Assembly (NCBI GenBank): GCA_947170265.1
Contig: CAMVSV010000010.1
Span: 9,702 to 73,701 of the forward strand
DNA from: an uncultured Prevotella sp.
GTDB taxonomy: Bacteria > Bacteroidota > Bacteroidia > Bacteroidales > Bacteroidaceae
DNA length: 64,000 bases
Reading direction: 5' to 3'
Both the position numbers and the translations under genes were made by a program. This document shows, piece by piece, positions 1-64,000 of the stretch. Each line of letters starts with the position of its first letter. The stretch's first letter is position 1. The notes under the pieces were generated by a model. It did no database searches and was not told the origin of the DNA. It worked only from the letters and a program-made list of their open reading frames with translations.

Positions 1-1195
1 CTATAAGTACCAAGACACATATCAACAGTGTCGCCACATTGAGTGCTATTATCAGCGGAGCATTCAATTCTACTGGCACTGTGTCTACATAGTATTTTGA
101 AGGGTCAAGCTCTATCAGTTGCGTATACTTCTGTATCAGCACCATGCCTATGCCCAGTACATTTCCTATCAACAATCCTTTACCAATGATAAAGACTGCA
201 AACCACAGGAAAATACTGCGTATCTGATTGTTTCTTGAACCAAGTGATTTCAATATACCTATCATCTGAGTCCTCTCAAGAATGATGATAAGCAATCCGG
301 AGATGATGGTAACACCCGCAACGGCGACCATCAACGCAAGTATTATCCATACATTAAGATCCATGAGATCGAGCCAGGAAAACAGTTGTGGATACATTTC
401 TATTATTGTTTGAGCTGCATAGGTGCCACCATACTTGTCCACCGTTTTGCTTACTTTCGCCAATACATTGTCGTAGGTAGCATTAAGTTTACTGAAATCG
501 TCCACCATCAGCTCAGCGCCGCTATACTGGTCAGCCTCCCATGAGTTTAGCTTGTTTGCTGTATAAATATCTGTAAGACAGATAACATCATCAAACTGCT
601 TCAAGTTAGTTTGATATATGCCAGTTATGGTAAACCTACGGGTTCTTACTCCCTGCTGATTTATGAAATAGGCAAACACCTTCTGACCGCTTTTTAGCCT
701 CAGCTTATCTGCCATCACCTTGGAGATTACTATCTTCTGGTGTCCAACCTTATCTGAGAATGCGGGTATATATCCCTCAATTAGGTTTTGATGAATAAAC
801 GTAGTGTCATACTCCGGGCCTATTCCCTTCAGCACTATCCCCAGGAAGTCTTTTTCCGTTTTTAATATTCCTTGCTTGCACGCATATCTTTGCACATGCT
901 TGACACCTTTGATAGACTTGAGGTTGGCAACCATTGAGTCTCCCATCTGTATAGGATACTGTTCGGCTGACTGAAGGGTCATGAAGTCAGCTACTGTTAT
1001 GTGGCTTCCAAAGCCAACCACCTTGTTTCTTATAGTGTGTTTGAAGCCCAAAACTACACAAACACTCGCAATCATCACAGCCAGTCCCACAGCTATACCC
1101 AAGGTAGCTATCCTTATTGCTGGCGTTGACACTTTTGCACTGCCCTCTTGGTTGAAATATATTTTTTTTGCAACAAATAGCGGTAGATTCATCAT
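1..1195 (-). CDS. FtsX-family ABC transporter permease (LolC/LolE-like); C-terminus runs off the window
   Basis: Absent from the ORF track because no stop lies in the window. My minus-strand translation from ATG at 1195 gives MMNLPLFVAKKIYFNQEGSAKVSTPAIRIATLGIAVGLAVMI... It has an N-terminal TM helix, a large loop, then an FtsX-type helix bundle (ILKSLGSRNNQIRSIFLWFAVFIIGKGLLIGNVLGIG). Confidence 0.7.
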   Translation of the reverse strand, partial: MMNLPLFVAKKIYFNQEGSAKVSTPAIRIATLGIAVGLAVMIASVCVVLGFKHTIRNKVVGFGSHITVADFMTLQSAEQYPIQMGDSMVANLKSIKGVKHVQRYACKQGILKTEKDFLGIVLKGIGPEYDTTFIHQNLIEGYIPAFSDKVGHQKIVISKVMADKLRLKSGQKVFAYFINQQGVRTRRFTITGIYQTNLKQFDDVICLTDIYTANKLNSWEADQYSGAELMVDDFSKLNATYDNVLAKVSKTVDKYGGTYAAQTIIEMYPQLFSWLDLMDLNVWIILALMVAVAGVTIISGLLIIILERTQMIGILKSLGSRNNQIRSIFLWFAVFIIGKGLLIGNVLGIGMVLIQKYTQLIELDPSKYYVDTVPVELNAPLIIALNVATLLICVLVLI

Positions 1196-1451
1196 TCTGT
1201 TATCGTGTGATTATTCCCATGCCTTCACTGGCAAGCCTATCGCTTGTCAGACTAATACTTGCAAAGGTAGTGAAAATTTCATTAATTACCCATTTCATCA
1301 TATTATTTTAGACTCCATGAGGGCATTAATAGCTGATTGCAAGGCTTTCCAACGTTGTATAAACATCATTCTCACCTAAGCTTTCGTTGCACTATGTTTA
1401 AAGAAATGACACAGCGAGTTTCATTGTCATCATCACAGTTCATGTCTGTGC

Positions 1452-1487
1452 AAAAAAAATAGAGGATGCAAATTTCTCCACATCCTC
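1452..1487 (-). terminator. Rho-independent terminator downstream of the acidic-tail protein gene
   Basis: 7-bp stem GAGGATG(1462-1468)/CATCCTC(1481-1487). On the minus strand it is followed by a T8 run (A-run 1452-1459 on plus). Confidence 0.55.
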
Positions 1488-1530
1488 CATCTATAATTAA
1501 AATATGTATTTTCCTTACAACAATACAAGT

Positions 1531-2352
1531 TTAGTAATCATCGTCGTCAGCCACTCCTTCGGCTGCCAGCTCCAAATCTTCCGGATCTGTCTCGAATGTC
1601 GTACGGTAGCTTTCTTCTGTCAGTTTTTCTTCATCAAACTCATCATCGTCATCTTCGTCAGAGTCGTTGTAGTGGTCGTCATCGTCAAGCATGTCATCAT
1701 CGTCATCTTCAATGTCTTCCCTGTCATCTTCCTCAATGTCGACATTCTCCTCTACATCTCTCTTTGGAATCTCCATCTCAGGTTTTTCCTTTACAAAGAT
1801 GGCTTCCACCCATAATCCTTTGGGTATTTCAAGCACTTCATAGCCATCCTCTATCTTCTTCTCATACAAGCCTCCCTTTTTCTTGAGTCTGTTTTGTGGA
1901 AGCGTTGTGGTACTGATGTCAAATCCACTTTCTATTATGTCCCTGATGCTTTGAGGAATTGACTCCCATCCTCCCCCAAAGTTCCTGTCAAGCACTTCTA
2001 TCAGCTTCACTGCTGATATGTGGTGGATGTTTTCATATGTAAGGTCGGTAATTCTCAATATTGGTTTCTTCTTAATGGCCCATTTAATCTTTGTGTTTTC
2101 ATCCAACCTCACTTGAGCAATCTTACAATCTCTTGCCTCATATTTCTTTATCACCTCTGGTCTGTCAACCAAGACTTCCTCAACCGAAAAAGCACTTTTT
2201 ATCACATCAAGATAATGGCGCATGTTATCTCTGAGATCGGCATCTTTTTCTGCAGCAGCCCACATCCTTACAATGTCATTCTCTTGTACATCCCAGACAT
2301 TGCTTTTGTTGAGGGTTTTAAGTGTTAGTGTCTTCTTATTAGTTTGCTTCAT
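1531..2352 (-). CDS. Hypothetical protein with a long poly-acidic C-terminal tail
   Basis: 273-aa ORF. About 195 aa are globular, followed by a tail of about 75 aa dominated by D/E (DIEEDDREDIEDDDDDMLDDDDHYNDSDEDDDDEFDEE...). A TACTTTTG -7-like box lies on the minus strand at 2375-2382. Confidence 0.6.
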   Translation of the reverse strand: MKQTNKKTLTLKTLNKSNVWDVQENDIVRMWAAAEKDADLRDNMRHYLDVIKSAFSVEEVLVDRPEVIKKYEARDCKIAQVRLDENTKIKWAIKKKPILRITDLTYENIHHISAVKLIEVLDRNFGGGWESIPQSIRDIIESGFDISTTTLPQNRLKKKGGLYEKKIEDGYEVLEIPKGLWVEAIFVKEKPEMEIPKRDVEENVDIEEDDREDIEDDDDDMLDDDDHYNDSDEDDDDEFDEEKLTEESYRTTFETDPEDLELAAEGVADDDDY

Positions 2353-2523
2353 GTTCTTTACTCTTTTGTGTGTGCAAAAGTATATACTTTGAATTTATCT
2401 CACAACTTTTTACCTAAGATTTTTGACAATGTATTGTTTTAAAGCTTTAACTTTTCTTTTAATCGGGAATTTAATGTAATTTTGTGGATTATAAAATGTA
2501 TGCTTCCATAAATCCCATGAGCT

Positions 2524-3795
2524 ATGCAACCGTTAGCAGAAAGACTAAGACCAAAAAAGCTTGACGACTATATTGGCCAGCGCCATATAGTAGGCGAAGG
2601 TGCTATCTTGCGAAGAATGATTGAGGCCAAGCACATACCATCATTCATCCTTTGGGGACCGCCGGGCGTTGGCAAGACCACCTTGGCGCAGATTATTGCC
2701 AATCAGCTTGAAACACCATTCTACACGCTCAGTGCGGTAACATCTGGAGTGAAGGATGTTCGTGACGTGATACAGAAGGCACAGAACAACCGTTTCTTTC
2801 AGTCCTCATCTCCCATTCTCTTCATTGACGAGATACATCGGTTTTCCAAATCCCAGCAAGACTCTCTATTGGCAGCTGTGGAAAAAGGAATAGTGACACT
2901 CATCGGTGCCACTACCGAGAATCCATCGTTTGAGGTCATACGTCCCCTGCTCTCTCGTTGTCAGCTATACGTCTTGAAAGCATTGGAACGCGACGACCTA
3001 CTTCTCCTGCTACACCGTGCCATCACCACTGACGTGGAGCTAAAGAAAAAGAACATAGAGCTGAAGGAATCATCGGCTCTCATCAGATATAGCGGTGGTG
3101 ATGCCCGCAAACTTCTCAACATACTGGAACTGGTGGTTGGTTCCGACGATAACGACAACATAGTAATAACCAATTCCCTGGTGGAAGAACGACTCCAGCA
3201 AAACCCTTTGGCTTACGACAAAGACGGTGAGATGCACTACGACATCATCTCCGCCTTCATAAAGAGCATAAGGGGAAGCGACCCCGATGCAGCCCTCTAC
3301 TGGATGGCACGCATGATAGAAGGCGGTGAAGACCCCAAATTCATAGCTCGACGAATGGTGATAAGTGCTGCTGAAGACATAGGGTTGGCTAATCCAAACG
3401 CTCTGTTGCTTGCCAATGCAGCATTTGAAACGGTCATGAAGATTGGATGGCCAGAAGGCAGGATACCGTTGGCTGAATGTGCCGTCTACCTCGCCACCAG
3501 CCCGAAGAGCAACTCTGCCTATCTCGCCATTGACGCCGCCTTGGCTGAAGTAAGGAAAAGCGGCAACCAGCCTGTGCCCCTGCACCTGCGCAATGCTCCC
3601 ACATCCATGATGAAAGAGCTGGGTTACAGCGACGGCTACGCCTATCCTCACGACTACCCTGGGCATTTCACTCCACAGCAATATCTTCCCGATACCCTTA
3701 AGGATATGAGGTTTTGGCATGCACAACACAGTCCTTCCGAAGAGAAGATGTACAAATGGATGAACACCTGTTGGGGTGACAGGTTTAAAGATTGA
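2524..3795 (+). CDS. rarA: Replication-associated recombination protein A (AAA+ ATPase, MgsA/RarA)
   Basis: 423 aa. Walker A GPPGVGKTT, Walker B LFIDEIHRF, and a MgsA C-terminal region (ISAFIKSIRGSDPDAALYWMARM). Confidence 0.9.
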   Translation: MQPLAERLRPKKLDDYIGQRHIVGEGAILRRMIEAKHIPSFILWGPPGVGKTTLAQIIANQLETPFYTLSAVTSGVKDVRDVIQKAQNNRFFQSSSPILFIDEIHRFSKSQQDSLLAAVEKGIVTLIGATTENPSFEVIRPLLSRCQLYVLKALERDDLLLLLHRAITTDVELKKKNIELKESSALIRYSGGDARKLLNILELVVGSDDNDNIVITNSLVEERLQQNPLAYDKDGEMHYDIISAFIKSIRGSDPDAALYWMARMIEGGEDPKFIARRMVISAAEDIGLANPNALLLANAAFETVMKIGWPEGRIPLAECAVYLATSPKSNSAYLAIDAALAEVRKSGNQPVPLHLRNAPTSMMKELGYSDGYAYPHDYPGHFTPQQYLPDTLKDMRFWHAQHSPSEEKMYKWMNTCWGDRFKD

Positions 3796-3859
3796 CTCCA
3801 AGGCTACGATATGGGCACACACGCCATCAATAGGTTTAATTTCAAACGATACAACAATC

Positions 3860-4819
3860 ATGAAGATACTGATTTTAGACGGATACACCGCAAACCCTGG
3901 CGACCTCAGCTGGGACGGCTTTCGCAAGATAGGCGATATTGAGATATACGACAGGACATCACAACAAGAGCTGTTCAATAGAAACAGCGATGCCGATGCT
4001 ATCCTTACCAACAAGGTTGTAATGGGTAAGGCACAAATCGACCATTTTCCCAACCTCAAATACATCGGTGTATTGGCTACGGGCTACAACGTCGTAGATC
4101 TTGAATACTCACGGGAGCGAGGTATAACCGTCACCAATATCCCTGCCTATAGCACAGAGAGTGTGGCTCAGATGGTGTTTGCACATATACTCGCCATAAC
4201 CAACAGGGTTGAACACTATGCCAACGACAACCGTACTAACCAGCGATGGAGCTCAAGTGCCGACTTTTCCTATTTCGACACGCCCATACATGAGCTTTCC
4301 GGCAAGACCATGGGCATCGTTGGTTTCGGAAACATCGGCAGTAGCGTAGCTCGTATCGCCGCCGCATTCGGCATGAAAGTTCTGGTGTGGTCAAGCAAGA
4401 AAGCAGAAGACTTGCCACAACATGTCGCCAAAGCCTCCTTCAGTGAACTTCTGCATGAGAGCCATATACTCACACTTCATTGTCCGCTTACCAATGACAC
4501 ACATCACCTCATAAACGATGCTACGCTCAAGGAGATGCGTCAGGGAGCGATACTTATCAATACCGGACGGGGACCTTTGGTTGACGAAGAAGCTGTGGCT
4601 GCAGCACTCAACAGCGGGAAGCTTAGTGCTTATGGTGCCGACGTAATGACTGTTGAGCCCCCAACTCCAGACTCCGCATTGCTTTCCCACCCTCATGCGT
4701 TCATCACCCCACATATAGCATGGGCAAGCGTAGAGGCACGACAAAGGCTAATAGACATTGCACTCTCCAACCTCCTTGCTTTCATCAATGGGAAACCTGT
4801 AAACGTGGTTTCCAAATAA
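3860..4819 (+). CDS. NAD-dependent D-isomer 2-hydroxyacid dehydrogenase (glycerate dehydrogenase-like)
   Basis: The ORF track starts at 3776 inside rarA. I prefer ATG 3860 (MKILILDGY). NAD motif GFGNIGSSVARIA; C-terminal ITPHIAWAS catalytic His motif. Confidence 0.8.
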   Translation: MKILILDGYTANPGDLSWDGFRKIGDIEIYDRTSQQELFNRNSDADAILTNKVVMGKAQIDHFPNLKYIGVLATGYNVVDLEYSRERGITVTNIPAYSTESVAQMVFAHILAITNRVEHYANDNRTNQRWSSSADFSYFDTPIHELSGKTMGIVGFGNIGSSVARIAAAFGMKVLVWSSKKAEDLPQHVAKASFSELLHESHILTLHCPLTNDTHHLINDATLKEMRQGAILINTGRGPLVDEEAVAAALNSGKLSAYGADVMTVEPPTPDSALLSHPHAFITPHIAWASVEARQRLIDIALSNLLAFINGKPVNVVSK

Positions 4820-4832
4820 ACAAATAACCAAC

Positions 4833-4874
4833 AAAAAAACACACTATGCGAGTTTTCTGCATAGTGTGTTTTTT
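4833..4874. terminator. Bidirectional terminator between convergent dehydrogenase and glyA genes
   Basis: Perfect 10-bp stem CACACTATGC(4840-4849)/GCATAGTGTG(4859-4868), flanked by an A7 run upstream and a T-run downstream. Confidence 0.7.
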
Positions 4875-4890
4875 ATATTATTCCCTTATT

Positions 4891-6171
4891 TTACCAAGCA
4901 AAGAGAGGATAATCCTTCATTGTGGTGTTAACCTTCTCTCTTACAGCTGCGATAACTTTATCGTCCTCTGGTGCGTTGAGCACTTGTTCTATGAGCTCTG
5001 CAATGAGAAGCATCATGTCCTCCTTGGCACCACGGGTAGTGATAGCAGCCGTACCCAGACGTATGCCGCTGGTCTGGAAAGCCGAACGGCTGTCGAAGGG
5101 CACCATATTCTTGTTGGCTGTGATATCAGCTGCTACAAGTGCATTCTCTGCTACCTTTCCTGTCAGGTCTGGATACTTGCTTCTGAGGTCTACGAGCATT
5201 GAGTGGTTGTCGGTGCCACCACTCACGATATTGAAGCCTCGGCTGATAAGTTCGTTTGCAAGAACTGACGCATTTTTCTTCACCTGAGTGGCATACTCCT
5301 TCCATGATGGCTCAAGGTTCTCACCGAATGCCACTGCCTTTGCAGCAATGACGTGCTCGAGCGGTCCGCCCTGCTGACCTGGGAAGACGGCAGAGTTGAG
5401 CAGTGAGCTCATCTTCCTCACTTCACCCTTCTTTGTTGTTATGCCCCATGGGTTGTCAAAGTCCTTACCCAAGAGGATGATACCGCCTCTCGGACCTCTG
5501 AGGGTCTTATGAGTGGTGGAAGTCACAATATGTGCATATTTCAGCGGGTTGTCAAGCAGCCCGGCAGCAATGAGTCCGGCAGGGTGTGCCATATCAATCA
5601 TGAGAAGAGCACCCACAGAGTCAGCGATTGCTCTCATGCGCTTGTAGTCCCATTCGCGGCTATATGCCGAGCCACCGCCGATAATCAGTTTCGGTCTGTG
5701 TTGCTGGGCAAGCTTCTCCATCTCGTCATAGTCCACGCGTCCAGTTTCCTTGTTCAGGTTGTAGCCAACAGGATTATAGAGAATACCACTAGTGTTTACC
5801 AGCGAGCCGTGAGAGAGATGGCCACCATGGTCAAGGTTCAGTCCCATGAAAGTGTCACCGGGCTTCAGCACCGTGAGCAACACTGCTGCGTTGGCTTGTG
5901 CTCCAGAGTGAGGTTGCACATTGGCATACTCAGCATTAAACAGCTTGCATACCCTGTCAATGGCGAGCTGTTCCACCTTGTCCACCACCTGGCAGCCGCC
6001 ATAGTAGCGGTGTCCTGGATAACCTTCTGCATACTTGTTGGTAAGATAAGAGCCCATAGCCTTCATCACCTCGTCGCTAACGAAGTTCTCACTTGCTATG
6101 AGTTCCATACCTTTGAGCTGTCTTTGATGTTCCTGCTCAATAAGATCGAAAATAACGTTGTCTGTTCTCAT
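4891..6171 (-). CDS. glyA: Serine hydroxymethyltransferase
   Basis: 426 aa. ELIASENF N-terminal motif and PLP-lysine motif [14 protein letters not shown]. Confidence 0.95.
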
Positions 6172-6210
6172 ATTGTGTAATGGTTTTATTATCCTTCTTC
6201 CTTATGTCTG

Positions 6211-6666
6211 TCAGCAGAGCTCCACACTGTTCATATCCTGCTCCTTATCGCAGTAATGGCATTTGCAAATTCCTTTTTCCTTGTCTACAATGTGAAACAC
6301 GGTACTCATCGGTTCATTGTTGGTTATGCAAACTGGATTGTTGCATTTGATAATGCCACGGAGCTCATCTGGCGTCTCCACCGTTTTTTTCTCCACCACC
6401 TCATAGTTGTGTATGATATTGAGCACCACCTTGGGAGCAACCACACTCAACTGCGAAATCTCATTGTCGGTAAAGAATTTGTCTGACACCTTTATGATGC
6501 CCTTCATCTTCACCTTCTCCGACGGATAGTTGTAGCCTATTGTCACCGGAGTGCATAAGCTTTCAAGATGCAACAAGCTTGCCACTTGAAAAGTCTTGTC
6601 GGCAGGAATATGGTCTATCACCGTACCGTTTTCTATTGCTGCTACGAGCATTTCCTTTTTTGCCAT
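6211..6666 (-). CDS. pyrI: Aspartate carbamoyltransferase regulatory subunit
   Basis: 151 aa, immediately downstream of pyrB. C-terminal Zn cluster CNNPVCITN...CKCHYC. Confidence 0.9.
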   Translation of the reverse strand: MAKKEMLVAAIENGTVIDHIPADKTFQVASLLHLESLCTPVTIGYNYPSEKVKMKGIIKVSDKFFTDNEISQLSVVAPKVVLNIIHNYEVVEKKTVETPDELRGIIKCNNPVCITNNEPMSTVFHIVDKEKGICKCHYCDKEQDMNSVELC

Positions 6667-6686
6667 GATGCGTGTCGTTTCTGTTA

Positions 6687-7631
6687 TTATAATATGGTGG
6701 TATCTTTGCGTATCTCGTCAAGTGTTATGCCAAGACAGTAGCAGAATATGGCTTGGCGGGCATATAGACCGTTACGAGCCTGTTGTATATAGTATGCGTG
6801 TGGGTCTTCATCCACGTCGTATGCTATCTCGTTCACCCTTGGCAGCGGGTGCAGTATGCGCATGTTGGGCTTGGCTTTGTCAAGCATGGAGGCACGCAGT
6901 ATATAGACGTTCTTAACCCTTTCAAACTCCATAAGGTCGGAGAAGCGTTCCTTCTGCACCCTGGTCATATAAATGATGTCGGCATCAGCTATAACCTTTT
7001 CGTTGAAGGCTGTATGTTCCTGATACTTTATGTTGTGCTCATCACAGAAAAGCTTGTATTCCTTTGGCATGGCCAACTCCTTGGGAGCCACGAAATGGAA
7101 TGTGGGGTTGAAGTGGCGCATGGCCATGATGAGCGAGTGAACGGTGCGTCCGTACTTCAGGTCGCCCACAAGGTAGATATTCAGGTTCTCAAGCGTTCCT
7201 TGTGTCTTGTATATGGAGTAGAGGTCAAGCATGCACTGGGAAGGATGTTGATGTGCTCCGTCTCCGGCGTTGATGATTGGTATGGGTGCCACCTCGCTGG
7301 CATACTGAGCAGCACCCTCTATGTAGTGGCGCATGGCAATGGCATCAGCATAGTTAGATACCATGAGTATGGTGTCTTTCAGCGTCTCACCCTTTGTTCC
7401 GCTGGTAATCTTCGGGTCTGCAAAGCCTATAACCCTTGCACCGAGGCGATTGGCAGCAGTTTCAAAACTCAGACGAGTGCGTGTTGACGGTTCGAAAAAA
7501 AGAGTTGCCACCACCTTACCCTTGAGCAACTCTCTGTTTGGATGCTTCTCAAACTCCTGCGCCATCTCTATGAGATACATTATCTTCTCTCTCGACAGGC
7601 TTTCAATGTTCACGAAATTATGTTTGTCCAT
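6687..7631 (-). CDS. pyrB: Aspartate carbamoyltransferase catalytic subunit
   Basis: 314 aa. Motifs [19 protein letters not shown] and HPLPRV. Confidence 0.95.
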
Positions 7632-7919
7632 ACCTCGGCATATTGTTATTTGCGACTGCGAAGTTACGCATTTTTTTTAAATTATCCGTAATACCGTATC
7701 ATTTTATGCCAACCTTGTATTAAATTAACATTATTCCCTTGAAACTTTCAAAGATATTCTTGAAACTAAAGGTGAGGTCTGTTAATTCGCTTTGCCATTA
7801 TTTCATCTCATGGAGCATTTTCACTACATACTCCATCCAAATGGATCAGATAAATTCCTTTGTTCAAATCTTTCACCATGTTGCCGTTCCGTCGGGATGG
7901 TACACAGTCGTCCCCCTGT

Positions 7920-8282
7920 TCACATTTCCCTCCATAAACTAAAAATATTCAAATGGTCAAGTATTAATAGAATACCAGCAATAATAGCACCAATAGCAGC
8001 AATCCATCCTCTAGTATGCATACCTGACACATCTCCTCCACCAGCCTTAGGGCTTCTTCTCATATAATCATACCAAACTATTCCAAATATAAGGACATTT
8101 ATACCATCCAAGGCATTTTTATAAATTCCTATACATCCAGAAATCAATATACATATACCTATAGTGATAATTAGTGTTTGCACTATTATACCTTTCTTTG
8201 CTTTATAGTATTTACAATATCTATATAATACCATAATACCTGCTACGATAGCTAAAGTACCCGCTAAAAAATTCTGATTCAT
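7920..8282 (-). CDS. Small integral membrane protein (about 4 TM), unknown function; candidate orphan immunity protein
   Basis: 120-aa ORF with ATG start and four hydrophobic segments. It is the last gene of the AT-rich islet. Confidence 0.45.
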   Translation of the reverse strand: MNQNFLAGTLAIVAGIMVLYRYCKYYKAKKGIIVQTLIITIGICILISGCIGIYKNALDGINVLIFGIVWYDYMRRSPKAGGGDVSGMHTRGWIAAIGAIIAGILLILDHLNIFSLWREM

Positions 8283-8348
8283 ACTATTTTGTCTGTTCTT
8301 CTTGACTATCTTGTTTTTTTCTTTCTATTTTTTCATGGCTATGGAAGT

Positions 8349-8861
8349 TTATGGTTCAAGAAATTCATCGTTTTTTTTAAGACACAAATGAGTAGAATCA
8401 TTATCAAGGTACACATAAGAATCTGTTGTATAGCCATGAGTCCCACTTTTATATGTTTTAAACGAAACTTTGTATTTACCGTGTAAAGCATGTGGATAAG
8501 CATCTATCAATATAGAATCTGGATTGGAAGATAGAACTTTCCAACGATACCCAAACAGCGACATCTTTTTATTTACATAGGAATTGAAGTTAGGAAGACT
8601 TATATAATCGTCATGTATTTGTATTGTCACGACGACTATTTCTTGTAAAATAATTTCAAAAGACCGATATATTTGTGACGAATCCAAGATAATTTGGTAA
8701 TCCCCCTGCAACTTATTATAGACAGGAGATTGTGCTAACCTATATCTGCCTGAGCATTCATAAGCCCCTGTAGCAAGAACTACAAATAAAATGACAAATA
8801 ATAACGCCTGAAACAATTTATTTTTCAATAAAAGGTTTAAATTTATTAGTTTTCGCATCAT
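8349..8861 (-). CDS. Hypothetical exported/anchored protein
   Basis: 170-aa ORF starting ATGATG, with an N-terminal hydrophobic segment LFQALLFVILFVVLATGAY. I recognise no family. Confidence 0.45.
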   Translation of the reverse strand: MMRKLINLNLLLKNKLFQALLFVILFVVLATGAYECSGRYRLAQSPVYNKLQGDYQIILDSSQIYRSFEIILQEIVVVTIQIHDDYISLPNFNSYVNKKMSLFGYRWKVLSSNPDSILIDAYPHALHGKYKVSFKTYKSGTHGYTTDSYVYLDNDSTHLCLKKNDEFLEP

Positions 8862-9216
8862 ACCTTCCTTCTTTATACAATATTTTCTTTCCTATGTTTT
8901 CTACATATCTATTATTTGCAATATTTTCACCTTGAAAAACATAATTGACTATAGCTCCCCACATTTTGGAGTCAACCTTATATTTTCAGGAATTAAAGAT
9001 GCATTTTTTATTACAGCATCCATTGATGATTTTAATGATTTCATTTGCTTCTCTAAAGCATTCCTATCCCATATATTTGAAAGCATCACATATTGATCCA
9101 AAACAGCAATTGCAAAATCAAACAAAAGCATAGCACCAGCACTTTTAGCTCCTTTTACAGAACTAATACTTTTTGGTTTAAATCTCCTGTCAGAACCATC
9201 CCCTGTTCATTATGCT

Positions 9217-9669
9217 TTATTTCATTTCGTATTCAGTATACATTGTTTCGAAAATTTCATCTTTCCAAGGGTAGTATTTTATAGGAATGTAGAGTCTTTC
9301 TTTGAAAATAATAAGTGGACCAGAAGTTTCACCAGTGAGTTTATATACAAGGCTTTTCTTTTTGTCAATTAGTTTTCTGTAATATATCCATGGAGCTACC
9401 ATAAGATTGAAAGATTTTAAATAATAAATAGATGTGTCACTTGGGGTGACAAGCAATAGGTCATCCGAAATTACAGTATCATTATCATTCTCAATGGTCA
9501 TATATGCGGGTTCTTTAAATGCCGCTGCATATAAAACGGATTTTACACTATCTGGAAGTTCGTAATATGTTATTTTTCTACTCTTCAGCATCCAAAGTCT
9601 ATAATCACAAGAACTAAAAATAATGCAAATAAGAATAAAGGATAAAATCAAAACGAAGATTTTTTTCAT
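9217..9669 (-). CDS. Hypothetical lipoprotein
   Basis: 150-aa ORF. Signal peptide plus lipobox-like ICIIFSSC. Confidence 0.5.
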   Translation of the reverse strand: MKKIFVLILSFILICIIFSSCDYRLWMLKSRKITYYELPDSVKSVLYAAAFKEPAYMTIENDNDTVISDDLLLVTPSDTSIYYLKSFNLMVAPWIYYRKLIDKKKSLVYKLTGETSGPLIIFKERLYIPIKYYPWKDEIFETMYTEYEMK

Positions 9670-9759
9670 TTTCTCTCCTCCTTTTTAATTTTGTTTATCC
9701 AATCATTCTCCATATTTGAAAATAATCTGGATTGATATTCACATTATATTTAGAAGAAC

Positions 9760-10491
9760 TCAAACGCATGTTTCTCCGATATTTGTGTTTTGGGGGTGAC
9801 TATGCAGATAAAAACCTTGCCTCTTGTTCTGAATCTGATTTCGCTTTACTAACTCCGCAATAAAGCCTAACAGAGCTATTGCCTCTTCCTTATTGTATTG
9901 TCTGTCTTTAATAGTAGTAATTATAGAATTGGGGAAATCATCCCTTTTTCCAACAATCTCTATTGCCGTTTTATTTATCGATTCAATATTTTTAATTTTA
10001 GTTTTATAATATTCCTCTTTTTCTAATTCATTATGAAGATCAGGCGTTTCAATGGCTGAGTTGTGAGCACCATAGTTTAATCCGTATTCTTCATATATAT
10101 ACAATGACAATCCAACTAAAACACTATCTGTGTCTGCAGAACTAAGTTTTAAAGACGAAATAAAATTACATGTCTCTTCTATAACTCTAACAGGATCCTC
10201 AAAACCTATATTTTCTAAAGAGTATGGAACTTCTTTATACAGTATAAACATTCTATTCGAATAATGTGGACGATAACTTAAACGAAAAGAATATACTCCA
10301 TCATGTTTACTTTCATTAATCTTCGATAAATTAACGATAGTAGAATGTTCTTTTATCCCAATATTATACATATGATGAATCTTAGACAATACTTTTTTAG
10401 GTAAACAAGCATTAGTTCTATAATTTTGTCCATTAATATTTAGACAAAAATAAAGTGTAAGAAGCAATAAGCTCATATTATTTTTCATCAT
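9760..10491 (-). CDS. Hypothetical secreted protein; candidate cognate immunity protein of the Rhs-CT toxin
   Basis: 243 aa with a signal peptide (MSLLLLTLYFCLNINGQ). Its start overlaps the stop of the upstream Rhs-CT ORF by 14 nt (10478-10491). Confidence 0.5.
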   Translation of the reverse strand: MMKNNMSLLLLTLYFCLNINGQNYRTNACLPKKVLSKIHHMYNIGIKEHSTIVNLSKINESKHDGVYSFRLSYRPHYSNRMFILYKEVPYSLENIGFEDPVRVIEETCNFISSLKLSSADTDSVLVGLSLYIYEEYGLNYGAHNSAIETPDLHNELEKEEYYKTKIKNIESINKTAIEIVGKRDDFPNSIITTIKDRQYNKEEAIALLGFIAELVKRNQIQNKRQGFYLHSHPQNTNIGETCV

Positions 10492-11503
10492 TCTGTTCTT
10501 TAATCACTTTTAATTTTATTCTATACATAGATTCTGTCTTCCTAGCTTTTTTCTCATAGATAAAAGAAGATACTGGTTTCTGCTTGGGTTGACTTGATTT
10601 AATATCTCTATGTACCTCATCTGGATCAGCAGCATGGACAGATTCATGTGTAGCCTCTGCAGCTAATGCTTCTTCCATACTCAAATTATAATTATCATTG
10701 TTTATTTCAGCCATTGATTGCTTTATCATGTCTATGTAGAGCGTAATTTTTGCCCAGGTGGAGCTATATTTACCATTCTTGAATACGATGCTACTACCAT
10801 CTTGTTTCGCTTGTTGAGTATCTGCATACGTTACACCATTTTTAGTATTGGTATCTTTAGAACTATATTCTAAATGTATTGCCGTAGGAGATTTTACCAT
10901 TAATAATAGTTGATTCCTACCAGTCTTTGTTTTCATCATACCATTATAGAGCATTTTCGTATATTCACTTGCCTTAGGTGATAATGTTAATTTTCCATTT
11001 TGAAGATAAATCACCTGTATTTTTCCTTGATATACTTTTTTCCCATCCGGATTCACATACCTCACAGGATTGTCCCGGCAATACACATACGGGCTGATGC
11101 CAGGGTCTTTCTCTGCCAGCGGGTCCACCGTTGGCCACTGCTGCAACTTGCCGTCCATCCACCGCGCACCGTAGTCCTGCATGTCCCAGTTGAGGAAGCG
11201 GTCGAGTTCCTTGCCATTGTACTTGTATTTCTGCTTGTCGCCGTTGAAGCTCGTGCCCAGCAAGCCGCCGAAGGCATAGTAGTGGTTCACCTGCTCCGCC
11301 GTACCGTCAGCAGCCATCACCACACGCACGCTGCCGAGGTGGTCCTTCAGGAAGTAGTGCGGCACTGCCTTCCCCGTAGTCTCGTCGAAGGTGAAGTAAC
11401 TCTGAGGGAACAGCAGGCTCTCCTTGTAGTTACCGTACAGCTTGTGTCCTGCACCGTCATAGACATAGCTTACATACGAATCGATTTCGGGATGTTCCAT
11501 CAT
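10478..11503 (-). CDS. Orphan RHS/YD-repeat core-end fragment fused to a C-terminal HExxH toxin domain
   Basis: 341 aa. YD repeat YVYDGAGHKL, core end HLGSVRVVMAADGTAEQVNHYYAFGG...YNGKELD...DYGARWMDGKLQQWPTVDPLAEKDPGISPYVYCRDNPVRYVNPDGK, then a tip of about 185 aa containing ATHESVHAADP. Only about 150 aa of core are present, so it is not a full-length Rhs. Confidence 0.75.
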   Translation of the reverse strand: MMEHPEIDSYVSYVYDGAGHKLYGNYKESLLFPQSYFTFDETTGKAVPHYFLKDHLGSVRVVMAADGTAEQVNHYYAFGGLLGTSFNGDKQKYKYNGKELDRFLNWDMQDYGARWMDGKLQQWPTVDPLAEKDPGISPYVYCRDNPVRYVNPDGKKVYQGKIQVIYLQNGKLTLSPKASEYTKMLYNGMMKTKTGRNQLLLMVKSPTAIHLEYSSKDTNTKNGVTYADTQQAKQDGSSIVFKNGKYSSTWAKITLYIDMIKQSMAEINNDNYNLSMEEALAAEATHESVHAADPDEVHRDIKSSQPKQKPVSSFIYEKKARKTESMYRIKLKVIKEQNDEK

Positions 11504-11511
11504 TAGTTTTT

Positions 11512-12084
11512 CTAATCACAATTACTTTTTTCCTCAGAACGTGAACGATAATATCGCTTTACATTCTGACTATCTATCAAAAACTCAATATCTGGGGCAT
11601 TATTACTGGATATTGTTCTTACATATTGTAACTTAATCTTCTTGATGATAGTATCTAAAGGAGCATTGTATAATCCCAATCTTCGCAAAGGGACCGCATA
11701 TAGGCGGATAAAGATCCATGCACTATCGCCGGGATTGACTACATTACCCTTACTTTTAAGTCCAAAGCTACAGAAAGGGACAACTTCTTTTTCACCATAG
11801 CAAACCTTTATTGCGACACTACTTGTATCTATTAGTCCTTTATTATTTATAGGCAGCAACAAAGACTTCTTGCTATCGTTATATAACATAAAGTGAAAAT
11901 ATAAAGTTCGCGAGTATGGCAAACTATCATTAGAAGGATTATAATCATCTGGATATTCATCCGAAATATTGTAACATTTTGCTGTCACAGTTTTTCGGCT
12001 GGCCAAGGAACATGATGCGCACAAAAGCATTATCAACGCAATGATGCACGAACTCATTGTTAGTTTACTCGGTTTCATCTGCAC
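11512..12084 (-). CDS. Hypothetical lipoprotein; candidate immunity protein
   Basis: 190 aa. Lipobox LLCASCSLAS. Its start overlaps the stop of the upstream 200-aa ORF by 10 nt. Confidence 0.5.
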   Translation of the reverse strand: MQMKPSKLTMSSCIIALIMLLCASCSLASRKTVTAKCYNISDEYPDDYNPSNDSLPYSRTLYFHFMLYNDSKKSLLLPINNKGLIDTSSVAIKVCYGEKEVVPFCSFGLKSKGNVVNPGDSAWIFIRLYAVPLRRLGLYNAPLDTIIKKIKLQYVRTISSNNAPDIEFLIDSQNVKRYYRSRSEEKSNCD

Positions 12085-12677
12085 CTATATTCTGGTTTGT
12101 TTTCAGAAAAATAATCATATAAATCCCGCAGTTTCGGTGAAATCTTCTTCCATGATGGATGATTCTTCTGCATCTGAAGAATTCTCCCATGCCTTTTATA
12201 CGAAATATCCTTTATTCCATGACCTGTTAATTCATGTACACCAAGAACGCTGACTACATTGGAAACTGTTGATAGATATTCCCTATCAGAAGATTCTGTT
12301 GGGTGAATATATGCTGTTACTTGATAACCTGTTTCCTTTGTTTTTTCTTCAGCAACATCTGCATCTTTATACAGAATCGTGTTTTCATGATTGAAAACAA
12401 TGGCACTTTCATATGCAGGCCCATCACCACGGCTGTTATACTCTAACTTTACAATGGTAACTTTTCCATTTTCCAATTTGGAGGTATCAAAGCCATTGCG
12501 TTCCAATACATCCGTAAATATATTAGAGTAAGCCTCGGGAGAAAGATCGGAATCTGCTATTGACTGCCTATTCCATACCGAAACCAGCCGATTCCCATTT
12601 TCCAACTCTTTGCCATATTCATACTTTGTTTTTTTCAAATAGTAACCGCAAAAGTAATAAATCACTACCAATCTCAC
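12075..12677 (-). CDS. Toxin-like orphan C-terminal module lacking an ATG start (possible 5'-truncated pseudogene)
   Basis: 200-codon open frame. The only ATG is near the 3' end, and the possible starts are TTG/GTG. Contains GVHELTGHG. It is translationally coupled to the downstream lipoprotein gene. Confidence 0.35.
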   Translation of the reverse strand: MRLVVIYYFCGYYLKKTKYEYGKELENGNRLVSVWNRQSIADSDLSPEAYSNIFTDVLERNGFDTSKLENGKVTIVKLEYNSRGDGPAYESAIVFNHENTILYKDADVAEEKTKETGYQVTAYIHPTESSDREYLSTVSNVVSVLGVHELTGHGIKDISYKRHGRILQMQKNHPSWKKISPKLRDLYDYFSENKPEYRCR

Positions 12678-12930
12678 AACAAAAAAAACGATTTAAAACA
12701 AAGGTGTATTGTTTTTTCTCCTTTATACACATTATTATATTATCTCTTATTGAAAAAAGAGGGAGTTTTTTGAGACTGCATAAGTTTCACATGCTCGGAA
12801 TGTTTTAAATGAATTGTAGGCTGAAGCCGAGAAATCATGCGAATTTAAAACCAAATTAAACAAATCATTATGATGTCTGAGTCGCTGCGCTCAAAACTTA
12901 ATCAAAAATTTAATAAGTAATGTGTCCGCA

Positions 12931-13044
12931 GGATTGTTGAGCGGGATTGTTGAGCGGGATTTGCAATCCAGCTCCCATGAATATCAGGATTTGCAATCAT
13001 GAGCGGTAGAAAGATTTTCATTGAATATAAGGATTTGCAATCAT
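12931..13044. repeat. Repeat module B1: tandem 13-mer x2 plus GGATTTGCAATCC hairpin plus two TGAATATNAGGATTTGCAATCAT units
   Basis: GGATTGTTGAGCG at 12931 and 12944. GGATTTGCAATC(C) at 12957, 12987 and 13031. Confidence 0.8.
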
Positions 13045-13087
13045 AGATAATCTTGTCAGCATGGAAGTGACTTCATGGTGTTTGTCG

Positions 13088-13150
13088 CCCAGAATGGGCA
13101 GTGAGCAGTCAGCCCAGGGCTAACTGCTGGTTGCCCTCTTTGGGGCGTAC
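13088..13150. repeat. Repeat module C1 (GCCCAGAATGGGC mini-hairpin ... CTGCTGGTTGCCCTCTTTGGGGCGTAC)
   Basis: Matches 13236-13322. There the mini-hairpin appears as its reverse complement, GCCCATTCTGGGC. Confidence 0.7.
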
Positions 13151-13157
13151 CTCTTTG

Positions 13158-13225
13158 ATGTCGTCATTTTGACGCATTACAGATGCTTATATTCAATGGT
13201 GTTGGATTGCAAATCCAACACAACT
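13158..13225. repeat. Repeat module A, copy 1 (about 68 nt, ends in a 10-bp-stem hairpin)
   Basis: ATGTCGTCATTTTGACGCATTACAGATGCTTATATTCAATGGTGTTGGATTGCAAATCCAACACAACT. The hairpin is at 13199-13221. Confidence 0.85.
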
Positions 13226-13235
13226 TAATGCTTTT

Positions 13236-13322
13236 GCCCATTCTGGGCGCGTTTGTGTGTGTTGCCCGCATACCCAGGGCGTTGCCCCGGGCTGACTGCT
13301 GGTTGCCCTCTTCGGGGCGTAC
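13236..13322. repeat. Repeat module C2
   Basis: ...CCCAGGGCGTTGCCCCGGGCTGACTGCTGGTTGCCCTCTTCGGGGCGTAC. Its 3' half is near-identical to 13121-13150. Confidence 0.7.
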
Positions 13323-13360
13323 TAATCCGAGAAACGCTGTCCTTATGGGCAGGAGTGTTT

Positions 13361-13438
13361 GGGCTGGAGTGAGTTGGGCTGGAGTGAGTTGGGCTGGATT
13401 TGCAATCCAGCCCCTATGAATATTAGGATTTGCAATCC
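13361..13438. repeat. Repeat module B2: tandem 15-mer x2 plus 10-bp-stem hairpin GGGCTGGATT-TGC-AATCCAGCCC plus TGAATATTAGGATTTGCAATCC
   Basis: GGGCTGGAGTGAGTT at 13361 and 13376. Hairpin at 13391-13413. Same architecture as 12931-13000. Confidence 0.8.
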
Positions 13439-13463
13439 GAAATACACTGTACTTACCTTTTTT

Positions 13464-13588
13464 CCGCATCACAGATGCTCATATTCAATGGTGTCGGATT
13501 ACAAATCCGACACAACTGTAATGTCGTCATTTTGACGCATCACAGATGCTTATATTCAATGGTGTTGGATTGCAAATCCAACACAACT
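13464..13588. repeat. Repeat module A, copies 2 and 3 in tandem
   Basis: Copy 2 (13464-13517) has hairpin GTGTCGGATT-ACA-AATCCGACAC. Copy 3 (13521-13588) is near-identical to copy 1. Confidence 0.85.
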
Positions 13589-13636
13589 GAAGCAAGAAAG
13601 CCAACACAACTGAAGCAAGAAAGCCAACACTACTGA
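13579..13636. repeat. 23-nt tandem repeat, about 2.5 copies
   Basis: CAACACAACTGAAGCAAGAAAGC at 13579 and 13602, with a degenerate third copy from 13625. Confidence 0.85.
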
Positions 13637-13826
13637 CACAACTGACAGAACTGAAATCGGTTATAACAAGATGGTTTTTTCGCAAAAATTCCCGTGAAAC
13701 ATTTTGTAAAGAAATGTAAAAGGGTGTGAAATTTCAAGTTAATTCTTTAACATTTAGAAACCAAGAAGGGCTCAAAAAATCACCCCTGTAACTCACTGGT
13801 TATCAAACGGTTGAAAGGGGTATTTT

Positions 13827-13908
13827 AAAAGAGCCACTTTTAGCGTGCAAAAGAGCCACTTTTGGAAGGTAAAAGAGCCTCTTTTGGAACGCGAAAGTGG
13901 CACTTTCG
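13827..13908. repeat. Four units with 22-bp period (AAAAGAGCCACTTTT-type), the last a perfect 8+1+8 palindrome
   Basis: Units at 13827, 13849 and 13871 (AAAAGAGCC[A/T]CTTTT). CGAAAGTG-G-CACTTTCG at 13892-13908. Confidence 0.8.
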
Positions 13909-14010
13909 TTTTCTCATTGTGCGGAGAATATTTTTCGTTCACATTTGTTAACTGTTTCACGAAGTTGATATTTCATATATCTTAGCGTGAAACATTTTGT
14001 GTTTATGCTC

Positions 14011-15156
14011 TCAGTAACGGCGTCGTATGGCTCTCACATAGCCATAGGTTTCACGACCTCGCATGAAACCATGTCGCACCACCTCATCCTGATAGTATTG
14101 AGGCTCACCCAACCGAAGTATATACTCCTCTACCGAGGACCAGAGGTGTGGGTTGCCACCATATTTGCCAGCCAGGGCCATAGCGTCGCGCACATGTCCC
14201 GAGCCTGCATTATAGGCTGCCAGGGCAAAGGATATGCGTTCCTCGGGGTGAGGCACGTCGGAGAACTCTCGCATGAGAGAGCCCATAAGGCGACATGCAA
14301 CCTCTATGTTCTTTTCCGGATTGAATATCTCTTCGCGTGACAGTCCGAAGCGCGCCGCCGTGGAAGGCATGAGCTGCATCAGTCCGCAGGCACCAGCCCA
14401 CGACCGAGCCCCCGCATCATAGCCAGACTCCTGGGCACACTGTGCAGATATCAGCTGCCACGGCAGTCCCGCAAGAGGAGCATAGCGCTGGAACAGGAGG
14501 TCATATTCCGCCCGGCTCGCGGCGAAGGCTTTGCCACTGGGCTGCCAGTTGGCAGAATGAGTGACAGCCATGGCAAGTAGTCGGTCTTCATAGTCAAGGG
14601 TGAGTTTTGGAAATGTGGGTTTGAACCATTTGTCCAGTTCTGAAGCCAGTTCTTTGTTTTTTTCATTCACCGCCCACTGAGTTGCTATGCCGTTACTGCC
14701 GTTTTTTTTCTCATAGGCACCACAGAAACGCAGTTTCTTGTCACCATACTTTCTCTTCTCCAGCTGAACGGCAATAATGTCGCCATAGCCCTTGTTGAGC
14801 TTACTTATCATCTCGGTAGTGTCCTTGCATTGCTCCACCCTGAGAGTCACCCCCATGCGGCGTGCAAACAGCTCACACATGAGATACTGCACTCCCATGC
14901 CCCTGCCATGATAGTCGTAGTAGGTGTCGGGACCGGAGATGGTAAGCACTATCATCTCGCCATTGCTCATTATCTGCTGAAGGGAGGTTATTCCATCTGA
15001 CGATCCGTGGTCGGTAACTCTCTCCGAAGTGTTGTCATCAACGTCAGCCACCTCTGTACCCCATGGTGTTGTGGTTGGCTTGGGCTTTCTCACGCATGCC
15101 ATGACTACCGCAGCGAGTAATGCCATCAATAGATATAATGTGTAGGCTTTTCTCAT
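14011..15156 (-). CDS. Lytic murein transglycosylase with N-terminal solute-binding-like domain (MltF-like lipoprotein)
   Basis: 381 aa. Lipoprotein signal ...AAVVMAC. SLT domain motifs AQCAQESGYD, GLMQLMPSTA and AYNAGSGHV. Confidence 0.8.
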   Translation of the reverse strand: MRKAYTLYLLMALLAAVVMACVRKPKPTTTPWGTEVADVDDNTSERVTDHGSSDGITSLQQIMSNGEMIVLTISGPDTYYDYHGRGMGVQYLMCELFARRMGVTLRVEQCKDTTEMISKLNKGYGDIIAVQLEKRKYGDKKLRFCGAYEKKNGSNGIATQWAVNEKNKELASELDKWFKPTFPKLTLDYEDRLLAMAVTHSANWQPSGKAFAASRAEYDLLFQRYAPLAGLPWQLISAQCAQESGYDAGARSWAGACGLMQLMPSTAARFGLSREEIFNPEKNIEVACRLMGSLMREFSDVPHPEERISFALAAYNAGSGHVRDAMALAGKYGGNPHLWSSVEEYILRLGEPQYYQDEVVRHGFMRGRETYGYVRAIRRRY

Positions 15157-15181
15157 AAATGACTACAAAAGTAACACATTT

Positions 15182-15213
15182 TTTGGATAATCGCTTGGAA
15201 AAGCGTAATTTTG
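15182..15213 (+). promoter_or_regulatory. Bacteroidetes-type promoter upstream of hisG
   Basis: TTTG (15182-15185), a 20-nt spacer, then TAATTTTG (15206-15213). This matches the -33 TTTG / -7 TAnnTTTG consensus, about 95 nt before the hisG ATG. Confidence 0.5.
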
Positions 15214-15308
15214 CAATGTTTTTCACCGCTATGCTGTCATATCGTTTCATTGTGACAGTCGTGGGGGTGCGCTCAGGCAGAAAGAAACATGTTTAAAGAA
15301 ATAGGATA

Positions 15309-16160
15309 ATGCTTAGAATTGCAATTCAATCAAAAGGTCGTCTGTATGACGACACCATGAACCTGTTGGCAGAAGCCGACATTAAGATTCCCAAGTCGCG
15401 CCGCACTCTGCTGGTGCAGAGTTCAAACTTCCCACTCGAGGTGCTTTACCTGCGTGACGATGACATTCCGCAGAGTGTGGCGAGCGGTGTGGCAGACATC
15501 GGCGTGGTTGGCGAGAACGAATTTGTGGAACGTGGAGAGGACGCACAGATACTGTCGCGTCTGGGTTTCTCAAGATGTCGTTTGTCGCTTGCCATACCAA
15601 AGGAAATAGACTATAAGGGTTTGGAGTGGTTTAACGGCAAGAAAATTGCCACCTCATATCCAAACATCCTCCGCAAATACATGTCGAAGCAAGGCATAAG
15701 AGCCGACATACATGTGATAAACGGCAGTGTGGAGATAAGCCCGGGCATAGGCTTGGCTGACGGCATATTCGACATCGTGAGCTCTGGCAGCACCCTCGTA
15801 AGCAACAACCTGAAAGAAGTTGAGGTGGTGATGGAGAGCGAGGCTCTGCTCGTGGGCAACTGGAAGATGGACGACGAGAAACACCAGATTCTCAACGAGA
15901 TGCTCTTCCGCTTCGATGCCGTGCGCCAGGCTGAAGACAAGAAATATGTACGCATGAATGCGCCCAAAGCCAAGCTCGATGACATCATCAACGTGCTTCC
16001 CGGATTGAAGAGTCCCACGGTAATACCCTTGGCTGACGATGAGTGGTGCTCCGTTCACACCGTTCTCGACCAAAAACGCTTCTGGGAGATAATTGGCAAG
16101 CTCAAGGAGATGGGTGCACAAGGAATACTGGTCACCCCTATTGAGAAAATGATTATCTAA
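15309..16160 (+). CDS. hisG: ATP phosphoribosyltransferase (long form)
   Basis: 283 aa, first gene of a hisG-hisD-hisC run, with recognisable HisG sequence throughout. Confidence 0.9.
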   Translation: MLRIAIQSKGRLYDDTMNLLAEADIKIPKSRRTLLVQSSNFPLEVLYLRDDDIPQSVASGVADIGVVGENEFVERGEDAQILSRLGFSRCRLSLAIPKEIDYKGLEWFNGKKIATSYPNILRKYMSKQGIRADIHVINGSVEISPGIGLADGIFDIVSSGSTLVSNNLKEVEVVMESEALLVGNWKMDDEKHQILNEMLFRFDAVRQAEDKKYVRMNAPKAKLDDIINVLPGLKSPTVIPLADDEWCSVHTVLDQKRFWEIIGKLKEMGAQGILVTPIEKMII

Positions 16161-16202
16161 GGATAGACTGAATTCTATCCGTAGCAAGTAATTTACAGGA
16201 AA

Positions 16203-17489
16203 ATGAACATTATCAAATATCCGAAGCGCGACAGTTGGAAAACCATCACCGAGCGCCCTCATCTTGATGTGTCTGAGCTCAATGCCACTGTCAAGAGTGT
16301 GCTCGACGACATTCGTGAGCGTGGTGACAAGGCGGTAATTGACTATGAGGAGCGCTTCGACCATGTGGCACTCTCATCGCTTCAGGTGACTGACGAAGAG
16401 ATTGACGAGGCTGTAGGCTCCATATCGAAAGACTTATACGATGCCCTGGTGCTGGCACATCACAACATTGAAGCATTTCACCGTTCTCAAGTGTTTGAGT
16501 CAAAGAAGGTTGAGACTGCAAAAGGAGTGACCTGCTGGCAGAAGGCCGTAGCTATAGAACGCGTGGGACTGTATATTCCCGGAGGCACAGCACCACTGTT
16601 TTCCACGGTATTGATGCTTGCCACACCCGCAAAGATTGCCGGATGCAAGAACATCGTGCTGTGCACCCCCCCGAACAGAGAGGGCAAGGTGAACCCAGCC
16701 ATACTTGCTGCCGCCCGCATAGCCGGTGTGAGCCAGATATTCAAGGCTGGCGGTGTGCAGGCGATAGGTGCCATGGCCTATGGTACAGAGTCTGTGCCGA
16801 AGGTATATAAGATTTTTGGTCCCGGCAATCAGTTCGTCATGGCAGCCAAGCAACAGGTGAGCCTCCACGATGTGGCAATAGACATGCCCGCTGGTCCATC
16901 GGAGGTATGCGTCATTGCCGATGGTAACAGCAATGCCGAGTTTGTTGCCGCCGACCTGCTGAGTCAGGCAGAGCACGGCATAGATTCTCAGGTGATACTG
17001 ATATGTACGTCGGAAACGAAAATGCAGGCAATCATTGACGAGGTAAAGACACAGCTTGAGAAACTGCCACGCAAAGATATTGCCGCCAAGACTTTGGAGA
17101 ACTCCAATTTCGTGTTGGTGGACAACACTCTGGAAGCCATGGAGCTGAGCAATGAATATGCTCCGGAGCATCTCATCATTGCCACCGACGACTATGAGCA
17201 GCTTGCCGGACGGGTGGTGAATGCCGGCAGCGTGTTCCTTGGCAAATATGCCTGCGAGAGTGCAGGCGACTATGCCAGCGGAACCAACCACACGTTGCCA
17301 ACCCACGGCTATGCCACGGCATACAATGGCGTGAACCTCGACAGCTACATGAGAAAGGTAACATTCCAACATCTGAGTGAGGATGGTATAAAATCAATAG
17401 GTAAAGCTGTGGAACTCATGGCTGAAAATGAACAGCTGCATGCCCACAAGAATGCCATGACATGCAGATTGGCATCGTTGGAGGAATAA
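16203..17489 (+). CDS. hisD: Histidinol dehydrogenase
   Basis: 428 aa. Motifs SQAEHGIDSQ and GDYASGTNHTLPT. Confidence 0.95.
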   Translation: MNIIKYPKRDSWKTITERPHLDVSELNATVKSVLDDIRERGDKAVIDYEERFDHVALSSLQVTDEEIDEAVGSISKDLYDALVLAHHNIEAFHRSQVFESKKVETAKGVTCWQKAVAIERVGLYIPGGTAPLFSTVLMLATPAKIAGCKNIVLCTPPNREGKVNPAILAAARIAGVSQIFKAGGVQAIGAMAYGTESVPKVYKIFGPGNQFVMAAKQQVSLHDVAIDMPAGPSEVCVIADGNSNAEFVAADLLSQAEHGIDSQVILICTSETKMQAIIDEVKTQLEKLPRKDIAAKTLENSNFVLVDNTLEAMELSNEYAPEHLIIATDDYEQLAGRVVNAGSVFLGKYACESAGDYASGTNHTLPTHGYATAYNGVNLDSYMRKVTFQHLSEDGIKSIGKAVELMAENEQLHAHKNAMTCRLASLEE

Positions 17490-17522
17490 GAATGCCGTGA
17501 GTTACAAACAAGAAGAGAAGAC

Positions 17523-18557
17523 ATGAAGACTCTAAAAGAACTGGTTAGAAAAAATATTTGGTCGCTGGCACCCTACAGCAGCGCCAGAAATGAATATTCC
17601 GGAAAAGTGGCAAGGGTGTTTCTTGATGCAAATGAAAATCCATACAACAAACCGCTGAACAGATACCCCGACCCACTGCAAACAGACTTAAAGGCAGAGA
17701 TAAGCAAGATAAAAGGTGTAGCTGAGGAAAACATTTTTCTCGGCAACGGCTCAGACGAAGCCATAGACCTTGTTTACAGAGTGTTCTGCGAACCGGGAAA
17801 GGATAACGTGGTAGCGATAGAGCCAACCTACGGAATGTATAAGGTTTGTGCCGACATCAATGACGTGGAATACCGCAAGGTGTTGTTGAACGACAGATAC
17901 CAATTTAATGCCGACGAATTGCTTGAAGCCTGCGACGACAGCACCAAGGTGATTTGGCTCTGTTCACCCAACAACCCTACCGGCAACAACCTGCTGCGCG
18001 AGGAAATAGAGAAGGTGCTGCACAACTTCCACGGCATAGTGGTAGTTGACGAGGCTTATTCCGATTTCTCGGCAGCAAAGACTTTCCGCTCGGAGATAAG
18101 ACAATATCCAAACATGATAGTGCTCAACACGCTGAGCAAGGCATGGGGATGTGCGGCAATACGTCTTGGTATGGCTTTCGCCAGTGAGGAAATCATTAAG
18201 ATCTTCAACAAAGTGAAATACCCGTACAACGTGAGCCTTCCCACACAGCAGCATGCCTTGGAGGCCATGAAAAGAAAGTTTGAAGTGGAGGAATGGATCA
18301 GACGGCTACTTGACGAACGAACACGACTGATGCAGGCTGTGGCTTTGTTGCCGATATGTGAGAAGGTTTACCCCTCTGATGCGAATTTCTTCCTTGTGAA
18401 GGTAACTGATGCACAGTCTATTTACAACTATCTCGTGGAAAAAGGTATCATAGTACGCAACCGCTCACGAATAGAGTTATGTAACAACTGTCTGAGAATA
18501 ACTGTTGGCACCAAGTCGGAGAATACCGAGCTATTATCGGCATTAAGACAATATTAG
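17523..18557 (+). CDS. hisC: Histidinol-phosphate aminotransferase
   Basis: 344 aa. Class-II aminotransferase with PLP-lysine context NTLSKAWG. Confidence 0.9.
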
Positions 18558-18575
18558 TATTGCTGGACAAAAAAC

Positions 18576-18615
18576 AAAAAGCCTGCAAATTCAATCAAGG
18601 GATTTGCAGGCTTTT
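18576..18615. terminator. Bidirectional terminator between hisC and the convergent dipeptidase gene
   Basis: 10-bp stem GCCTGCAAAT(18581-18590)/ATTTGCAGGC(18602-18611), with an A-run before and TTTT after. Confidence 0.7.
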
Positions 18616-18647
18616 ATTATTATAATAATGTGAAATATGCGAGGCTA

Positions 18648-20300
18648 TTATTCTGGTATGGCGAACTTATCGCCAGTCTGTTTGACCAGAGCCCTACGCG
18701 AATAGTCTGAATAGCCGGGACGTTTTACGCGAGCACCGATACCAGCGGGTGTACGTTCAAACTTACCATCTTTCTCCGGTTTTACAGCCATATCGTTGTA
18801 TTTCACTATGAGGTAAACAGCGAGTTGTTTCCAACGGTCAAGCATCTGCTGAGCCTTTTCGTTGCTATAGTCGTTGAGGAATTTCAATGCTGCAGACTTG
18901 TCGGCAGCATACATCACCTTTGCCTTTTCCTCTACATCAGCCTGACACGCATCATAAGAACGCTCAAGAGAGTCACGCACCTCTTTAAGCGACGGGAACA
19001 TCTGACTGTATCTCGGATATACCATGTTGCTTACCCAGTTGCAAACCCAATAGGCATTCTTATCTGAGAAGGTAACGGCATCGGCTCCGGGGGTGTTGTA
19101 ACACTCCGGCTGAACAGTATTGCCACAATATACGGGTGTATATGCTACCATGTTGCCGTCATCGTTGCCAAACCATAACACGCCACCAATCTCCCTGGGA
19201 AGCCACGAGCGCATTTGAGAGATATATGAGAAACCTGTTTGCTGAGTGCTGGTAGGACGCTCGTTGAAATACTTCTTTCCGTCAACTTCAAAGGTAAGAG
19301 GCGTGGGACGGTATGGTGTCTCCCACAGTCCCTGTGCCAAGTCCTGGTCAAGAGACAGCGGTGTGCCCTCATAATGGTCGCGCATACACTCCCTGATGTC
19401 AGCCATTGATACCTTGCGGTTTGGAACAATCCAAAGAGGCATGTCTTCAGCATCAGGATCCTTGCCAAGAGCCCACGGCAGATAGCGTGAGAAGTCATCG
19501 GAGAAATGATTGAAGAACGCCCATACACGAGCATCGCAGAAACGCCGTCCCTGGAAATCAGGCTTGGCATAAGCCTCTTTCCAAGAGAACTCATTATCCT
19601 TGCCGGAAAACCATCCGTTGGCGCGAGCATAGTCAACGACGTTCTTTGAGAAAAGGATATTCTTCTTGTCTTTCATGTTGAAAGAGCCAATGCGGCTTTG
19701 GTTGGCATGTGCACAGATGGCATTGTCGGGTATGCGCATGGCAACCCACACCACCCTATTCTTTGATGCCTTGCGGTCGGAACCACAACCCATCATTTCC
19801 ATTATCCACGCCTCATTGGGGTCGCAGATGGTGAAGGTCTCTCCCTCTGAGTTATATCCATAGGTCTCAGCAAGACTTGTCATCACTGCTATCGCCTCCC
19901 TTGCCGTCTTTGAGCGTTGCAAGGCTATGTAGATGAGACTGCCGTAGTCGAGAATGCCTGTTGTATCAACCATTTCCTCTCTTCCACCATAGGTGGTTTC
20001 GCCAATGGTTACCTGAAACTCGTTGATATTGCCAATGACGTTGTAGGTCTCGGGAGCTTCGGGTATCTCACCCCTATACTCATGTGTGTCCCAGTTGACC
20101 ACTTTACGCATTTCATCCTTGGAATGTTTTCCTGCCGGAAAATGACACAAGCCAATGAACATGCCATAGTCGTCGGCATTGTAAGTACAGAACACCGAAC
20201 CATCGGCAGAGGCTTGCTTTCCCACAATGAAGTTTGTGCACGCAGATGATGGCAGGATATATGCACATAAGGCGCAAATAAGAACAAATATGTTTCTCAT
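18648..20300 (-). CDS. C69-family dipeptidase (Ntn-hydrolase type), secreted
   Basis: The ORF track starts at a GTG (20321). I prefer ATG 20300 (MRNIFVLICAL...). A signal peptide is followed by the Cys nucleophile context PSSACTNFIVGK. Confidence 0.8.
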   Translation of the reverse strand: MRNIFVLICALCAYILPSSACTNFIVGKQASADGSVFCTYNADDYGMFIGLCHFPAGKHSKDEMRKVVNWDTHEYRGEIPEAPETYNVIGNINEFQVTIGETTYGGREEMVDTTGILDYGSLIYIALQRSKTAREAIAVMTSLAETYGYNSEGETFTICDPNEAWIMEMMGCGSDRKASKNRVVWVAMRIPDNAICAHANQSRIGSFNMKDKKNILFSKNVVDYARANGWFSGKDNEFSWKEAYAKPDFQGRRFCDARVWAFFNHFSDDFSRYLPWALGKDPDAEDMPLWIVPNRKVSMADIRECMRDHYEGTPLSLDQDLAQGLWETPYRPTPLTFEVDGKKYFNERPTSTQQTGFSYISQMRSWLPREIGGVLWFGNDDGNMVAYTPVYCGNTVQPECYNTPGADAVTFSDKNAYWVCNWVSNMVYPRYSQMFPSLKEVRDSLERSYDACQADVEEKAKVMYAADKSAALKFLNDYSNEKAQQMLDRWKQLAVYLIVKYNDMAVKPEKDGKFERTPAGIGARVKRPGYSDYSRRALVKQTGDKFAIPE

Positions 20301-20318
20301 AATACCTAAAATCCGCAC

Positions 20319-20408
20319 CACTTTGATTTAACGTTCATTTAAGTTCCAGAACAACAAAAAGTTGCTTGGGATTATACCATGTCAGAGATTTCACTTACCT
20401 TAGTGGTG
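20319..20408. repeat. About 90-nt leader-like element, copy 1 (immediately upstream of the dipeptidase start codon)
   Basis: Alignable end to end with 22456-22546. Both begin CACTTTGA and end CTTAGTGGTG, and both sit 16-18 nt from a minus-strand ATG. Confidence 0.7.
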
Positions 20409-20624
20409 CTATTAAAAGTCAATAAAACTCCGACTGGAATGGCAAAAGTAGCAATAATAAATGAGAAAATCACCGCTTTTGGCGGAATAATTTCGAGTTG
20501 GATAAATTTGAGCACTTCTTGGTGGTGTAACTATAGGCAGTTCACAAAGCAATAGGTACTTAAGGTGGGTTCTATTGATTACCACCGCAACGACAAACTT
20601 AAAACATGGGTTGACGTTTTGCCA

Positions 20625-22439
20625 TCATTTTCGTTTCCCATCCCAATTGTATAAGTGATTATACCTAATTATTTTATCAGAAATAGCGTATGCTTTTTTA
20701 AGATTATCTATTTCTGATGATGACACTTTTGTTATATCACCTTCAATATGATAATTGGGTGCAATAGCAAATGGCGATTTATCTACAGAAAGAATACTCT
20801 TCCCTAAACCTTTCCAAACATAATCTTGAAGTTGCATTAAATGGAGTAAAGTGGGATAGATGTCAATCTGTCCCATCACTGACTCATAACGCATGGGCTT
20901 CGGAGAGTTGATGATAATCAATGGTACAAAAGGCTTGTCAGACACCAGTCCTTTTCCTTGTCGGGTTCTACATAGACTTTCGCGGTCACCAGCCAATCCT
21001 TCATGATCTCCCATAATAACAATCATTGTTTCTTTATAATCTGGACGTTTTTGAAGATAATCAATCAAAATGCCAAGAGCGTGGTCTGTGTAGTTAGCCG
21101 TAACAAGATAGTCGCGCAACATTTCAGGATAATCCCCTTTAAGATGAATGCGATGCAGATCCTCAGATAACTTAAACGGATGATGTCCTGAATATGTTAC
21201 AAACTGGATAAATACATTATTGTCTTTATTCCATAGTTTGCCATGCTTCATCAGTTCCACAGCTTGACTCATGAGTGCAGCATCACCGATGTTTTTCCTC
21301 GGTCCACTGGCGTCTTCCATCTTCCAGTCATTTCGATACATGGCACTATCTATACCAAAGGCCAAAGCAACAGCCTGTTGATTCCATATCGTTGGCCGGT
21401 CTGCCGTCAGCAACCAGCTATGAGTGTTCCAACGCTCCTTCATGGCTTTGGTAAGCGTAAAAAAGCGATTCTTGGGATATAGCAATGACCATGCACCGCT
21501 TTCAACAGGCAACAGACCAGCATTGACCATCAGTTGGCAGTCAATGCTGCGGCCACCTTTCACTTGTGACAGCACATGAGGCGCATATAGAGTTGATTGA
21601 TTGCGTATGAGTTTATTGAGATTCGGCGTTATCTCTATCCCCTCCACACGCTTTTCCAATACCCACGACTCCAATGATTCACAAAGAACAAGCACCAGAT
21701 TCTTTCTCACTCCAAGGCTGTCTGCTGGCGATGATATTGCAACATGCTGACGCAAATAGTCGGCAATCTCTGAAGATTCTTCTTCGCTGATATGTGTTCC
21801 ACTTGTCAATGAATCATATACCATCATCCCGAATATGGTGTATGCTGGTGTTACACACATATAATCATTTATTGTTTTCCGTGATTTGATAGCATTTACC
21901 AGTCCTCCCATTACAAAAACAAGACATAACGAAAGTGTTACACACAGGACTAACACATTTCTAAAGCCTTTACGCCAATTTTCTTCTGTATTCTTGCGCC
22001 TCACAAAGAAGAAAGGAAGCATCAACAACGGCAAAAGGAAGTCGGACCATCGTATAGATGCAATGACACTGGGAAGGAAATCCGTCAAGTTGTCTGCTAT
22101 CAGATAGCTCTGCAAAGGTATAGCACTGTTGTATGTGCGGTTATACATTAGGTTTGCTATCAACAGAAGGTCAAGAATGAAGACTATTGGAAGAAAGAAC
22201 CGATCTTTACGCGAAAAAATATATGGGAGCAAGAGTATCAGACTGACTGTCAATGCATTGATATATGTCTCTGGATACGAAAATGCACGAAAGGTAGTTT
22301 GAATAGACCAAAACAAATCAAACAATAGAAATGTCGAAACAAGTAAGATCAAACGAATTCTTACCTCATAAGACAACTTGAACTTTTCAAAGATGCGCTT
22401 CATAGTCTCCTTATTTAAGGATGCCAATAACTTTTCCAT
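20625..22439 (-). CDS. LTA-synthase-family / sulfatase-domain membrane protein
   Basis: The ORF track starts at a TTG (22445), and an ATG lies 2 codons in. An N-terminal multi-TM block is followed by an alkaline-phosphatase-superfamily domain (LVLVLCESLESW ... IVIMGDHEG). Confidence 0.7.
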   Translation of the reverse strand: MEKLLASLNKETMKRIFEKFKLSYEVRIRLILLVSTFLLFDLFWSIQTTFRAFSYPETYINALTVSLILLLPYIFSRKDRFFLPIVFILDLLLIANLMYNRTYNSAIPLQSYLIADNLTDFLPSVIASIRWSDFLLPLLMLPFFFVRRKNTEENWRKGFRNVLVLCVTLSLCLVFVMGGLVNAIKSRKTINDYMCVTPAYTIFGMMVYDSLTSGTHISEEESSEIADYLRQHVAISSPADSLGVRKNLVLVLCESLESWVLEKRVEGIEITPNLNKLIRNQSTLYAPHVLSQVKGGRSIDCQLMVNAGLLPVESGAWSLLYPKNRFFTLTKAMKERWNTHSWLLTADRPTIWNQQAVALAFGIDSAMYRNDWKMEDASGPRKNIGDAALMSQAVELMKHGKLWNKDNNVFIQFVTYSGHHPFKLSEDLHRIHLKGDYPEMLRDYLVTANYTDHALGILIDYLQKRPDYKETMIVIMGDHEGLAGDRESLCRTRQGKGLVSDKPFVPLIIINSPKPMRYESVMGQIDIYPTLLHLMQLQDYVWKGLGKSILSVDKSPFAIAPNYHIEGDITKVSSSEIDNLKKAYAISDKIIRYNHLYNWDGKRK

Positions 22440-22455
22440 CCTCAAAATTCTACAA

Positions 22456-22546
22456 CACTTTGAGTAAATAACCTTTATAAGTCCCTGAGCAACAGAAAAG
22501 TTGCCCAGGATTTTGCCATATCAATCTTACACTTATCTTAGTGGTG
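22456..22546. repeat. About 90-nt leader-like element, copy 2 (immediately upstream of the sulfatase-family gene start codon)
   Basis: See 20319-20408. Contains hairpin CCTGAGCAAC(22484-22493)/GTTGCCCAGG(22500-22509). Confidence 0.7.
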
Positions 22547-22604
22547 AAATTAATGTGGAATATACTAATTACCACCGTAATAAAGCTAATTAACAGAACC
22601 CACC

Positions 22605-23453
22605 TTAACAAGCCTTGAAGCTCATGTCAAGTCCTTTCACAGAATGGGTGAGGGCACCTACCGACACGAAGTCAACGCCCTGCTCAGCATAGGAGCGTAT
22701 GGTATCGAATGTTATGCCGCCACTCGACTCTGTCTCATACCTGCCGGCGATGATGTCAACAGCTTTCTTGGTGTCTTCAACAGTGAAATTGTCGAGCATG
22801 ATTCTGTCGACACCACCACAACTGAGCACCTGTTGGAGCTCGTCAAAGTTGCGAACCTCGATTTCTATTTTCAAATCAAGACCTTTGGTCCTGAGGTATT
22901 CATGACATCTGTTGATGGCATTTGAGATGCCACCGGCAAAGTCCACATGGTTGTCCTTGAGAAGAATCATGTCGAACAAACCAATACGATGATTGGTGCC
23001 ACCACCAATCTTCACAGCCTGCTTCTCTATCATTCGGAGTCCCGGCGTGGTCTTTCTCGTGTCAAGCACACGGGTGTTTGTTCCTTCAAGCAACTTGACA
23101 TATTTGTTGGTCATGGTGGCTATGCCACTCATACGCTGCATGATGTTGAGCATAAGACGCTCGGTTTGAAGAAGAGAGCGCACCTTACCGCTCACAACCA
23201 TTGCCACATCACCAGGTTTTACATGGGTACCGTCATTAATAAACACTTCAACCTGCATTGTCGGGTCAAAAGCATTGAATACCTTCTTCGCCATTTCTAT
23301 ACCGGCAAGTATTCCTTCCTCCTTTATGAGAAGCTTTGACTTGCCCATGGCATCGTCGGGTATACAGCAAAGTGTAGTGTGGTCACCATCGCCGATGTCT
23401 TCTGCAAAGGCGAGTTCTATCAGTTTATCTTCTAATTGGTCAACGCTTAACAT
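22605..23453 (-). CDS. nadC: Nicotinate-nucleotide pyrophosphorylase (quinolinate phosphoribosyltransferase)
   Basis: 282 aa. Typical NadC sequence (DTRKTTPGLR, LLKDNH, ESSGGI). Confidence 0.9.
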   Translation of the reverse strand: MLSVDQLEDKLIELAFAEDIGDGDHTTLCCIPDDAMGKSKLLIKEEGILAGIEMAKKVFNAFDPTMQVEVFINDGTHVKPGDVAMVVSGKVRSLLQTERLMLNIMQRMSGIATMTNKYVKLLEGTNTRVLDTRKTTPGLRMIEKQAVKIGGGTNHRIGLFDMILLKDNHVDFAGGISNAINRCHEYLRTKGLDLKIEIEVRNFDELQQVLSCGGVDRIMLDNFTVEDTKKAVDIIAGRYETESSGGITFDTIRSYAEQGVDFVSVGALTHSVKGLDMSFKAC

Positions 23454-23653
23454 AGTAACTTGTTATTTTTAAATGCTTGTAAAATACCTTGATTATTCTT
23501 TATTATCTCTATTGTGCCTCCGAGCCATTCGGTCATCGGCAGCTCATCGTCAAGCTCATAGAAGTTGACAACCCTCTGTTCGACAATTTCAACGATGCCG
23601 GGACTCAATTCCCGATCACCTATTATAATAGTATTAGCTCCAATCCTCCGCAT
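23447..23653 (-). CDS. Small hypothetical protein (68 aa) translationally coupled to nadC
   Basis: ATG-started ORF whose stop overlaps the nadC start by 7 nt. I recognise no family. Confidence 0.4.
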   Translation of the reverse strand: MRRIGANTIIIGDRELSPGIVEIVEQRVVNFYELDDELPMTEWLGGTIEIIKNNQGILQAFKNNKLLC

Positions 23654-23660
23654 GAAAAAA

Positions 23661-24632
23661 TCAACGATGAAACTGCTTGGGACTTACAGACTCACGGGGT
23701 GAACGCTGTCGCCCAAACATAGCACTTGCCCCACCATGGGCTGGTAACGATTTGTTTCCGGCACTGTCTCTGTATACCGGACCAAGAGTGTCTCTATTTT
23801 GCTTGGCTTGTGAGCCATCATCATGCTTCTCGCCAGTTGCTCCGTCAATGGAATCTTTTGAGTCAACATGCATTCTTATGAGTTGAATGTTGTTTACCGA
23901 CATCAACTTGAGAGTGGACGACGTATTGCTAAATCCCTTATTGAAGATAAACATTCCCTTGACGTTCTTAATTCCAAGTCTGTTGTTGTCATTGACCTGA
24001 AGCGAATAGTGGGTATTGGTAATGATACGTCGCGTCTCACTTGCCACGCTGTCATTGTTGAAAGTTATTGCCAATATGGCAACACCGTCGCGCGAGCCTT
24101 CCTGCACAATGAAGTGAGTATCGAAATTCAACATGATTCTGTCACCTTTATGAAAGGCGGTGTCAGCCTTGAGGGTGAACGACAGAGAATTGTAGGGAGG
24201 TTGCTGGGCAAGCACTATACTCTTCTCACCAATCCACACATCGGCGGTATCGCCCTTGGCAGTTATGGAGCCATACTGGGCGAGATCGCTTGCCGTGGCA
24301 CCTTGAGAAATTGCCTCTGTCTCAAAACGTTTTGCCAACTGTTCATAGATATCGTGCATCTGGGCTGTATGACGAATGTAATACTGAAGCGACGATTCGA
24401 AATATCCTTCCGAGACACCGTATTTCTCAAGAACTGCCAGCTTGCATGCCTGACGGTTTATTTCATTATCTTTGGCTTCTGCCAGAAGAAGACCTTGTGC
24501 AAGATGATAGTCATAGAGTATGTCTTCCATCTGCCCAGGTTGGATATACTCACTTGGAACACTTGGTTTGCAAGAGACAAGCGAGCATGTTATGAGTAAT
24601 GATATTATGATGGAAGCTATACTTATTCGCAT
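23661..24632 (-). CDS. Lipoprotein, DUF4296-like N-terminus
   Basis: 323 aa. Lipobox LITCSLVSC, then QPGQMEDILYDYHLAQGL. It sits directly downstream of lspA, as DUF4296 proteins usually do in Bacteroidetes (from memory, not searched). Confidence 0.55.
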   Translation of the reverse strand: MRISIASIIISLLITCSLVSCKPSVPSEYIQPGQMEDILYDYHLAQGLLLAEAKDNEINRQACKLAVLEKYGVSEGYFESSLQYYIRHTAQMHDIYEQLAKRFETEAISQGATASDLAQYGSITAKGDTADVWIGEKSIVLAQQPPYNSLSFTLKADTAFHKGDRIMLNFDTHFIVQEGSRDGVAILAITFNNDSVASETRRIITNTHYSLQVNDNNRLGIKNVKGMFIFNKGFSNTSSTLKLMSVNNIQLIRMHVDSKDSIDGATGEKHDDGSQAKQNRDTLGPVYRDSAGNKSLPAHGGASAMFGRQRSPRESVSPKQFHR

Positions 24633-24665
24633 GGTTGTGAGTGGTGTGAATATGGATGAACCCCA

Positions 24666-25304
24666 TCAGCTGGCTTCAGAGGTACTCTGCTCTCCATCAG
24701 AGTTGGCACCCAGCTCTTTTCTGAAAAAGATTATGAGCAAAAAGGCACCAACAGAGATGCATGCATCTGCAAAATTGAACACTGGAGAGAAAAAGATGAA
24801 ATGGTCGCCTCCGCAAAAAGGCACCCAATCTGGCCATGACGTGTCGATGATGGGGAAATAGAACATGTCAACGACTTTGCCCATGAGAGGCTGGGCATAT
24901 CCCTGTCCGAACTCCGTGATATGAGCGATGCTGTATGGCGTGGACTCAGAGAACACGACTCCATAGAACAGGGAGTCGAAGATGTTGCCGGCAGCACCTG
25001 CAAGTATCATGGCAAGAACCGTGAGATATCCGTAGCCTGCAGTTCCACGTTTGAGTTGCCCATGGATATAATATATACCAAAAACCACCGCTACGATTCT
25101 AAAGATGCTGAGAAACAATTTGCTTCCCAGCTCCATTCCCCATGCCATTCCATTGTTTTCTATGAAATGTATTCTAAACCAATCGGCGACATATATCTCA
25201 TCGCCTAACGGCATGTTCATCTTTACACTCACCTTAATGGCCTGGTCTATGAGCAATATAGACACGACAACGAGCCAGACGAGTAGTCTCTTGCTTATTT
25301 TCAT
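24666..25304 (-). CDS. lspA: Lipoprotein signal peptidase II
   Basis: 212 aa. Motifs NNGMAWG and VFNFADACISVG. Confidence 0.9.
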   Translation of the reverse strand: MKISKRLLVWLVVVSILLIDQAIKVSVKMNMPLGDEIYVADWFRIHFIENNGMAWGMELGSKLFLSIFRIVAVVFGIYYIHGQLKRGTAGYGYLTVLAMILAGAAGNIFDSLFYGVVFSESTPYSIAHITEFGQGYAQPLMGKVVDMFYFPIIDTSWPDWVPFCGGDHFIFFSPVFNFADACISVGAFLLIIFFRKELGANSDGEQSTSEAS

Positions 25305-25685
25305 TTACTTTTTTCTCTGCATTTTCGATGCTACGCTCAACGTGGCATGTGGTACGGCACGAAGACGTTCCTTTGGAATGAGCTCACCCGTGAGTCGGTC
25401 AATACCGTAGGTCTTATTTTCTATTCTCACAAGTGCAGCCTCCAAGCCTTGGATGAACTTCTGCTGTCGCTGAGCCATTTGCACCAATTCTTCTTTCGAC
25501 TGCGTGGTGCTACCCTCCTCCAGAGCCTTGTATGTTGGTGAGGTATCGTCAACATCGTTTGAGTCTTGGTTCATAAGCACTCTCATAGTAGCAGAATAGT
25601 CCTCGCGTGTAATTCTAAGTTTCTCATTGATGATTTCTCTGAACTCATTCAGTTCTTCATCTGTGTAACGTGCTTTAGTTGCCAT
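25305..25685 (-). CDS. DksA/TraR-family regulator (cysteine-less variant)
   Basis: The ORF track starts at a TTG (25715). I prefer ATG 25685 (MATKARYTDEEL). It has a coiled-coil region plus a C-terminal YGIDRLTGELIPKERLRAVPHATL, in the classic ileS-dksA-lspA position. Confidence 0.65.
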   Translation of the reverse strand: MATKARYTDEELNEFREIINEKLRITREDYSATMRVLMNQDSNDVDDTSPTYKALEEGSTTQSKEELVQMAQRQQKFIQGLEAALVRIENKTYGIDRLTGELIPKERLRAVPHATLSVASKMQRKK

Positions 25686-25759
25686 ATTAATGAGTTTTAG
25701 AAGGCTTGCCCGCAATACTTGCCGTTTGCAGGCAAGCCCATGGTTAACAATATTTTTTA

Positions 25760-28700
25760 TTATATCTTTTCCACTTTAATCTTAACCTTCACATCATCTA
25801 TATCAAGTTCTGTACCATCGTTGTCGCATACGACTATGTCGTCGGCAAGAACTTGCGTCTTGATGTATTCACCATAGCTTTCTACGGCAGCAGTGGTAAT
25901 GTCACCAGGCGACACATAGACTCTGATACGGTCAACAATTTCCAAGCCACTGTCTTTTCGGATGTTTTGTATTCTATTGATAAGCTCACGTGCCATGCCT
26001 TCATTACGCAGTTCATCGGTGAGTTCCACCTCCAAAGCCACAGTAAGACTGCCTTCGTTTGACACCAACCATCCCGGAATGTCTTCACTATATATCTCAA
26101 CGTCGGATGCGTCAATGAGTATACTCTCACCGTCGACATCCAATGGAAGCTGTTTTTGTGTCTCCAAAGAGATAATTTGCTCTTGTGTGAGTTCATTAAT
26201 CTTGGCTGCGATACTCTTCATGAGCTTACCATACTTCTTACCCATTGTACGGAAGTTGCACTTAACCTTCTTAACCAAGATACCAGAACCTTCAACGAAA
26301 TTGAGCTGTTTGACGTTAACCTCATTTACAATAAGTTCCTTCACTGCCTCAATGTGTTCTTTCTGCTTGGCATCTGTGGCGGGTATGATAATCTGCTGTA
26401 GTGGTTGACGAACCTTTATGTTCACTTTTCTACGCAGAGCCAATACCATTGACGTTATTTTCTGTGCCATGCCCATGCGCGTCTCAAGGTCTTTGTCAAT
26501 ATATGCTTCATTTGCCTTGGGGAAGAATTCCAAATGTATACTTTCCTTCTCACCACCGAGATCTGCATAGAGTTGGTCAGTGAAGAATGGAGCAAACGGT
26601 GCAAGTAGCTTTGACACAGTCATGAGACATTCATAAAGAGTCTGGTAGGCTGACAGTTTATCCTTGCTCATCTCCTTGCCCCAGAAACGCTTACGGTTGA
26701 GTCGAACATACCAGTTGGACAAATCGTCGTTGACAAACGACTCTATGAGACGCCCTGCCCTTGTGGGGTCGTAACCATCGAGCTCGGCTTCGACGTTTTT
26801 GATAAGCGTATGGAGGGTTGATATTATCCACCTGTCTATCTCCGGACGCTCATTTACTGGAACCTGTTCCGTGACGGGGTCGAAGCCGTCAACGTTGGCA
26901 TAGAGAGCAAAGAAACTGTAGGTATTAAATAATGTACCGAAGAACTTACGGCGTATTTCATCCACGCCGTTTGGGTCGAACTTGAGATTGTCCCACGGCT
27001 CAGAGTTTGTCATCATATAGAATCTTACGGCATCAGAACCATATTTGTCAATCATTTCAAAGGGATTGACAACATTTCCTACATGCTTAGACATTTTGTT
27101 ACCTTTGGAATCCAATACCAGTCCTGAGGATATGACATTCTTGAATGCAACAGAGTCAAACACCATAGTTGCAATAGCATGGAGTGTAAAAAACCATCCT
27201 CGTGTCTGGTCAACACCTTCATTAATGAAGTCTGCCGGGAAAGCAAGCTTCTTGTCAATGACATCTCTGTTTTCAAAAGGATAGTGTACCTGAGCATAAG
27301 GCATGGAACCAGAATCAAACCAAACATCTATTAGGTCGGCTTCACGCTTCATTGGCTTACCATCCTTTGAGACAAGAACAATATTGTCAACGTATGGACG
27401 ATGCAAGTCTATCCTATCATAGTTCTCTTGAGAAAAGTCGCCAACAATAAATCCTTTATTCTTCAGCGGGTTAGAACTCATGATTCCGGCATTTACCGAT
27501 TTCTCTATTTCATTGTACAGTTCCTCTATACTTCCTATACATTTCTCCTCATCACCATCTTCGTCGCGCCAGATAGGGAGAGGTGTTCCCCAGAAACGGC
27601 TTCGCGAAAGATTCCAGTCGTTCAAATTGTCAAGCCAATTGCCAAAACGACCGGTACCTGTTGACTCTGGTTGCCAGTTAATTGTCTTGTTGAGCTCAGA
27701 CATGCGTTCTTTCTTGGCTGTGGAACGAATGAACCATGAGTCAAGTGGATAGTAAAGTACAGGCTTGTCTGTACGCCAGCAATGTGGATAATTGTGCACA
27801 TGCTTTTCTATCTTGAAAGCTTTGTTTGCAGCCTTCAAGTCCATGCATATCGTTATGTCAAGCGTCTCGTCCTTATCCGTAAGATTGTCATCGTAGGCAT
27901 TTTTCACATACCTGCCAGCATACTTGTTCCACAATTCAAGGTTCACATACTTGCTAACGAAGTCTGCATCAAGGTCTTCGGGGAGATAATATTTTCCTGA
28001 GAGATCTACTACAGGACGCTCCGCTCCCTTCTTGTCTATGAGGATGATTGGTGGCACACCCGCCTTCTTTGCAACGAAAGCATCGTCTGCACCGAAGTTT
28101 GGTGCAATATGAACGATACCGGTACCATCTTCGGTGGTGACATAATCACCAGGTATCACCTTGAAAGCACCTTCGCTCATTGGTTTAATACCGGGAATGA
28201 GCTGTTCATAGTGCATTCCCACAAGATCGGTACCTTTGTAGTTTGCAATGATTTTCCAAGGGATTAGCTTTGCTCCCTTTTCATATTCATTCAGGTCTTT
28301 GTCTTTGCCATCTGCAGAGAAATATGCGCTCACACGATTTTCTGCCATCACTGCTGTAATAGGCTCACCAGTATATGGATTATAGCTTTGTATTGCCACA
28401 TAATCAATCTTTGGACCTACACACAATGCAGAATTGGCAGCCAAGGTCCATGGCGTGGTTGTCCATGCAAGGAAAACCGGAGTACCCCACTCCTGCATTT
28501 CCGGCTTTGGGTCTACCATTTTGAACTGTGCCGTACAAGTGGTGTCTTTCACATCGCGATAGCATCCTGGCTGGTTGAGCTCGTGACTTGACAGACCTGT
28601 GCCGGCGGCAGGGGAATATGGCTGTATGGTATAGCCCTTGTAAAGCAAGTCTTTATCGTAGAGTTGCTTCAGTAACCACCACAGCGTTTCAATGTATTTG

Positions 28701-29179
28701 TTGTCGTAGGTGATGTAGGGATGGTCAAGGTCTACGAAATATCCCATTCTCTCTGTGAGGTCACGCCACTCGGCTGTGAACTTCATCACATTCTCCCTAC
28801 ACTTACGGTTATAGTCTTCTGTTGAAATATATCGCTCCGACTCCTTATTGTCTATATCTGCCTTCGTTATGCCCAGTTCTTTTTCCACGCCAAGCTCCAC
28901 AGGCAGTCCGTGAGTATCCCAGCCTGCCTTACGGTGAACCTGAAATCCCTTCATGGTTTTATACCTGTTGAACGTGTCTTTTATGCTGCGTGCAAGCACA
29001 TGGTGTATGCCGGGGTGTCCATTGGCTGATGGCGGTCCCTCGAAGAATACGAACTGAGGGCATCCCTCACGTTCACTTATGCTTTTATGGAAGATGTCTT
29101 TTTTCATCCACATCTCCAACACCTCATTGTTTGTCGCAGTAAGGTTCAACCCCTTGTGCTCGGCAAATTTCTTAGCCAT
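25760..29179 (-). CDS. ileS: Isoleucyl-tRNA synthetase
   Basis: 1139 aa. HIGH-type PSANGHPGIHH and KMSKS (KGNKMSKH). Confidence 0.97.
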   Translation of the reverse strand: MAKKFAEHKGLNLTATNNEVLEMWMKKDIFHKSISEREGCPQFVFFEGPPSANGHPGIHHVLARSIKDTFNRYKTMKGFQVHRKAGWDTHGLPVELGVEKELGITKADIDNKESERYISTEDYNRKCRENVMKFTAEWRDLTERMGYFVDLDHPYITYDNKYIETLWWLLKQLYDKDLLYKGYTIQPYSPAAGTGLSSHELNQPGCYRDVKDTTCTAQFKMVDPKPEMQEWGTPVFLAWTTTPWTLAANSALCVGPKIDYVAIQSYNPYTGEPITAVMAENRVSAYFSADGKDKDLNEYEKGAKLIPWKIIANYKGTDLVGMHYEQLIPGIKPMSEGAFKVIPGDYVTTEDGTGIVHIAPNFGADDAFVAKKAGVPPIILIDKKGAERPVVDLSGKYYLPEDLDADFVSKYVNLELWNKYAGRYVKNAYDDNLTDKDETLDITICMDLKAANKAFKIEKHVHNYPHCWRTDKPVLYYPLDSWFIRSTAKKERMSELNKTINWQPESTGTGRFGNWLDNLNDWNLSRSRFWGTPLPIWRDEDGDEEKCIGSIEELYNEIEKSVNAGIMSSNPLKNKGFIVGDFSQENYDRIDLHRPYVDNIVLVSKDGKPMKREADLIDVWFDSGSMPYAQVHYPFENRDVIDKKLAFPADFINEGVDQTRGWFFTLHAIATMVFDSVAFKNVISSGLVLDSKGNKMSKHVGNVVNPFEMIDKYGSDAVRFYMMTNSEPWDNLKFDPNGVDEIRRKFFGTLFNTYSFFALYANVDGFDPVTEQVPVNERPEIDRWIISTLHTLIKNVEAELDGYDPTRAGRLIESFVNDDLSNWYVRLNRKRFWGKEMSKDKLSAYQTLYECLMTVSKLLAPFAPFFTDQLYADLGGEKESIHLEFFPKANEAYIDKDLETRMGMAQKITSMVLALRRKVNIKVRQPLQQIIIPATDAKQKEHIEAVKELIVNEVNVKQLNFVEGSGILVKKVKCNFRTMGKKYGKLMKSIAAKINELTQEQIISLETQKQLPLDVDGESILIDASDVEIYSEDIPGWLVSNEGSLTVALEVELTDELRNEGMARELINRIQNIRKDSGLEIVDRIRVYVSPGDITTAAVESYGEYIKTQVLADDIVVCDNDGTELDIDDVKVKIKVEKI

Positions 29180-29357
29180 TATTTTAAATTCCTTTAAAGT
29201 TAATATTCAAATAATAATGAATTGTCTTTCTTATTTAGTGCGCAAAGTTAGTAATTAATTTCCATACAAATTGTAAAAACCATTACAAAATTACCAATGC
29301 CATGGCTATTTCAAATTAATTTTAGTAATTTTGCCTCGTAAATCAACATTCAGAAAA

Positions 29358-30086
29358 ATGAGAAGATTAATAATAATGATGCTGTGCGGATTAGCCAATC
29401 TTTGCGCAATGGCTCAAATAGAACCATACATCACCCCTACCGCCACTATAACACTTCCAAACGAAACCAAGGAATTACAAACAGGCGATAGCTATTCGGG
29501 CTCAGCCCCGCTGACCGTCACATTCAAGGCAAACCCCTACGATGATGATGGATGGAATGCATATTATGAATGGAGATTTTACAAAGAAGGTGAGGAAGAC
29601 AATCCCTATCTTCTTCGCTACGAGCAAGATACAGAAGTTACGTTTACTACTGCCGGTGCTCACAAGATAGTATGCTTTGCCACGTTCAAGAACGAAAACA
29701 AAACAATAGAATATACAAAGGAATATTGGAGCGGCGAAGTCAGCCCCATATCCATAAGTATCAGTGAAAGCAAACTCGAAATGCCCAACGCCTTTTCACC
29801 TAACGATGACAAGATAAACGATGTATACAAAGCAAAAAAAGGCTACCAATCTATAGTTGAGTTCAAGGCTACTATTTTCAACAGATGGGGAGTGAAATTA
29901 TATGAATGGGACGATCCCGCTGGAGGATGGGACGGGAAATACAAAGGCAAGGATGTGGCACAAGGGGTATATTTCGTCGTCGTGAAAGCACGGGGAGCAG
30001 ATGGAAGAAAGTTCAACATCCGCCGCGACGTGAACCTTCTCAGAGGATACACCGAGGGTGCCAACACAAACACTGGCGAACAGTAG
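29358..30086 (+). CDS. Small secreted protein with T9SS type-B (gliding-motility-associated) C-terminal sorting domain
   Basis: The ORF track starts at a TTG (29331) inside a TAATTTTG box. I prefer ATG 29358 (MRRLIIMML). C-terminal motif: PNAFSPNDDKINDVY...IFNRWGVKLYEW...WDGKYKGKDVAQGVYFVVV. Confidence 0.7.
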   Translation: MRRLIIMMLCGLANLCAMAQIEPYITPTATITLPNETKELQTGDSYSGSAPLTVTFKANPYDDDGWNAYYEWRFYKEGEEDNPYLLRYEQDTEVTFTTAGAHKIVCFATFKNENKTIEYTKEYWSGEVSPISISISESKLEMPNAFSPNDDKINDVYKAKKGYQSIVEFKATIFNRWGVKLYEWDDPAGGWDGKYKGKDVAQGVYFVVVKARGADGRKFNIRRDVNLLRGYTEGANTNTGEQ

Positions 30087-30122
30087 TTTCACAAAGATTT
30101 CCAATCTTAGCAAATCCCAATC

Positions 30123-32873
30123 ATGCAGAAACAAACAGAGTGGATCAATGTTTATGGCGCACGTGTCCATAACCTGAAGAATATTGATGTGCAAATACCA
30201 CGAAACTCGCTGACAGTAATAACAGGTCTGAGCGGTTCCGGAAAATCGTCATTGGCATTTGATACCATTTTTGCCGAAGGACAGAGGAGATATATCGAGA
30301 CCTTTTCAGCCTATGCGCGAGGCTTTCTTGGTGGCATGGAACGACCAGACGTTGACAAGATTACCGGTCTGTCTCCTGTGATTAGCATAGAACAGAAGAC
30401 CACAAACAAGAACCCCCGTTCAACGGTTGGTACTACTACAGAAATTTACGACTATCTACGTCTGCTTTACGCCCGCACGGCAACACCGTACAGCTACCTC
30501 TCAGGTGAGAAAATGGTAAGATACACCGAAGAGAAAGTTGTAGACATGATTCTGAACACTTATGTAGAGAAACCAGTGTTCATACTTGCCCCCTTGGTAA
30601 GAAACAGAAAAGGACATTACAGGGAACTTTTTGAGCAAATGAGGAGAAAAGGCTATCTCTACATAAGGATTGACGGAGAAATCACCACCATAACCAGGGG
30701 CATGAAGGTTGACAGATACAAGAACCACAACATTGAAGTAGTAATAGACAAACTTGTTGTCAGGGAAAGAGATGCCGAGCGTTTGAAAAAATCCGTCAAC
30801 ACTGCAATGAAGCAGGGTGACTCACTCATAATGATACTTGTGAAGGGCGAAACCCAAGGCAAATATTACTCAAAGAGACTAATGTGTCCTACATCTGGGA
30901 TTGCCTACAAGGACCCAGCACCAAACATCTTCTCTTTCAACTCCCCCGAGGGTGCTTGTAACAAATGCAAAGGCTTGGGATATATAAACGAAATTGACAT
31001 AAAGAAGGTTATCCCAGACACCTCTACAAGCATACACGACGGCGGTATCATACCTTTAGGCAAATACAAGAACCAGATGATTTTCTGGCAATTAGACTCC
31101 ATTCTTCAACAGTATGACTGCACTCTCAAGACACCAATAGAAGATATTCCATCTGATGCCATGGACGAGATATTGTATGGCACACTTGAGAGAATAAAGA
31201 TATCAAAGGAGCTCGTCCACACATCGTCTGATTATTTCGTTGCTTTTGATGGTATCATAAAGTATTTGAGAACGGTGATGGAAAACGACGACAGTCCAGC
31301 AGTTCAGAAATGGGCTGACCAGTTTCTCGCCACTTGCAGATGCCCGGAATGTAAAGGACAAAAGCTCAACAAGGAATCACTGTCGTATAGACTGAATGGG
31401 AAAAACATTTCAGAGCTTGCCGAAATGGATATAAGCGAGCTGAAAGAATGGATGACAGACTTGCCAAACCACATTGACAAAAAACAACAGGCAATAGCCA
31501 GCGAAATTGTAAAGGAGATTGAAAAACGCCTTCAGTTTCTTATTGATGTGGGGCTGCCATATCTCTCACTCAACAGACAGTCGGCAACACTTTCAGGAGG
31601 CGAGAGCCAAAGAATACGACTTGCCACACAGATTGGTTCACAACTTATCAATGTGCTATACATACTTGACGAACCAAGCATAGGATTGCATCACAACGAC
31701 AATCAGAGGCTAATCAATTCGCTAAAGAAACTTCGCGATTTGGGAAACACCGTGATAGTTGTTGAGCATGATCGCGACATGATGATGGCAGCTGATTATA
31801 TCATAGACATTGGTCCTATGGCTGGACGAAAAGGCGGTGAAGTAATGTTTCAAGGAACTCCCGAACAATTACTCAGAACCAACACGATGACAGCTAATTA
31901 TCTTAATGGAACATTTACCATATCAAAAGAAGGAGAAGCAAGGAAAGGTAACGGTAAATCCATTACGCTTTATGGTGCATCAGGCAACAACCTCAAGAAA
32001 ATAGATGTTGTTTTCCCATTAGGAAAACTGATTGTCGTGACAGGCGTATCTGGCTCAGGAAAATCCACCCTGATTAACGATACCCTACAGCCTATACTTT
32101 CCCAACATTTCTATAATTCTCACCGCAAGCCTCTACCTTACGAAAAGATAGAAGGCATTGAGAATGTTGACAAGGTAGTTAATGTGGACCAGGCTCCTAT
32201 AGGACGTACCCCCCGCTCCAATCCTGCGACGTATACTAATGTGTTTGCAGACATAAGAACGCTTTTCGTTAATCTGCCGGAAGCTAAGATAAGAGGCTAT
32301 AAACCTGGTCGATTCTCTTTCAACGTCAAGGGTGGGCGTTGCGAGACATGTGGAGGCAATGGCTACAAGACCATTGAAATGAACTTTCTTCCTGATGTGC
32401 TAGTGCCATGCGAGACCTGTCACGGAAAACGATATAACAGGGAAACGCTTGAAGTAAGATATAAAGGCAAGTCCATAGCCGATGTTCTCGACATGACAAT
32501 AAATCAAGCCGTTGAATTCTTTGATGCACAACCAGCAATACTTAAGAAAATAAAGACCCTTCAGGACGTAGGTCTCGGTTACATAAAACTGGGGCAACCA
32601 TCAACGACCCTTTCAGGAGGAGAAAGCCAACGCATAAAACTTGCAGCCGAGCTTTCAAAACGTGACACGGGGAAAACGGTATACATCCTTGACGAACCCA
32701 CCACAGGTCTCCACTTTGAAGATATACGCATTCTCATGAATGTGATAAACAAGCTTGTTGACAAGGGTAACACGGTAATAATTATAGAACATAATTCTGA
32801 CGTGATAAACCAAGCCGACACTATAATAACACTTGGTCCTGTTGGTGGAAAGAAAGGTGGATACCTTATATAA
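30123..32873 (+). CDS. uvrA: Excinuclease ABC subunit A
   Basis: 916 aa. Two ABC modules ([27 protein letters not shown]; signatures LSGGESQR x2) and Zn-finger cysteines (CPECKG, CETCGG...CETCHG). Confidence 0.9.
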
Positions 32874-32912
32874 GGAATAAGAATAGCATACATAACCTAA
32901 AACCGTAAAACT

Positions 32913-33788
32913 ATGGAAAATGATTATTTTGAGCCTTCAGAACTGATTATAAACGAGGATGGAAGCTGCTTTCACCTGCATATCAAGCCACATCAACTTG
33001 CCGACAAGGTTATTCTCGTAGGCGACCCAGGGAGAGTGGAAACAGTAGCATCGCACTTTCATGCAAGAGAAAGTGAGGTGACAAGTAGAGAATTCCACAC
33101 TATAACCGGTTATTTCAATGACAAGCGAATAACAGTTGTTTCAACCGGTATTGGATGTGACAACATAGATATTGTCATGAATGAACTCGACTCCTTAGCA
33201 AATATTGACTACAATACTCGAAGACCCAAGCCGGAACATCGCACCCTTACAGTAGTAAGGATAGGTACATGCGGCGGCTTGCAACCATTCACTCCCGTTG
33301 GTACATTCATCGCCAGCGTCAAAAGCATAGGCTTTGACGGACTTCTCAATTACTATGCAGGACGCAACGACGTATGCGACTTAGACATGGAAAAAGCCTT
33401 CACAAAGCACATGAGATGGAATCCTGTAAAAGGAGCACCTTATATAGCCATTGCAGACGCAGACCTCGTAGAGAAGATAGCCGGCACAGACATGGTAAGA
33501 GGATATACCGTGGCATGTGGTGGGTTCTATGGTCCTCAAGGCAGGAAGCTCAGAGCTCCAATATCTGATCCAGACCAGAACACAAAGATTGAGGCATTTG
33601 AATATGAAGGAATGAAAATATGCAACTTCGAGATGGAGTCATCAGCAGTGGCTGGCATGGCATCACTACTTGGTCACCGAGCCATGACATGCTGCATGGT
33701 CATTGCAAACAGATATGCTAAAGAAATGAATACCGAATACAAGAATTCCATTGACACTCTGATAGAAAAAGTCCTTCAACGCATATAA
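32913..33788 (+). CDS. PNP/UDP-family nucleoside phosphorylase (uridine phosphorylase-like)
   Basis: 291 aa. Motifs VILVGDPGRV, STGIGCDNIDI, RIGTCGG and FEMES. Confidence 0.7.
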   Translation: MENDYFEPSELIINEDGSCFHLHIKPHQLADKVILVGDPGRVETVASHFHARESEVTSREFHTITGYFNDKRITVVSTGIGCDNIDIVMNELDSLANIDYNTRRPKPEHRTLTVVRIGTCGGLQPFTPVGTFIASVKSIGFDGLLNYYAGRNDVCDLDMEKAFTKHMRWNPVKGAPYIAIADADLVEKIAGTDMVRGYTVACGGFYGPQGRKLRAPISDPDQNTKIEAFEYEGMKICNFEMESSAVAGMASLLGHRAMTCCMVIANRYAKEMNTEYKNSIDTLIEKVLQRI

Positions 33789-33835
33789 ATACAATGCAAA
33801 AAGCCGTTTGAAGCCTTCTTTCCCAGGGCAATAAT

Positions 33836-33873
33836 AAAAAAAGCATACAAACTCTTGGTCTGTATGCTTTTTT
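33836..33873. terminator. Bidirectional terminator between the phosphorylase gene and serC
   Basis: 8-bp stem AGCATACA(33842-33849)/TGTATGCT(33861-33868), flanked by an A-run and a T-run. Confidence 0.65.
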
Positions 33874-33890
33874 ATATTTATATAATACTA

Positions 33891-34958
33891 TTAAATCTGT
33901 GCCTCAAAGTCTTTCATGGCTTTCACGAGAGCATTGCAACCTTCGATGGTTTGGGCATTGTAGCATGAAGCACGGAAACCACCAACAGAACGGTGTCCCT
34001 TGATGCCAACCATACCGCGCTCAGTAGCAAAATCAAAGAAAGGCTTCTCAAGTTCAGCATATTCCTCATTCATCACGAAGCAAATGTTCATGAGCGAGCG
34101 GTCTTCCTCGGCAACAGTACCCTTGAAGAGCTTGTTGCGGTCAATCTCACCATATACGATCTCTGCACGTTCATGTGCGAGCTTGTCCATGGCTTCCACG
34201 CCACCATTGTTTTTAACCCAACGCATGGTTTCAAGGAGTGAATAGATTGGCACTACAGGCGGTGTATTGAACATTGAGCCTTTCTCTACATGTGTACGAT
34301 AGTCAAGCATTGTGGGGAGCTGACGTGGTGCCTTGCCAAGCTTGTCTGTCTTTACAATTACCACGGTAACTCCTGCCATTGACATGTTCTTCTGTGCTCC
34401 GGCATAGATGGCATCGTATTTCTTTACGTCAACAGGACGGCTCATGATGTCAGAAGACATATCAGCTATCATCGGAACATTTACATCAAGGTCTTTTCTT
34501 ATCTCAGTACCGTATATAGTATTATTGGTAGTAATGTGCAGGTAATCAGCATCCTGTGGCACATCAAAGTTCTTTGGTATGAAGGTATAATTGGCATCCT
34601 TTGACGAAGCTACTTCCACTACGTCACCATAAAGCTTAGCTTCCTTCTCTGCCTTATTTGCCCAAGTACCGGTATTAAGGTATGCAGCTTTATTTATAAG
34701 GAAATTGGCAGGAATCTGAGTAAACTGCAATGAGGCACCTCCTCCGAGGAATATTACCGAATAGCCTTCAGGCACGTCAAGCAGGCTTTTGATGAGAGCC
34801 TCAGCCTCGTCAACCACAGGCTGGAAATCTTTTGCACGATGGCTAATCTCCATCAGAGAGAGTCCAGAACCATTGAAATCCAAAATTTGCTTTGCCGTGT
34901 TTTCTATCACTTCGCGTGGAAGCATTGATGGACCGGCGTTAAAGTTATACTTCTTCAT
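33891..34958 (-). CDS. serC: Phosphoserine aminotransferase
   Basis: 355 aa. [14 protein letters not shown] start and PLP-lysine context GAQKNM. Confidence 0.92.
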
Positions 34959-35208
34959 TGCTAAACTTATAATATTTATTTGTTTTATTTGGTTATTCCT
35001 TTTGACAGCTGGGACTTTAATGTTGATTAAACCTTCATCTAATCACAAACACCCTTTCACGTTGCGAAATTACGTTTTTTTTGCGACCTACGCAAATTAT
35101 CTTGCAAAAAGTTAGCTATCAAGGCAAAATCAGAACATTATGATTGAATAATAGCTGTTTTATTTGAACAACCTTGGGGCATTTTCTTCATTCCACGAAC
35201 ATCTTATC

Positions 35209-35251
35209 AAAAAAGAAGGAGGATATGTCTTGCTGGCACATCCTCCTTCTT
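35209..35251 (-). terminator. Rho-independent terminator of glgP
   Basis: 10-bp stem GAAGGAGGAT(35215-35224)/ATCCTCCTTC(35240-35249). On the minus strand it is followed by T6. Confidence 0.65.
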
Positions 35252-35281
35252 GCTTATAACTAATAATCCATATTTACATGT

Positions 35282-37843
35282 TTATGCAAGCCACTTCACA
35301 TAGGCGAAGTCCTGACGGTGAGGCAGGTTGTCGTTCTTTGGGAACATTCTCACACAGGTCTTGTAAGCGCCCGCATGGTCGGCTTTGAAACGCAGTTCGA
35401 AGGTGTAAAGATTTCCTTCTTGCTTAACCATCTTGAATGGGCGAACCTCATGAATAGTTATTTCCTTGTCAGGATTGTTCTTGATGGTTACGAGTTCAAG
35501 TCCTACAGCATCGTTAAGTCCTGCTTCGTCAATGGTATAGGTAATGATTTTCTCTTCACCTGTTGTTATTTCCTCGAATGCAGACTCTGTGCGTGAAACC
35601 ACATTAATGCTGTCCCATCTTTCTGCCACGTTTTCTTTCCACAATGCTATATCCTTGGCAAGCTTGTTGTCGTTTGCAGCAAGTTTCTTGAAGCGCTTGG
35701 CTTCCTTAATATAGAACTTGTCATAGTAGTCGTCAAGCTGACGCTTCATCGTGTAATGTGGTGCGATGGTAGCTATAGAGTTCTTTATCACCTTCACCCA
35801 GTCTTTGCTATATCCGGTCTTCTTGTCCTTGTCGTAATAGAGCGGCACGATTTCGTGTTCAAGAAGGTGATAGATTGTTGCGGCATCAAGCTGGTCCTGA
35901 TAACCCTGGTTCTCGTATGTACGTTCCTGAGGCAGGGCCCAGCCGGCTCCCTTACGATAGCCTTCAACCCACCATCCATCAAGCACAGAAAGGTTCACCA
36001 CGCCATTCATCTCAGCCTTTTCACCGGATGTACCTGATGCTTCCAGTGGTCGTGTTGGGGTATTCATCCAAATGTCCACTCCACTCACAAGTCGTCTTGC
36101 AAGTTGGAAATCGTAGTCTTCAAGGAAGATTATCTTTCCGAGGAATTCCGGTCTCTGGCTTATCTCATAGATTTTCTTTATGAGTCCCTGTCCTCCACCA
36201 TCTGCCGGGTGTGCTTTTCCTGAGAAGAAGAACAGCACCGGTCTGTCAGGATTGTTCACAATCTTTGACAGTCTGTCAAGGTCGGTAAAGAGTAGGTGAG
36301 CTCGTTTGTATGTAGCGAAGCGTCTGCAGAAACCTATCATCAGTGCGTTGGGGTTTATACGCTCAAGGAGTGACACTACTCTTGCAGGGTCTCCTTGGTT
36401 TCTGAGCCATGTCTGTGCAAATTTATCGCGTATGTACTTAATCAATTTCTGTTTGAGAGCCATGCGTGTTTGCCAAATCTCTGCATCGGGCACATTATAT
36501 ATAGCATGCCAGATTTCCTCGTTCGACTGGTCACTCATGAAGTTCTTGTCAAAATACTTGTCATAGAGGTTGCGCCATTCGGTAGCAGCCCATGATGGGA
36601 AGTGCACTCCATTGGTCACATAGCCCACAGCATTTTCCTCCGGGTAATATCCTTTCCATATTGGTGCGAACATCTTTTGGCTCACCCAACCGTGGAGCTT
36701 GCTCACGCCGTTCACTTCCTGACAAGTGTTGATGGCGAATGTAGACATAGAGAATTTCTCGCCTTTGTCATCGGGGTTTGTTCGTCCCATACCAATGAAC
36801 TCATCCCATGAAAGTCCGAGTTTCTCGGGATATCCACCCATATATTTGCCGAAGAGCTGTTCGTCAAAATAGTCGTGACCTGCAGGCACCGGGGTGTGAC
36901 AGGTATAGAGTCCACTTGCTCTTACAAGTTCTATTGCCTGGTTGAAAGTGAGGTGGTCCTCCTGAATGTAGTCAATGAGTCTCTGCAGGTTGCACAATGC
37001 AGCATGTCCCTCATTGCAGTGATAGATATCTTTCTTTATACCGAGTTTCTTGAGCAGCAGCATACCGCCTATACCCAGAAGTATCTCTTGCTTGAGTCGG
37101 TTTTCCCAGTCACCGCCGTAAAGGGCATGTGTTATGGGACGGTCAAACTCAGAGTTCATGTCGTTGTCGGTATCAAGGAGATACAGGCTCACCCTTCCTA
37201 CATTTACCCTCCATACATAGGCATGAACCATGTAGTTCATATATGGCACATCCACCACGAGTGGGTTGCCGTCTTTGTCGAGTTGTCTCTCTATAGGCAG
37301 AGTGTTGAAGTTTTGTGCATCATAGTTTGCAATCTGCTGTCCTTCTATTGACAGGCTCTGCTTGAAATATCCATATCTGTAGAGGAAACCTACAGCACAC
37401 ATGTCAACATTTGAATCGGATGCTTCTTTAACATAGTCTCCTGCGAGCATACCGAGACCTCCAGAGTATATCTTCAGCACTTGGTTTAGTCCGTATTCCA
37501 TACAGAAGTATGCCACTGAGGGGCGTTTGCTGTCTGGTTTAACATCCATATATTCCCTAAACTTGGCATATACTTCCTTCACCTTCTTCATTATAGCCTT
37601 GTCCTTGACAATGGCTTGCTTACGATCATAGCTCAGTCTTTCAAGCAGCAGCACGGGGTTATGGCTTACCTCTTCATAGAGTTCTTCGTCAAGGCTTTTC
37701 CACATGTTGCGTGCCTCGTAGTTCCATGCCCACCACATGTTGTGTGCGAGCTCGTCGAGTGATGCGAGTTCCTTGGGCAGGCTCGATTTCACGTTTACTT
37801 CTTTCCAAATTGGTTGGTTTGAATAATCAGCTTTAATTTTCAT
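35282..37843 (-). CDS. glgP: Alpha-glucan phosphorylase (GT35) with N-terminal DUF3417-type extension
   Basis: 853 aa. [14 protein letters not shown]-terminus, YFCMEYGL, and [11 protein letters not shown] (PLP-lysine region). Confidence 0.9.
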
Positions 37844-37905
37844 GATGTTGGATTATTGAAGTTTTATTATCCTTATTGTATGTATTATCACGGTTTTGTT
37901 TCCAT

Positions 37906-39570
37906 TTATGCATTGTGTTGTCTTTCTCTTGCATGAGAGAGCGCAATATGATATGCCTGTTCATAGTATTTGATGAATTGGCTCCACAATGCTTTCTTAG
38001 AGAGTTTGTCTGCGTTGTCACGGCATTTCTTTGTAAGCTCGGGGGTGAATGCCGAGAATTTTGCCACAGTATCCTTTATCTCATCTGCTACCTCGGAATA
38101 ATTATAGTCTGTCCGATGGATGACTTTCACTCCGTCTTCTATTTCCGAATATGCGCCTTTGACGGAGTTGGCCCACATGCCGAAACCAGCAAGGTCGGTA
38201 GTGATGCATGGCACCTTAAACGCTATGGCTTCCAATGGAGTATATCCCCATGGCTCATAGTATGATGGATATATGCAGAGATCGTTACCAAGCACAAGGT
38301 CGTAATATGCCATGTTGAATATTCCGTCATTGCCTGTCAGGTAGCATGGCAGGAATATTAGCTTCACCTTATCGTCCTTTTGATTCCACATGTTATAGTG
38401 CTTAAGCATGTTAAGCACGTTGTCATGACTCATATTGTGCAGCCAATGGGTTACCATGGGGACCTCAAGAGGCGTGTCGAAAGGCATGTCAAGGTCCAGT
38501 CGCTCGCGCAAGTCCTGACGTGGTTCTCCCACCCAGCCTGGAACCTCTATGAATGCCACAACATTTCTCTTCAGGTCACTGTCTCTGAGCAGTCTGTTCA
38601 TGGCTTCAATATACACGTCAATGCCTTTGTTCCTGAACTCATATCTTCCACTTGTTGAGATGATGAGGGTTTCATCATCGAGGTTTGTTCCGAGAAGGGC
38701 ATTTGCTATTTTGAGCATTCGCTTGCGTGCTGCCCTTCTTTTCTTTGTGAAGGTGGCACCTTTGGGAACAAAGCTGTTGTCAAAGCCATTGGGAAGTACC
38801 ACATCTACTGGCTTGCCAATGAGTTCCTTGCACTCATTGGCAGTTATCTCGCTCACCGTGGTAAAACAGTCTACGTTCATTGCCGTCTGCTTCTCTATAG
38901 AATGCTTGCTCTCCATATTGAGCTCGCGAGCCATTTGGTCGCCGTCGTATGCGAAGAGGTAGTCGTAGAGAGGTTTGTTGTTACCGGCAATCGACCTTCC
39001 TATGCTTGTTGCATGAGTAGTGAAAACCGTGGCAATCTCCGGTATCTGGTGTTGCAGGTACAGTGCTCCCATACCTGTCATCCATTCGTTGGCATGATAC
39101 ACAACGTTTTTACCGTCAAGATTGAAATAACGGTAGTAGCTTTCCACCACAAGGGCAGCAGCATACGAGAACATGGATGCTTCATCATAGTCACCATACG
39201 CATGGAGACTATCTACCTGATATAGTTCCCACATCTGGGTGTATATCTGGTCTTTCTTTTCAAAAAAGGGAGTGAAGTCTACAAGCACAGCCATGGGTTT
39301 TCCGGGAATGTCCCATCTTCCCACTTTCACCTTAAGTCCGTCTTTCAATGCTTGTTTTCTCCATGCTGCAAGCAACCTGTTATCCTCTATGAAGTATGGA
39401 GAAGGTTTTTCCTTCCAGCAATCAGGTCCGATAAACACCATGTGGTCGCTCAACCTTTCGTGAAGAGTCTTAGCTCTCGTCGAGAGCACTGTGTATATTC
39501 CGCCAACCTTATTGCACACTTCCCAACTGCTTTCAAAGATATAGTCGGGTTTGAGAATGTCATTGTTCAT
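37906..39570 (-). CDS. Glycogen synthase, eukaryote-like GT3 family
   Basis: 554 aa. N-terminal FESSWEVCNKVGGIYTVL, typical of GT3 glycogen synthases. Adjacent to glgP. Confidence 0.8.
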   Translation of the reverse strand: MNNDILKPDYIFESSWEVCNKVGGIYTVLSTRAKTLHERLSDHMVFIGPDCWKEKPSPYFIEDNRLLAAWRKQALKDGLKVKVGRWDIPGKPMAVLVDFTPFFEKKDQIYTQMWELYQVDSLHAYGDYDEASMFSYAAALVVESYYRYFNLDGKNVVYHANEWMTGMGALYLQHQIPEIATVFTTHATSIGRSIAGNNKPLYDYLFAYDGDQMARELNMESKHSIEKQTAMNVDCFTTVSEITANECKELIGKPVDVVLPNGFDNSFVPKGATFTKKRRAARKRMLKIANALLGTNLDDETLIISTSGRYEFRNKGIDVYIEAMNRLLRDSDLKRNVVAFIEVPGWVGEPRQDLRERLDLDMPFDTPLEVPMVTHWLHNMSHDNVLNMLKHYNMWNQKDDKVKLIFLPCYLTGNDGIFNMAYYDLVLGNDLCIYPSYYEPWGYTPLEAIAFKVPCITTDLAGFGMWANSVKGAYSEIEDGVKVIHRTDYNYSEVADEIKDTVAKFSAFTPELTKKCRDNADKLSKKALWSQFIKYYEQAYHIALSHARERQHNA

Positions 39571-39784
39571 AGGAACGTTATGTTTGTTCTTTTTTCACCT
39601 ATAATAATATAGCATGAAGCAAGATATTTCTATTTTTTCGCGTGCAAAGATACAATAAAAATACAAAAAACATTTATTTCTCTGTGTTTTTTTATCTGTA
39701 AGCCCATTTTCTTGATTTTGATAAACGTTTCTGATTGATATATAGTAACTTTGCACTGATTTTGTCTCATTATAATAGTACAAC

Positions 39785-40192
39785 ATGACTGAAGAGAAAA
39801 CATATGTGATTATGGCATTGGGATCAAACACCAATTGCCGTAGAAACATCAAGGATGCCGCAGACTGCCTGTCGCAGTATCTCTGTGGCATGGTCGTGTC
39901 GTCTGTCATACAGTCAGCAGCCGTGGACAATGGCTATGGGGTATATGCCAACATGCTCGTAGCAGGCTCCACAGCCCTCTCCTATCCCAACCTGCGCTCT
40001 GCATGCAAACGCATAGAACAGTCTTTTGGCGACATGCCGGGCAGTCATGCAACAGGCATTGTCAACATAGACATCGACATTCTTCAACATGGAGACACGC
40101 GCCATCATCTCCGTGACTGGAATCGCAGTTACATATGTACGCTTATGGAAGAACTAAAATCAAAAAGCATAAAAATCCAAGACTATGAATAA
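39785..40192 (+). CDS. HPPK (FolK)-like protein, divergent
   Basis: 135 aa. By eye YVIMALGSNTN aligns with the FolK N-terminus and VNIDIDIL with LDLDIL. The Arg/Trp loop and PH motif are not evident. Confidence 0.4.
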   Translation: MTEEKTYVIMALGSNTNCRRNIKDAADCLSQYLCGMVVSSVIQSAAVDNGYGVYANMLVAGSTALSYPNLRSACKRIEQSFGDMPGSHATGIVNIDIDILQHGDTRHHLRDWNRSYICTLMEELKSKSIKIQDYE

Positions 40193-41459
40193 CTTAATCT
40201 TTAGGCGTTACCTTACATTGTTTGTTACCGGCTTTCTGCTGTTTGGCATGGCTCAGAGAAGCTGGGCACAAGGTTTCTCCACATATTTCGAAGACCGCAC
40301 CCTGAGGCTCGACTACATATTCTCCGGCAACCGTTCACAACAGATGATTGCCTTCGACCAGGCAAGCACCTCACCGAAATGGTACGGCAAGAGACAGCAC
40401 CTTGCCGAGCTGCCCATGGAAGGCAACGGACAGATCACAGTGAGGACAAAAGACGGCACTGCCATCTATCGCAACTCATTCTCAACACTATTTCAGGAAT
40501 GGCTCACTTATGACGCATCCATCAACTCCACCCAGGCATTCGAAAACGTGTTTCTCGTGCCATTCCCGAAAGACACCGTCTCAGTAACCGTAGACATAAG
40601 AAACAACAGGAGAGAAGTGACAGCCACCCTCACCCACACCATTGTGCCATCCGACATTCTTATTCGCCATATCGGAGAAAAAGGCATCAGTCCTTACGAC
40701 ACGCTGCAGGCTCCTGCCGACACCAGCAGATGCATAAACATTGCTTTCATCGCCGAAGGTTATACCCAGGAGGAGATGCCTCTGTTCCTTAGCGATGCCT
40801 ATACAGCCACAGAGGCCATTTTTGCCCATGAGCCTTTCAAGCAATACCGGGAAAGATTTAACATAGTAGCAGTAAAGACACCGTCATTGGAAACAGGTAC
40901 TTCCGAACCAGGCAACGGCATTTGGAAGCAAACCGCCTTGATGTCGCAGTTTGACACTTTCTATAGCCAACGCTATCTCACCACACTCCATCTTAAAAGA
41001 CTTCACGACCTGCTAGCAGGCATTCCCTACGAACACATCATAGTCCTTGTCAACACGCAACATTATGGAGGCGGTGGCATTCTCAACTCCTATAACCTTG
41101 CCATGACACGCCATCCTCTGTTCAAGCCTGTGGTGGTGCATGAGTTTGGACATTCATTCGCCGGTCTCGCCGACGAATATGCCTACGATTCAGAGCCCAT
41201 ACCCATGTATCCTCTTGATGTTGAGCCTTGGGAGCCAAACATCACCACCCTTGCCAACTTCCACGGCAAATGGGAGAACATGATTGACAACAATAAGCAA
41301 AACGGCAACGGTGTATCATTGTATGAAGGTGCCGGCTATAGTCTCAAAGGCATATACCGTGGCGCTGAAGACTGCCGCATGAGAACCAACTCCAACCCCG
41401 AATTCTGTCCTGTTTGCCGTCAAGCCATTTCAAAGCTCATTGAATTCTATACAGAATGA
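40185..41459 (+). CDS. M64-family (IgA-peptidase-like) zinc metallopeptidase, secreted
   Basis: 424 aa. Signal peptide and VVHEFGHSFAGLADEY zinc motif. Confidence 0.75.
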   Translation: MNNLIFRRYLTLFVTGFLLFGMAQRSWAQGFSTYFEDRTLRLDYIFSGNRSQQMIAFDQASTSPKWYGKRQHLAELPMEGNGQITVRTKDGTAIYRNSFSTLFQEWLTYDASINSTQAFENVFLVPFPKDTVSVTVDIRNNRREVTATLTHTIVPSDILIRHIGEKGISPYDTLQAPADTSRCINIAFIAEGYTQEEMPLFLSDAYTATEAIFAHEPFKQYRERFNIVAVKTPSLETGTSEPGNGIWKQTALMSQFDTFYSQRYLTTLHLKRLHDLLAGIPYEHIIVLVNTQHYGGGGILNSYNLAMTRHPLFKPVVVHEFGHSFAGLADEYAYDSEPIPMYPLDVEPWEPNITTLANFHGKWENMIDNNKQNGNGVSLYEGAGYSLKGIYRGAEDCRMRTNSNPEFCPVCRQAISKLIEFYTE

Positions 41460-41495
41460 GCATAGCCTGACCTACGATGGAATAATAGCAAGGAA

Positions 41496-42113
41496 ATGAG
41501 GAAAATACTTTTTGCAATCCTTCTGACACTCATGCCCTCTCTCCTGTCAGCCCAGACCAAGCACGCTGACACCGAAAAGCTTGGCATGGCACTCGAGTAT
41601 TTCACCTATGGCAAATACCACGAGGCTCTGCTGTTGTTTGAGAAATTGGAGAAGCAACACAAACTCAACCCACGTTTCATGGCATACATTGGGTTGTGTC
41701 ATTACTATGAATGGAATTATGAGAAAGCAACACAATATCTTGACTCTCTCATTCCTCAGCTTGGTGCGCTTGCCCCGCACGAAAGAAGTGTCTACTGCTA
41801 TGCCGCCGCCGAGAGCCATTTCAACCTCGGACAATATAAGGAGGCCATACCCTTCTATGAACAGGTGCTCACCTTATGCTACGACAACGAAAAGGGCGAT
41901 GCCTTCTACAGGCTCGGGTTCTGTTATTTGTTCCAAGAGAAATATGAGAATGCGCGTGAGTGTCTCGAGTCGGCAGAAATATTCTACCGGCGATTCAGAA
42001 ACACCTCCGACCTTGAAGCTCGTCTGTCTCAGATTGACAATATGCTAAAGGGCATCAATGCATATTTGAATCAACGAAGCACAACGGAAGCAAATCCCGC
42101 ACAGAGCGAATGA
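41496..42113 (+). CDS. TPR-repeat protein, secreted
   Basis: 205 aa. Signal peptide, then repeated A/Y/L-spaced TPR-like helices (YGKYHEALLLFEKL, LGQYKEAIPFYEQVL). Confidence 0.6.
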   Translation: MRKILFAILLTLMPSLLSAQTKHADTEKLGMALEYFTYGKYHEALLLFEKLEKQHKLNPRFMAYIGLCHYYEWNYEKATQYLDSLIPQLGALAPHERSVYCYAAAESHFNLGQYKEAIPFYEQVLTLCYDNEKGDAFYRLGFCYLFQEKYENARECLESAEIFYRRFRNTSDLEARLSQIDNMLKGINAYLNQRSTTEANPAQSE

Positions 42114-42534
42114 CATAAACACCCTTCTCGCCATAGAGAAGCACCCTCACGGGATGGTTGTAGCGGTCTTCCATCTCAAGCACTACCTGTCGGCATGCGC
42201 CGCATGGAGATATGGGGTCTGGGGTGAAGCCTTTGTCGTTGCGGGCTGCTATGGCAAGGCTCTCCAACCCTTGTTCGGGATGCGCCGACTGGGCAGCAAA
42301 CACCGCACATCTCTCAGCACACAGTCCCGACGGAAAGGCAGCATTCTCCTGATTGGCACCTATCACCACCTCACCGCCATCGAGTCTCACCGCCGCACCC
42401 ACATGAAATCCACTGTAGCGGGCATAGGAATTGTTGCTTGCCTGCTTGGCTCTTTCCACGAGATCGCGGTCTTGTTCTGACAGCTCGTCAATCTGGCAGA
42501 AGTCCATCTCAATGTTTATTTCTATCTTTTTCAT
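42055..42534 (-). CDS. cdd: Cytidine deaminase
   Basis: The ORF track extends to 42729. I prefer ATG 42534 (MKKIEINIEM). Zn motifs CAERCA and PCGACRQ. Confidence 0.85.
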   Translation of the reverse strand: MKKIEINIEMDFCQIDELSEQDRDLVERAKQASNNSYARYSGFHVGAAVRLDGGEVVIGANQENAAFPSGLCAERCAVFAAQSAHPEQGLESLAIAARNDKGFTPDPISPCGACRQVVLEMEDRYNHPVRVLLYGEKGVYVIRSVRDLLPLCFVDSNMH

Positions 42535-42556
42535 AGCAAAACAGTTAACTCTATTG

Positions 42557-44008
42557 TCATGGTTCCTGTGGCTGGTATTCGTATGCCCCGATGTCGGGCT
42601 TCTCATCGCGAGCCACTCCCTTACGGTCTTCGGCACTGTAGCCGTTGGGCAGCGTGGTGCCGGCATCACGAGCCAGCGAGACCTCACTAAGACGGAAATC
42701 ATAAATGAGGTTGTCGGTGTCGACGACATAGAAATTCTTTACTCCACCCACTATCGTATCCTTGGGATTTTCCCATATAACATCTTTTATCAAGTCACTG
42801 GCTTCTATCTCCGGAGTCCGGAGAAGACAATGGTCAAACAAATAGGATGCCTCCACATCTTCACGGAAATCGGTCATCACCACGTCGTCGGCATAGCCTG
42901 TCACGATGGAGTTGTAAACCTCAAACTGATAGAGGGGATAGAGTGCATCGTCCAAATAGTTGGCAAACCTGAGCGCAGCACCGCGGTTTGAATCAAAAGG
43001 ATAGAATTGAGCCAAGGTGCAATGCCTCATCATCACCGCGCCGCCATATATTGCTACACAGTCGTTGAGGGTGTTGGTTATCTGGGTGTTATACACATCC
43101 ACCACGCTGCTTTTCGACAATAAGCCATAGCCCTGACAGTTGTGTATCATACTATTATATAAGGTGAGCTTCAATTCTTCAACGCTTGAAGAATCGCATA
43201 CCACGCCGTTGTAGGTACTGTGTATGTCTACATAGTCAAGTGTATTTCCATAAGAGGTGTCATGGAAACGAAGGCCTTGCCATTGACCCGTCACCCTGTC
43301 ATAGGGAAGATAATCAAACATCCTGTCAATCCTGTCGCCCCTGAGTACAACATTCTTTTCTGCTGTTCCCTGAGCATTGAGCTTGCCATACACGTCTATC
43401 CCCGCGTCGTTGTGGAAATAGAGTGTCGTGCCCTCGCCTATGGTCAGCGTGGCTCCCTCCTCCACCGTGATACCACCATATATTACTATGGGCTTTGACG
43501 AGCTTATCGTTGAATCTTTGCTAATTACCACATCGCTTCTCAGCTCGGCATCCCAGGCATAGGCATTGAGGTTAACCTTCTGCTCCACTCCGCTCTCAAG
43601 TGTAAATATCAGGTCGTCTTTAATGAGGGTAGGTTTCTCCTGCATGTTTTCCGGTGATGTCAGCTCAACAAACACCCTTATGGAATCTTTGTTTCTCACC
43701 TCTATGTCATTGGTCTGATAGCCTTGTGAACCGCCAAGGTAAACACCATCAACATTTACTCTGAAACCGGTCTGGTTGCCGTGTTCAAGTCTGACTCTTG
43801 AACATCTGATGCCATTGCCCGAACGGTTGTAAACCCAGAAAGTCTTTGTTGCCGTAGGTACTTTTGAAAATATAGTGTCAAGCTTCACCGTATCTGTTGA
43901 GAATGTCAACAAATTCGATGCGGAGGTTGTAAATGAGTCGTCGTCTGAGCATGCTTCAAGCATCATAGCCATGACAGCAGCCAATAATATTCCTATTTTC
44001 TTCATCAT
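42557..44008 (-). CDS. Lipoprotein with right-handed parallel beta-helix repeats (choice-of-anchor-Q-like C-terminus)
   Basis: 483 aa. Lipobox MMLEACSDD, repetitive G/N/T-rich beta-helix-like segments, and C-terminal PDIGAYEY. Confidence 0.5.
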   Translation of the reverse strand: MMKKIGILLAAVMAMMLEACSDDDSFTTSASNLLTFSTDTVKLDTIFSKVPTATKTFWVYNRSGNGIRCSRVRLEHGNQTGFRVNVDGVYLGGSQGYQTNDIEVRNKDSIRVFVELTSPENMQEKPTLIKDDLIFTLESGVEQKVNLNAYAWDAELRSDVVISKDSTISSSKPIVIYGGITVEEGATLTIGEGTTLYFHNDAGIDVYGKLNAQGTAEKNVVLRGDRIDRMFDYLPYDRVTGQWQGLRFHDTSYGNTLDYVDIHSTYNGVVCDSSSVEELKLTLYNSMIHNCQGYGLLSKSSVVDVYNTQITNTLNDCVAIYGGAVMMRHCTLAQFYPFDSNRGAALRFANYLDDALYPLYQFEVYNSIVTGYADDVVMTDFREDVEASYLFDHCLLRTPEIEASDLIKDVIWENPKDTIVGGVKNFYVVDTDNLIYDFRLSEVSLARDAGTTLPNGYSAEDRKGVARDEKPDIGAYEYQPQEP

Positions 44009-44128
44009 CTAAGATGGGTGCTGCTAATGAAAAACATCAACCCACATTTTATATTCAACATTATGGTGGAAATAAATGAAACCCACCCTATATATAACGA
44101 TATGGCATGGGAATTATTGCATGGGCAT

Positions 44129-44161
44129 AAAAAAAGCTGAAGCGTCAAGGCTTCAGCTTTT
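44129..44161 (-). terminator. Rho-independent terminator of tRNA-Pro
   Basis: 9-bp stem AGCTGAAGC(44135-44143)/GCTTCAGCT(44150-44158). On the minus strand it is followed by T7. Confidence 0.7.
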
Positions 44162-44171
44162 AATCAATTTG

Positions 44172-44245
44172 TCGGGGCGACAGGATTCGAACCTGCGGCC
44201 GCCTGGTCCCAAACCAGGAGCGCTACCGGGCTGCGCTACACCCCG
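44172..44245 (-). tRNA. tRNA-Pro (anticodon TGG)
   Basis: The minus strand reads CGGGGTG-TA-GCGC-AGCCCGGTA-GCGC-T-CCTGG-TTTGGGA-CCAGG-CGGCC-GCAGG-TTCGAAT-CCTGT-CGCCCCG-A. That is a full cloverleaf with a GTTCGAAT T-loop and anticodon UGG. No CCA is encoded. Confidence 0.92.
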
Positions 44246-44410
44246 AAAGCTCAGCATCTCTGCTTAGCGAGTGCAAAGGTAGAGGTTTTTAGATTAACAA
44301 CCAAATGTTTTATCTTATTTTTTATTATTTTCGTCAACACGGCTCACATTTGTAGCTCATTCGCACCCGCATTGTTGCCCTTTCGTCACCCCACTGTTTT
44401 TCTTTCGTTC

Positions 44411-44499
44411 CAGTATTGTGCCCAAAATACTCAAGTAGTGTAGCCAAAATACTCCAGTATTGAGACCAAAATACTCGAGTATTGTACGAAGAATACTGG
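44411..44499. repeat. Four tandem 22-bp units, each AGTATT-N9-AATACT (nested palindromes)
   Basis: AGTATTGTGCCCAAAATACTC / AGTAGTGTAGCCAAAATACTC / AGTATTGAGACCAAAATACTC / AGTATTGTACGAAGAATACTG. The junctions form AATACTCGAGTATT-type palindromes. Confidence 0.8.
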
Positions 44500-44542
44500 A
44501 ACACCTTACGAAGGTCGTAAAACCAAATTCGCTATCCTACTC

Positions 44543-44573
44543 TTTGTTCATTGGATAATTTCCATTATCTTTG
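44543..44573 (+). promoter_or_regulatory. Bacteroidetes-type promoter of the alkD-like gene
   Basis: TTTG (44543-44546), a 19-nt spacer, then TATCTTTG (44566-44573), 25 nt before ATG 44598. Confidence 0.5.
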
Positions 44574-44597
44574 TGACCTACAAAGCATTATCCTACA

Positions 44598-45353
44598 ATG
44601 AACAGAACAACATCCAAGGAAATAATCACATATATGGAGTCGCTGAGAAACGAAGAGCAACGACTCAACCTCATGCGTTTCTTCAAGACAGGCAAGGGCG
44701 ACTATGGAGAGGGTGACGAGTTTCTTGGACTGAAAGTACCGCAGACAAGGCTGATAGTCAAACATTCCACAGAGCTCCCCATGGAAGAAATACCCGAACT
44801 CCTCACCAACCGCTTTCACGAGGTCAGACTGTGCGGTTTCCTGCTTTTGGTACATAAATTTGAAAAGCTCTCGGGGAAACGCCTTGAAAACAACGACAAC
44901 GCCATCATTCAACGCGATGGAATAGTGAGACTATACATGGAATATGCCGACTATGCCAACAACTGGGATCTGGTAGACATGTCTGCACCAAAGATCATGG
45001 GGCGCTGGCTCATGCTGCCCAGCAACATCAGCGACAAACAGAAAATGGTGGACGGGCTTGCCATGAGCGGCAAGCTGTGGCGTGAGCGAATAAGCATGGT
45101 TTGCACATGGATGACCACCCACATGGGCGACCCGTCATGGTGTCTGCGCTATGCCGAGATACACCTTAACCACAGCCATGACCTAATGCACAAAGCTGTG
45201 GGATGGATGCTACGCGAGATGGGCAAGATGGTGAGCATGGACTTGTTACGCGAATTTCTCAGGCAACACATACTTGACATGCCACGCACCACACTGCGCT
45301 ATGCCATAGAGAAAATGCCTGAAGAAGAACGGAAACATTGGATGAACTTGTGA
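44598..45353 (+). CDS. DNA alkylation repair protein (AlkD-like HEAT-repeat family)
   Basis: 251 aa. The N-terminus ...LMRFFKTGKGDYGEGDEFLGLKVPQTR... and WMLREMGK are typical of the family. Confidence 0.75.
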   Translation: MNRTTSKEIITYMESLRNEEQRLNLMRFFKTGKGDYGEGDEFLGLKVPQTRLIVKHSTELPMEEIPELLTNRFHEVRLCGFLLLVHKFEKLSGKRLENNDNAIIQRDGIVRLYMEYADYANNWDLVDMSAPKIMGRWLMLPSNISDKQKMVDGLAMSGKLWRERISMVCTWMTTHMGDPSWCLRYAEIHLNHSHDLMHKAVGWMLREMGKMVSMDLLREFLRQHILDMPRTTLRYAIEKMPEEERKHWMNL

Positions 45354-45356
45354 GAT

Positions 45357-45692
45357 ATGAACAAAATCCTTATTACAGCAATCCGCCAGACTGTCTACCA
45401 TGACCTCATGGCGAAATACGAGAACCCTATAGAGCACACATGCAATGTAAAGGAAGGCATGCAATGGATTTCCATCGACGGGAAACAGCCGGAGGGGATG
45501 TGCATCTCTGCCTGGCTCTCCATGCATGAGTTTGTGGAGTCGCTTGCAAGAGGCGAAGGCAACTTCTACGACGGATGGATGAAAAACCCCATGAGTGCCA
45601 TGATAAGCTGCAACGACGGCTTCCGCCCCTTCAGCTTCTACATAGAGGTTATTGAAGAAGACTGTAAACAAGGCTGTTGCCCGAAAGGCTGA
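45357..45692 (+). CDS. Small conserved protein, TIGR04076-like
   Basis: 111 aa. Cys-containing motifs (HTCNVKEG, GMCISAW, SCNDGFRPFSF) resemble the TIGR04076 family as I remember it. Not searched. Confidence 0.5.
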   Translation: MNKILITAIRQTVYHDLMAKYENPIEHTCNVKEGMQWISIDGKQPEGMCISAWLSMHEFVESLARGEGNFYDGWMKNPMSAMISCNDGFRPFSFYIEVIEEDCKQGCCPKG

Positions 45693-45714
45693 GAACAACA
45701 AATACACATAAATC

Positions 45715-45747
45715 AAGGTGGAAACGCAATCCCTGTGTTTTCACCTT
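45715..45747 (+). terminator. Terminator-like hairpin after the TIGR04076-like gene
   Basis: 11-bp stem AAGGTGGAAAC(45715-45725)/GTTTTCACCTT(45737-45747), with one G-T pair that only works on the plus strand. The T-tail is weak. Confidence 0.4.
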
Positions 45748-45820
45748 ATTATATATCCCTGCTTCATATTGCTTTCCTCTGTCATATTTCATGAAAACAT
45801 ACTAATTATCCCATATTTGT

Positions 45821-45851
45821 TTTGTCATAAGGCAAATATTCCTTAATTTTG
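45821..45851 (+). promoter_or_regulatory. Bacteroidetes-type promoter about 420 nt upstream of the GT2 operon
   Basis: TTTG (45821-45824), a 19-nt spacer, then TAATTTTG (45844-45851). Confidence 0.45.
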
Positions 45852-45967
45852 CAGCGTCTTCATCATGAAGCGGAACTTACAATATCGGTACAACCGACAA
45901 AAAAGCAGAAGCGGATGGGTGGGACTACATTTTATAAAAAAGTGTCTACATAGGCGCTTTGTTCTTT

Positions 45968-46155
45968 GACGCTTCGAAGTCTCGCAAACTCGAATCCTAG
46001 TCAAAAGCAAAGCAACGGTAGATGCTCATGGGTATGTTATACCAACCGATGGCTCGCATCATGCGTGGTCCATAGGTGTTGGCATATACATATGCGTGTG
46101 GGCTTCTGCGTTGCTCGTTTCGACTAGGATGGGCAATGCGAGACGCCTGAAGCGT
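45968..46155 (+). ncRNA. Candidate structured leader RNA (rod of four helices closing a three-hairpin core)
   Basis: Long-range complementarity: 45969-45975/46149-46155, 45979-45986/46137-46144, 45994-46002/46122-46130 and 46011-46017/46109-46115. Inner hairpins are GGTAT-GTT-ATACC (46031-46043), CCAAC...GTTGG (46044/46078) and GCATA-TACA-TATGC (46082-46095). The strand is assigned from the upstream promoter only. Confidence 0.35.
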
Positions 46156-46269
46156 GGGACGAGCAACTGGTACAGCAACCCACACTTTTTTGTATCTTGT
46201 ACCAATCATAATTTAAAACAAATTCTTGTCCGGGTGCTGCAAGGAAGCAAAATAAAAGCAGTACTGTAA

Positions 46270-47193
46270 ATGCTGTTGTCTATCATCTCTCCGATATACA
46301 AAGGGGAAAAGATGCTTGAGGAGTTGGTTACTCGAATTGAGTCCTCTGTTGAGACGTTTACCAAGGATTATGAGATTATCCTTGTGAATGACTGTTCCCC
46401 TGACAATTCATGGGAGAAGATTACTGTTATTTGCGGACAAGACAAAAAGGTAAAGGGTGTCAACCTGTCACGCAACTTCGGACAGCATTACGCCATCACC
46501 GCTGGACTCGCAAAGTCTTCAGGAGAATGGGTCGTGGTTATGGATTGCGATCTTCAAGACCGCCCAGAAGAAATTCCAAATCTATACAAGAAAGCGCAAG
46601 AGGGTTATGATACGGTGTTTGCACAGAGAGTGGAACGCAAAGATAAATTTACCAAACGCATGTCTTCTACCGTATTTAATGCTGTTTTTGCATATCTTAC
46701 AGACCAGACGCAGGACAAGACCGTTGGTAATTTTGGCATATATAATAGCAAAGTGATTAACTCTGTGCTGTCGATGGGTGACTCTGTGAGATGGTTTCCT
46801 ATAATGGTGAAATGGGTAGGTTATAAAATTGGCTATATACCCGTTGAGCATGCAGAGCGTGGAGAGGGAAAATCAAGTTACTCGCTTCGCAAGTTATTGT
46901 CTGTTGCATCTGACAACATGATAGCTTTCTCCAACAAGCCTTTACGCCTTATGTTGCAATTTGGTTTCGGAGTCGTGATTGTTTCTCTGTTGATAGCTTT
47001 GTTCTATCTTATAAGATATCTATCTGGCGGTATCGCTGTTGATGGTTTTACGACAATGGTTATCTCTATGTGGCTCCTTGGAGGCATAATGATAATGTTG
47101 ATAGGCGTGACAGGCATATACATCGGTAAGATATTTGATAAGGCAAAAGATAGACCAATATATATTATACGCGACCAAATAAACCTCGATTAG
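46270..47193 (+). CDS. GT2 polyprenyl-phosphate glycosyltransferase (ArnC/GtrB/DPM1-like)
   Basis: 307 aa. Motifs LVNDCSPD, LSRNFGQ and MDCDLQDRPE, two C-terminal TM helices, and a GIYIGKIFDKAKDRPIYII tail. Confidence 0.85.
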   Translation: MLLSIISPIYKGEKMLEELVTRIESSVETFTKDYEIILVNDCSPDNSWEKITVICGQDKKVKGVNLSRNFGQHYAITAGLAKSSGEWVVVMDCDLQDRPEEIPNLYKKAQEGYDTVFAQRVERKDKFTKRMSSTVFNAVFAYLTDQTQDKTVGNFGIYNSKVINSVLSMGDSVRWFPIMVKWVGYKIGYIPVEHAERGEGKSSYSLRKLLSVASDNMIAFSNKPLRLMLQFGFGVVIVSLLIALFYLIRYLSGGIAVDGFTTMVISMWLLGGIMIMLIGVTGIYIGKIFDKAKDRPIYIIRDQINLD

Positions 47194-47538
47194 ATGCAGC
47201 AGAAGAAGATTTCCATTAAATGGATTTTCGGATTACTGTTGGTTTTCTTGATATATTCAAGTGCCAACATATTCATGAAGCTATCTTCCTCAGAAGACGG
47301 AATGCTTATGCTGATATATCTGTCTTGTGCCATTGGGATTTTAGGTATTTATGCTTGTTTATGGCAGCAGGTGTTAAAACACATTTCGCTGACTACTGCA
47401 TTTATGTTCAAAAGTGTTACCGTTATATATGGGATACTATTTGCACATGTGTTGTTTTTGGAGGAGATTACGGTAAATAACATAATTGGTGCTGCAATGA
47501 TTGTAGCAGGAATAGTCGTATTAGGATGGAGATCTTGA
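47194..47538 (+). CDS. Small 4-TM EamA/SMR-like protein (ArnE/ArnF-like flippase subunit)
   Basis: 114 aa with four hydrophobic helices. It starts at the base after the GT2 stop. Confidence 0.6.
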   Translation: MQQKKISIKWIFGLLLVFLIYSSANIFMKLSSSEDGMLMLIYLSCAIGILGIYACLWQQVLKHISLTTAFMFKSVTVIYGILFAHVLFLEEITVNNIIGAAMIVAGIVVLGWRS

Positions 47539-47870
47539 TATTCTACATATTAGTCGCCATAGGAGTCTTTTTGTCCTCATGCTCACAGATTCTTCTGAAG
47601 AAAAGTGCACAGAGGGAACATACCTCCAAGATTGCTGAGATGATGAACAAACAAGTGATATTTGCTTACAGCATCTTCCTTGTCTCTGTTATTATAAACG
47701 TAATTGCCCTTGGGCATGAAGTAAACGTCAAGGATCTTCCAATATTGGAGTCGTTGGGTTACATCTTTGTACCTGTTTTGTCACTCATTTTTCTAAATGA
47801 GCAAATAAGCGGCAGGGATATAACAGCCTTATCTATGATAGTTGCAGGAATAATAATATTCTATTTATAG
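47526..47870 (+). CDS. Small 4-TM EamA/SMR-like protein (second ArnE/ArnF-like subunit)
   Basis: 114 aa with four hydrophobic helices. It overlaps the preceding paralogous gene by 13 nt. Confidence 0.6.
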   Translation: MEILIFYILVAIGVFLSSCSQILLKKSAQREHTSKIAEMMNKQVIFAYSIFLVSVIINVIALGHEVNVKDLPILESLGYIFVPVLSLIFLNEQISGRDITALSMIVAGIIIFYL

Positions 47871-47874
47871 ACCT

Positions 47875-48606
47875 ATGAAAATAGTAGATTGCAAGTGGGA
47901 ATTGGAGAATATCAACAAAAAGACAGTCGAGATTACGTTTGAACCTGATGATGTATTTGACAAATATATCCTATCCCAGCTTGTATCAGATTATGAATAT
48001 GCTGTTGTCAAGGTTCACATGAACATGCCATCATTCAATATTGGCCTATCAAAGATGGGCTATACATGTATTGAGACTCAAATGAACGTAGGAATCAGCA
48101 TGTTTGATTTTGACTTCTCCAAGGTAGCTCATTTGTATGATGACACAAGATACGAGGTCGTAGATAATGACAATGATTTCCGAGAGGTTGTTTCAAATAT
48201 AGAGCCTGGTATGTTCTCTACAGATAGAATATCCATCGACCCCCAGTTTGGAAAGGAAACGGGATGTATAAGATATATAAATTGGTTGACTACAGAATAT
48301 GAAAACAAGAGATCGCAATTAATAAAGGTCATATATCAAAACAAGCATGTTGGCTTTATGCTTATTCGACATGATGCTAATACGATAGACCTGCTCCTGA
48401 ACGGCTTATACAAGCCATATCAGGGTAAGGGTCTGGGCATACTGACCCCAGCATCCCCCATGATGTATATAAGAAAAAAATCATTGCCCTATAATTATGA
48501 GTTGACAAGTATATCGTCTAACAATATACCTGTTATCAAACTATATAATAGACTTAATTTCAAACTAATTCAGCAAACATATGTGTTTGTAAAACACCTC
48601 AAATAA
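47875..48606 (+). CDS. GNAT-type N-acyltransferase, WecD (dTDP-fucosamine acetyltransferase)-like
   Basis: 243 aa. Two-domain layout like WecD, with GNAT acetyl-CoA loop YQGKGLG in the C-terminal half. The assignment rests on an alignment by eye. Confidence 0.5.
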   Translation: MKIVDCKWELENINKKTVEITFEPDDVFDKYILSQLVSDYEYAVVKVHMNMPSFNIGLSKMGYTCIETQMNVGISMFDFDFSKVAHLYDDTRYEVVDNDNDFREVVSNIEPGMFSTDRISIDPQFGKETGCIRYINWLTTEYENKRSQLIKVIYQNKHVGFMLIRHDANTIDLLLNGLYKPYQGKGLGILTPASPMMYIRKKSLPYNYELTSISSNNIPVIKLYNRLNFKLIQQTYVFVKHLK

Positions 48607-49605
48607 ATGAAACCGCAAATACAGATTATTCAATTATCCATCAGCGACACTCTGGTACTCAAAGGTATTGCCATCATAATGCTTTTGTGTCATCACTGCC
48701 TGTGTACTGGTGAGGGATATGAAGATATATTCTTATTTGGAAAACCGTGTTTCCAACATGTAGGAAAGTTCTGCAAACTATGTGTAGCCATATTTGTTTT
48801 TCTCTCTGGCTATGGTCTCACTGCTCAGGCAAGAGCCAAAGACGGTGTTCCGAACGTTCTGAAATTCTACAAACGTAGATATTTCAAGCTGATGACCAAC
48901 TTCTGGATTATATGGTTGTTGTTTGTGCCTATAGGAGTATTTGTCTTCAACCGCACTTTTCCAGAAGTGTATGGTGAGCATTATATCATCAGGGCATTCA
49001 TAGACTTGACTGGACTTTGTACAAGTTCAAGTTATAACGCCACATGGTGGTTTTATGGTTGTATCATTCTTTTATATGCTCTCTTTCCGCTAATATGGAA
49101 GGCAAGGTCGTATTGGTTTCTGCTGCTACCGGCGTCTATTGTCCTATCGTTTGCAGTTAAGGGTATTCCTTTGGCAAATCTACTGGGTGACTACTTGTTC
49201 ATCTTCACATGCGGTTGCATATATGCAAACAGCAAAATAAGCTTAGGGGGGGGTAAAATGACAGCAATAATTATTCTAATTGTATTCTGTTTGTATCGCT
49301 TCGTTGCCAGGATTCCACTTTTATGGGATGCGGCTATCGTAGTTGCATTGGTCTACGCATATAATCAAGTGTCTGTTCCATCATATATCAGCAGACCTAT
49401 GGCTTTCTTGGGGAAGCATAGCTTCAACATATTCCTGTTTCACACCTTCATCTACTCATACTATTTCCATAGCCTTATCTATTGGCACAGGAACCCTATG
49501 GTGATAGTTGCGACTCTAACAATAGCATGTATTTTGATATCAATATGTATAGAACAAATAAAAAAACTTATAAGGTTTGATTTACTAATAAAGAAAATAA
49601 TATAG
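48607..49605 (+). CDS. Acyltransferase-3 family integral membrane O-acyltransferase
   Basis: 332 aa with about 10 TM helices. N-terminal LKGIAIIMLLCHH is typical of the AT3 family. Confidence 0.7.
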   Translation: MKPQIQIIQLSISDTLVLKGIAIIMLLCHHCLCTGEGYEDIFLFGKPCFQHVGKFCKLCVAIFVFLSGYGLTAQARAKDGVPNVLKFYKRRYFKLMTNFWIIWLLFVPIGVFVFNRTFPEVYGEHYIIRAFIDLTGLCTSSSYNATWWFYGCIILLYALFPLIWKARSYWFLLLPASIVLSFAVKGIPLANLLGDYLFIFTCGCIYANSKISLGGGKMTAIIILIVFCLYRFVARIPLLWDAAIVVALVYAYNQVSVPSYISRPMAFLGKHSFNIFLFHTFIYSYYFHSLIYWHRNPMVIVATLTIACILISICIEQIKKLIRFDLLIKKII

Positions 49606-49613
49606 GCACTATT

Positions 49614-50759
49614 ATGATACCATTCAACAAACCATTTCTTACGGGCAAAGAAGCCCATTATATGTATCAGGCAGTGTATACAGGAAAGCTGTCGGGTAAC
49701 GGAGTGTTTACAAAGAAGTGTCAGGAGTTTTTCGAGAGCCGCTATGGATTTCGGAAATGTCTTATGACTACATCGTGCACCGACGCACTTGAGATGGCAG
49801 CCATACTGTGTGATGTAAAACCTGGAGATGAGGTTATAGTACCATCTTACACCTTCGTTTCCTCTGCCTTGGCATTTGTTCGTCAAGGCGCAAAGATTGT
49901 CTTTGCTGACAGCCATGCCAACAACCCAAATATCGATGCAGACAAAATAGAGGAACTTATTACGGAAAAGACAAAGGTGATAGTACCTGTTCACTACGCC
50001 GGTGTGGCTTGCGACATGGATAAGATCATGAAGATAGCCAACAAGCATGATATCCTTGTTGTTGAGGATGCAGCTCAAGCAATAGATTCCTTCTACAAGG
50101 GCAAAGCCTTGGGAGGTATTGGTCATCTTGGTTGTTTCTCTTTCCATGAGACAAAAAACGTAACGGCTGGTGGCGAAGGTGGACTTCTTGTCATCAATGA
50201 CGAGCGTTTCATTCGCAGGGCAGAGATTATATGGGAAAAGGGAACTAACCGAGCCGAGTTTTTCCGTGGTATGGTTAACAAGTATGGATGGGTAGATACA
50301 GGTTCGTCGTTTCTCCCTTCGGAAATAAACTCAGCATTCCTGCTGGCACAGCTTGAACATCTTGACGAAATTCAGAACCGCCGAAAGGAGATTTGGAACA
50401 TGTATTATGAAGGGCTGAAGGAACTTTCAAACAATGGATTAATTAAGATGCCAGACATGCCAGACTATGCCACGAACAATGCCCACATGTTCTATTTCGT
50501 ATGCCGTAACCTTGACGAGCGCACAAAACTGCTGGCATTTCTTAAAGAGAAGGGTATACTTGCCGTATTCCATTACCTCAGCCTGCATTTGAGCGGGTAT
50601 TACAAGGATAACGCGGATACTATCCCTACCCTACCAAACTGTGACCGCTTTGCTGACTGCTTGGTACGCCTACCCATGTTTTATGAGTTGAAAGACGAAG
50701 AAATAGGAAATATCATAGAAACAATAAAAGAATTCTATCATGAGAAAAATGCTTTATGA
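49614..50759 (+). CDS. wecE: dTDP-4-amino-4,6-dideoxygalactose transaminase (DegT/DnrJ/EryC1 family)
   Basis: 381 aa. It is collinear with E. coli WecE from the first residue (MIPFNKPFLTGKEAHYM...SCTDALEMAA...PSYTFVS...VPVHYAGVACDMD...FSFHETKN PLP-lysine...EKGTNR). Confidence 0.88.
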   Translation: MIPFNKPFLTGKEAHYMYQAVYTGKLSGNGVFTKKCQEFFESRYGFRKCLMTTSCTDALEMAAILCDVKPGDEVIVPSYTFVSSALAFVRQGAKIVFADSHANNPNIDADKIEELITEKTKVIVPVHYAGVACDMDKIMKIANKHDILVVEDAAQAIDSFYKGKALGGIGHLGCFSFHETKNVTAGGEGGLLVINDERFIRRAEIIWEKGTNRAEFFRGMVNKYGWVDTGSSFLPSEINSAFLLAQLEHLDEIQNRRKEIWNMYYEGLKELSNNGLIKMPDMPDYATNNAHMFYFVCRNLDERTKLLAFLKEKGILAVFHYLSLHLSGYYKDNADTIPTLPNCDRFADCLVRLPMFYELKDEEIGNIIETIKEFYHEKNAL

Positions 50760-52008
50760 AATGCGTAAGGATAAGCTCGCAATGGTAGCAGGCATTACAG
50801 CCTGTGTGTGGATAATTATTCAGGTGGTACTGATAATAACTGCTTGGGACCATTTCCTTGCTCCAGACGAGAAGGAGTACATGAGAAGGGCTTTGTTTGC
50901 ATACAACAACAATGTAATATATCCTTCCGTTCATAATTTGAATGACATGTTCACCCATGCACCAGGCCTTGTCAATCTATACATGTTGATATATGCCGTA
51001 TTCAAGTCATTCAAGATTATGATGCTCATCAATTTGCTGATGAACATTGCCATACTTTACGAAGTATACTATATCGCCAAGACTTTCTTCAGCAAGAATG
51101 TTGGTTATGTAGCAGTGATAATATATTGCACTATAGTTTCAACGTGGTTTGTTCCGCTCCACTACTTATCTGACCATCCTTCATATTTCTTATTTATCAG
51201 TGGTTTTTGTCTGACACTTCAGAAGAAATGGTATTTCATTGTCTTAGGAGCAATTTGCTATGCTCTTTCATATACCATACGTCCAACCGTGCTTGCATAT
51301 CTTATGACATCTATCATATTCATGATAGCAAACAAACGTTCTTGGAAATACTATGTATGCCTACTTGTTCCTTACTTCGGGATATTATACGGTATAGGCA
51401 AGTATTTTGAAAACGAGATAGGCATATATACCAACACCTCACATATCACAGGATTTGGAATGGCACATTCTGCCAATGATGAAACATGGGCTGGTCCAGA
51501 TATGAGCTTCTACCAACATCCCGGTAATTCCGCATATATTGAGAACTCTGACAAACTGAATTTCGCTGAGAAAGACTCCATTTGGAAGGAAAGGGCCATA
51601 CAATGGGTTATTGACAATCCAGAGCGCTATGCGATGCTGGCACCACAACGCTTCTTCCGAAGCTATGCCTTAGACGACTGGTCAACCAATGATATTTTCA
51701 CAAAGGATGCCTATGGACAAGCTATTAAGTCAGATAATCCACAACGGGCACTGACATTCCTCAGGGTTAAGCAGTTTATGATTAGCGTACCGTATTATAT
51801 CATGCTATTGCTTTTTGCCTACTCTTTATGTGTTAACCGTAAAGAAATATTCACACGCAAAGGAATAATTCTGTTCATCACATTATTCTATACAGGAACG
51901 ACTTTCCTCTTACTTGCCGAACACCGCTCTCACTATGCCTTCATCTTTCCAATGATAATATGGGCAGCATATGGAGTGGAACAAAGATTTCACAGAAGTA
52001 AGACATAG
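50740..52008 (+). CDS. GT-C fold membrane glycosyltransferase (ArnT/PMT_2-like)
   Basis: 422 aa with about 10 TM helices. The first external loop carries APDEKEYM (compare ArnT/PMT xxDExxY), with a soluble loop between late TM helices. It overlaps wecE by 20 nt. Confidence 0.6.
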   Translation: MRKMLYEMRKDKLAMVAGITACVWIIIQVVLIITAWDHFLAPDEKEYMRRALFAYNNNVIYPSVHNLNDMFTHAPGLVNLYMLIYAVFKSFKIMMLINLLMNIAILYEVYYIAKTFFSKNVGYVAVIIYCTIVSTWFVPLHYLSDHPSYFLFISGFCLTLQKKWYFIVLGAICYALSYTIRPTVLAYLMTSIIFMIANKRSWKYYVCLLVPYFGILYGIGKYFENEIGIYTNTSHITGFGMAHSANDETWAGPDMSFYQHPGNSAYIENSDKLNFAEKDSIWKERAIQWVIDNPERYAMLAPQRFFRSYALDDWSTNDIFTKDAYGQAIKSDNPQRALTFLRVKQFMISVPYYIMLLLFAYSLCVNRKEIFTRKGIILFITLFYTGTTFLLLAEHRSHYAFIFPMIIWAAYGVEQRFHRSKT

Positions 52009-52044
52009 GCATTCAACAAAATACGGGTAACAACGCTAGCAAAC

Positions 52045-52094
52045 AACATTGACAGCAGTTACATTCCCATAGGTTTGTAACTGCTGTCAATGTT
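52045..52094 (+). terminator. Strong terminator hairpin closing the GT2-to-GT-C operon
   Basis: Perfect 19-bp stem AACATTGACAGCAGTTACA(52045-52063)/TGTAACTGCTGTCAATGTT(52076-52094), followed by a T-rich tail. Confidence 0.75.
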
Positions 52095-52114
52095 TTCTAA
52101 GTAAACTTCAGTAG

Positions 52115-52141
52115 AAATACATATTGTAACAATTTGTATTT
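52115..52141. promoter_or_regulatory. Imperfect 12-bp-arm palindrome upstream of citD (candidate operator)
   Basis: AAATACATATTG-TAA-CAATTTGTATTT, with one mismatch between the arms. Confidence 0.25.
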
Positions 52142-52348
52142 TTCTAATGCATGCAAAGAGACTTGATGTTTGAGAAGAAGTGACGAATTAGGACTATAGT
52201 ATCACTTTGCCACTCTCAGCTTACAAATTGACACTACAGATTAAAAAATATATAGTTTTTCACTGAATTATTTGGAGGAAATGCTTATATTTCCTAAATT
52301 AGCCGCGTAATTACAATTTGTTAGCAAACTCTTAAATTCAATACTACA

Positions 52349-52627
52349 ATGAAAATAAATCAGGCTACTGCAGGCACACTGGAGTCGGGCGACATAATGA
52401 TAAATCTCTCGCCGGCCGACAACGAAGGCATAAGCATTGAGCTTAACAGCACCGTGGAATATCAATTCGGAAAACAAATAAGGTCTGTCATAGAAGAGAC
52501 ACTGAGGTCTCTCGGCATAACCTCCGCCTTAGTAAGAGCTACCGACAAAGGTGCTCTCGACTGCACGATAAGGGCACGCGTCACCGCAGCTGCCACGAAG
52601 GCCACGGGAAAAGACGTGTGGGAATAG
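52349..52627 (+). CDS. citD: Citrate lyase acyl carrier protein (gamma subunit)
   Basis: 92 aa. MKINQATAGTLESGDIMI... matches the CitD N-terminus, including the prosthetic-group Ser in TLESGD. Confidence 0.9.
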   Translation: MKINQATAGTLESGDIMINLSPADNEGISIELNSTVEYQFGKQIRSVIEETLRSLGITSALVRATDKGALDCTIRARVTAAATKATGKDVWE

Positions 52628-52669
52628 ATTGCAATCCATGAAAATACTAACCTTTAACACCCAGTTCAT

Positions 52670-53539
52670 ATGCGACTAAGAAGAACCATGATGTTTGTTC
52701 CGGGCAACAACCCGGCAATGATACAAGATGCCCACATATATCATCCTGATGCCATAATGCTGGACCTTGAAGACTCTGTCACCATTGCACAGAAAGAAGC
52801 AGCACGTCTGCTCGTTTACCACGCCTTGAAGACTATTGACTATGGCGACACCGAGATGGTGGTGAGAATAAACCCACTATCCACCCCATACGGCAAGAAA
52901 GACATAGAAGCTGTGGTGAAAGCCGGTGTGCATGTGGTGAGAATGCCTAAGACAGAGACGGCAGAGGAAGTGAAAGAAGTGGAACGAGAAATACTACGCG
53001 TGGAAAACTCTCTGGGATGTCCTGGCAGGACAAAGATCATGGCAGCAATAGAAAGTGCACTTGGAGTGGTTAATGCCTATGCCATTGCAACAGCATCAGA
53101 CAGGATGATGGGTATAGCTCTCGGAGCTGAAGACTACTGTGCCAACCTCAAGACCCAACGCACACCCGAAGGAATTGAGCTGCTGCTGGCAAGACAGACT
53201 ATTGTGGTGGCAGCAAGAGCAGCCGGCATTGATGCACTCGACACGGTGTACTCCAATCTCAACGACATGGAGACATTCAGAAAAGAAGTGGAACTCATAA
53301 AAAAACTCGGATTCGACGGAAAATCCATAATCAATCCAAGGCAAATAGAAATAGTCAATGAGGTGTTTGCACCAAAAGACAAAGACATTGAAAAAGCCCA
53401 AGCAATAATAGCTGCAATGGAAGAAGCACGTCAGAAAGGATCTGGAGTGATAGCACTCAACGGCAAGATGGTTGACCGCCCGGTGGTGTTGAGAGCACAA
53501 CGCACCATTGAACTCGCCAATGCATCAGGGCTGATTTAG
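52670..53539 (+). CDS. citE: Citrate lyase beta subunit (citryl-CoA lyase)
   Basis: 289 aa. RRTMMFVPGNNP start and DLEDSV of the HpcH/CitE family. Confidence 0.9.
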   Translation: MRLRRTMMFVPGNNPAMIQDAHIYHPDAIMLDLEDSVTIAQKEAARLLVYHALKTIDYGDTEMVVRINPLSTPYGKKDIEAVVKAGVHVVRMPKTETAEEVKEVEREILRVENSLGCPGRTKIMAAIESALGVVNAYAIATASDRMMGIALGAEDYCANLKTQRTPEGIELLLARQTIVVAARAAGIDALDTVYSNLNDMETFRKEVELIKKLGFDGKSIINPRQIEIVNEVFAPKDKDIEKAQAIIAAMEEARQKGSGVIALNGKMVDRPVVLRAQRTIELANASGLI

Positions 53540-53580
53540 TAACACAAAGGTAAAGAACCATAAAAAGCAAACTACTAACT

Positions 53581-55059
53581 ATGAACCATATAGCATCAAA
53601 AAACATTGAGCCACGCACCAACAAGCTCACAAACTCTCACAAGGTGGTAGGACTTGAAGAGGCAATAAGAAGAACCAATCTAAGAAACGGAATGACAATA
53701 TCGTTCCACCACCATTTCAGAGGTGGCGACAAAGTGGTGAATATGGTGGTTGACAAACTTGCACAAATGGGATATAAGGACCTGCACCTCGCAGCATCAA
53801 GCCTCACCGATGTGCACGAGCCTCTCATTGAACACATAAGGAATGGAGTGATTACACGAATATCCACATCGGGACTGAGAGGCAGGCTCGCGCAGGAAAT
53901 TTCCTTCGGTCTGATGAAAGAACCCGTGGTGTTCAGGTCTCATGGCTCAAGGGCAAGTGCCATAGCCAACTCAGAGATACACATTGACGTGGCTTTTCTC
54001 GCCGCATCATCGTCAGACCCAATGGGTAATGCTGCAGGATATTCACGTTCTGCCAACGCCAAGAGCATATGCGGAAGTATTGGCTATGCCTTACCTGACG
54101 CACAGTATGCCGACAAGGTCGTGATAATTACAGACGACCTTGTGCCCTATCCCAACAGACCGTCAGGAATAGTTGAGATGGACGTTGACTATGTGGTTGT
54201 GGTGGATAGTGTGGGCGACTCGTCAAAAATTGCATCGGGAGCAATACGCGACACCAAAAATCCGCGCGATATCCTTCTGGCACAGCAGGCTGCTAAGGTG
54301 ATAATAAACAGCGGATATTTCAACACAGGCTTCTCTATACAGACTGGTTCGGGAGGTGCATCGCTCGCCGCCGTGAAATACATACGTCAAAGCATGATAG
54401 ACAGAAACATAAAGGCAAGCTTCGCACTTGGTGGCATCACCGCCCACATGGTGAGAATGCATCAGGAAGGACTCATAGAAAGGCTTCTTGACGTACAGTC
54501 GTTTGACAGGGTTGCCGCAGAGTCGCTCATGAGCGACCGTATGCACAAGGAAATTTCAAGCATTGAATATGCCAGTCCCACAGAACCCGGTTCAGCAACA
54601 CATTTCCTCGACATTGTCATACTCTCGGCACTCGAAGTTGACACAAACTTCAACGTGAATGTTCTTGTTGGAAGCGACGGAATAATAAGAGGAGCCATAG
54701 GAGGACATCCCGACACAGCTGCCGATGCCGCACTCTCAATTATTGTCTGTCCACTTATAAGAGGGCGAATACCATGTGTTGTTGACAAGGTTACGACACT
54801 CATCACACCGGGAAACACCGTAGACGTGGTTGTGACCGAGTATGGAATAGCCGTAAATCCGCTTAGACCGGATATCAAACAAAAGCTACAAGAAGCAAAG
54901 CTTAACATTCTTGACATCAATACCTTAAAGGAGAAAGCCGAACAAATCATAGGTAAGCCTCAGCCACTGCCCTTCGGCAACAAAACCATTGGTGTGGTGC
55001 TTGGCAGAGACGGAAGCGTAATTGATGAGATAAAGAACATTGAAGCAAAGGATATGTAG
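53581..55059 (+). CDS. citF: Citrate lyase alpha subunit (citrate CoA-transferase)
   Basis: 492 aa. ISFHHHFRGGD and the rest of the CitF sequence follow citE. Confidence 0.9.
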   Translation: MNHIASKNIEPRTNKLTNSHKVVGLEEAIRRTNLRNGMTISFHHHFRGGDKVVNMVVDKLAQMGYKDLHLAASSLTDVHEPLIEHIRNGVITRISTSGLRGRLAQEISFGLMKEPVVFRSHGSRASAIANSEIHIDVAFLAASSSDPMGNAAGYSRSANAKSICGSIGYALPDAQYADKVVIITDDLVPYPNRPSGIVEMDVDYVVVVDSVGDSSKIASGAIRDTKNPRDILLAQQAAKVIINSGYFNTGFSIQTGSGGASLAAVKYIRQSMIDRNIKASFALGGITAHMVRMHQEGLIERLLDVQSFDRVAAESLMSDRMHKEISSIEYASPTEPGSATHFLDIVILSALEVDTNFNVNVLVGSDGIIRGAIGGHPDTAADAALSIIVCPLIRGRIPCVVDKVTTLITPGNTVDVVVTEYGIAVNPLRPDIKQKLQEAKLNILDINTLKEKAEQIIGKPQPLPFGNKTIGVVLGRDGSVIDEIKNIEAKDM

Positions 55060-55071
55060 CACTAAGCCACA

Positions 55072-55650
55072 ATGGAAATAACACTGGAGCAACTTCTTCA
55101 AAGCCGAGACAACCGTCAGAGGACCCAGCAAAGACTATTAAAGGCATTTCCGTCATGCACACTCATGTGCATGACGGTGATTATGCCAGGCAAGATTAAG
55201 CGTAACAAGCAATCGCTTACAATAGCAAAAGAAGCAATAAAATCACTTGAACAAACATTTCCAAAGTGCATATATGCCAACAATATAGACATTTTTCACA
55301 AACAGTCAAGCAAACATAAGTCCTTTCACTTTGAATTGGATCTTGAAACTGGCTTTGAGAGCTATTGGCTCGTAGATGAAAAAGAAAAACAATGCAAACT
55401 CAAAGCGTGCGAGATTGAAGACAAACACCCATTGGGACGACTGTTCGACATAGACATTATCACTCGGGAAGGCATTCCCCTTTCACGGGAAAGCCTCGGG
55501 CTGAGACCAAGAAAATGTTTGATATGTGATAAGCCTGCACGACTGTGCATGAGAACACACGCTCACACCTATCAAGAGATACAAGAGTTTATTGATAAAC
55601 TCGTGAGAAACTACCCTACCACTCCATCCGTCATCTCTCAATTCCCATAG
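55072..55650 (+). CDS. citX: Apo-citrate lyase phosphoribosyl-dephospho-CoA transferase (holo-ACP synthase)
   Basis: 192 aa. HPLGRLFDIDII and RKCLICDKPARLCMRTHAH are typical of CitX. Confidence 0.8.
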   Translation: MEITLEQLLQSRDNRQRTQQRLLKAFPSCTLMCMTVIMPGKIKRNKQSLTIAKEAIKSLEQTFPKCIYANNIDIFHKQSSKHKSFHFELDLETGFESYWLVDEKEKQCKLKACEIEDKHPLGRLFDIDIITREGIPLSRESLGLRPRKCLICDKPARLCMRTHAHTYQEIQEFIDKLVRNYPTTPSVISQFP

Positions 55651-55678
55651 TATACACATCCTCCACGCCATTCGCAAC

Positions 55679-57427
55679 ATGTATAACGAATACGAAATAC
55701 GCACCGTTCCCATATCCCTCAACCATTGTAGAAGAGATGTTTCAGAGTTTCTACATAGCAATGGATTACGACTTGACGACGTTGACTATTATGCTTGCAT
55801 CTATCAACTTGGCGACGACACAATAGTTGCAGGAGGAGGATTGAAGAGAAACACTATAAAATGTATAGCTGTAGACAATCACTACAGGGACCAAGGCTTT
55901 ATGGCACGACTTGTGTCTCATCTCATTAGCCAAGCCAACCAGCAAGGATACAACTCAACAAGAGTATTTACCAAACCGGAAAACCGACAAGTTTTCGAAT
56001 CAATGGGCTTCACCCTGATTGCCCAAGCACCTGAAGCCATACTTCTGGAGAACCCACATGAGCTGAGAACATACTGTCAATATCTATCCCGACAGCGCAG
56101 GATGGGAAGAAGTGGAATAATAGTGATGAATGCGAACCCATTTACCAAAGGACACAGATACCTTATAGAGAAAGCTGCATCTATGGTGGAATGGCTTCAT
56201 GTTATAATCGTGTACGACCATGCTGACAAACACACCTTCACCTATGAAGAGAGAAAAGACATGGTGGAAGAAGGTACGAAAGACCTAAGCAACGTATTCG
56301 TAATAGAAGGGAGTGAATATCAGGTATCGCAAACCACATTTCCAACTTATTTCCTTAAAGAGACATCCTCTGCCACGGATACACAGATAACTCTCGACTT
56401 AGATATCTTTACTCACTTCATTGCGCCACACTTAGGAGCCACAACGAGGTTTGTAGGAACAGAGACAAACGACAACGTTACAAGCAGATACAACCATTTA
56501 ATGAAGCAGTTTCTTGATAAGAGAGGATATGAAGTAGTGGAAATACCAAGGCTCACTACTACAGCAGACAATCATCAAGAGCAACCGATATCGGCATCAA
56601 CAGTACGGTCATTTATAAAAGAAAAGAAACTCAACAAAGCCTTTCGTTTGGCACACAAGGTCTCGTGGAAGTACATAATGGCTGCATTGGCGTCAAAAGC
56701 GCTCAAAGAAGAGCTCAACACGTCACCAAAGCCCGGCCTCGTAGACATACTTGACAACGGAGCACACCAGGACATGGACTATCAGCTAATGTCACATAGC
56801 ATAGACACACTGAGACCATTCTTCGCAAGACTATGCATAGAAGGAGAACCCCAAATAGAGGAAATCATAGATATTGGCAAACAGGCAGAAGCTGCCATGA
56901 TGAAAGTAACGAATGGAGTGAACACCCATCGTGGAGCTTTCTTCTCGTTGGGCATAACAACAGTGGCGGCATACAACATATTGGCAACCAATACACCTCT
57001 AACGACGAACAACCTAAGTAACAAAATATCGCAGTTGGCAAGAAAGATACCGCCAGCAACAAACACACACGGAGCAACAGTCAGAAAGACCTTCAACATT
57101 AAGGGGGCACATCAGAATGCCATAGATGGTTATGACACCCTTTTCAACGAATGGCTGCCTTTTTACAGAACGTTAAATGACGATACATACCGGAACCACA
57201 AGACATTGCTGAAAATAATGTCAACGCTTGATGACTCCAACATCTACCATAGAAAAGGAGCACACGAAGCTGCAATGGTAAGGCATGAAGCACAAACTCT
57301 GCTTGACAACTTCTCTACAGAAGGAATGGACAGACTAAACCAACAATACATCGTAAGAAACATTTCACCAGGAGGTAGTGCCGATATGCTTGCACTGACA
57401 ATCTTCATTGACAGCCTGTGCGAATAA
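55679..57427 (+). CDS. citC/citG: Fusion protein: [citrate (pro-3S)-lyase] ligase CitC (N) plus triphosphoribosyl-dephospho-CoA synthase CitG (C)
   Basis: 582 aa in one uninterrupted frame. The N-terminal half has a GNAT-like domain plus a nucleotidyltransferase motif (VMNANPFTKGHRYLIEKAA). The C-terminal half, from about residue 335, has SPKPGLVDILDNGAHQDMDY, NTHRGAFFSLG and SPGGSADMLA. Confidence 0.8.
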   Translation: MYNEYEIRTVPISLNHCRRDVSEFLHSNGLRLDDVDYYACIYQLGDDTIVAGGGLKRNTIKCIAVDNHYRDQGFMARLVSHLISQANQQGYNSTRVFTKPENRQVFESMGFTLIAQAPEAILLENPHELRTYCQYLSRQRRMGRSGIIVMNANPFTKGHRYLIEKAASMVEWLHVIIVYDHADKHTFTYEERKDMVEEGTKDLSNVFVIEGSEYQVSQTTFPTYFLKETSSATDTQITLDLDIFTHFIAPHLGATTRFVGTETNDNVTSRYNHLMKQFLDKRGYEVVEIPRLTTTADNHQEQPISASTVRSFIKEKKLNKAFRLAHKVSWKYIMAALASKALKEELNTSPKPGLVDILDNGAHQDMDYQLMSHSIDTLRPFFARLCIEGEPQIEEIIDIGKQAEAAMMKVTNGVNTHRGAFFSLGITTVAAYNILATNTPLTTNNLSNKISQLARKIPPATNTHGATVRKTFNIKGAHQNAIDGYDTLFNEWLPFYRTLNDDTYRNHKTLLKIMSTLDDSNIYHRKGAHEAAMVRHEAQTLLDNFSTEGMDRLNQQYIVRNISPGGSADMLALTIFIDSLCE

Positions 57428-57540
57428 AATGATAAATGACAAGTCAGGAGACAGCCTCCCTATACTCCGAACCAAAGGTTCTCCTCCGTAGACTCCTTAC
57501 TTCCTATCATCAGAAATTTCACATGATACATGAAAAAAGG

Positions 57541-57572
57541 TTTGGCTATTCCGAACAAAAGCTTTATATTTG
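57541..57572 (+). promoter_or_regulatory. Bacteroidetes-type promoter of the S41 peptidase gene
   Basis: TTTG (57541-57544), a 20-nt spacer, then TATATTTG (57565-57572), 32 nt before ATG 57604. Confidence 0.5.
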
Positions 57573-57603
57573 CAATTGCAAAAAACCAATACATAATAAT
57601 GAT

Positions 57604-59547
57604 ATGGAAAGATATTTACTGACGATTGTAGCCGCCATAATGGCTACGATGACGACGCATGCTGACCCAGGTTTTCTGACAAAGCAAGTACCGGTCAATC
57701 GTGGGGGAAAGGATGATGGAAACGTAACGTTGCGCTTCTACGAGGATATGCCTTCGATTGCCTACATCTCTGCGGCTGATTTCCAGGCTCTTGTGCTCCC
57801 AGGTTCCACTATCAACGTCACCAAGGACGGTGACACCTACAGTCTGCAGAACCAATATGCCACAGCTACGGTCAACACGGCTACTGAGCAGTTCTCGTCA
57901 GACAACTACATGGCGTTTACCAATCTGATGAGTCTGATACAGGAGGAGGGGATGGACAACGTCTATCTTGACGGAGCTCCCTATATTCGCTACAAAAGTC
58001 AGGAACTGACACCAGTGTCGGTTGCCGTTACCTTCGACTTCCAGAAATACGGCATCGACCTGCGTGGTGACGATGAGGCCGTGTATTTCCCGTTTGCGAC
58101 GATTGCCGACTTATACAGCGACCTTTATTACCATATAGCAGGCTATAATGGTGAGAAGGTTCTTGTGGTGACGGATAACAACTACGCGGAGATCTGCACC
58201 TTCGAACCCGAACGGGCAAAAGCCCTGCTCAATCAGACCACACGGCAGGCAGACCTGGCTGACTTCACCTATGGAGAGTTTTGTTTCGTCATTGACAAGT
58301 TCTATGGTATGCCCGGCCGCTCACCCTATGAGAATACCATAAAGGAGAATGGTCTTGACAAGTCGCTGAGCGATAATCTCATAGACAATGGCGCTGTCAT
58401 CAAACAACTGTTGAAGAGTACTGACATGAAGGACTACATCTTCGGCATGAACTGTATGCAGATGTTACTCTACGACGGCGGACACACAAACTTAGCTGTT
58501 GACCTTAGAACTTATATGGAGCTTGAGGATGAAATTACCACTTCCAAGTGGATAAATGGAATAAAAGCCATGGCTGCAAGCTATCCTGAATTGTCGCAAC
58601 AGTTGTTTGATTTCTACAGCATCCTTTTCAACAATAAAAGAAATACGGCTATAGAAGAAGCTCGTGAGCAAAAGGGATTGGACGAAACATCATACTATTA
58701 TAAAGAGGGCGACACTGCGTATCTACTATACCCACAGTTCGGGCCTACGAATTTCCTTGACTGGCAGGCCTACTATGATGGTGGTTGCCAAGGAGACATA
58801 CCGGAAGTAGATTTCGACGACAACTATGGCGACCTGAGCGTTGTGCTCGATGCCATGAACAAAGCCAACGAAGACCCCGAGGTAAAGAATTTTGTTGTCG
58901 ACCTGTCGCTCAATCCAGGCGGTTCGCTCGACATCGTAATGGCGATGACAGCTCTCATGAACGGGCAAAGCCACTTCTATAGCGAGAACACCCTGACAGG
59001 GCAGCGGCAGCTCATCGAATATGACGTGGACTGCAACTTCGATGGCGTGTTCGATGAGAAAGACAAAGAGGTGTATAAGAACTACAACCTGAACTATGCC
59101 GTTCTCACCTCCAAGGAATCGTTCTCCTGTGGCAATCTGTTTCCTTCACTCATGAAAGACATGGGATTCCCCATCATCGGCGAGACGAGCGGCGGGGGCG
59201 GCTGTGCGGTGCAGAACTTCATCAGTCCCGAAGGTCTGCAGTACCAGATATCATCGTATCGTGGAAGACTGACAGACCAACATTGGACAAGCATAGATGC
59301 AGGCGTGGAGCCTGACTACCCCATCGTTGTGACTACTGATGGAGGTGAAACCTACGACTACTCCGGGTTCTACGACGTGGCGGCAATCAGTAATATGATA
59401 AAGGAAGCCACCGACATCAAAAGCCTTCACGCTCCTGACTACCAAGCACAAAAAGACTTATGGTACACGCTCGACGGCCGTAGGGTAACAGTTCCTGCAG
59501 CCAAGGGCATATACATCAATCGCGGCCGCAAGGTTGTGGTGAAATAA
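57604..59547 (+). CDS. S41-family peptidase with T9SS-type C-terminal sorting tail
   Basis: The ORF track starts at 57436. I prefer ATG 57604 (MERYLLTIVAAIMATMTTHA signal peptide), which lies downstream of the promoter. S41-like motifs VDLSLNPGGS and LTSKESFSCGN...GETSGGGG; C-terminal LWYTLDGRRVTVPAAKGIYINRGRKVVVK. Confidence 0.7.
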   Translation: MERYLLTIVAAIMATMTTHADPGFLTKQVPVNRGGKDDGNVTLRFYEDMPSIAYISAADFQALVLPGSTINVTKDGDTYSLQNQYATATVNTATEQFSSDNYMAFTNLMSLIQEEGMDNVYLDGAPYIRYKSQELTPVSVAVTFDFQKYGIDLRGDDEAVYFPFATIADLYSDLYYHIAGYNGEKVLVVTDNNYAEICTFEPERAKALLNQTTRQADLADFTYGEFCFVIDKFYGMPGRSPYENTIKENGLDKSLSDNLIDNGAVIKQLLKSTDMKDYIFGMNCMQMLLYDGGHTNLAVDLRTYMELEDEITTSKWINGIKAMAASYPELSQQLFDFYSILFNNKRNTAIEEAREQKGLDETSYYYKEGDTAYLLYPQFGPTNFLDWQAYYDGGCQGDIPEVDFDDNYGDLSVVLDAMNKANEDPEVKNFVVDLSLNPGGSLDIVMAMTALMNGQSHFYSENTLTGQRQLIEYDVDCNFDGVFDEKDKEVYKNYNLNYAVLTSKESFSCGNLFPSLMKDMGFPIIGETSGGGGCAVQNFISPEGLQYQISSYRGRLTDQHWTSIDAGVEPDYPIVVTTDGGETYDYSGFYDVAAISNMIKEATDIKSLHAPDYQAQKDLWYTLDGRRVTVPAAKGIYINRGRKVVVK

Positions 59548-59569
59548 CTCTTCCCACTGTTGACAGATG

Positions 59570-59613
59570 ACAAGAGGGCGTGTCAAGGTAACAGACACGC
59601 CCCCTTGTCTTTT
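59570..59613 (+). terminator. Rho-independent terminator of the S41 peptidase gene
   Basis: 15-bp stem with one mismatch, ACAAGAGGGCGTGTC(59570-59584)/GACACGCCCCCTTGT(59594-59608), followed by CTTTTATTT. Confidence 0.7.
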
Positions 59614-59742
59614 ATTTACACTAATCTTAGCTATCTTCACATCGTTCTTTCCAGGGCAGTTCTCCTTTAAATTGTCTGTCCCATAAGACGCTTGCCGGCT
59701 TGATGGACATTCCAGTCTCCCAGCCAGCCTTTTTCCCTATCG

Positions 59743-60459
59743 TCAGCGTTTTTTCTCCTTTTTCTTACCTTCAAACATCATCCGCTCCAATTCATAGACT
59801 CGCGTAATCTCAAAATGGATGGTCGGCTGATCGTAATAGGAACTGCTTTCGTCTAAGGTAATGATGTCGCAACAAGCTGTCGCTGCCTGTCCCTTATACT
59901 TCCACAGATCCAGGTAATGGCGCATAAAACAATACTCGTCACTGACCTTGGTCACATAGAAAGGCGCATCGTGTGAACCGTCTCCGGTCATTGCGATGGT
60001 ATTGAAGATCCGCATAGCCCGAAGCCCATATGTCTTGGCTTCCTCTGTCAAGGTGCTGTCTTGGTTTGCTGAGTCCTCGGCCATGGTCAGCAACGCATTG
60101 ACTGCAGTGATCAGCGCATCAAGGTTCAGCGGATTGACGGCAAGCATCTTCCTCGCTGTGGCAACACACTCTTCAAAACTCCCTTGGTTTTCCTGCTGAA
60201 TCATTTGTCTTCTCAGCGCATCTTCTTCGTCATTCGTAAGGAATGACTGACCATAGAAAGCCAAGATCCTATCTTGCCATGTCAGGGTCGTGTCTAAATC
60301 AACGTCAGACAGTTTCATGACCAGTTCTTTCACCTTTTGCGGATGGTCTTCCACTTCTTTCCTTATTTGGCTCCAATCAACAGGAAGCAGCTCCCTTTCT
60401 TGCGCAACAAGGTTTGTCGCACAAAAGAGCATGCAAATTAAGATACATAGTTGTTTCAT
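59743..60459 (-). CDS. Hypothetical secreted protein (possibly DUF4919-like)
   Basis: 238 aa with a signal peptide (ILICMLFCATNLVAQ). The family guess is from memory only. Confidence 0.5.
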   Translation of the reverse strand: MKQLCILICMLFCATNLVAQERELLPVDWSQIRKEVEDHPQKVKELVMKLSDVDLDTTLTWQDRILAFYGQSFLTNDEEDALRRQMIQQENQGSFEECVATARKMLAVNPLNLDALITAVNALLTMAEDSANQDSTLTEEAKTYGLRAMRIFNTIAMTGDGSHDAPFYVTKVSDEYCFMRHYLDLWKYKGQAATACCDIITLDESSSYYDQPTIHFEITRVYELERMMFEGKKKEKKR

Positions 60460-60475
60460 CTCTTTAAGTTTTTAT

Positions 60476-62101
60476 TTATTTCTTTGATTTCTTAAATAAC
60501 AGAAAGTTATAAAGACTAATGTTCGTAACCATCTTATCCTCAATGCTGATGTCGCTGAGAACCAGCATCAAGGAGTCGTTGCGATAGGTGAGCAGCTGCT
60601 CAGGATGGCGAAGGATCGTCGTGTCGCGACGGATGATGGAACCGATGGGATATTCCAGGACGACAGCTGTATCCTTTCGGACGGTGACCGTCTGATGGTC
60701 AAAGTCGCAGTCATAGGCCTCGTCGGGCAACAGCGTGGTGTATTCTTCCAACTCGACCGGATGTTTCCTATTATCAGAAAGACAATAGAGGGTGTCGCCC
60801 ATGCTTTCATTGAATTCATAATCATTGTGATGCCATTTGCCATACTGCGCCTCAAACGCCTCCCACCCGATATCTTCGCGCACATAGTCGATAACGCTGC
60901 AAGCCTCTTTGTATCGCCCACACAACTGGCTGTCTTGGCTAATCTGCTTCATATTGAGGTCGTCTTTCAGCTTGCCAGTCTTGCTGTCCGTCAGCTTCAA
61001 TTCGCTGATGATGGTTGCAAGCCGCTGCTCCTGACTACGCAGGCCTATACACTTGGCAGAGATGCCAGGAATATAGGTAAAGAGGATGATGGCTGCTCCG
61101 AAGACGAGGGCCATGAGTTGGTAGCGGCGGGTGCGCTCCTTACAGAGCATCAACACGAAAAGGGTCATCAACAGTCCCGCCACCAGCAGGTAGAAGCGGC
61201 TCTCAGTGAAGCTATAAAGCCGGATGCGGTAGATGGAACCTATCCAGTACATGATGAGTGGCGGAATGGCTATCAGCGTGAAGTAACGGTAGAACCAGTC
61301 ATAGTAACGCTTGCTGAGTATCGACTGCGCCGCATACCCGATCAAGGCCACGGTGATGAACCCCATCACCATCCAAGCAACGCCGCCTTTAGGCAAGTCC
61401 CACTCGAAGGCTATCTTGATGAAATAGGTATAGAGGATGACCGTATAGAGGATGACGGCTGGCGAAAGGATGAAATTAAGGATGATCCTGAGCACCTTAA
61501 AGGGCTCCACCACCTCATCTTCGTGCTGACGGATGAGCGTGCAACACACCTGTGGAGCCAGCACAAACCAGATGAATTGGAAGATGTATTCGTAGAAATT
61601 CGTGGGAGCCTGGATGCTGAAGATATAGAAGAAAGAACCTGTGACAGCCAGCACCGCCAACGTGAAGATGCCAGTGACAAACAGGCCGAGGAACAGCTGC
61701 GTGACGACATGCAGGGCATGGGCTGTAAAGGTGCGGTTATCCATCTTCTTGTTGCCAATAATAAGCAAGATGCCTGCCAAGACGTAGGTGAATCCAAATC
61801 CGATCGTCCAAATGAAGGAATCCGGGTTGAGAGCCATGAGCGGCAGGAAAAAGAAGAACGAGAGGAAGTAAACTTTGCGATTGACGCGCTGAAGCCAGAA
61901 GGAAAGCGCGACCAATGGGCCGAAAAGGAAGAGGATGTCATCATTGACAGCACTCTTCATCTGCATGTTTTCATCCCAGTCTAAACTCTCTGTGTGCAAT
62001 ACGGCAATGATAAAGAAAGCCACTCCCAAGGCCATTTCAACGGGAAATTGCCGTGGGCTTCGCAGCAGTTGCTGCCATAATGTTTTCAATCCTGTAGACA
62101 T
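60476..62101 (-). CDS. Multi-pass membrane protein with C-terminal soluble domain (possibly DUF4153-like)
   Basis: 541 aa with about 10 clear TM helices followed by a soluble region of about 190 aa. The 459-aa plus-strand ORF opposite it is D/E/H/Q-rich shadow sequence. Confidence 0.6.
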   Translation of the reverse strand: MSTGLKTLWQQLLRSPRQFPVEMALGVAFFIIAVLHTESLDWDENMQMKSAVNDDILFLFGPLVALSFWLQRVNRKVYFLSFFFFLPLMALNPDSFIWTIGFGFTYVLAGILLIIGNKKMDNRTFTAHALHVVTQLFLGLFVTGIFTLAVLAVTGSFFYIFSIQAPTNFYEYIFQFIWFVLAPQVCCTLIRQHEDEVVEPFKVLRIILNFILSPAVILYTVILYTYFIKIAFEWDLPKGGVAWMVMGFITVALIGYAAQSILSKRYYDWFYRYFTLIAIPPLIMYWIGSIYRIRLYSFTESRFYLLVAGLLMTLFVLMLCKERTRRYQLMALVFGAAIILFTYIPGISAKCIGLRSQEQRLATIISELKLTDSKTGKLKDDLNMKQISQDSQLCGRYKEACSVIDYVREDIGWEAFEAQYGKWHHNDYEFNESMGDTLYCLSDNRKHPVELEEYTTLLPDEAYDCDFDHQTVTVRKDTAVVLEYPIGSIIRRDTTILRHPEQLLTYRNDSLMLVLSDISIEDKMVTNISLYNFLLFKKSKK

Positions 62102-62137
62102 TTTTTATCCTTTTATTATATATGAAATCTTGTATCA

Positions 62138-62310
62138 CTATTTCTCTTTCAGAATATTAATTACATGATAACTGATGGTTTGCTTCGAGGTGGCAAAAGT
62201 TCTGCCATCTGTTGCTGGTTCAGCCATATCTTGCCATCCTTGGCATAGAGTGCCACCGATGCGCGGCCATCTGCCGTGCGATAGATGATGATATTCTGCT
62301 GTTCGTCCAT
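62138..62310 (-). pseudogene. Frameshifted, truncated RhuM-family (virulence protein) N-terminal remnant
   Basis: My translation from ATG 62310 is MDEQQNIIIYRTADGRASVALYAKDGKIWLNQQQMAELL, then a frame slip into ATSKQTISYHVINILKEK*. This matches the RhuM N-terminus pattern (IIxYxxxDGxxxVxxxxxxxxxWLxQxQMAELFxxxKQxISxHIxNI), and the rest of the gene is absent. Confidence 0.5.
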
Positions 62311-62332
62311 ATTTCTTATACCTTATTATGTA

Positions 62333-63880
62333 TTATATCCCTCTCTCAGCCCAGTCGCCCCGGTCAAGATTTCTGTATCCTACTGCCTCAGCGATATGCT
62401 GGCTCTGCACTTTCTCCGAGCCTTCGAGGTCGGCGATGGTGCGGGCGACCTTTAATATTCTATTGTACGCGCGGGCGGAGAGCTTGAGGCGCTCCATTGC
62501 CATTCGGAGCAGGTCAAGAGAGCTTTCGTCTGGCTCGGCAAACTGGTGGAGCATGCGCTCGGTCATCTGTGCGTTGCAGTGGACACCCTTAAAGGGACGG
62601 AACCTCTCCTCCTGTATTTTTCGGGCACGCACAACGCGCTCGCGGATGACGGCACTGGGTTCGCCGGGCTTCAGCTGGGAGAGCTGGGCGAAGGGCACGG
62701 CCTGAATCTCACAGTGTATGTCGATACGGTCAAGCAATGGCCCACTTATCTTAGAGAGATAACGGTTGATCTGTCCGGGTGTGCAGGTGCAGTTGTGCTG
62801 AGGATCACCGTAGTAGCCACAGGGACATGGATTCATCGATGCCACCAGCATGAATGAGCAAGGGTATTCCACCGTGTAATTAGCGCGGGTAATCGTTATC
62901 TTACGGTCTTCCAGCGGCTGACGGAGTATTTCCAAGGTAGCCCTGTTGAACTCTGTCAGCTCATCGAGAAAGAGCACGCCATTATGCGCCAGTGAAACCT
63001 CTCCTGGCATTGCCTTTGACGTTCCGCCAGCGAGTCCTACCTGTGAAATGGTATGGTGTGGGCTTCTGAATGGACGCTGGTAAATGAGCGACGTGTTTCT
63101 GTCTGTCTTACCTGCAATGGAATGTATCTGTGTAGTCTCCAGGCTTTCAGCAAGGGAGAGAGGAGGCAGAATGCCTGGCAGACGTTTTGCGAGCATAGAT
63201 TTACCACTTCCCGGAGGACCAATCATTATCATGTTGTGACCTCCAGCTGCCGACACCTCAAGGGCTCTCTTCACGCTCTCCTGTCCCCGAACATCTTCCA
63301 TATCAAGGTCTGACGAGGCTTGATGGCTGAAAAACTCCTTTCTCGTATCGGTAACATAGGGCTCAAACTGTTCCTGAGAGTTCAAGAATGCTATCACGTC
63401 TGTAATGGTCTCCATGCCGTAAACCTCAAGATTGTTTACCACGGCAGCCTCACGCACATTGTTTTTGGGAACAATCAGTCCTTTGAACTTATCTTTCCGT
63501 GCTTTAATGGCAATAGGCAACGCTCCTCTCACCGGCTGCAGGTCACCTCCGAGACCGAGTTCCCCAACGAGCATGTAGTCTTTCAACTTATCGGTACAGA
63601 CATCACCGTTGGAAGCAAGTATACCTATTGCCAACGGCAGGTCATAGCTGCTCCCCTCCTTTTTCAGGTCAGCTGGTGACAGATTAACCGTGATGTCCAT
63701 TGTAGGAAAGCAAATGTTATTGTTTGTTATTGCCGCTTTTATGCGGTCGTAGCTTTCTTTTACCGCCGTGTCTCCTAATCCCGTCAGGTGAAACATCACT
63801 CCCTTTGACAAACTCACTTCACATGTGACAGTTGTTACTTCCAATCCATTTACTGCCGCGCAATATGTTTTTACCAACAT
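62333..63880 (-). CDS. comM: YifB/ComM-family Mg-chelatase-like AAA+ ATPase
   Basis: The ORF track starts at a TTG (63931). I prefer ATG 63880 (MLVKTYCAAVNGLEV). Walker A GPPGSGKSM, Walker B VLFLDEL, and C-terminal ARAYNRILKVARTIADLEG. Confidence 0.88.
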   Translation of the reverse strand: MLVKTYCAAVNGLEVTTVTCEVSLSKGVMFHLTGLGDTAVKESYDRIKAAITNNNICFPTMDITVNLSPADLKKEGSSYDLPLAIGILASNGDVCTDKLKDYMLVGELGLGGDLQPVRGALPIAIKARKDKFKGLIVPKNNVREAAVVNNLEVYGMETITDVIAFLNSQEQFEPYVTDTRKEFFSHQASSDLDMEDVRGQESVKRALEVSAAGGHNMIMIGPPGSGKSMLAKRLPGILPPLSLAESLETTQIHSIAGKTDRNTSLIYQRPFRSPHHTISQVGLAGGTSKAMPGEVSLAHNGVLFLDELTEFNRATLEILRQPLEDRKITITRANYTVEYPCSFMLVASMNPCPCGYYGDPQHNCTCTPGQINRYLSKISGPLLDRIDIHCEIQAVPFAQLSQLKPGEPSAVIRERVVRARKIQEERFRPFKGVHCNAQMTERMLHQFAEPDESSLDLLRMAMERLKLSARAYNRILKVARTIADLEGSEKVQSQHIAEAVGYRNLDRGDWAERGI

Positions 63881-64000
63881 AGTTTCATATCTGTTTTCTG
63901 CAAAATTACGAAAAACAATGAAAACTGTCAAGTAAGCATAAAAATTTTCAATTCTTACCTTCCCAAAGAATAATATGGAACCGTTTTTTAGAAATACACA

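Follow-up and report, generated by a model that had tools for sequence, protein, structure and literature searches.

Seven genes, g1 to g7 (positions 46270-52008), form an operon in the window analyzed here, a 64,000-nucleotide stretch of DNA from an uncultured Prevotella sp. On balance, we favor the view that they encode a self-contained extracytoplasmic glycosylation module of the three-component type that has a donor-sugar branch of its own (N-acyl-Fuc4N or N-acyl-Qui4N). The cassette would represent a known surface-decoration mechanism in a variant with a new sugar. All ORFs lay on the + strand where the first-pass annotation had placed them, abutting or overlapping (junctions from g1 to g7: 0, -13, +4, 0, +8, and -20 nt). 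Housekeeping genes flank the cassette, which stands by itself in the window, and a scan of ORFs 130 aa or longer, covering almost the whole window, found no rmlA, rmlB, deacetylase, wzx, or wzy gene; for rmlA/rmlB and the deacetylase, this had been noted at first pass. The gene arrangement is far above chance, since the gene set is kept in many relatives although its order is reshuffled.

Table 1. Coordinates of the operon genes and associated sequence elements in the window.
Feature	Position	Strand	Description
Promoter	45821..45851	+	candidate Bacteroidetes-type promoter, TTTG-N19-TAATTTTG, upstream of leader
Leader	45911..46193	+	rod-like structured leader RNA, ~285 nt, by conservation and covariation
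g1	46270..47193	+	polyprenyl-phosphate GT2, GtrB/ArnC type, two C-terminal TM helices
g2	47194..47538	+	114-aa four-helix EamA/SMR-like protein, candidate flippase subunit
g3	47526..47870	+	114-aa four-helix EamA/SMR-like protein, candidate second flippase subunit
g4	47875..48606	+	two-domain WecD-fold GNAT, candidate N-acyltransferase of dTDP-4-amino sugar
g5	48607..49605	+	AT3 integral-membrane acyltransferase, accessory
g6	49614..50759	+	WecE-family enzyme, putative dTDP-4-keto-6-deoxyhexose 4-aminotransferase
g7	50740..52008	+	predicted GT-C-fold membrane glycosyltransferase, uncharacterised ~420-aa subfamily
Terminator	52045-52063 / 52076-52094	+	probable operon terminator, perfect 19-bp inverted repeat, 12-nt loop

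Pfam and TIGRFAM assignment, proposed as a check in the first-pass annotation, matched g1, g2, g5, and g6 and left g3 under the cut-off; g4 and g7 were placed by fold. The view of g1 as an ArnC/GtrB-like GT2 held well: it matched PF00535 (2.7e-29) and aligned at full length with the structures of GtrB (5ekp, 5e-54) and ArnC (3e-46). Against NCBIfam, PgfS (1e-65) and ArnC (9e-56) were matched at full length, both under their equivalog cut-offs. The DxD motif (DCDLQD) is conserved, and g1 keeps the residues aligned to ArnC D48, N77, R205, S210, and the UndP-binding Arg. Because the positions aligned to the reported UDP-contacting residues of ArnC are unchanged, as are those aligned to its UndP contacts, the sequence does not reveal donor specificity. 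We know of no bacterial polyprenyl-phosphate GT2 proven to use a dTDP-sugar. The ArnE/ArnF-like character proposed for the two small four-helix proteins was borne out for g2 by an EamA match (7e-9) and a weak ArnE match under the cut-off (8e-8). The match of g3 to EamA (1.5e-4) was under the Pfam cut-off, with weak matches to MdtJ, ArnE, and EbrA; g3 is a distant paralogue of g2 (E 6e-4), and the two are paired in every relative. To our knowledge, no small EamA/SMR-like pair has been proven to act as a flippase, model systems included.

A Pfam search with g7 itself was negative. The significant Foldseek matches of its AF2 model (pLDDT 90) were all GT-C enzymes (STT3/AglB/ArnT/Emb), and we assign it as a GT-C-fold transferase on this predicted structure, in keeping with the earlier call. 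Its APDEKEY motif occupies residues 41-47, with D43 invariant across the family, and the family profile aligned PDEKEY with PDEGRY of ArnT (E 0.023), the sole PDB sequence-profile match. The family has 246 representatives at E<=1e-30. Some family members matched PF13231 (PMT_2), and one carries the name ArnT family GT. These PMT_2 matches, the presence of STT3/AglB and Pmt4 among the top fold matches of g7, and the best NCBIfam match of g1 being PgfS, from a protein-glycosylation system of Streptococcus mutans, would all suit protein O-glycosylation, in which a PMT/PgfM-like GT-C puts the amino sugar on Ser/Thr-rich regions of secreted or membrane proteins. However, the oligosaccharyltransferase matches (TM ~0.5) reflect the common GT-C core, the PgfS score of 222 is far under the cut-off of 500, and in relatives the cassette neighbors polysaccharide-assembly genes, no candidate protein substrate being conserved there; we consider protein O-glycosylation very unlikely.

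By its sequence, g6 is a true WecE-family transaminase. It scored 577 bits against the NCBIfam WecE equivalog NF008687 (cut-off 375) and 522 bits against TIGR02379 (cut-off 435), its best PDB match was WecE 4piw (7e-130; next family 5e-51), and the collinearity with E. coli WecE noted earlier extends over 378 columns at 54% identity. A UDP-linked donor within the same architecture would suit the known GtrB/ArnC-type enzymes. Here, a CapD/PglF-type dehydratase would provide a UDP-4-keto-6-deoxy-HexNAc for amination by g6, and acetylation by g4 would then yield a di-N-acetyl-trideoxyhexose (bacillosamine/AAT-type) for carriage on Und-P. A 640-aa CapD/PglF-like Polysacc_synt_2 gene does lie immediately upstream of the cassette in L016/17, but in this one lineage only; g6 is well over the WecE cut-off, whereas PseC- and ArnB-type models reached ~210 bits on it, under their cut-offs. 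A UDP-linked donor is thus highly improbable in our judgment.

For g4, Pfam and NCBIfam searches gave no family membership, and a profile match to the GNAT 2aj6 reached 0.017. The WecD-like GNAT call, made without a family match, was then supported by the predicted fold: the AlphaFold (AF2) model (pLDDT 94.6) had WecD 2fs5 as its best Foldseek match (E 1.4e-12, TM 0.71/0.76). With a QGKGLG motif at residues 183-188, g4 is a candidate WecD-fold GNAT, assigned through this model at ~13% identity. Homologues of g4 adjoin WecE-type transaminases in ordinary Wzx/Wzy loci as well, which favors a role for g4 in N-acylating that amino sugar. The AT3 assignment of g5 was confirmed by PF01757 (5e-18); its orthologues (41-55% identity) occur in L016-L021, none being found in the cassettes of L009-11 and L023/24, and g5 is an optional accessory.

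These enzymes recall the Fuc4NAc branch of ECA (RmlA/RmlB, WecE, WecD, WecF, and WecH), in which the GT56 enzyme WecF uses dTDP-Fuc4NAc in the cytoplasm on Und-PP-linked lipid II. The cassette shares with it the WecE-family transaminase, WecD as the closest solved fold of g4, and an AT3 O-acyltransferase of WecH/Oac size. Unlike WecD, g4 falls outside the WecD family at the sequence level, and in contrast to ECA the cassette lacks a GT56 and its sugar genes are tied to an Und-P/GT-C route.

A synteny search, likewise suggested at first pass, recovered relatives of the cassette in ~11 lineages (g7 identity 38-79%), almost all of them from Prevotellaceae or on metagenomic contigs. Across at least six gene orders the GT2, the EamA pair, WecE, and the GT-C stay linked, and in all variants WecE has the flippase genes on one side and the GT-C or GT2 on the other. 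This linkage across shuffled orders strongly supports the earlier proposal that a WecE/WecD-type branch feeds an Und-P-sugar route in the style of Gtr/Arn. Counting against it, L025-L028 have no orthologous GT2 next to the cassette. The cassette was not phage-borne in IMG/VR, and our literature search found no paper on such a gene combination.

Two separate modules could nevertheless be co-located. WecE and the GNAT would then feed a cytoplasmic GT elsewhere, as in ECA or ordinary O-units, while the GT2, EamA pair, and GT-C draw on a UDP donor to add one of the common sugars Glc, GlcNAc, or Gal. The retention in g1 of all residues aligned to ArnC side chains that contact UDP fits this explanation, as do the pairs of g4 homologue and WecE in Wzx/Wzy loci lacking the GT2 or GT-C, the GT2 and GT-C of L002, which occur without WecE, and a GT56 (WecF-type) enzyme near the cassette in L029 that could use the same dTDP-sugar in the cytoplasm. 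Against two modules, WecE is wedged among the flippase and GT-C/GT2 genes and travels with them through six gene orders, three stand-alone cassettes have no nearby cytoplasmic GT to consume the sugar, and the WecE-linked GT2s form a clade with SP[IE]Y[KQ]G at an N-terminal motif where GtrB, ArnC, and the WecE-less L002 GT2 have PxYNE. We regard two modules as unlikely.

Known three-component systems include GtrA/GtrB/Gtr* of Shigella and Salmonella O-antigens, GacI-L, and CsbB/GtcA/YfhO. Pentofuranose three-component glycosylation systems are accompanied by a UbiA-type enzyme (PMC11127046), and one of the more distant g7 relatives, which lie in Wzy/GT4 loci, adjoins an enzyme of this type. Like these systems, the cassette encodes together a GtrB-homologous GT2, small membrane flippase candidates, and a GT-C, and its relatives lie within polysaccharide loci or act alongside them. 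Unlike the Gtr systems, it has two EamA/SMR-like half-transporters in place of a GtrA-family protein, and unlike three-component systems generally, it brings its own sugar-nucleotide tailoring genes; WecE together with the GNAT implies a dTDP-derived N-acyl-4-amino-4,6-dideoxyhexose donor, a class not found described in our literature search.

The Arn pathway (PmrHFIJKLM), in which ArnB, ArnA, ArnC, ArnD, ArnE/ArnF, and ArnT add L-Ara4N to lipid A, offers a second comparison. Fuc4N is the 6-deoxyhexose counterpart of L-Ara4N, with the same ring stereochemistry plus a C5 methyl. The idea that amino-sugar enzymes replace ArnA/B/D stood as pathway logic: both run from a 4-aminotransferase through N-acylation and the loading of Und-P by ArnC or a homologue to small four-helix proteins in a heterodimer-like pair and finally a GT-C. 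However, the transaminase is of the WecE rather than the ArnB type, a GNAT takes the place of the ArnA formyltransferase, and decarboxylase and deformylase are missing. At 422 aa, g7 is ~130 residues shorter than ArnT (541 modelled residues in 5f15, a 578-aa chain) and is not an ArnT equivalog.

An Arn-like charge modification would carry Und-P-Fuc4N(Ac) to lipid A or core and confer cationic-peptide resistance once deacylated by an enzyme encoded elsewhere. The best named matches of g1-g3 include ArnC, ArnE, and ArnF, ArnT is the only structure found by the g7 profile, and the window cassette stands alone as arn operons do. Yet every Arn equivalog cut-off was missed, g7 lacks the large C-terminal periplasmic domain of ArnT, and an ArnD/NaxD/LgmC-type deacetylase was found neither in the window nor in any of the related loci examined. 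The amino-sugar lipid A modifications of Francisella (FlmF2/NaxD/FlmK) and Bordetella (LgmA-D) likewise pair a GT2 Und-P-aminosugar synthase with a GT-C and load an N-acetylated sugar on Und-P, but they use UDP-HexNAc and depend on a deacetylase (NaxD/LgmC) to free the amine, an enzyme not linked to our cassette. Where the GNAT is missing in relatives, ATP-grasp or AMP-binding/LuxE/LuxC genes adjoin the cassette (in L025, the latter set occurs together with the GNAT). Given these other candidate acylating enzymes and the lack of a deacetylase in relatives, the N-acyl group looks final. We therefore read the cassette as not being a cationic Arn analogue and consider an Arn-like function quite unlikely.

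The genomic context of the relatives, polysaccharide assembly rather than lipid A, bears on the acceptor. Most relatives lie inside or adjoining Wzx/Wzy-type polysaccharide loci (L016-L021, L025-L030, and L001), with neighbors including GT2/GT4, Wzx, EpsG, FucT, pyruvyl transferase, LicD, Stealth, and GT56. Membership in a conventional Wzx/Wzy locus, raised earlier as an alternative to the Und-P mechanism, applies in relatives only in the form of an embedded side-branch module and leaves that mechanism unrefuted. Because the window cassette stands alone, its acceptor can be inferred from relatives only, and their synteny with polysaccharide loci points to a surface polysaccharide. From the choice first offered (lipid A/core, a glycan, or a protein), the glycan is retained, probably a capsule or O-antigen-like glycan, and lipid A is disfavored.

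In the favored three-component scheme, RmlA/RmlB encoded elsewhere would supply dTDP-4-keto-6-deoxy-D-glucose, which g6 would transaminate to a dTDP-4-amino-4,6-dideoxyhexose, most likely Fuc4N and possibly Qui4N. After N-acylation by g4, with acetyl-CoA the probable acyl source, g1 would move the sugar onto undecaprenyl phosphate, and the g2/g3 pair would flip it to the periplasmic face. There, g7 would attach it through the invariant loop Asp as a side branch or cap, most probably to a polysaccharide built by a locus elsewhere in the genome, and g5 may O-acylate the sugar or its acceptor.

The perfect 19-bp inverted repeat reported earlier was found 36 nt past the g7 stop and is not conserved in relatives; a consensus terminator scan missed it because of its 12-nt loop and the weak T-run (TTTTCT) after it. 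Upstream, transcription would most likely start from the candidate promoter and run through the leader, which ends in a U-run. The consensus TTTG-N17-23-TAnnTTTG, which we take to be that of Bacteroides promoters, occurred 10 times in the window where 2.2 matches were expected, in several cases just upstream of genes, and the candidate is the sole match between 45357 and g1. Its TAnnTTTG box is retained in L009 (TACTTTTG) and L022 (TATCTTTG), and promoter and leader are common to three stand-alone cassettes, including that of the window.

The leader is a conserved, covarying structured RNA, previously undescribed and supported by four sequences; an Rfam search with it gave no match. It shares 77-81% identity with the region preceding the cassette in L009 and L023/24, and with L022. 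RNAalifold on the four sequences gave 76 pairs (97.7% paired), nine of them with compensatory double changes, a number reached by 0/500 shuffles and compared with at most three in slid controls. One helix occurs as three complementary versions. The minimum free energy was -119 kcal/mol on the + strand (z -6.8) versus -96.8 on the - strand. The base helix (GGGTGGG 45917-45923 / CCCACAC 46179-46185) is followed directly by T6 (46186-46191), and the leader may act as an attenuator on the operon.

All seven ORFs (g1 to g7) reported by the first-pass annotation were present on the plus strand at matching coordinates, with junctions of 0, -13, +4, 0, +8, and -20 nt in order from g1 to g7. The perfect 19-bp terminator that it described was also recovered, as a perfect inverted repeat starting 36 nt past the g7 stop codon with a weak T-run; a consensus terminator scan did not call this hairpin because its loop is 12 nt long. 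The G+C content of the cassette was 0.39-0.41, compared with 0.45-0.49 in the flanks, which consist of housekeeping genes (upstream: HPPK, an M64 peptidase, a TPR protein, cytidine deaminase, a tRNA, and a DNA alkylation repair protein; downstream: the citrate lyase genes citD, citE, citF, citX, and citC/G). A scan of window ORFs of at least 130 aa, covering nearly the whole 64 kb, did not reveal rmlA/B, a deacetylase, wzx, wzy, or any other glycan gene, and an Rfam search of the window returned one tRNA and nothing else.

Coordinates of the features described in the window and in the fetched loci
Locus	Position	Strand	Feature
Window	45821-46193	+	leader region
Window	45821-45851		promoter match
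Window	45911-46193		leader rod
Window	46270-46310		SP[IE]Y[KQ]G segment of g1
Window	46270-47193	+	g1, GtrB/ArnC-type GT2
Window	47194-47538	+	g2, EamA/SMR-like
Window	47526-47870	+	g3, EamA/SMR-like
Window	47875-48606	+	g4, WecD-fold GNAT
Window	48607-49605	+	g5, AT3 acyltransferase
Window	49614-50759	+	g6, WecE-family transaminase
Window	50740-52008	+	g7, predicted GT-C transferase
Window	52045-52063 / 52076-52094		19-bp inverted repeat
Window	8349-12677	-	low-G+C island
Window	10478-11503		Rhs/YD-repeat-like ORF
Window	20625-22445	-	sulfatase-family protein
L009	5920-6377		leader region
L023	1-312		leader region
L022	35-345	-	leader region
L004	9947-12096		g7-family GT-C beside UbiA-family gene
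L013	7978-12056		ACP, ketoreductase, and KASIII genes, then GNAT
L018	9317-10972		unannotated protein after GT-C
L025	9310-10926		unannotated protein after GT-C
L020/L021	1212-4252		two ATP-grasp genes beside flippase genes
L025	1745-5365		AMP-binding/LuxE/LuxC set
L027	2491-6131		AMP-binding/LuxE/LuxC set

The transaminase g6 scored 577 bits on the NCBIfam WecE equivalog NF008687 (cut-off 375) and was collinear with E. coli WecE at 54% identity; the next PDB transaminase family matched it approximately 80 orders of magnitude more weakly than WecE. Structure prediction was needed for g4 and g7, since direct PDB searches were empty and profiles gave weak matches only. For g4, sequence searches of Pfam, NCBIfam, and the PDB returned no match and a profile search of the PDB only a weak one. 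The AlphaFold model of g4 (32 homologues, pLDDT 94.6) had as its best Foldseek match both domains of E. coli WecD, the dTDP-fucosamine acetyltransferase (E 1.4e-12, TM 0.71/0.76, 13% identity), followed by other tandem GNATs, and g4 homologues conserve a motif-A-like QGKGLG. The AT3-only membrane acyltransferase g5 (PF01757, 5e-18) is an optional O-acylation accessory.

The glycosyltransferase g1 (PF00535, 2.7e-29) aligned end to end with GtrB (5ekp, 5e-54) and ArnC (3e-46), and this alignment spanned the DxD segment DCDLQD as well as a pair of hydrophobic helices at the C terminus, so that g1 has the GT-A domain, DxD motif, and C-terminal TM hairpin of the GT2 in three-component systems. The residues of ArnC reported to contact UDP and UndP are D48, N77, R205, S210, D100/D102/Q104, and an Arg cluster (bioRxiv 10.1101/2025.01.29.634835), and the positions aligned to them were conserved in g1 and its orthologues. 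The WecE-linked GT2s carry SP[IE]Y[KQ]G, whereas GtrB, ArnC, and the GT2 of a locus lacking WecE (L002) have PxYNE there; as judged by alignment, the former motif marks the WecE-linked clade. Reading dTDP versus UDP specificity from the g1 sequence was rejected: because the aligned UDP-contact positions are all conserved, the YKG-for-YNE change is not readable as dTDP specificity. A UDP-linked donor of the bacillosamine/AAT type, against which the WecE assignment of g6 speaks, was the least probable of the alternatives that we weighed. The proteins g2 and g3 are distant paralogues of 114 aa with four helices each (EamA, 7e-9 for g2 and 1.5e-4 for g3, the latter under the Pfam cut-off) and weak matches to ArnE/ArnF/MdtJ/Ebr; these small multi-helix membrane proteins would provide a candidate Und-P-sugar flippase.

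No Pfam match was obtained for g7, and its direct PDB sequence search was also empty. Its AF2 model (26 homologues, pLDDT 90) matched only GT-C enzymes in Foldseek (STT3, AglB, ArnT, Emb, ALG, and Pmt4; query TM ~0.5), and the family profile gave a weak ArnT match in which APDEKEY aligned onto ArnT PDEGRY. D43, located in the loop after TM1, was invariant across the family and is the putative acidic catalytic residue that a GT-C transferase carries in its first external loop. Of 1.84 billion cluster representatives, 246 matched the subfamily at E<=1e-30, a few members of the family having weak PF13231 matches or the name 'ArnT family glycosyltransferase'.

Loci were fetched around homologues of g7 and g4, and identities were determined by tBLASTN. 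The cassette components stayed linked in approximately 11 lineages and at least six gene orders.

Gene orders in the window and related loci (E-F, EamA/SMR-like pair; GTC, g7 homologue)
Locus	g7 identity	Gene order	Surroundings
Window, L016/17	79% (L016/17)	GT2-E-F-GNAT-AT3-WecE-GTC	L016/17 downstream of CapD-like dehydratase
L009-11, L023/24	64% and 74%	GT2-E-F-GNAT-WecE-GTC	stand-alone
L018/19	60%	GT2-GNAT-E-F-AT3-WecE-GTC	middle of large glycan locus (GT2s, WbsX, fucosyltransferase, pyruvyl transferase, hexapeptide acetyltransferases)
L020/21	49%	GNAT absent; E-F-AT3-WecE-GT2-GTC preceded by two ATP-grasp genes	then Stealth, AT3s, NodZ-like, EpsG
L025-28	62-66%	AMP-binding/LuxE/LuxC (+/- GNAT)-E-F-WecE-GTC	L025/26 runs on into LicD, GT2, GT4; L027/28 stops at contig edge
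L029	55%	AT3-GT2-E-F-GNAT-WecE-GTC	then second transaminase, hexapeptide acetyltransferase, Wzx, GT56
L030	38%	GTC-GT2-E-F-GNAT-WecE	then GT2, GT4
L001	44%	GNAT-WecE-GT2-GTC	then AMP-binding gene; UDP-glucose dehydrogenase-family gene further downstream
L012	more distant relative	 	GT4/WecG-type locus
L002		canonical GT2 and GT-C alone (more distant relative)	housekeeping genes on both sides

Ordinary Wzx/Wzy loci also harbored g4 homologues, with neither GT2 nor GT-C and always adjoining a WecE-type transaminase. Retention of the component set through these rearrangements of the cassette is strong evidence that the GT2, the EamA pair, WecE, and the GT-C protein would form one functional unit. 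We consider it unlikely that the window cassette represents two independent modules sharing one location. A more distant g7-family GT-C (34% identity) was observed in a Wzy/GT4/radical-SAM locus of a cultured Bacteroidales isolate, Parabacteroides sp. AM08-6 (L004), beside a UbiA-family prenyltransferase-like gene; a pairing of UbiA-type and GT-C enzymes has been reported for pentofuranose (PRPP-derived) three-component systems (PMC11127046). Directly after the GT-C gene, two of the polysaccharide-locus cassettes (L018 and L025) encode an unannotated protein of 538-551 aa that has no Pfam match and is absent from the window.

The candidate N-acylating enzymes encoded in or beside the cassettes vary. 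In the ordinary Wzx/Wzy loci (L013, L014, and L015), g4-family GNATs (46% identity) directly follow ACP, ketoreductase, and KASIII genes, an arrangement suggesting that some family members may attach a 3-hydroxyacyl group from acyl-ACP instead of acetyl. The L020/L021 cassettes lack the GNAT, and genes for two ATP-grasp enzymes, of which one is a hexapeptide-repeat fusion, adjoin their flippase genes; in L025 and L027 an AMP-binding/LuxE/LuxC set occupies this place, in L025 alongside a GNAT. These sets hint that the N-acyl groups on one shared amino sugar differ by lineage.

From sequence, predicted fold, and synteny, on which all functional statements here rest, we considered that the cassette probably constitutes a three-component extracytoplasmic glycosylation system in which WecE and the GNAT form the donor branch. 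The transaminase would convert dTDP-4-keto-6-deoxyglucose to dTDP-Fuc4N, or possibly Qui4N, and its amine would be N-acylated; the sugar would then be moved onto Und-P, flipped to the periplasmic face, and passed by the GT-C protein to an acceptor. Because other candidate N-acylating enzymes adjoin the cassette where the GNAT is missing, no deacetylase is linked (neither a polysaccharide nor an ArnD-type deacetylase occurred in any related locus examined), and the cassette lies within or adjoining polysaccharide loci in 7-8 of the ~11 lineages, we infer that the amino sugar remains N-acylated, hence neutral, and that it is attached to a capsule or O-antigen-like glycan, not to lipid A. Given these locations, O-glycosylation of protein appears very improbable.

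The L-Ara4N lipid A pathway (Arn) differs in its membership. ArnA (UDP-GlcA decarboxylase/formyltransferase) and the deformylase ArnD were absent from the scanned window ORFs and from the called genes of related loci; g6 scored 210 bits on the ArnB model (cut-off 631) and g1 189 on that of ArnC (529), and g7 did not match the ArnT model. The Arn analogy holds for the logic of the cassette, not for its membership or function, and we give little credence to an Arn-like modification of lipid A. The WecE feature of the enterobacterial common antigen pathway, the dTDP-4-keto-6-deoxyglucose transaminase, is present as g6, whereas the cytoplasmic GT56 Fuc4NAc transferase WecF was, like rmlA/rmlB, not found among the scanned window ORFs; a GT56 gene was seen near the cassette in L029 only. 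In contrast to the Gtr serotype-conversion cassettes, a GtrA-family (PF04138) domain is absent, and the location is among housekeeping genes, not in a prophage. A phage-borne, gtr-like origin was unsupported, as scans of 2.9 million viral contigs yielded no g7 relatives and the viral-contig scan no leader copies.

The mechanism class of the cassette is already well known, and its most surprising element is the putative dTDP-sugar-using Pren-P glycosyltransferase. No account of a system combining WecE, ArnC-like, and GT-C proteins, or of an Und-P-linked 4-amino-4,6-dideoxyhexose (Fuc4N/Qui4N), turned up in our literature search. We tentatively propose, as a possible reading, that this is the first three-component periplasmic system to place a dTDP-derived N-acyl-4-amino-4,6-dideoxyhexose on the lipid, implying a dTDP-accepting GtrB/ArnC-type enzyme, that lineage-swapped acylating enzymes (GNAT, ATP-grasp, or AMP-ligase/LuxCE) would diversify Prevotella surface antigens, and that the stand-alone form would be under a ~285-nt leader attenuator.

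The 550-nt stretch upstream of g1 was 77-81% identical to that upstream of the stand-alone cassettes L009 and L023/24 and to L022, the single extra locus from a metagenome scan carrying the conserved 20-mer of the leader, in which the element extends to the edge of the available sequence. The genes on the far side of this stretch differ in each locus, and an nhmmer search of all fetched loci found no further copies. Perfectly kept blocks surround an indel-rich apex, and RNAalifold folded the four sequences into a single rod that contains 76 pairs; 97.7% of the cells were paired, and nine of the pairs showed compensatory double changes (0 of 500 shuffles matched; slid controls, at most 3). One helix occurs in three complementary versions (ACGCTTC/GAAGCGT, ACGGTCT/AGACCGT, and ACTACTC/GAGTAGT), and the base helix GGGTGGG/CCCACAC is followed by T6. 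The fold is strand-specific because of its many G-U pairs (-119 kcal/mol, z -6.8, on the plus strand versus -96.8 on the minus strand). Upstream lies a conserved Bacteroidetes-type promoter match, TTTG-N19-TAATTTTG, the sole such match before g1. No Rfam family matched the leader at gathering or permissive thresholds, and from four sequences it is a candidate attenuator-type leader or linked small RNA.

Prevotellaceae are dominant members of the gut, rumen, and oral microbiota, and to our knowledge their surface glycans are almost uncharacterized and hard to study genetically. The three-component donors known to us are Glc, GlcNAc, Gal, GalN, GalA, Ara4N, Araf, and Ribf; if the proposed reading is true, these systems would gain a new donor class, and a polyprenyl-phosphate GT2 accepting a dTDP-sugar would be of use for glycoengineering. 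A portable six- or seven-gene cassette could alter capsule or O-antigen epitopes in trans, and phage and antibody recognition could alter with them. The leader RNA is a separate candidate for a new class of cis-regulatory RNA in Bacteroidota.

Elsewhere in the window, a low-G+C island (0.31-0.39) contains six consecutive ORFs, for which neither Pfam nor PADLOC gave a family above noise. One ORF resembles the C terminus of an Rhs/YD-repeat protein (DPLAEKDPGISPYVYCRDNPVRYVNPDG) with an HExxH-containing domain after it, and its neighbors resemble lipoprotein or immunity genes; for these reasons, the island may be an orphan polymorphic-toxin/immunity array. A further minus-strand gene encodes a 606-aa protein with a Sulfatase-family domain at residues 248-538 after ~250 N-terminal residues lacking a domain match. 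An N-terminal stretch with a C-terminal sulfatase domain is the layout typical of LtaS/OpgB/EptA-like phospho-group transferases, which are also envelope-glycan modifiers, and a similar gene (581 aa) lies near the L029 cassette.
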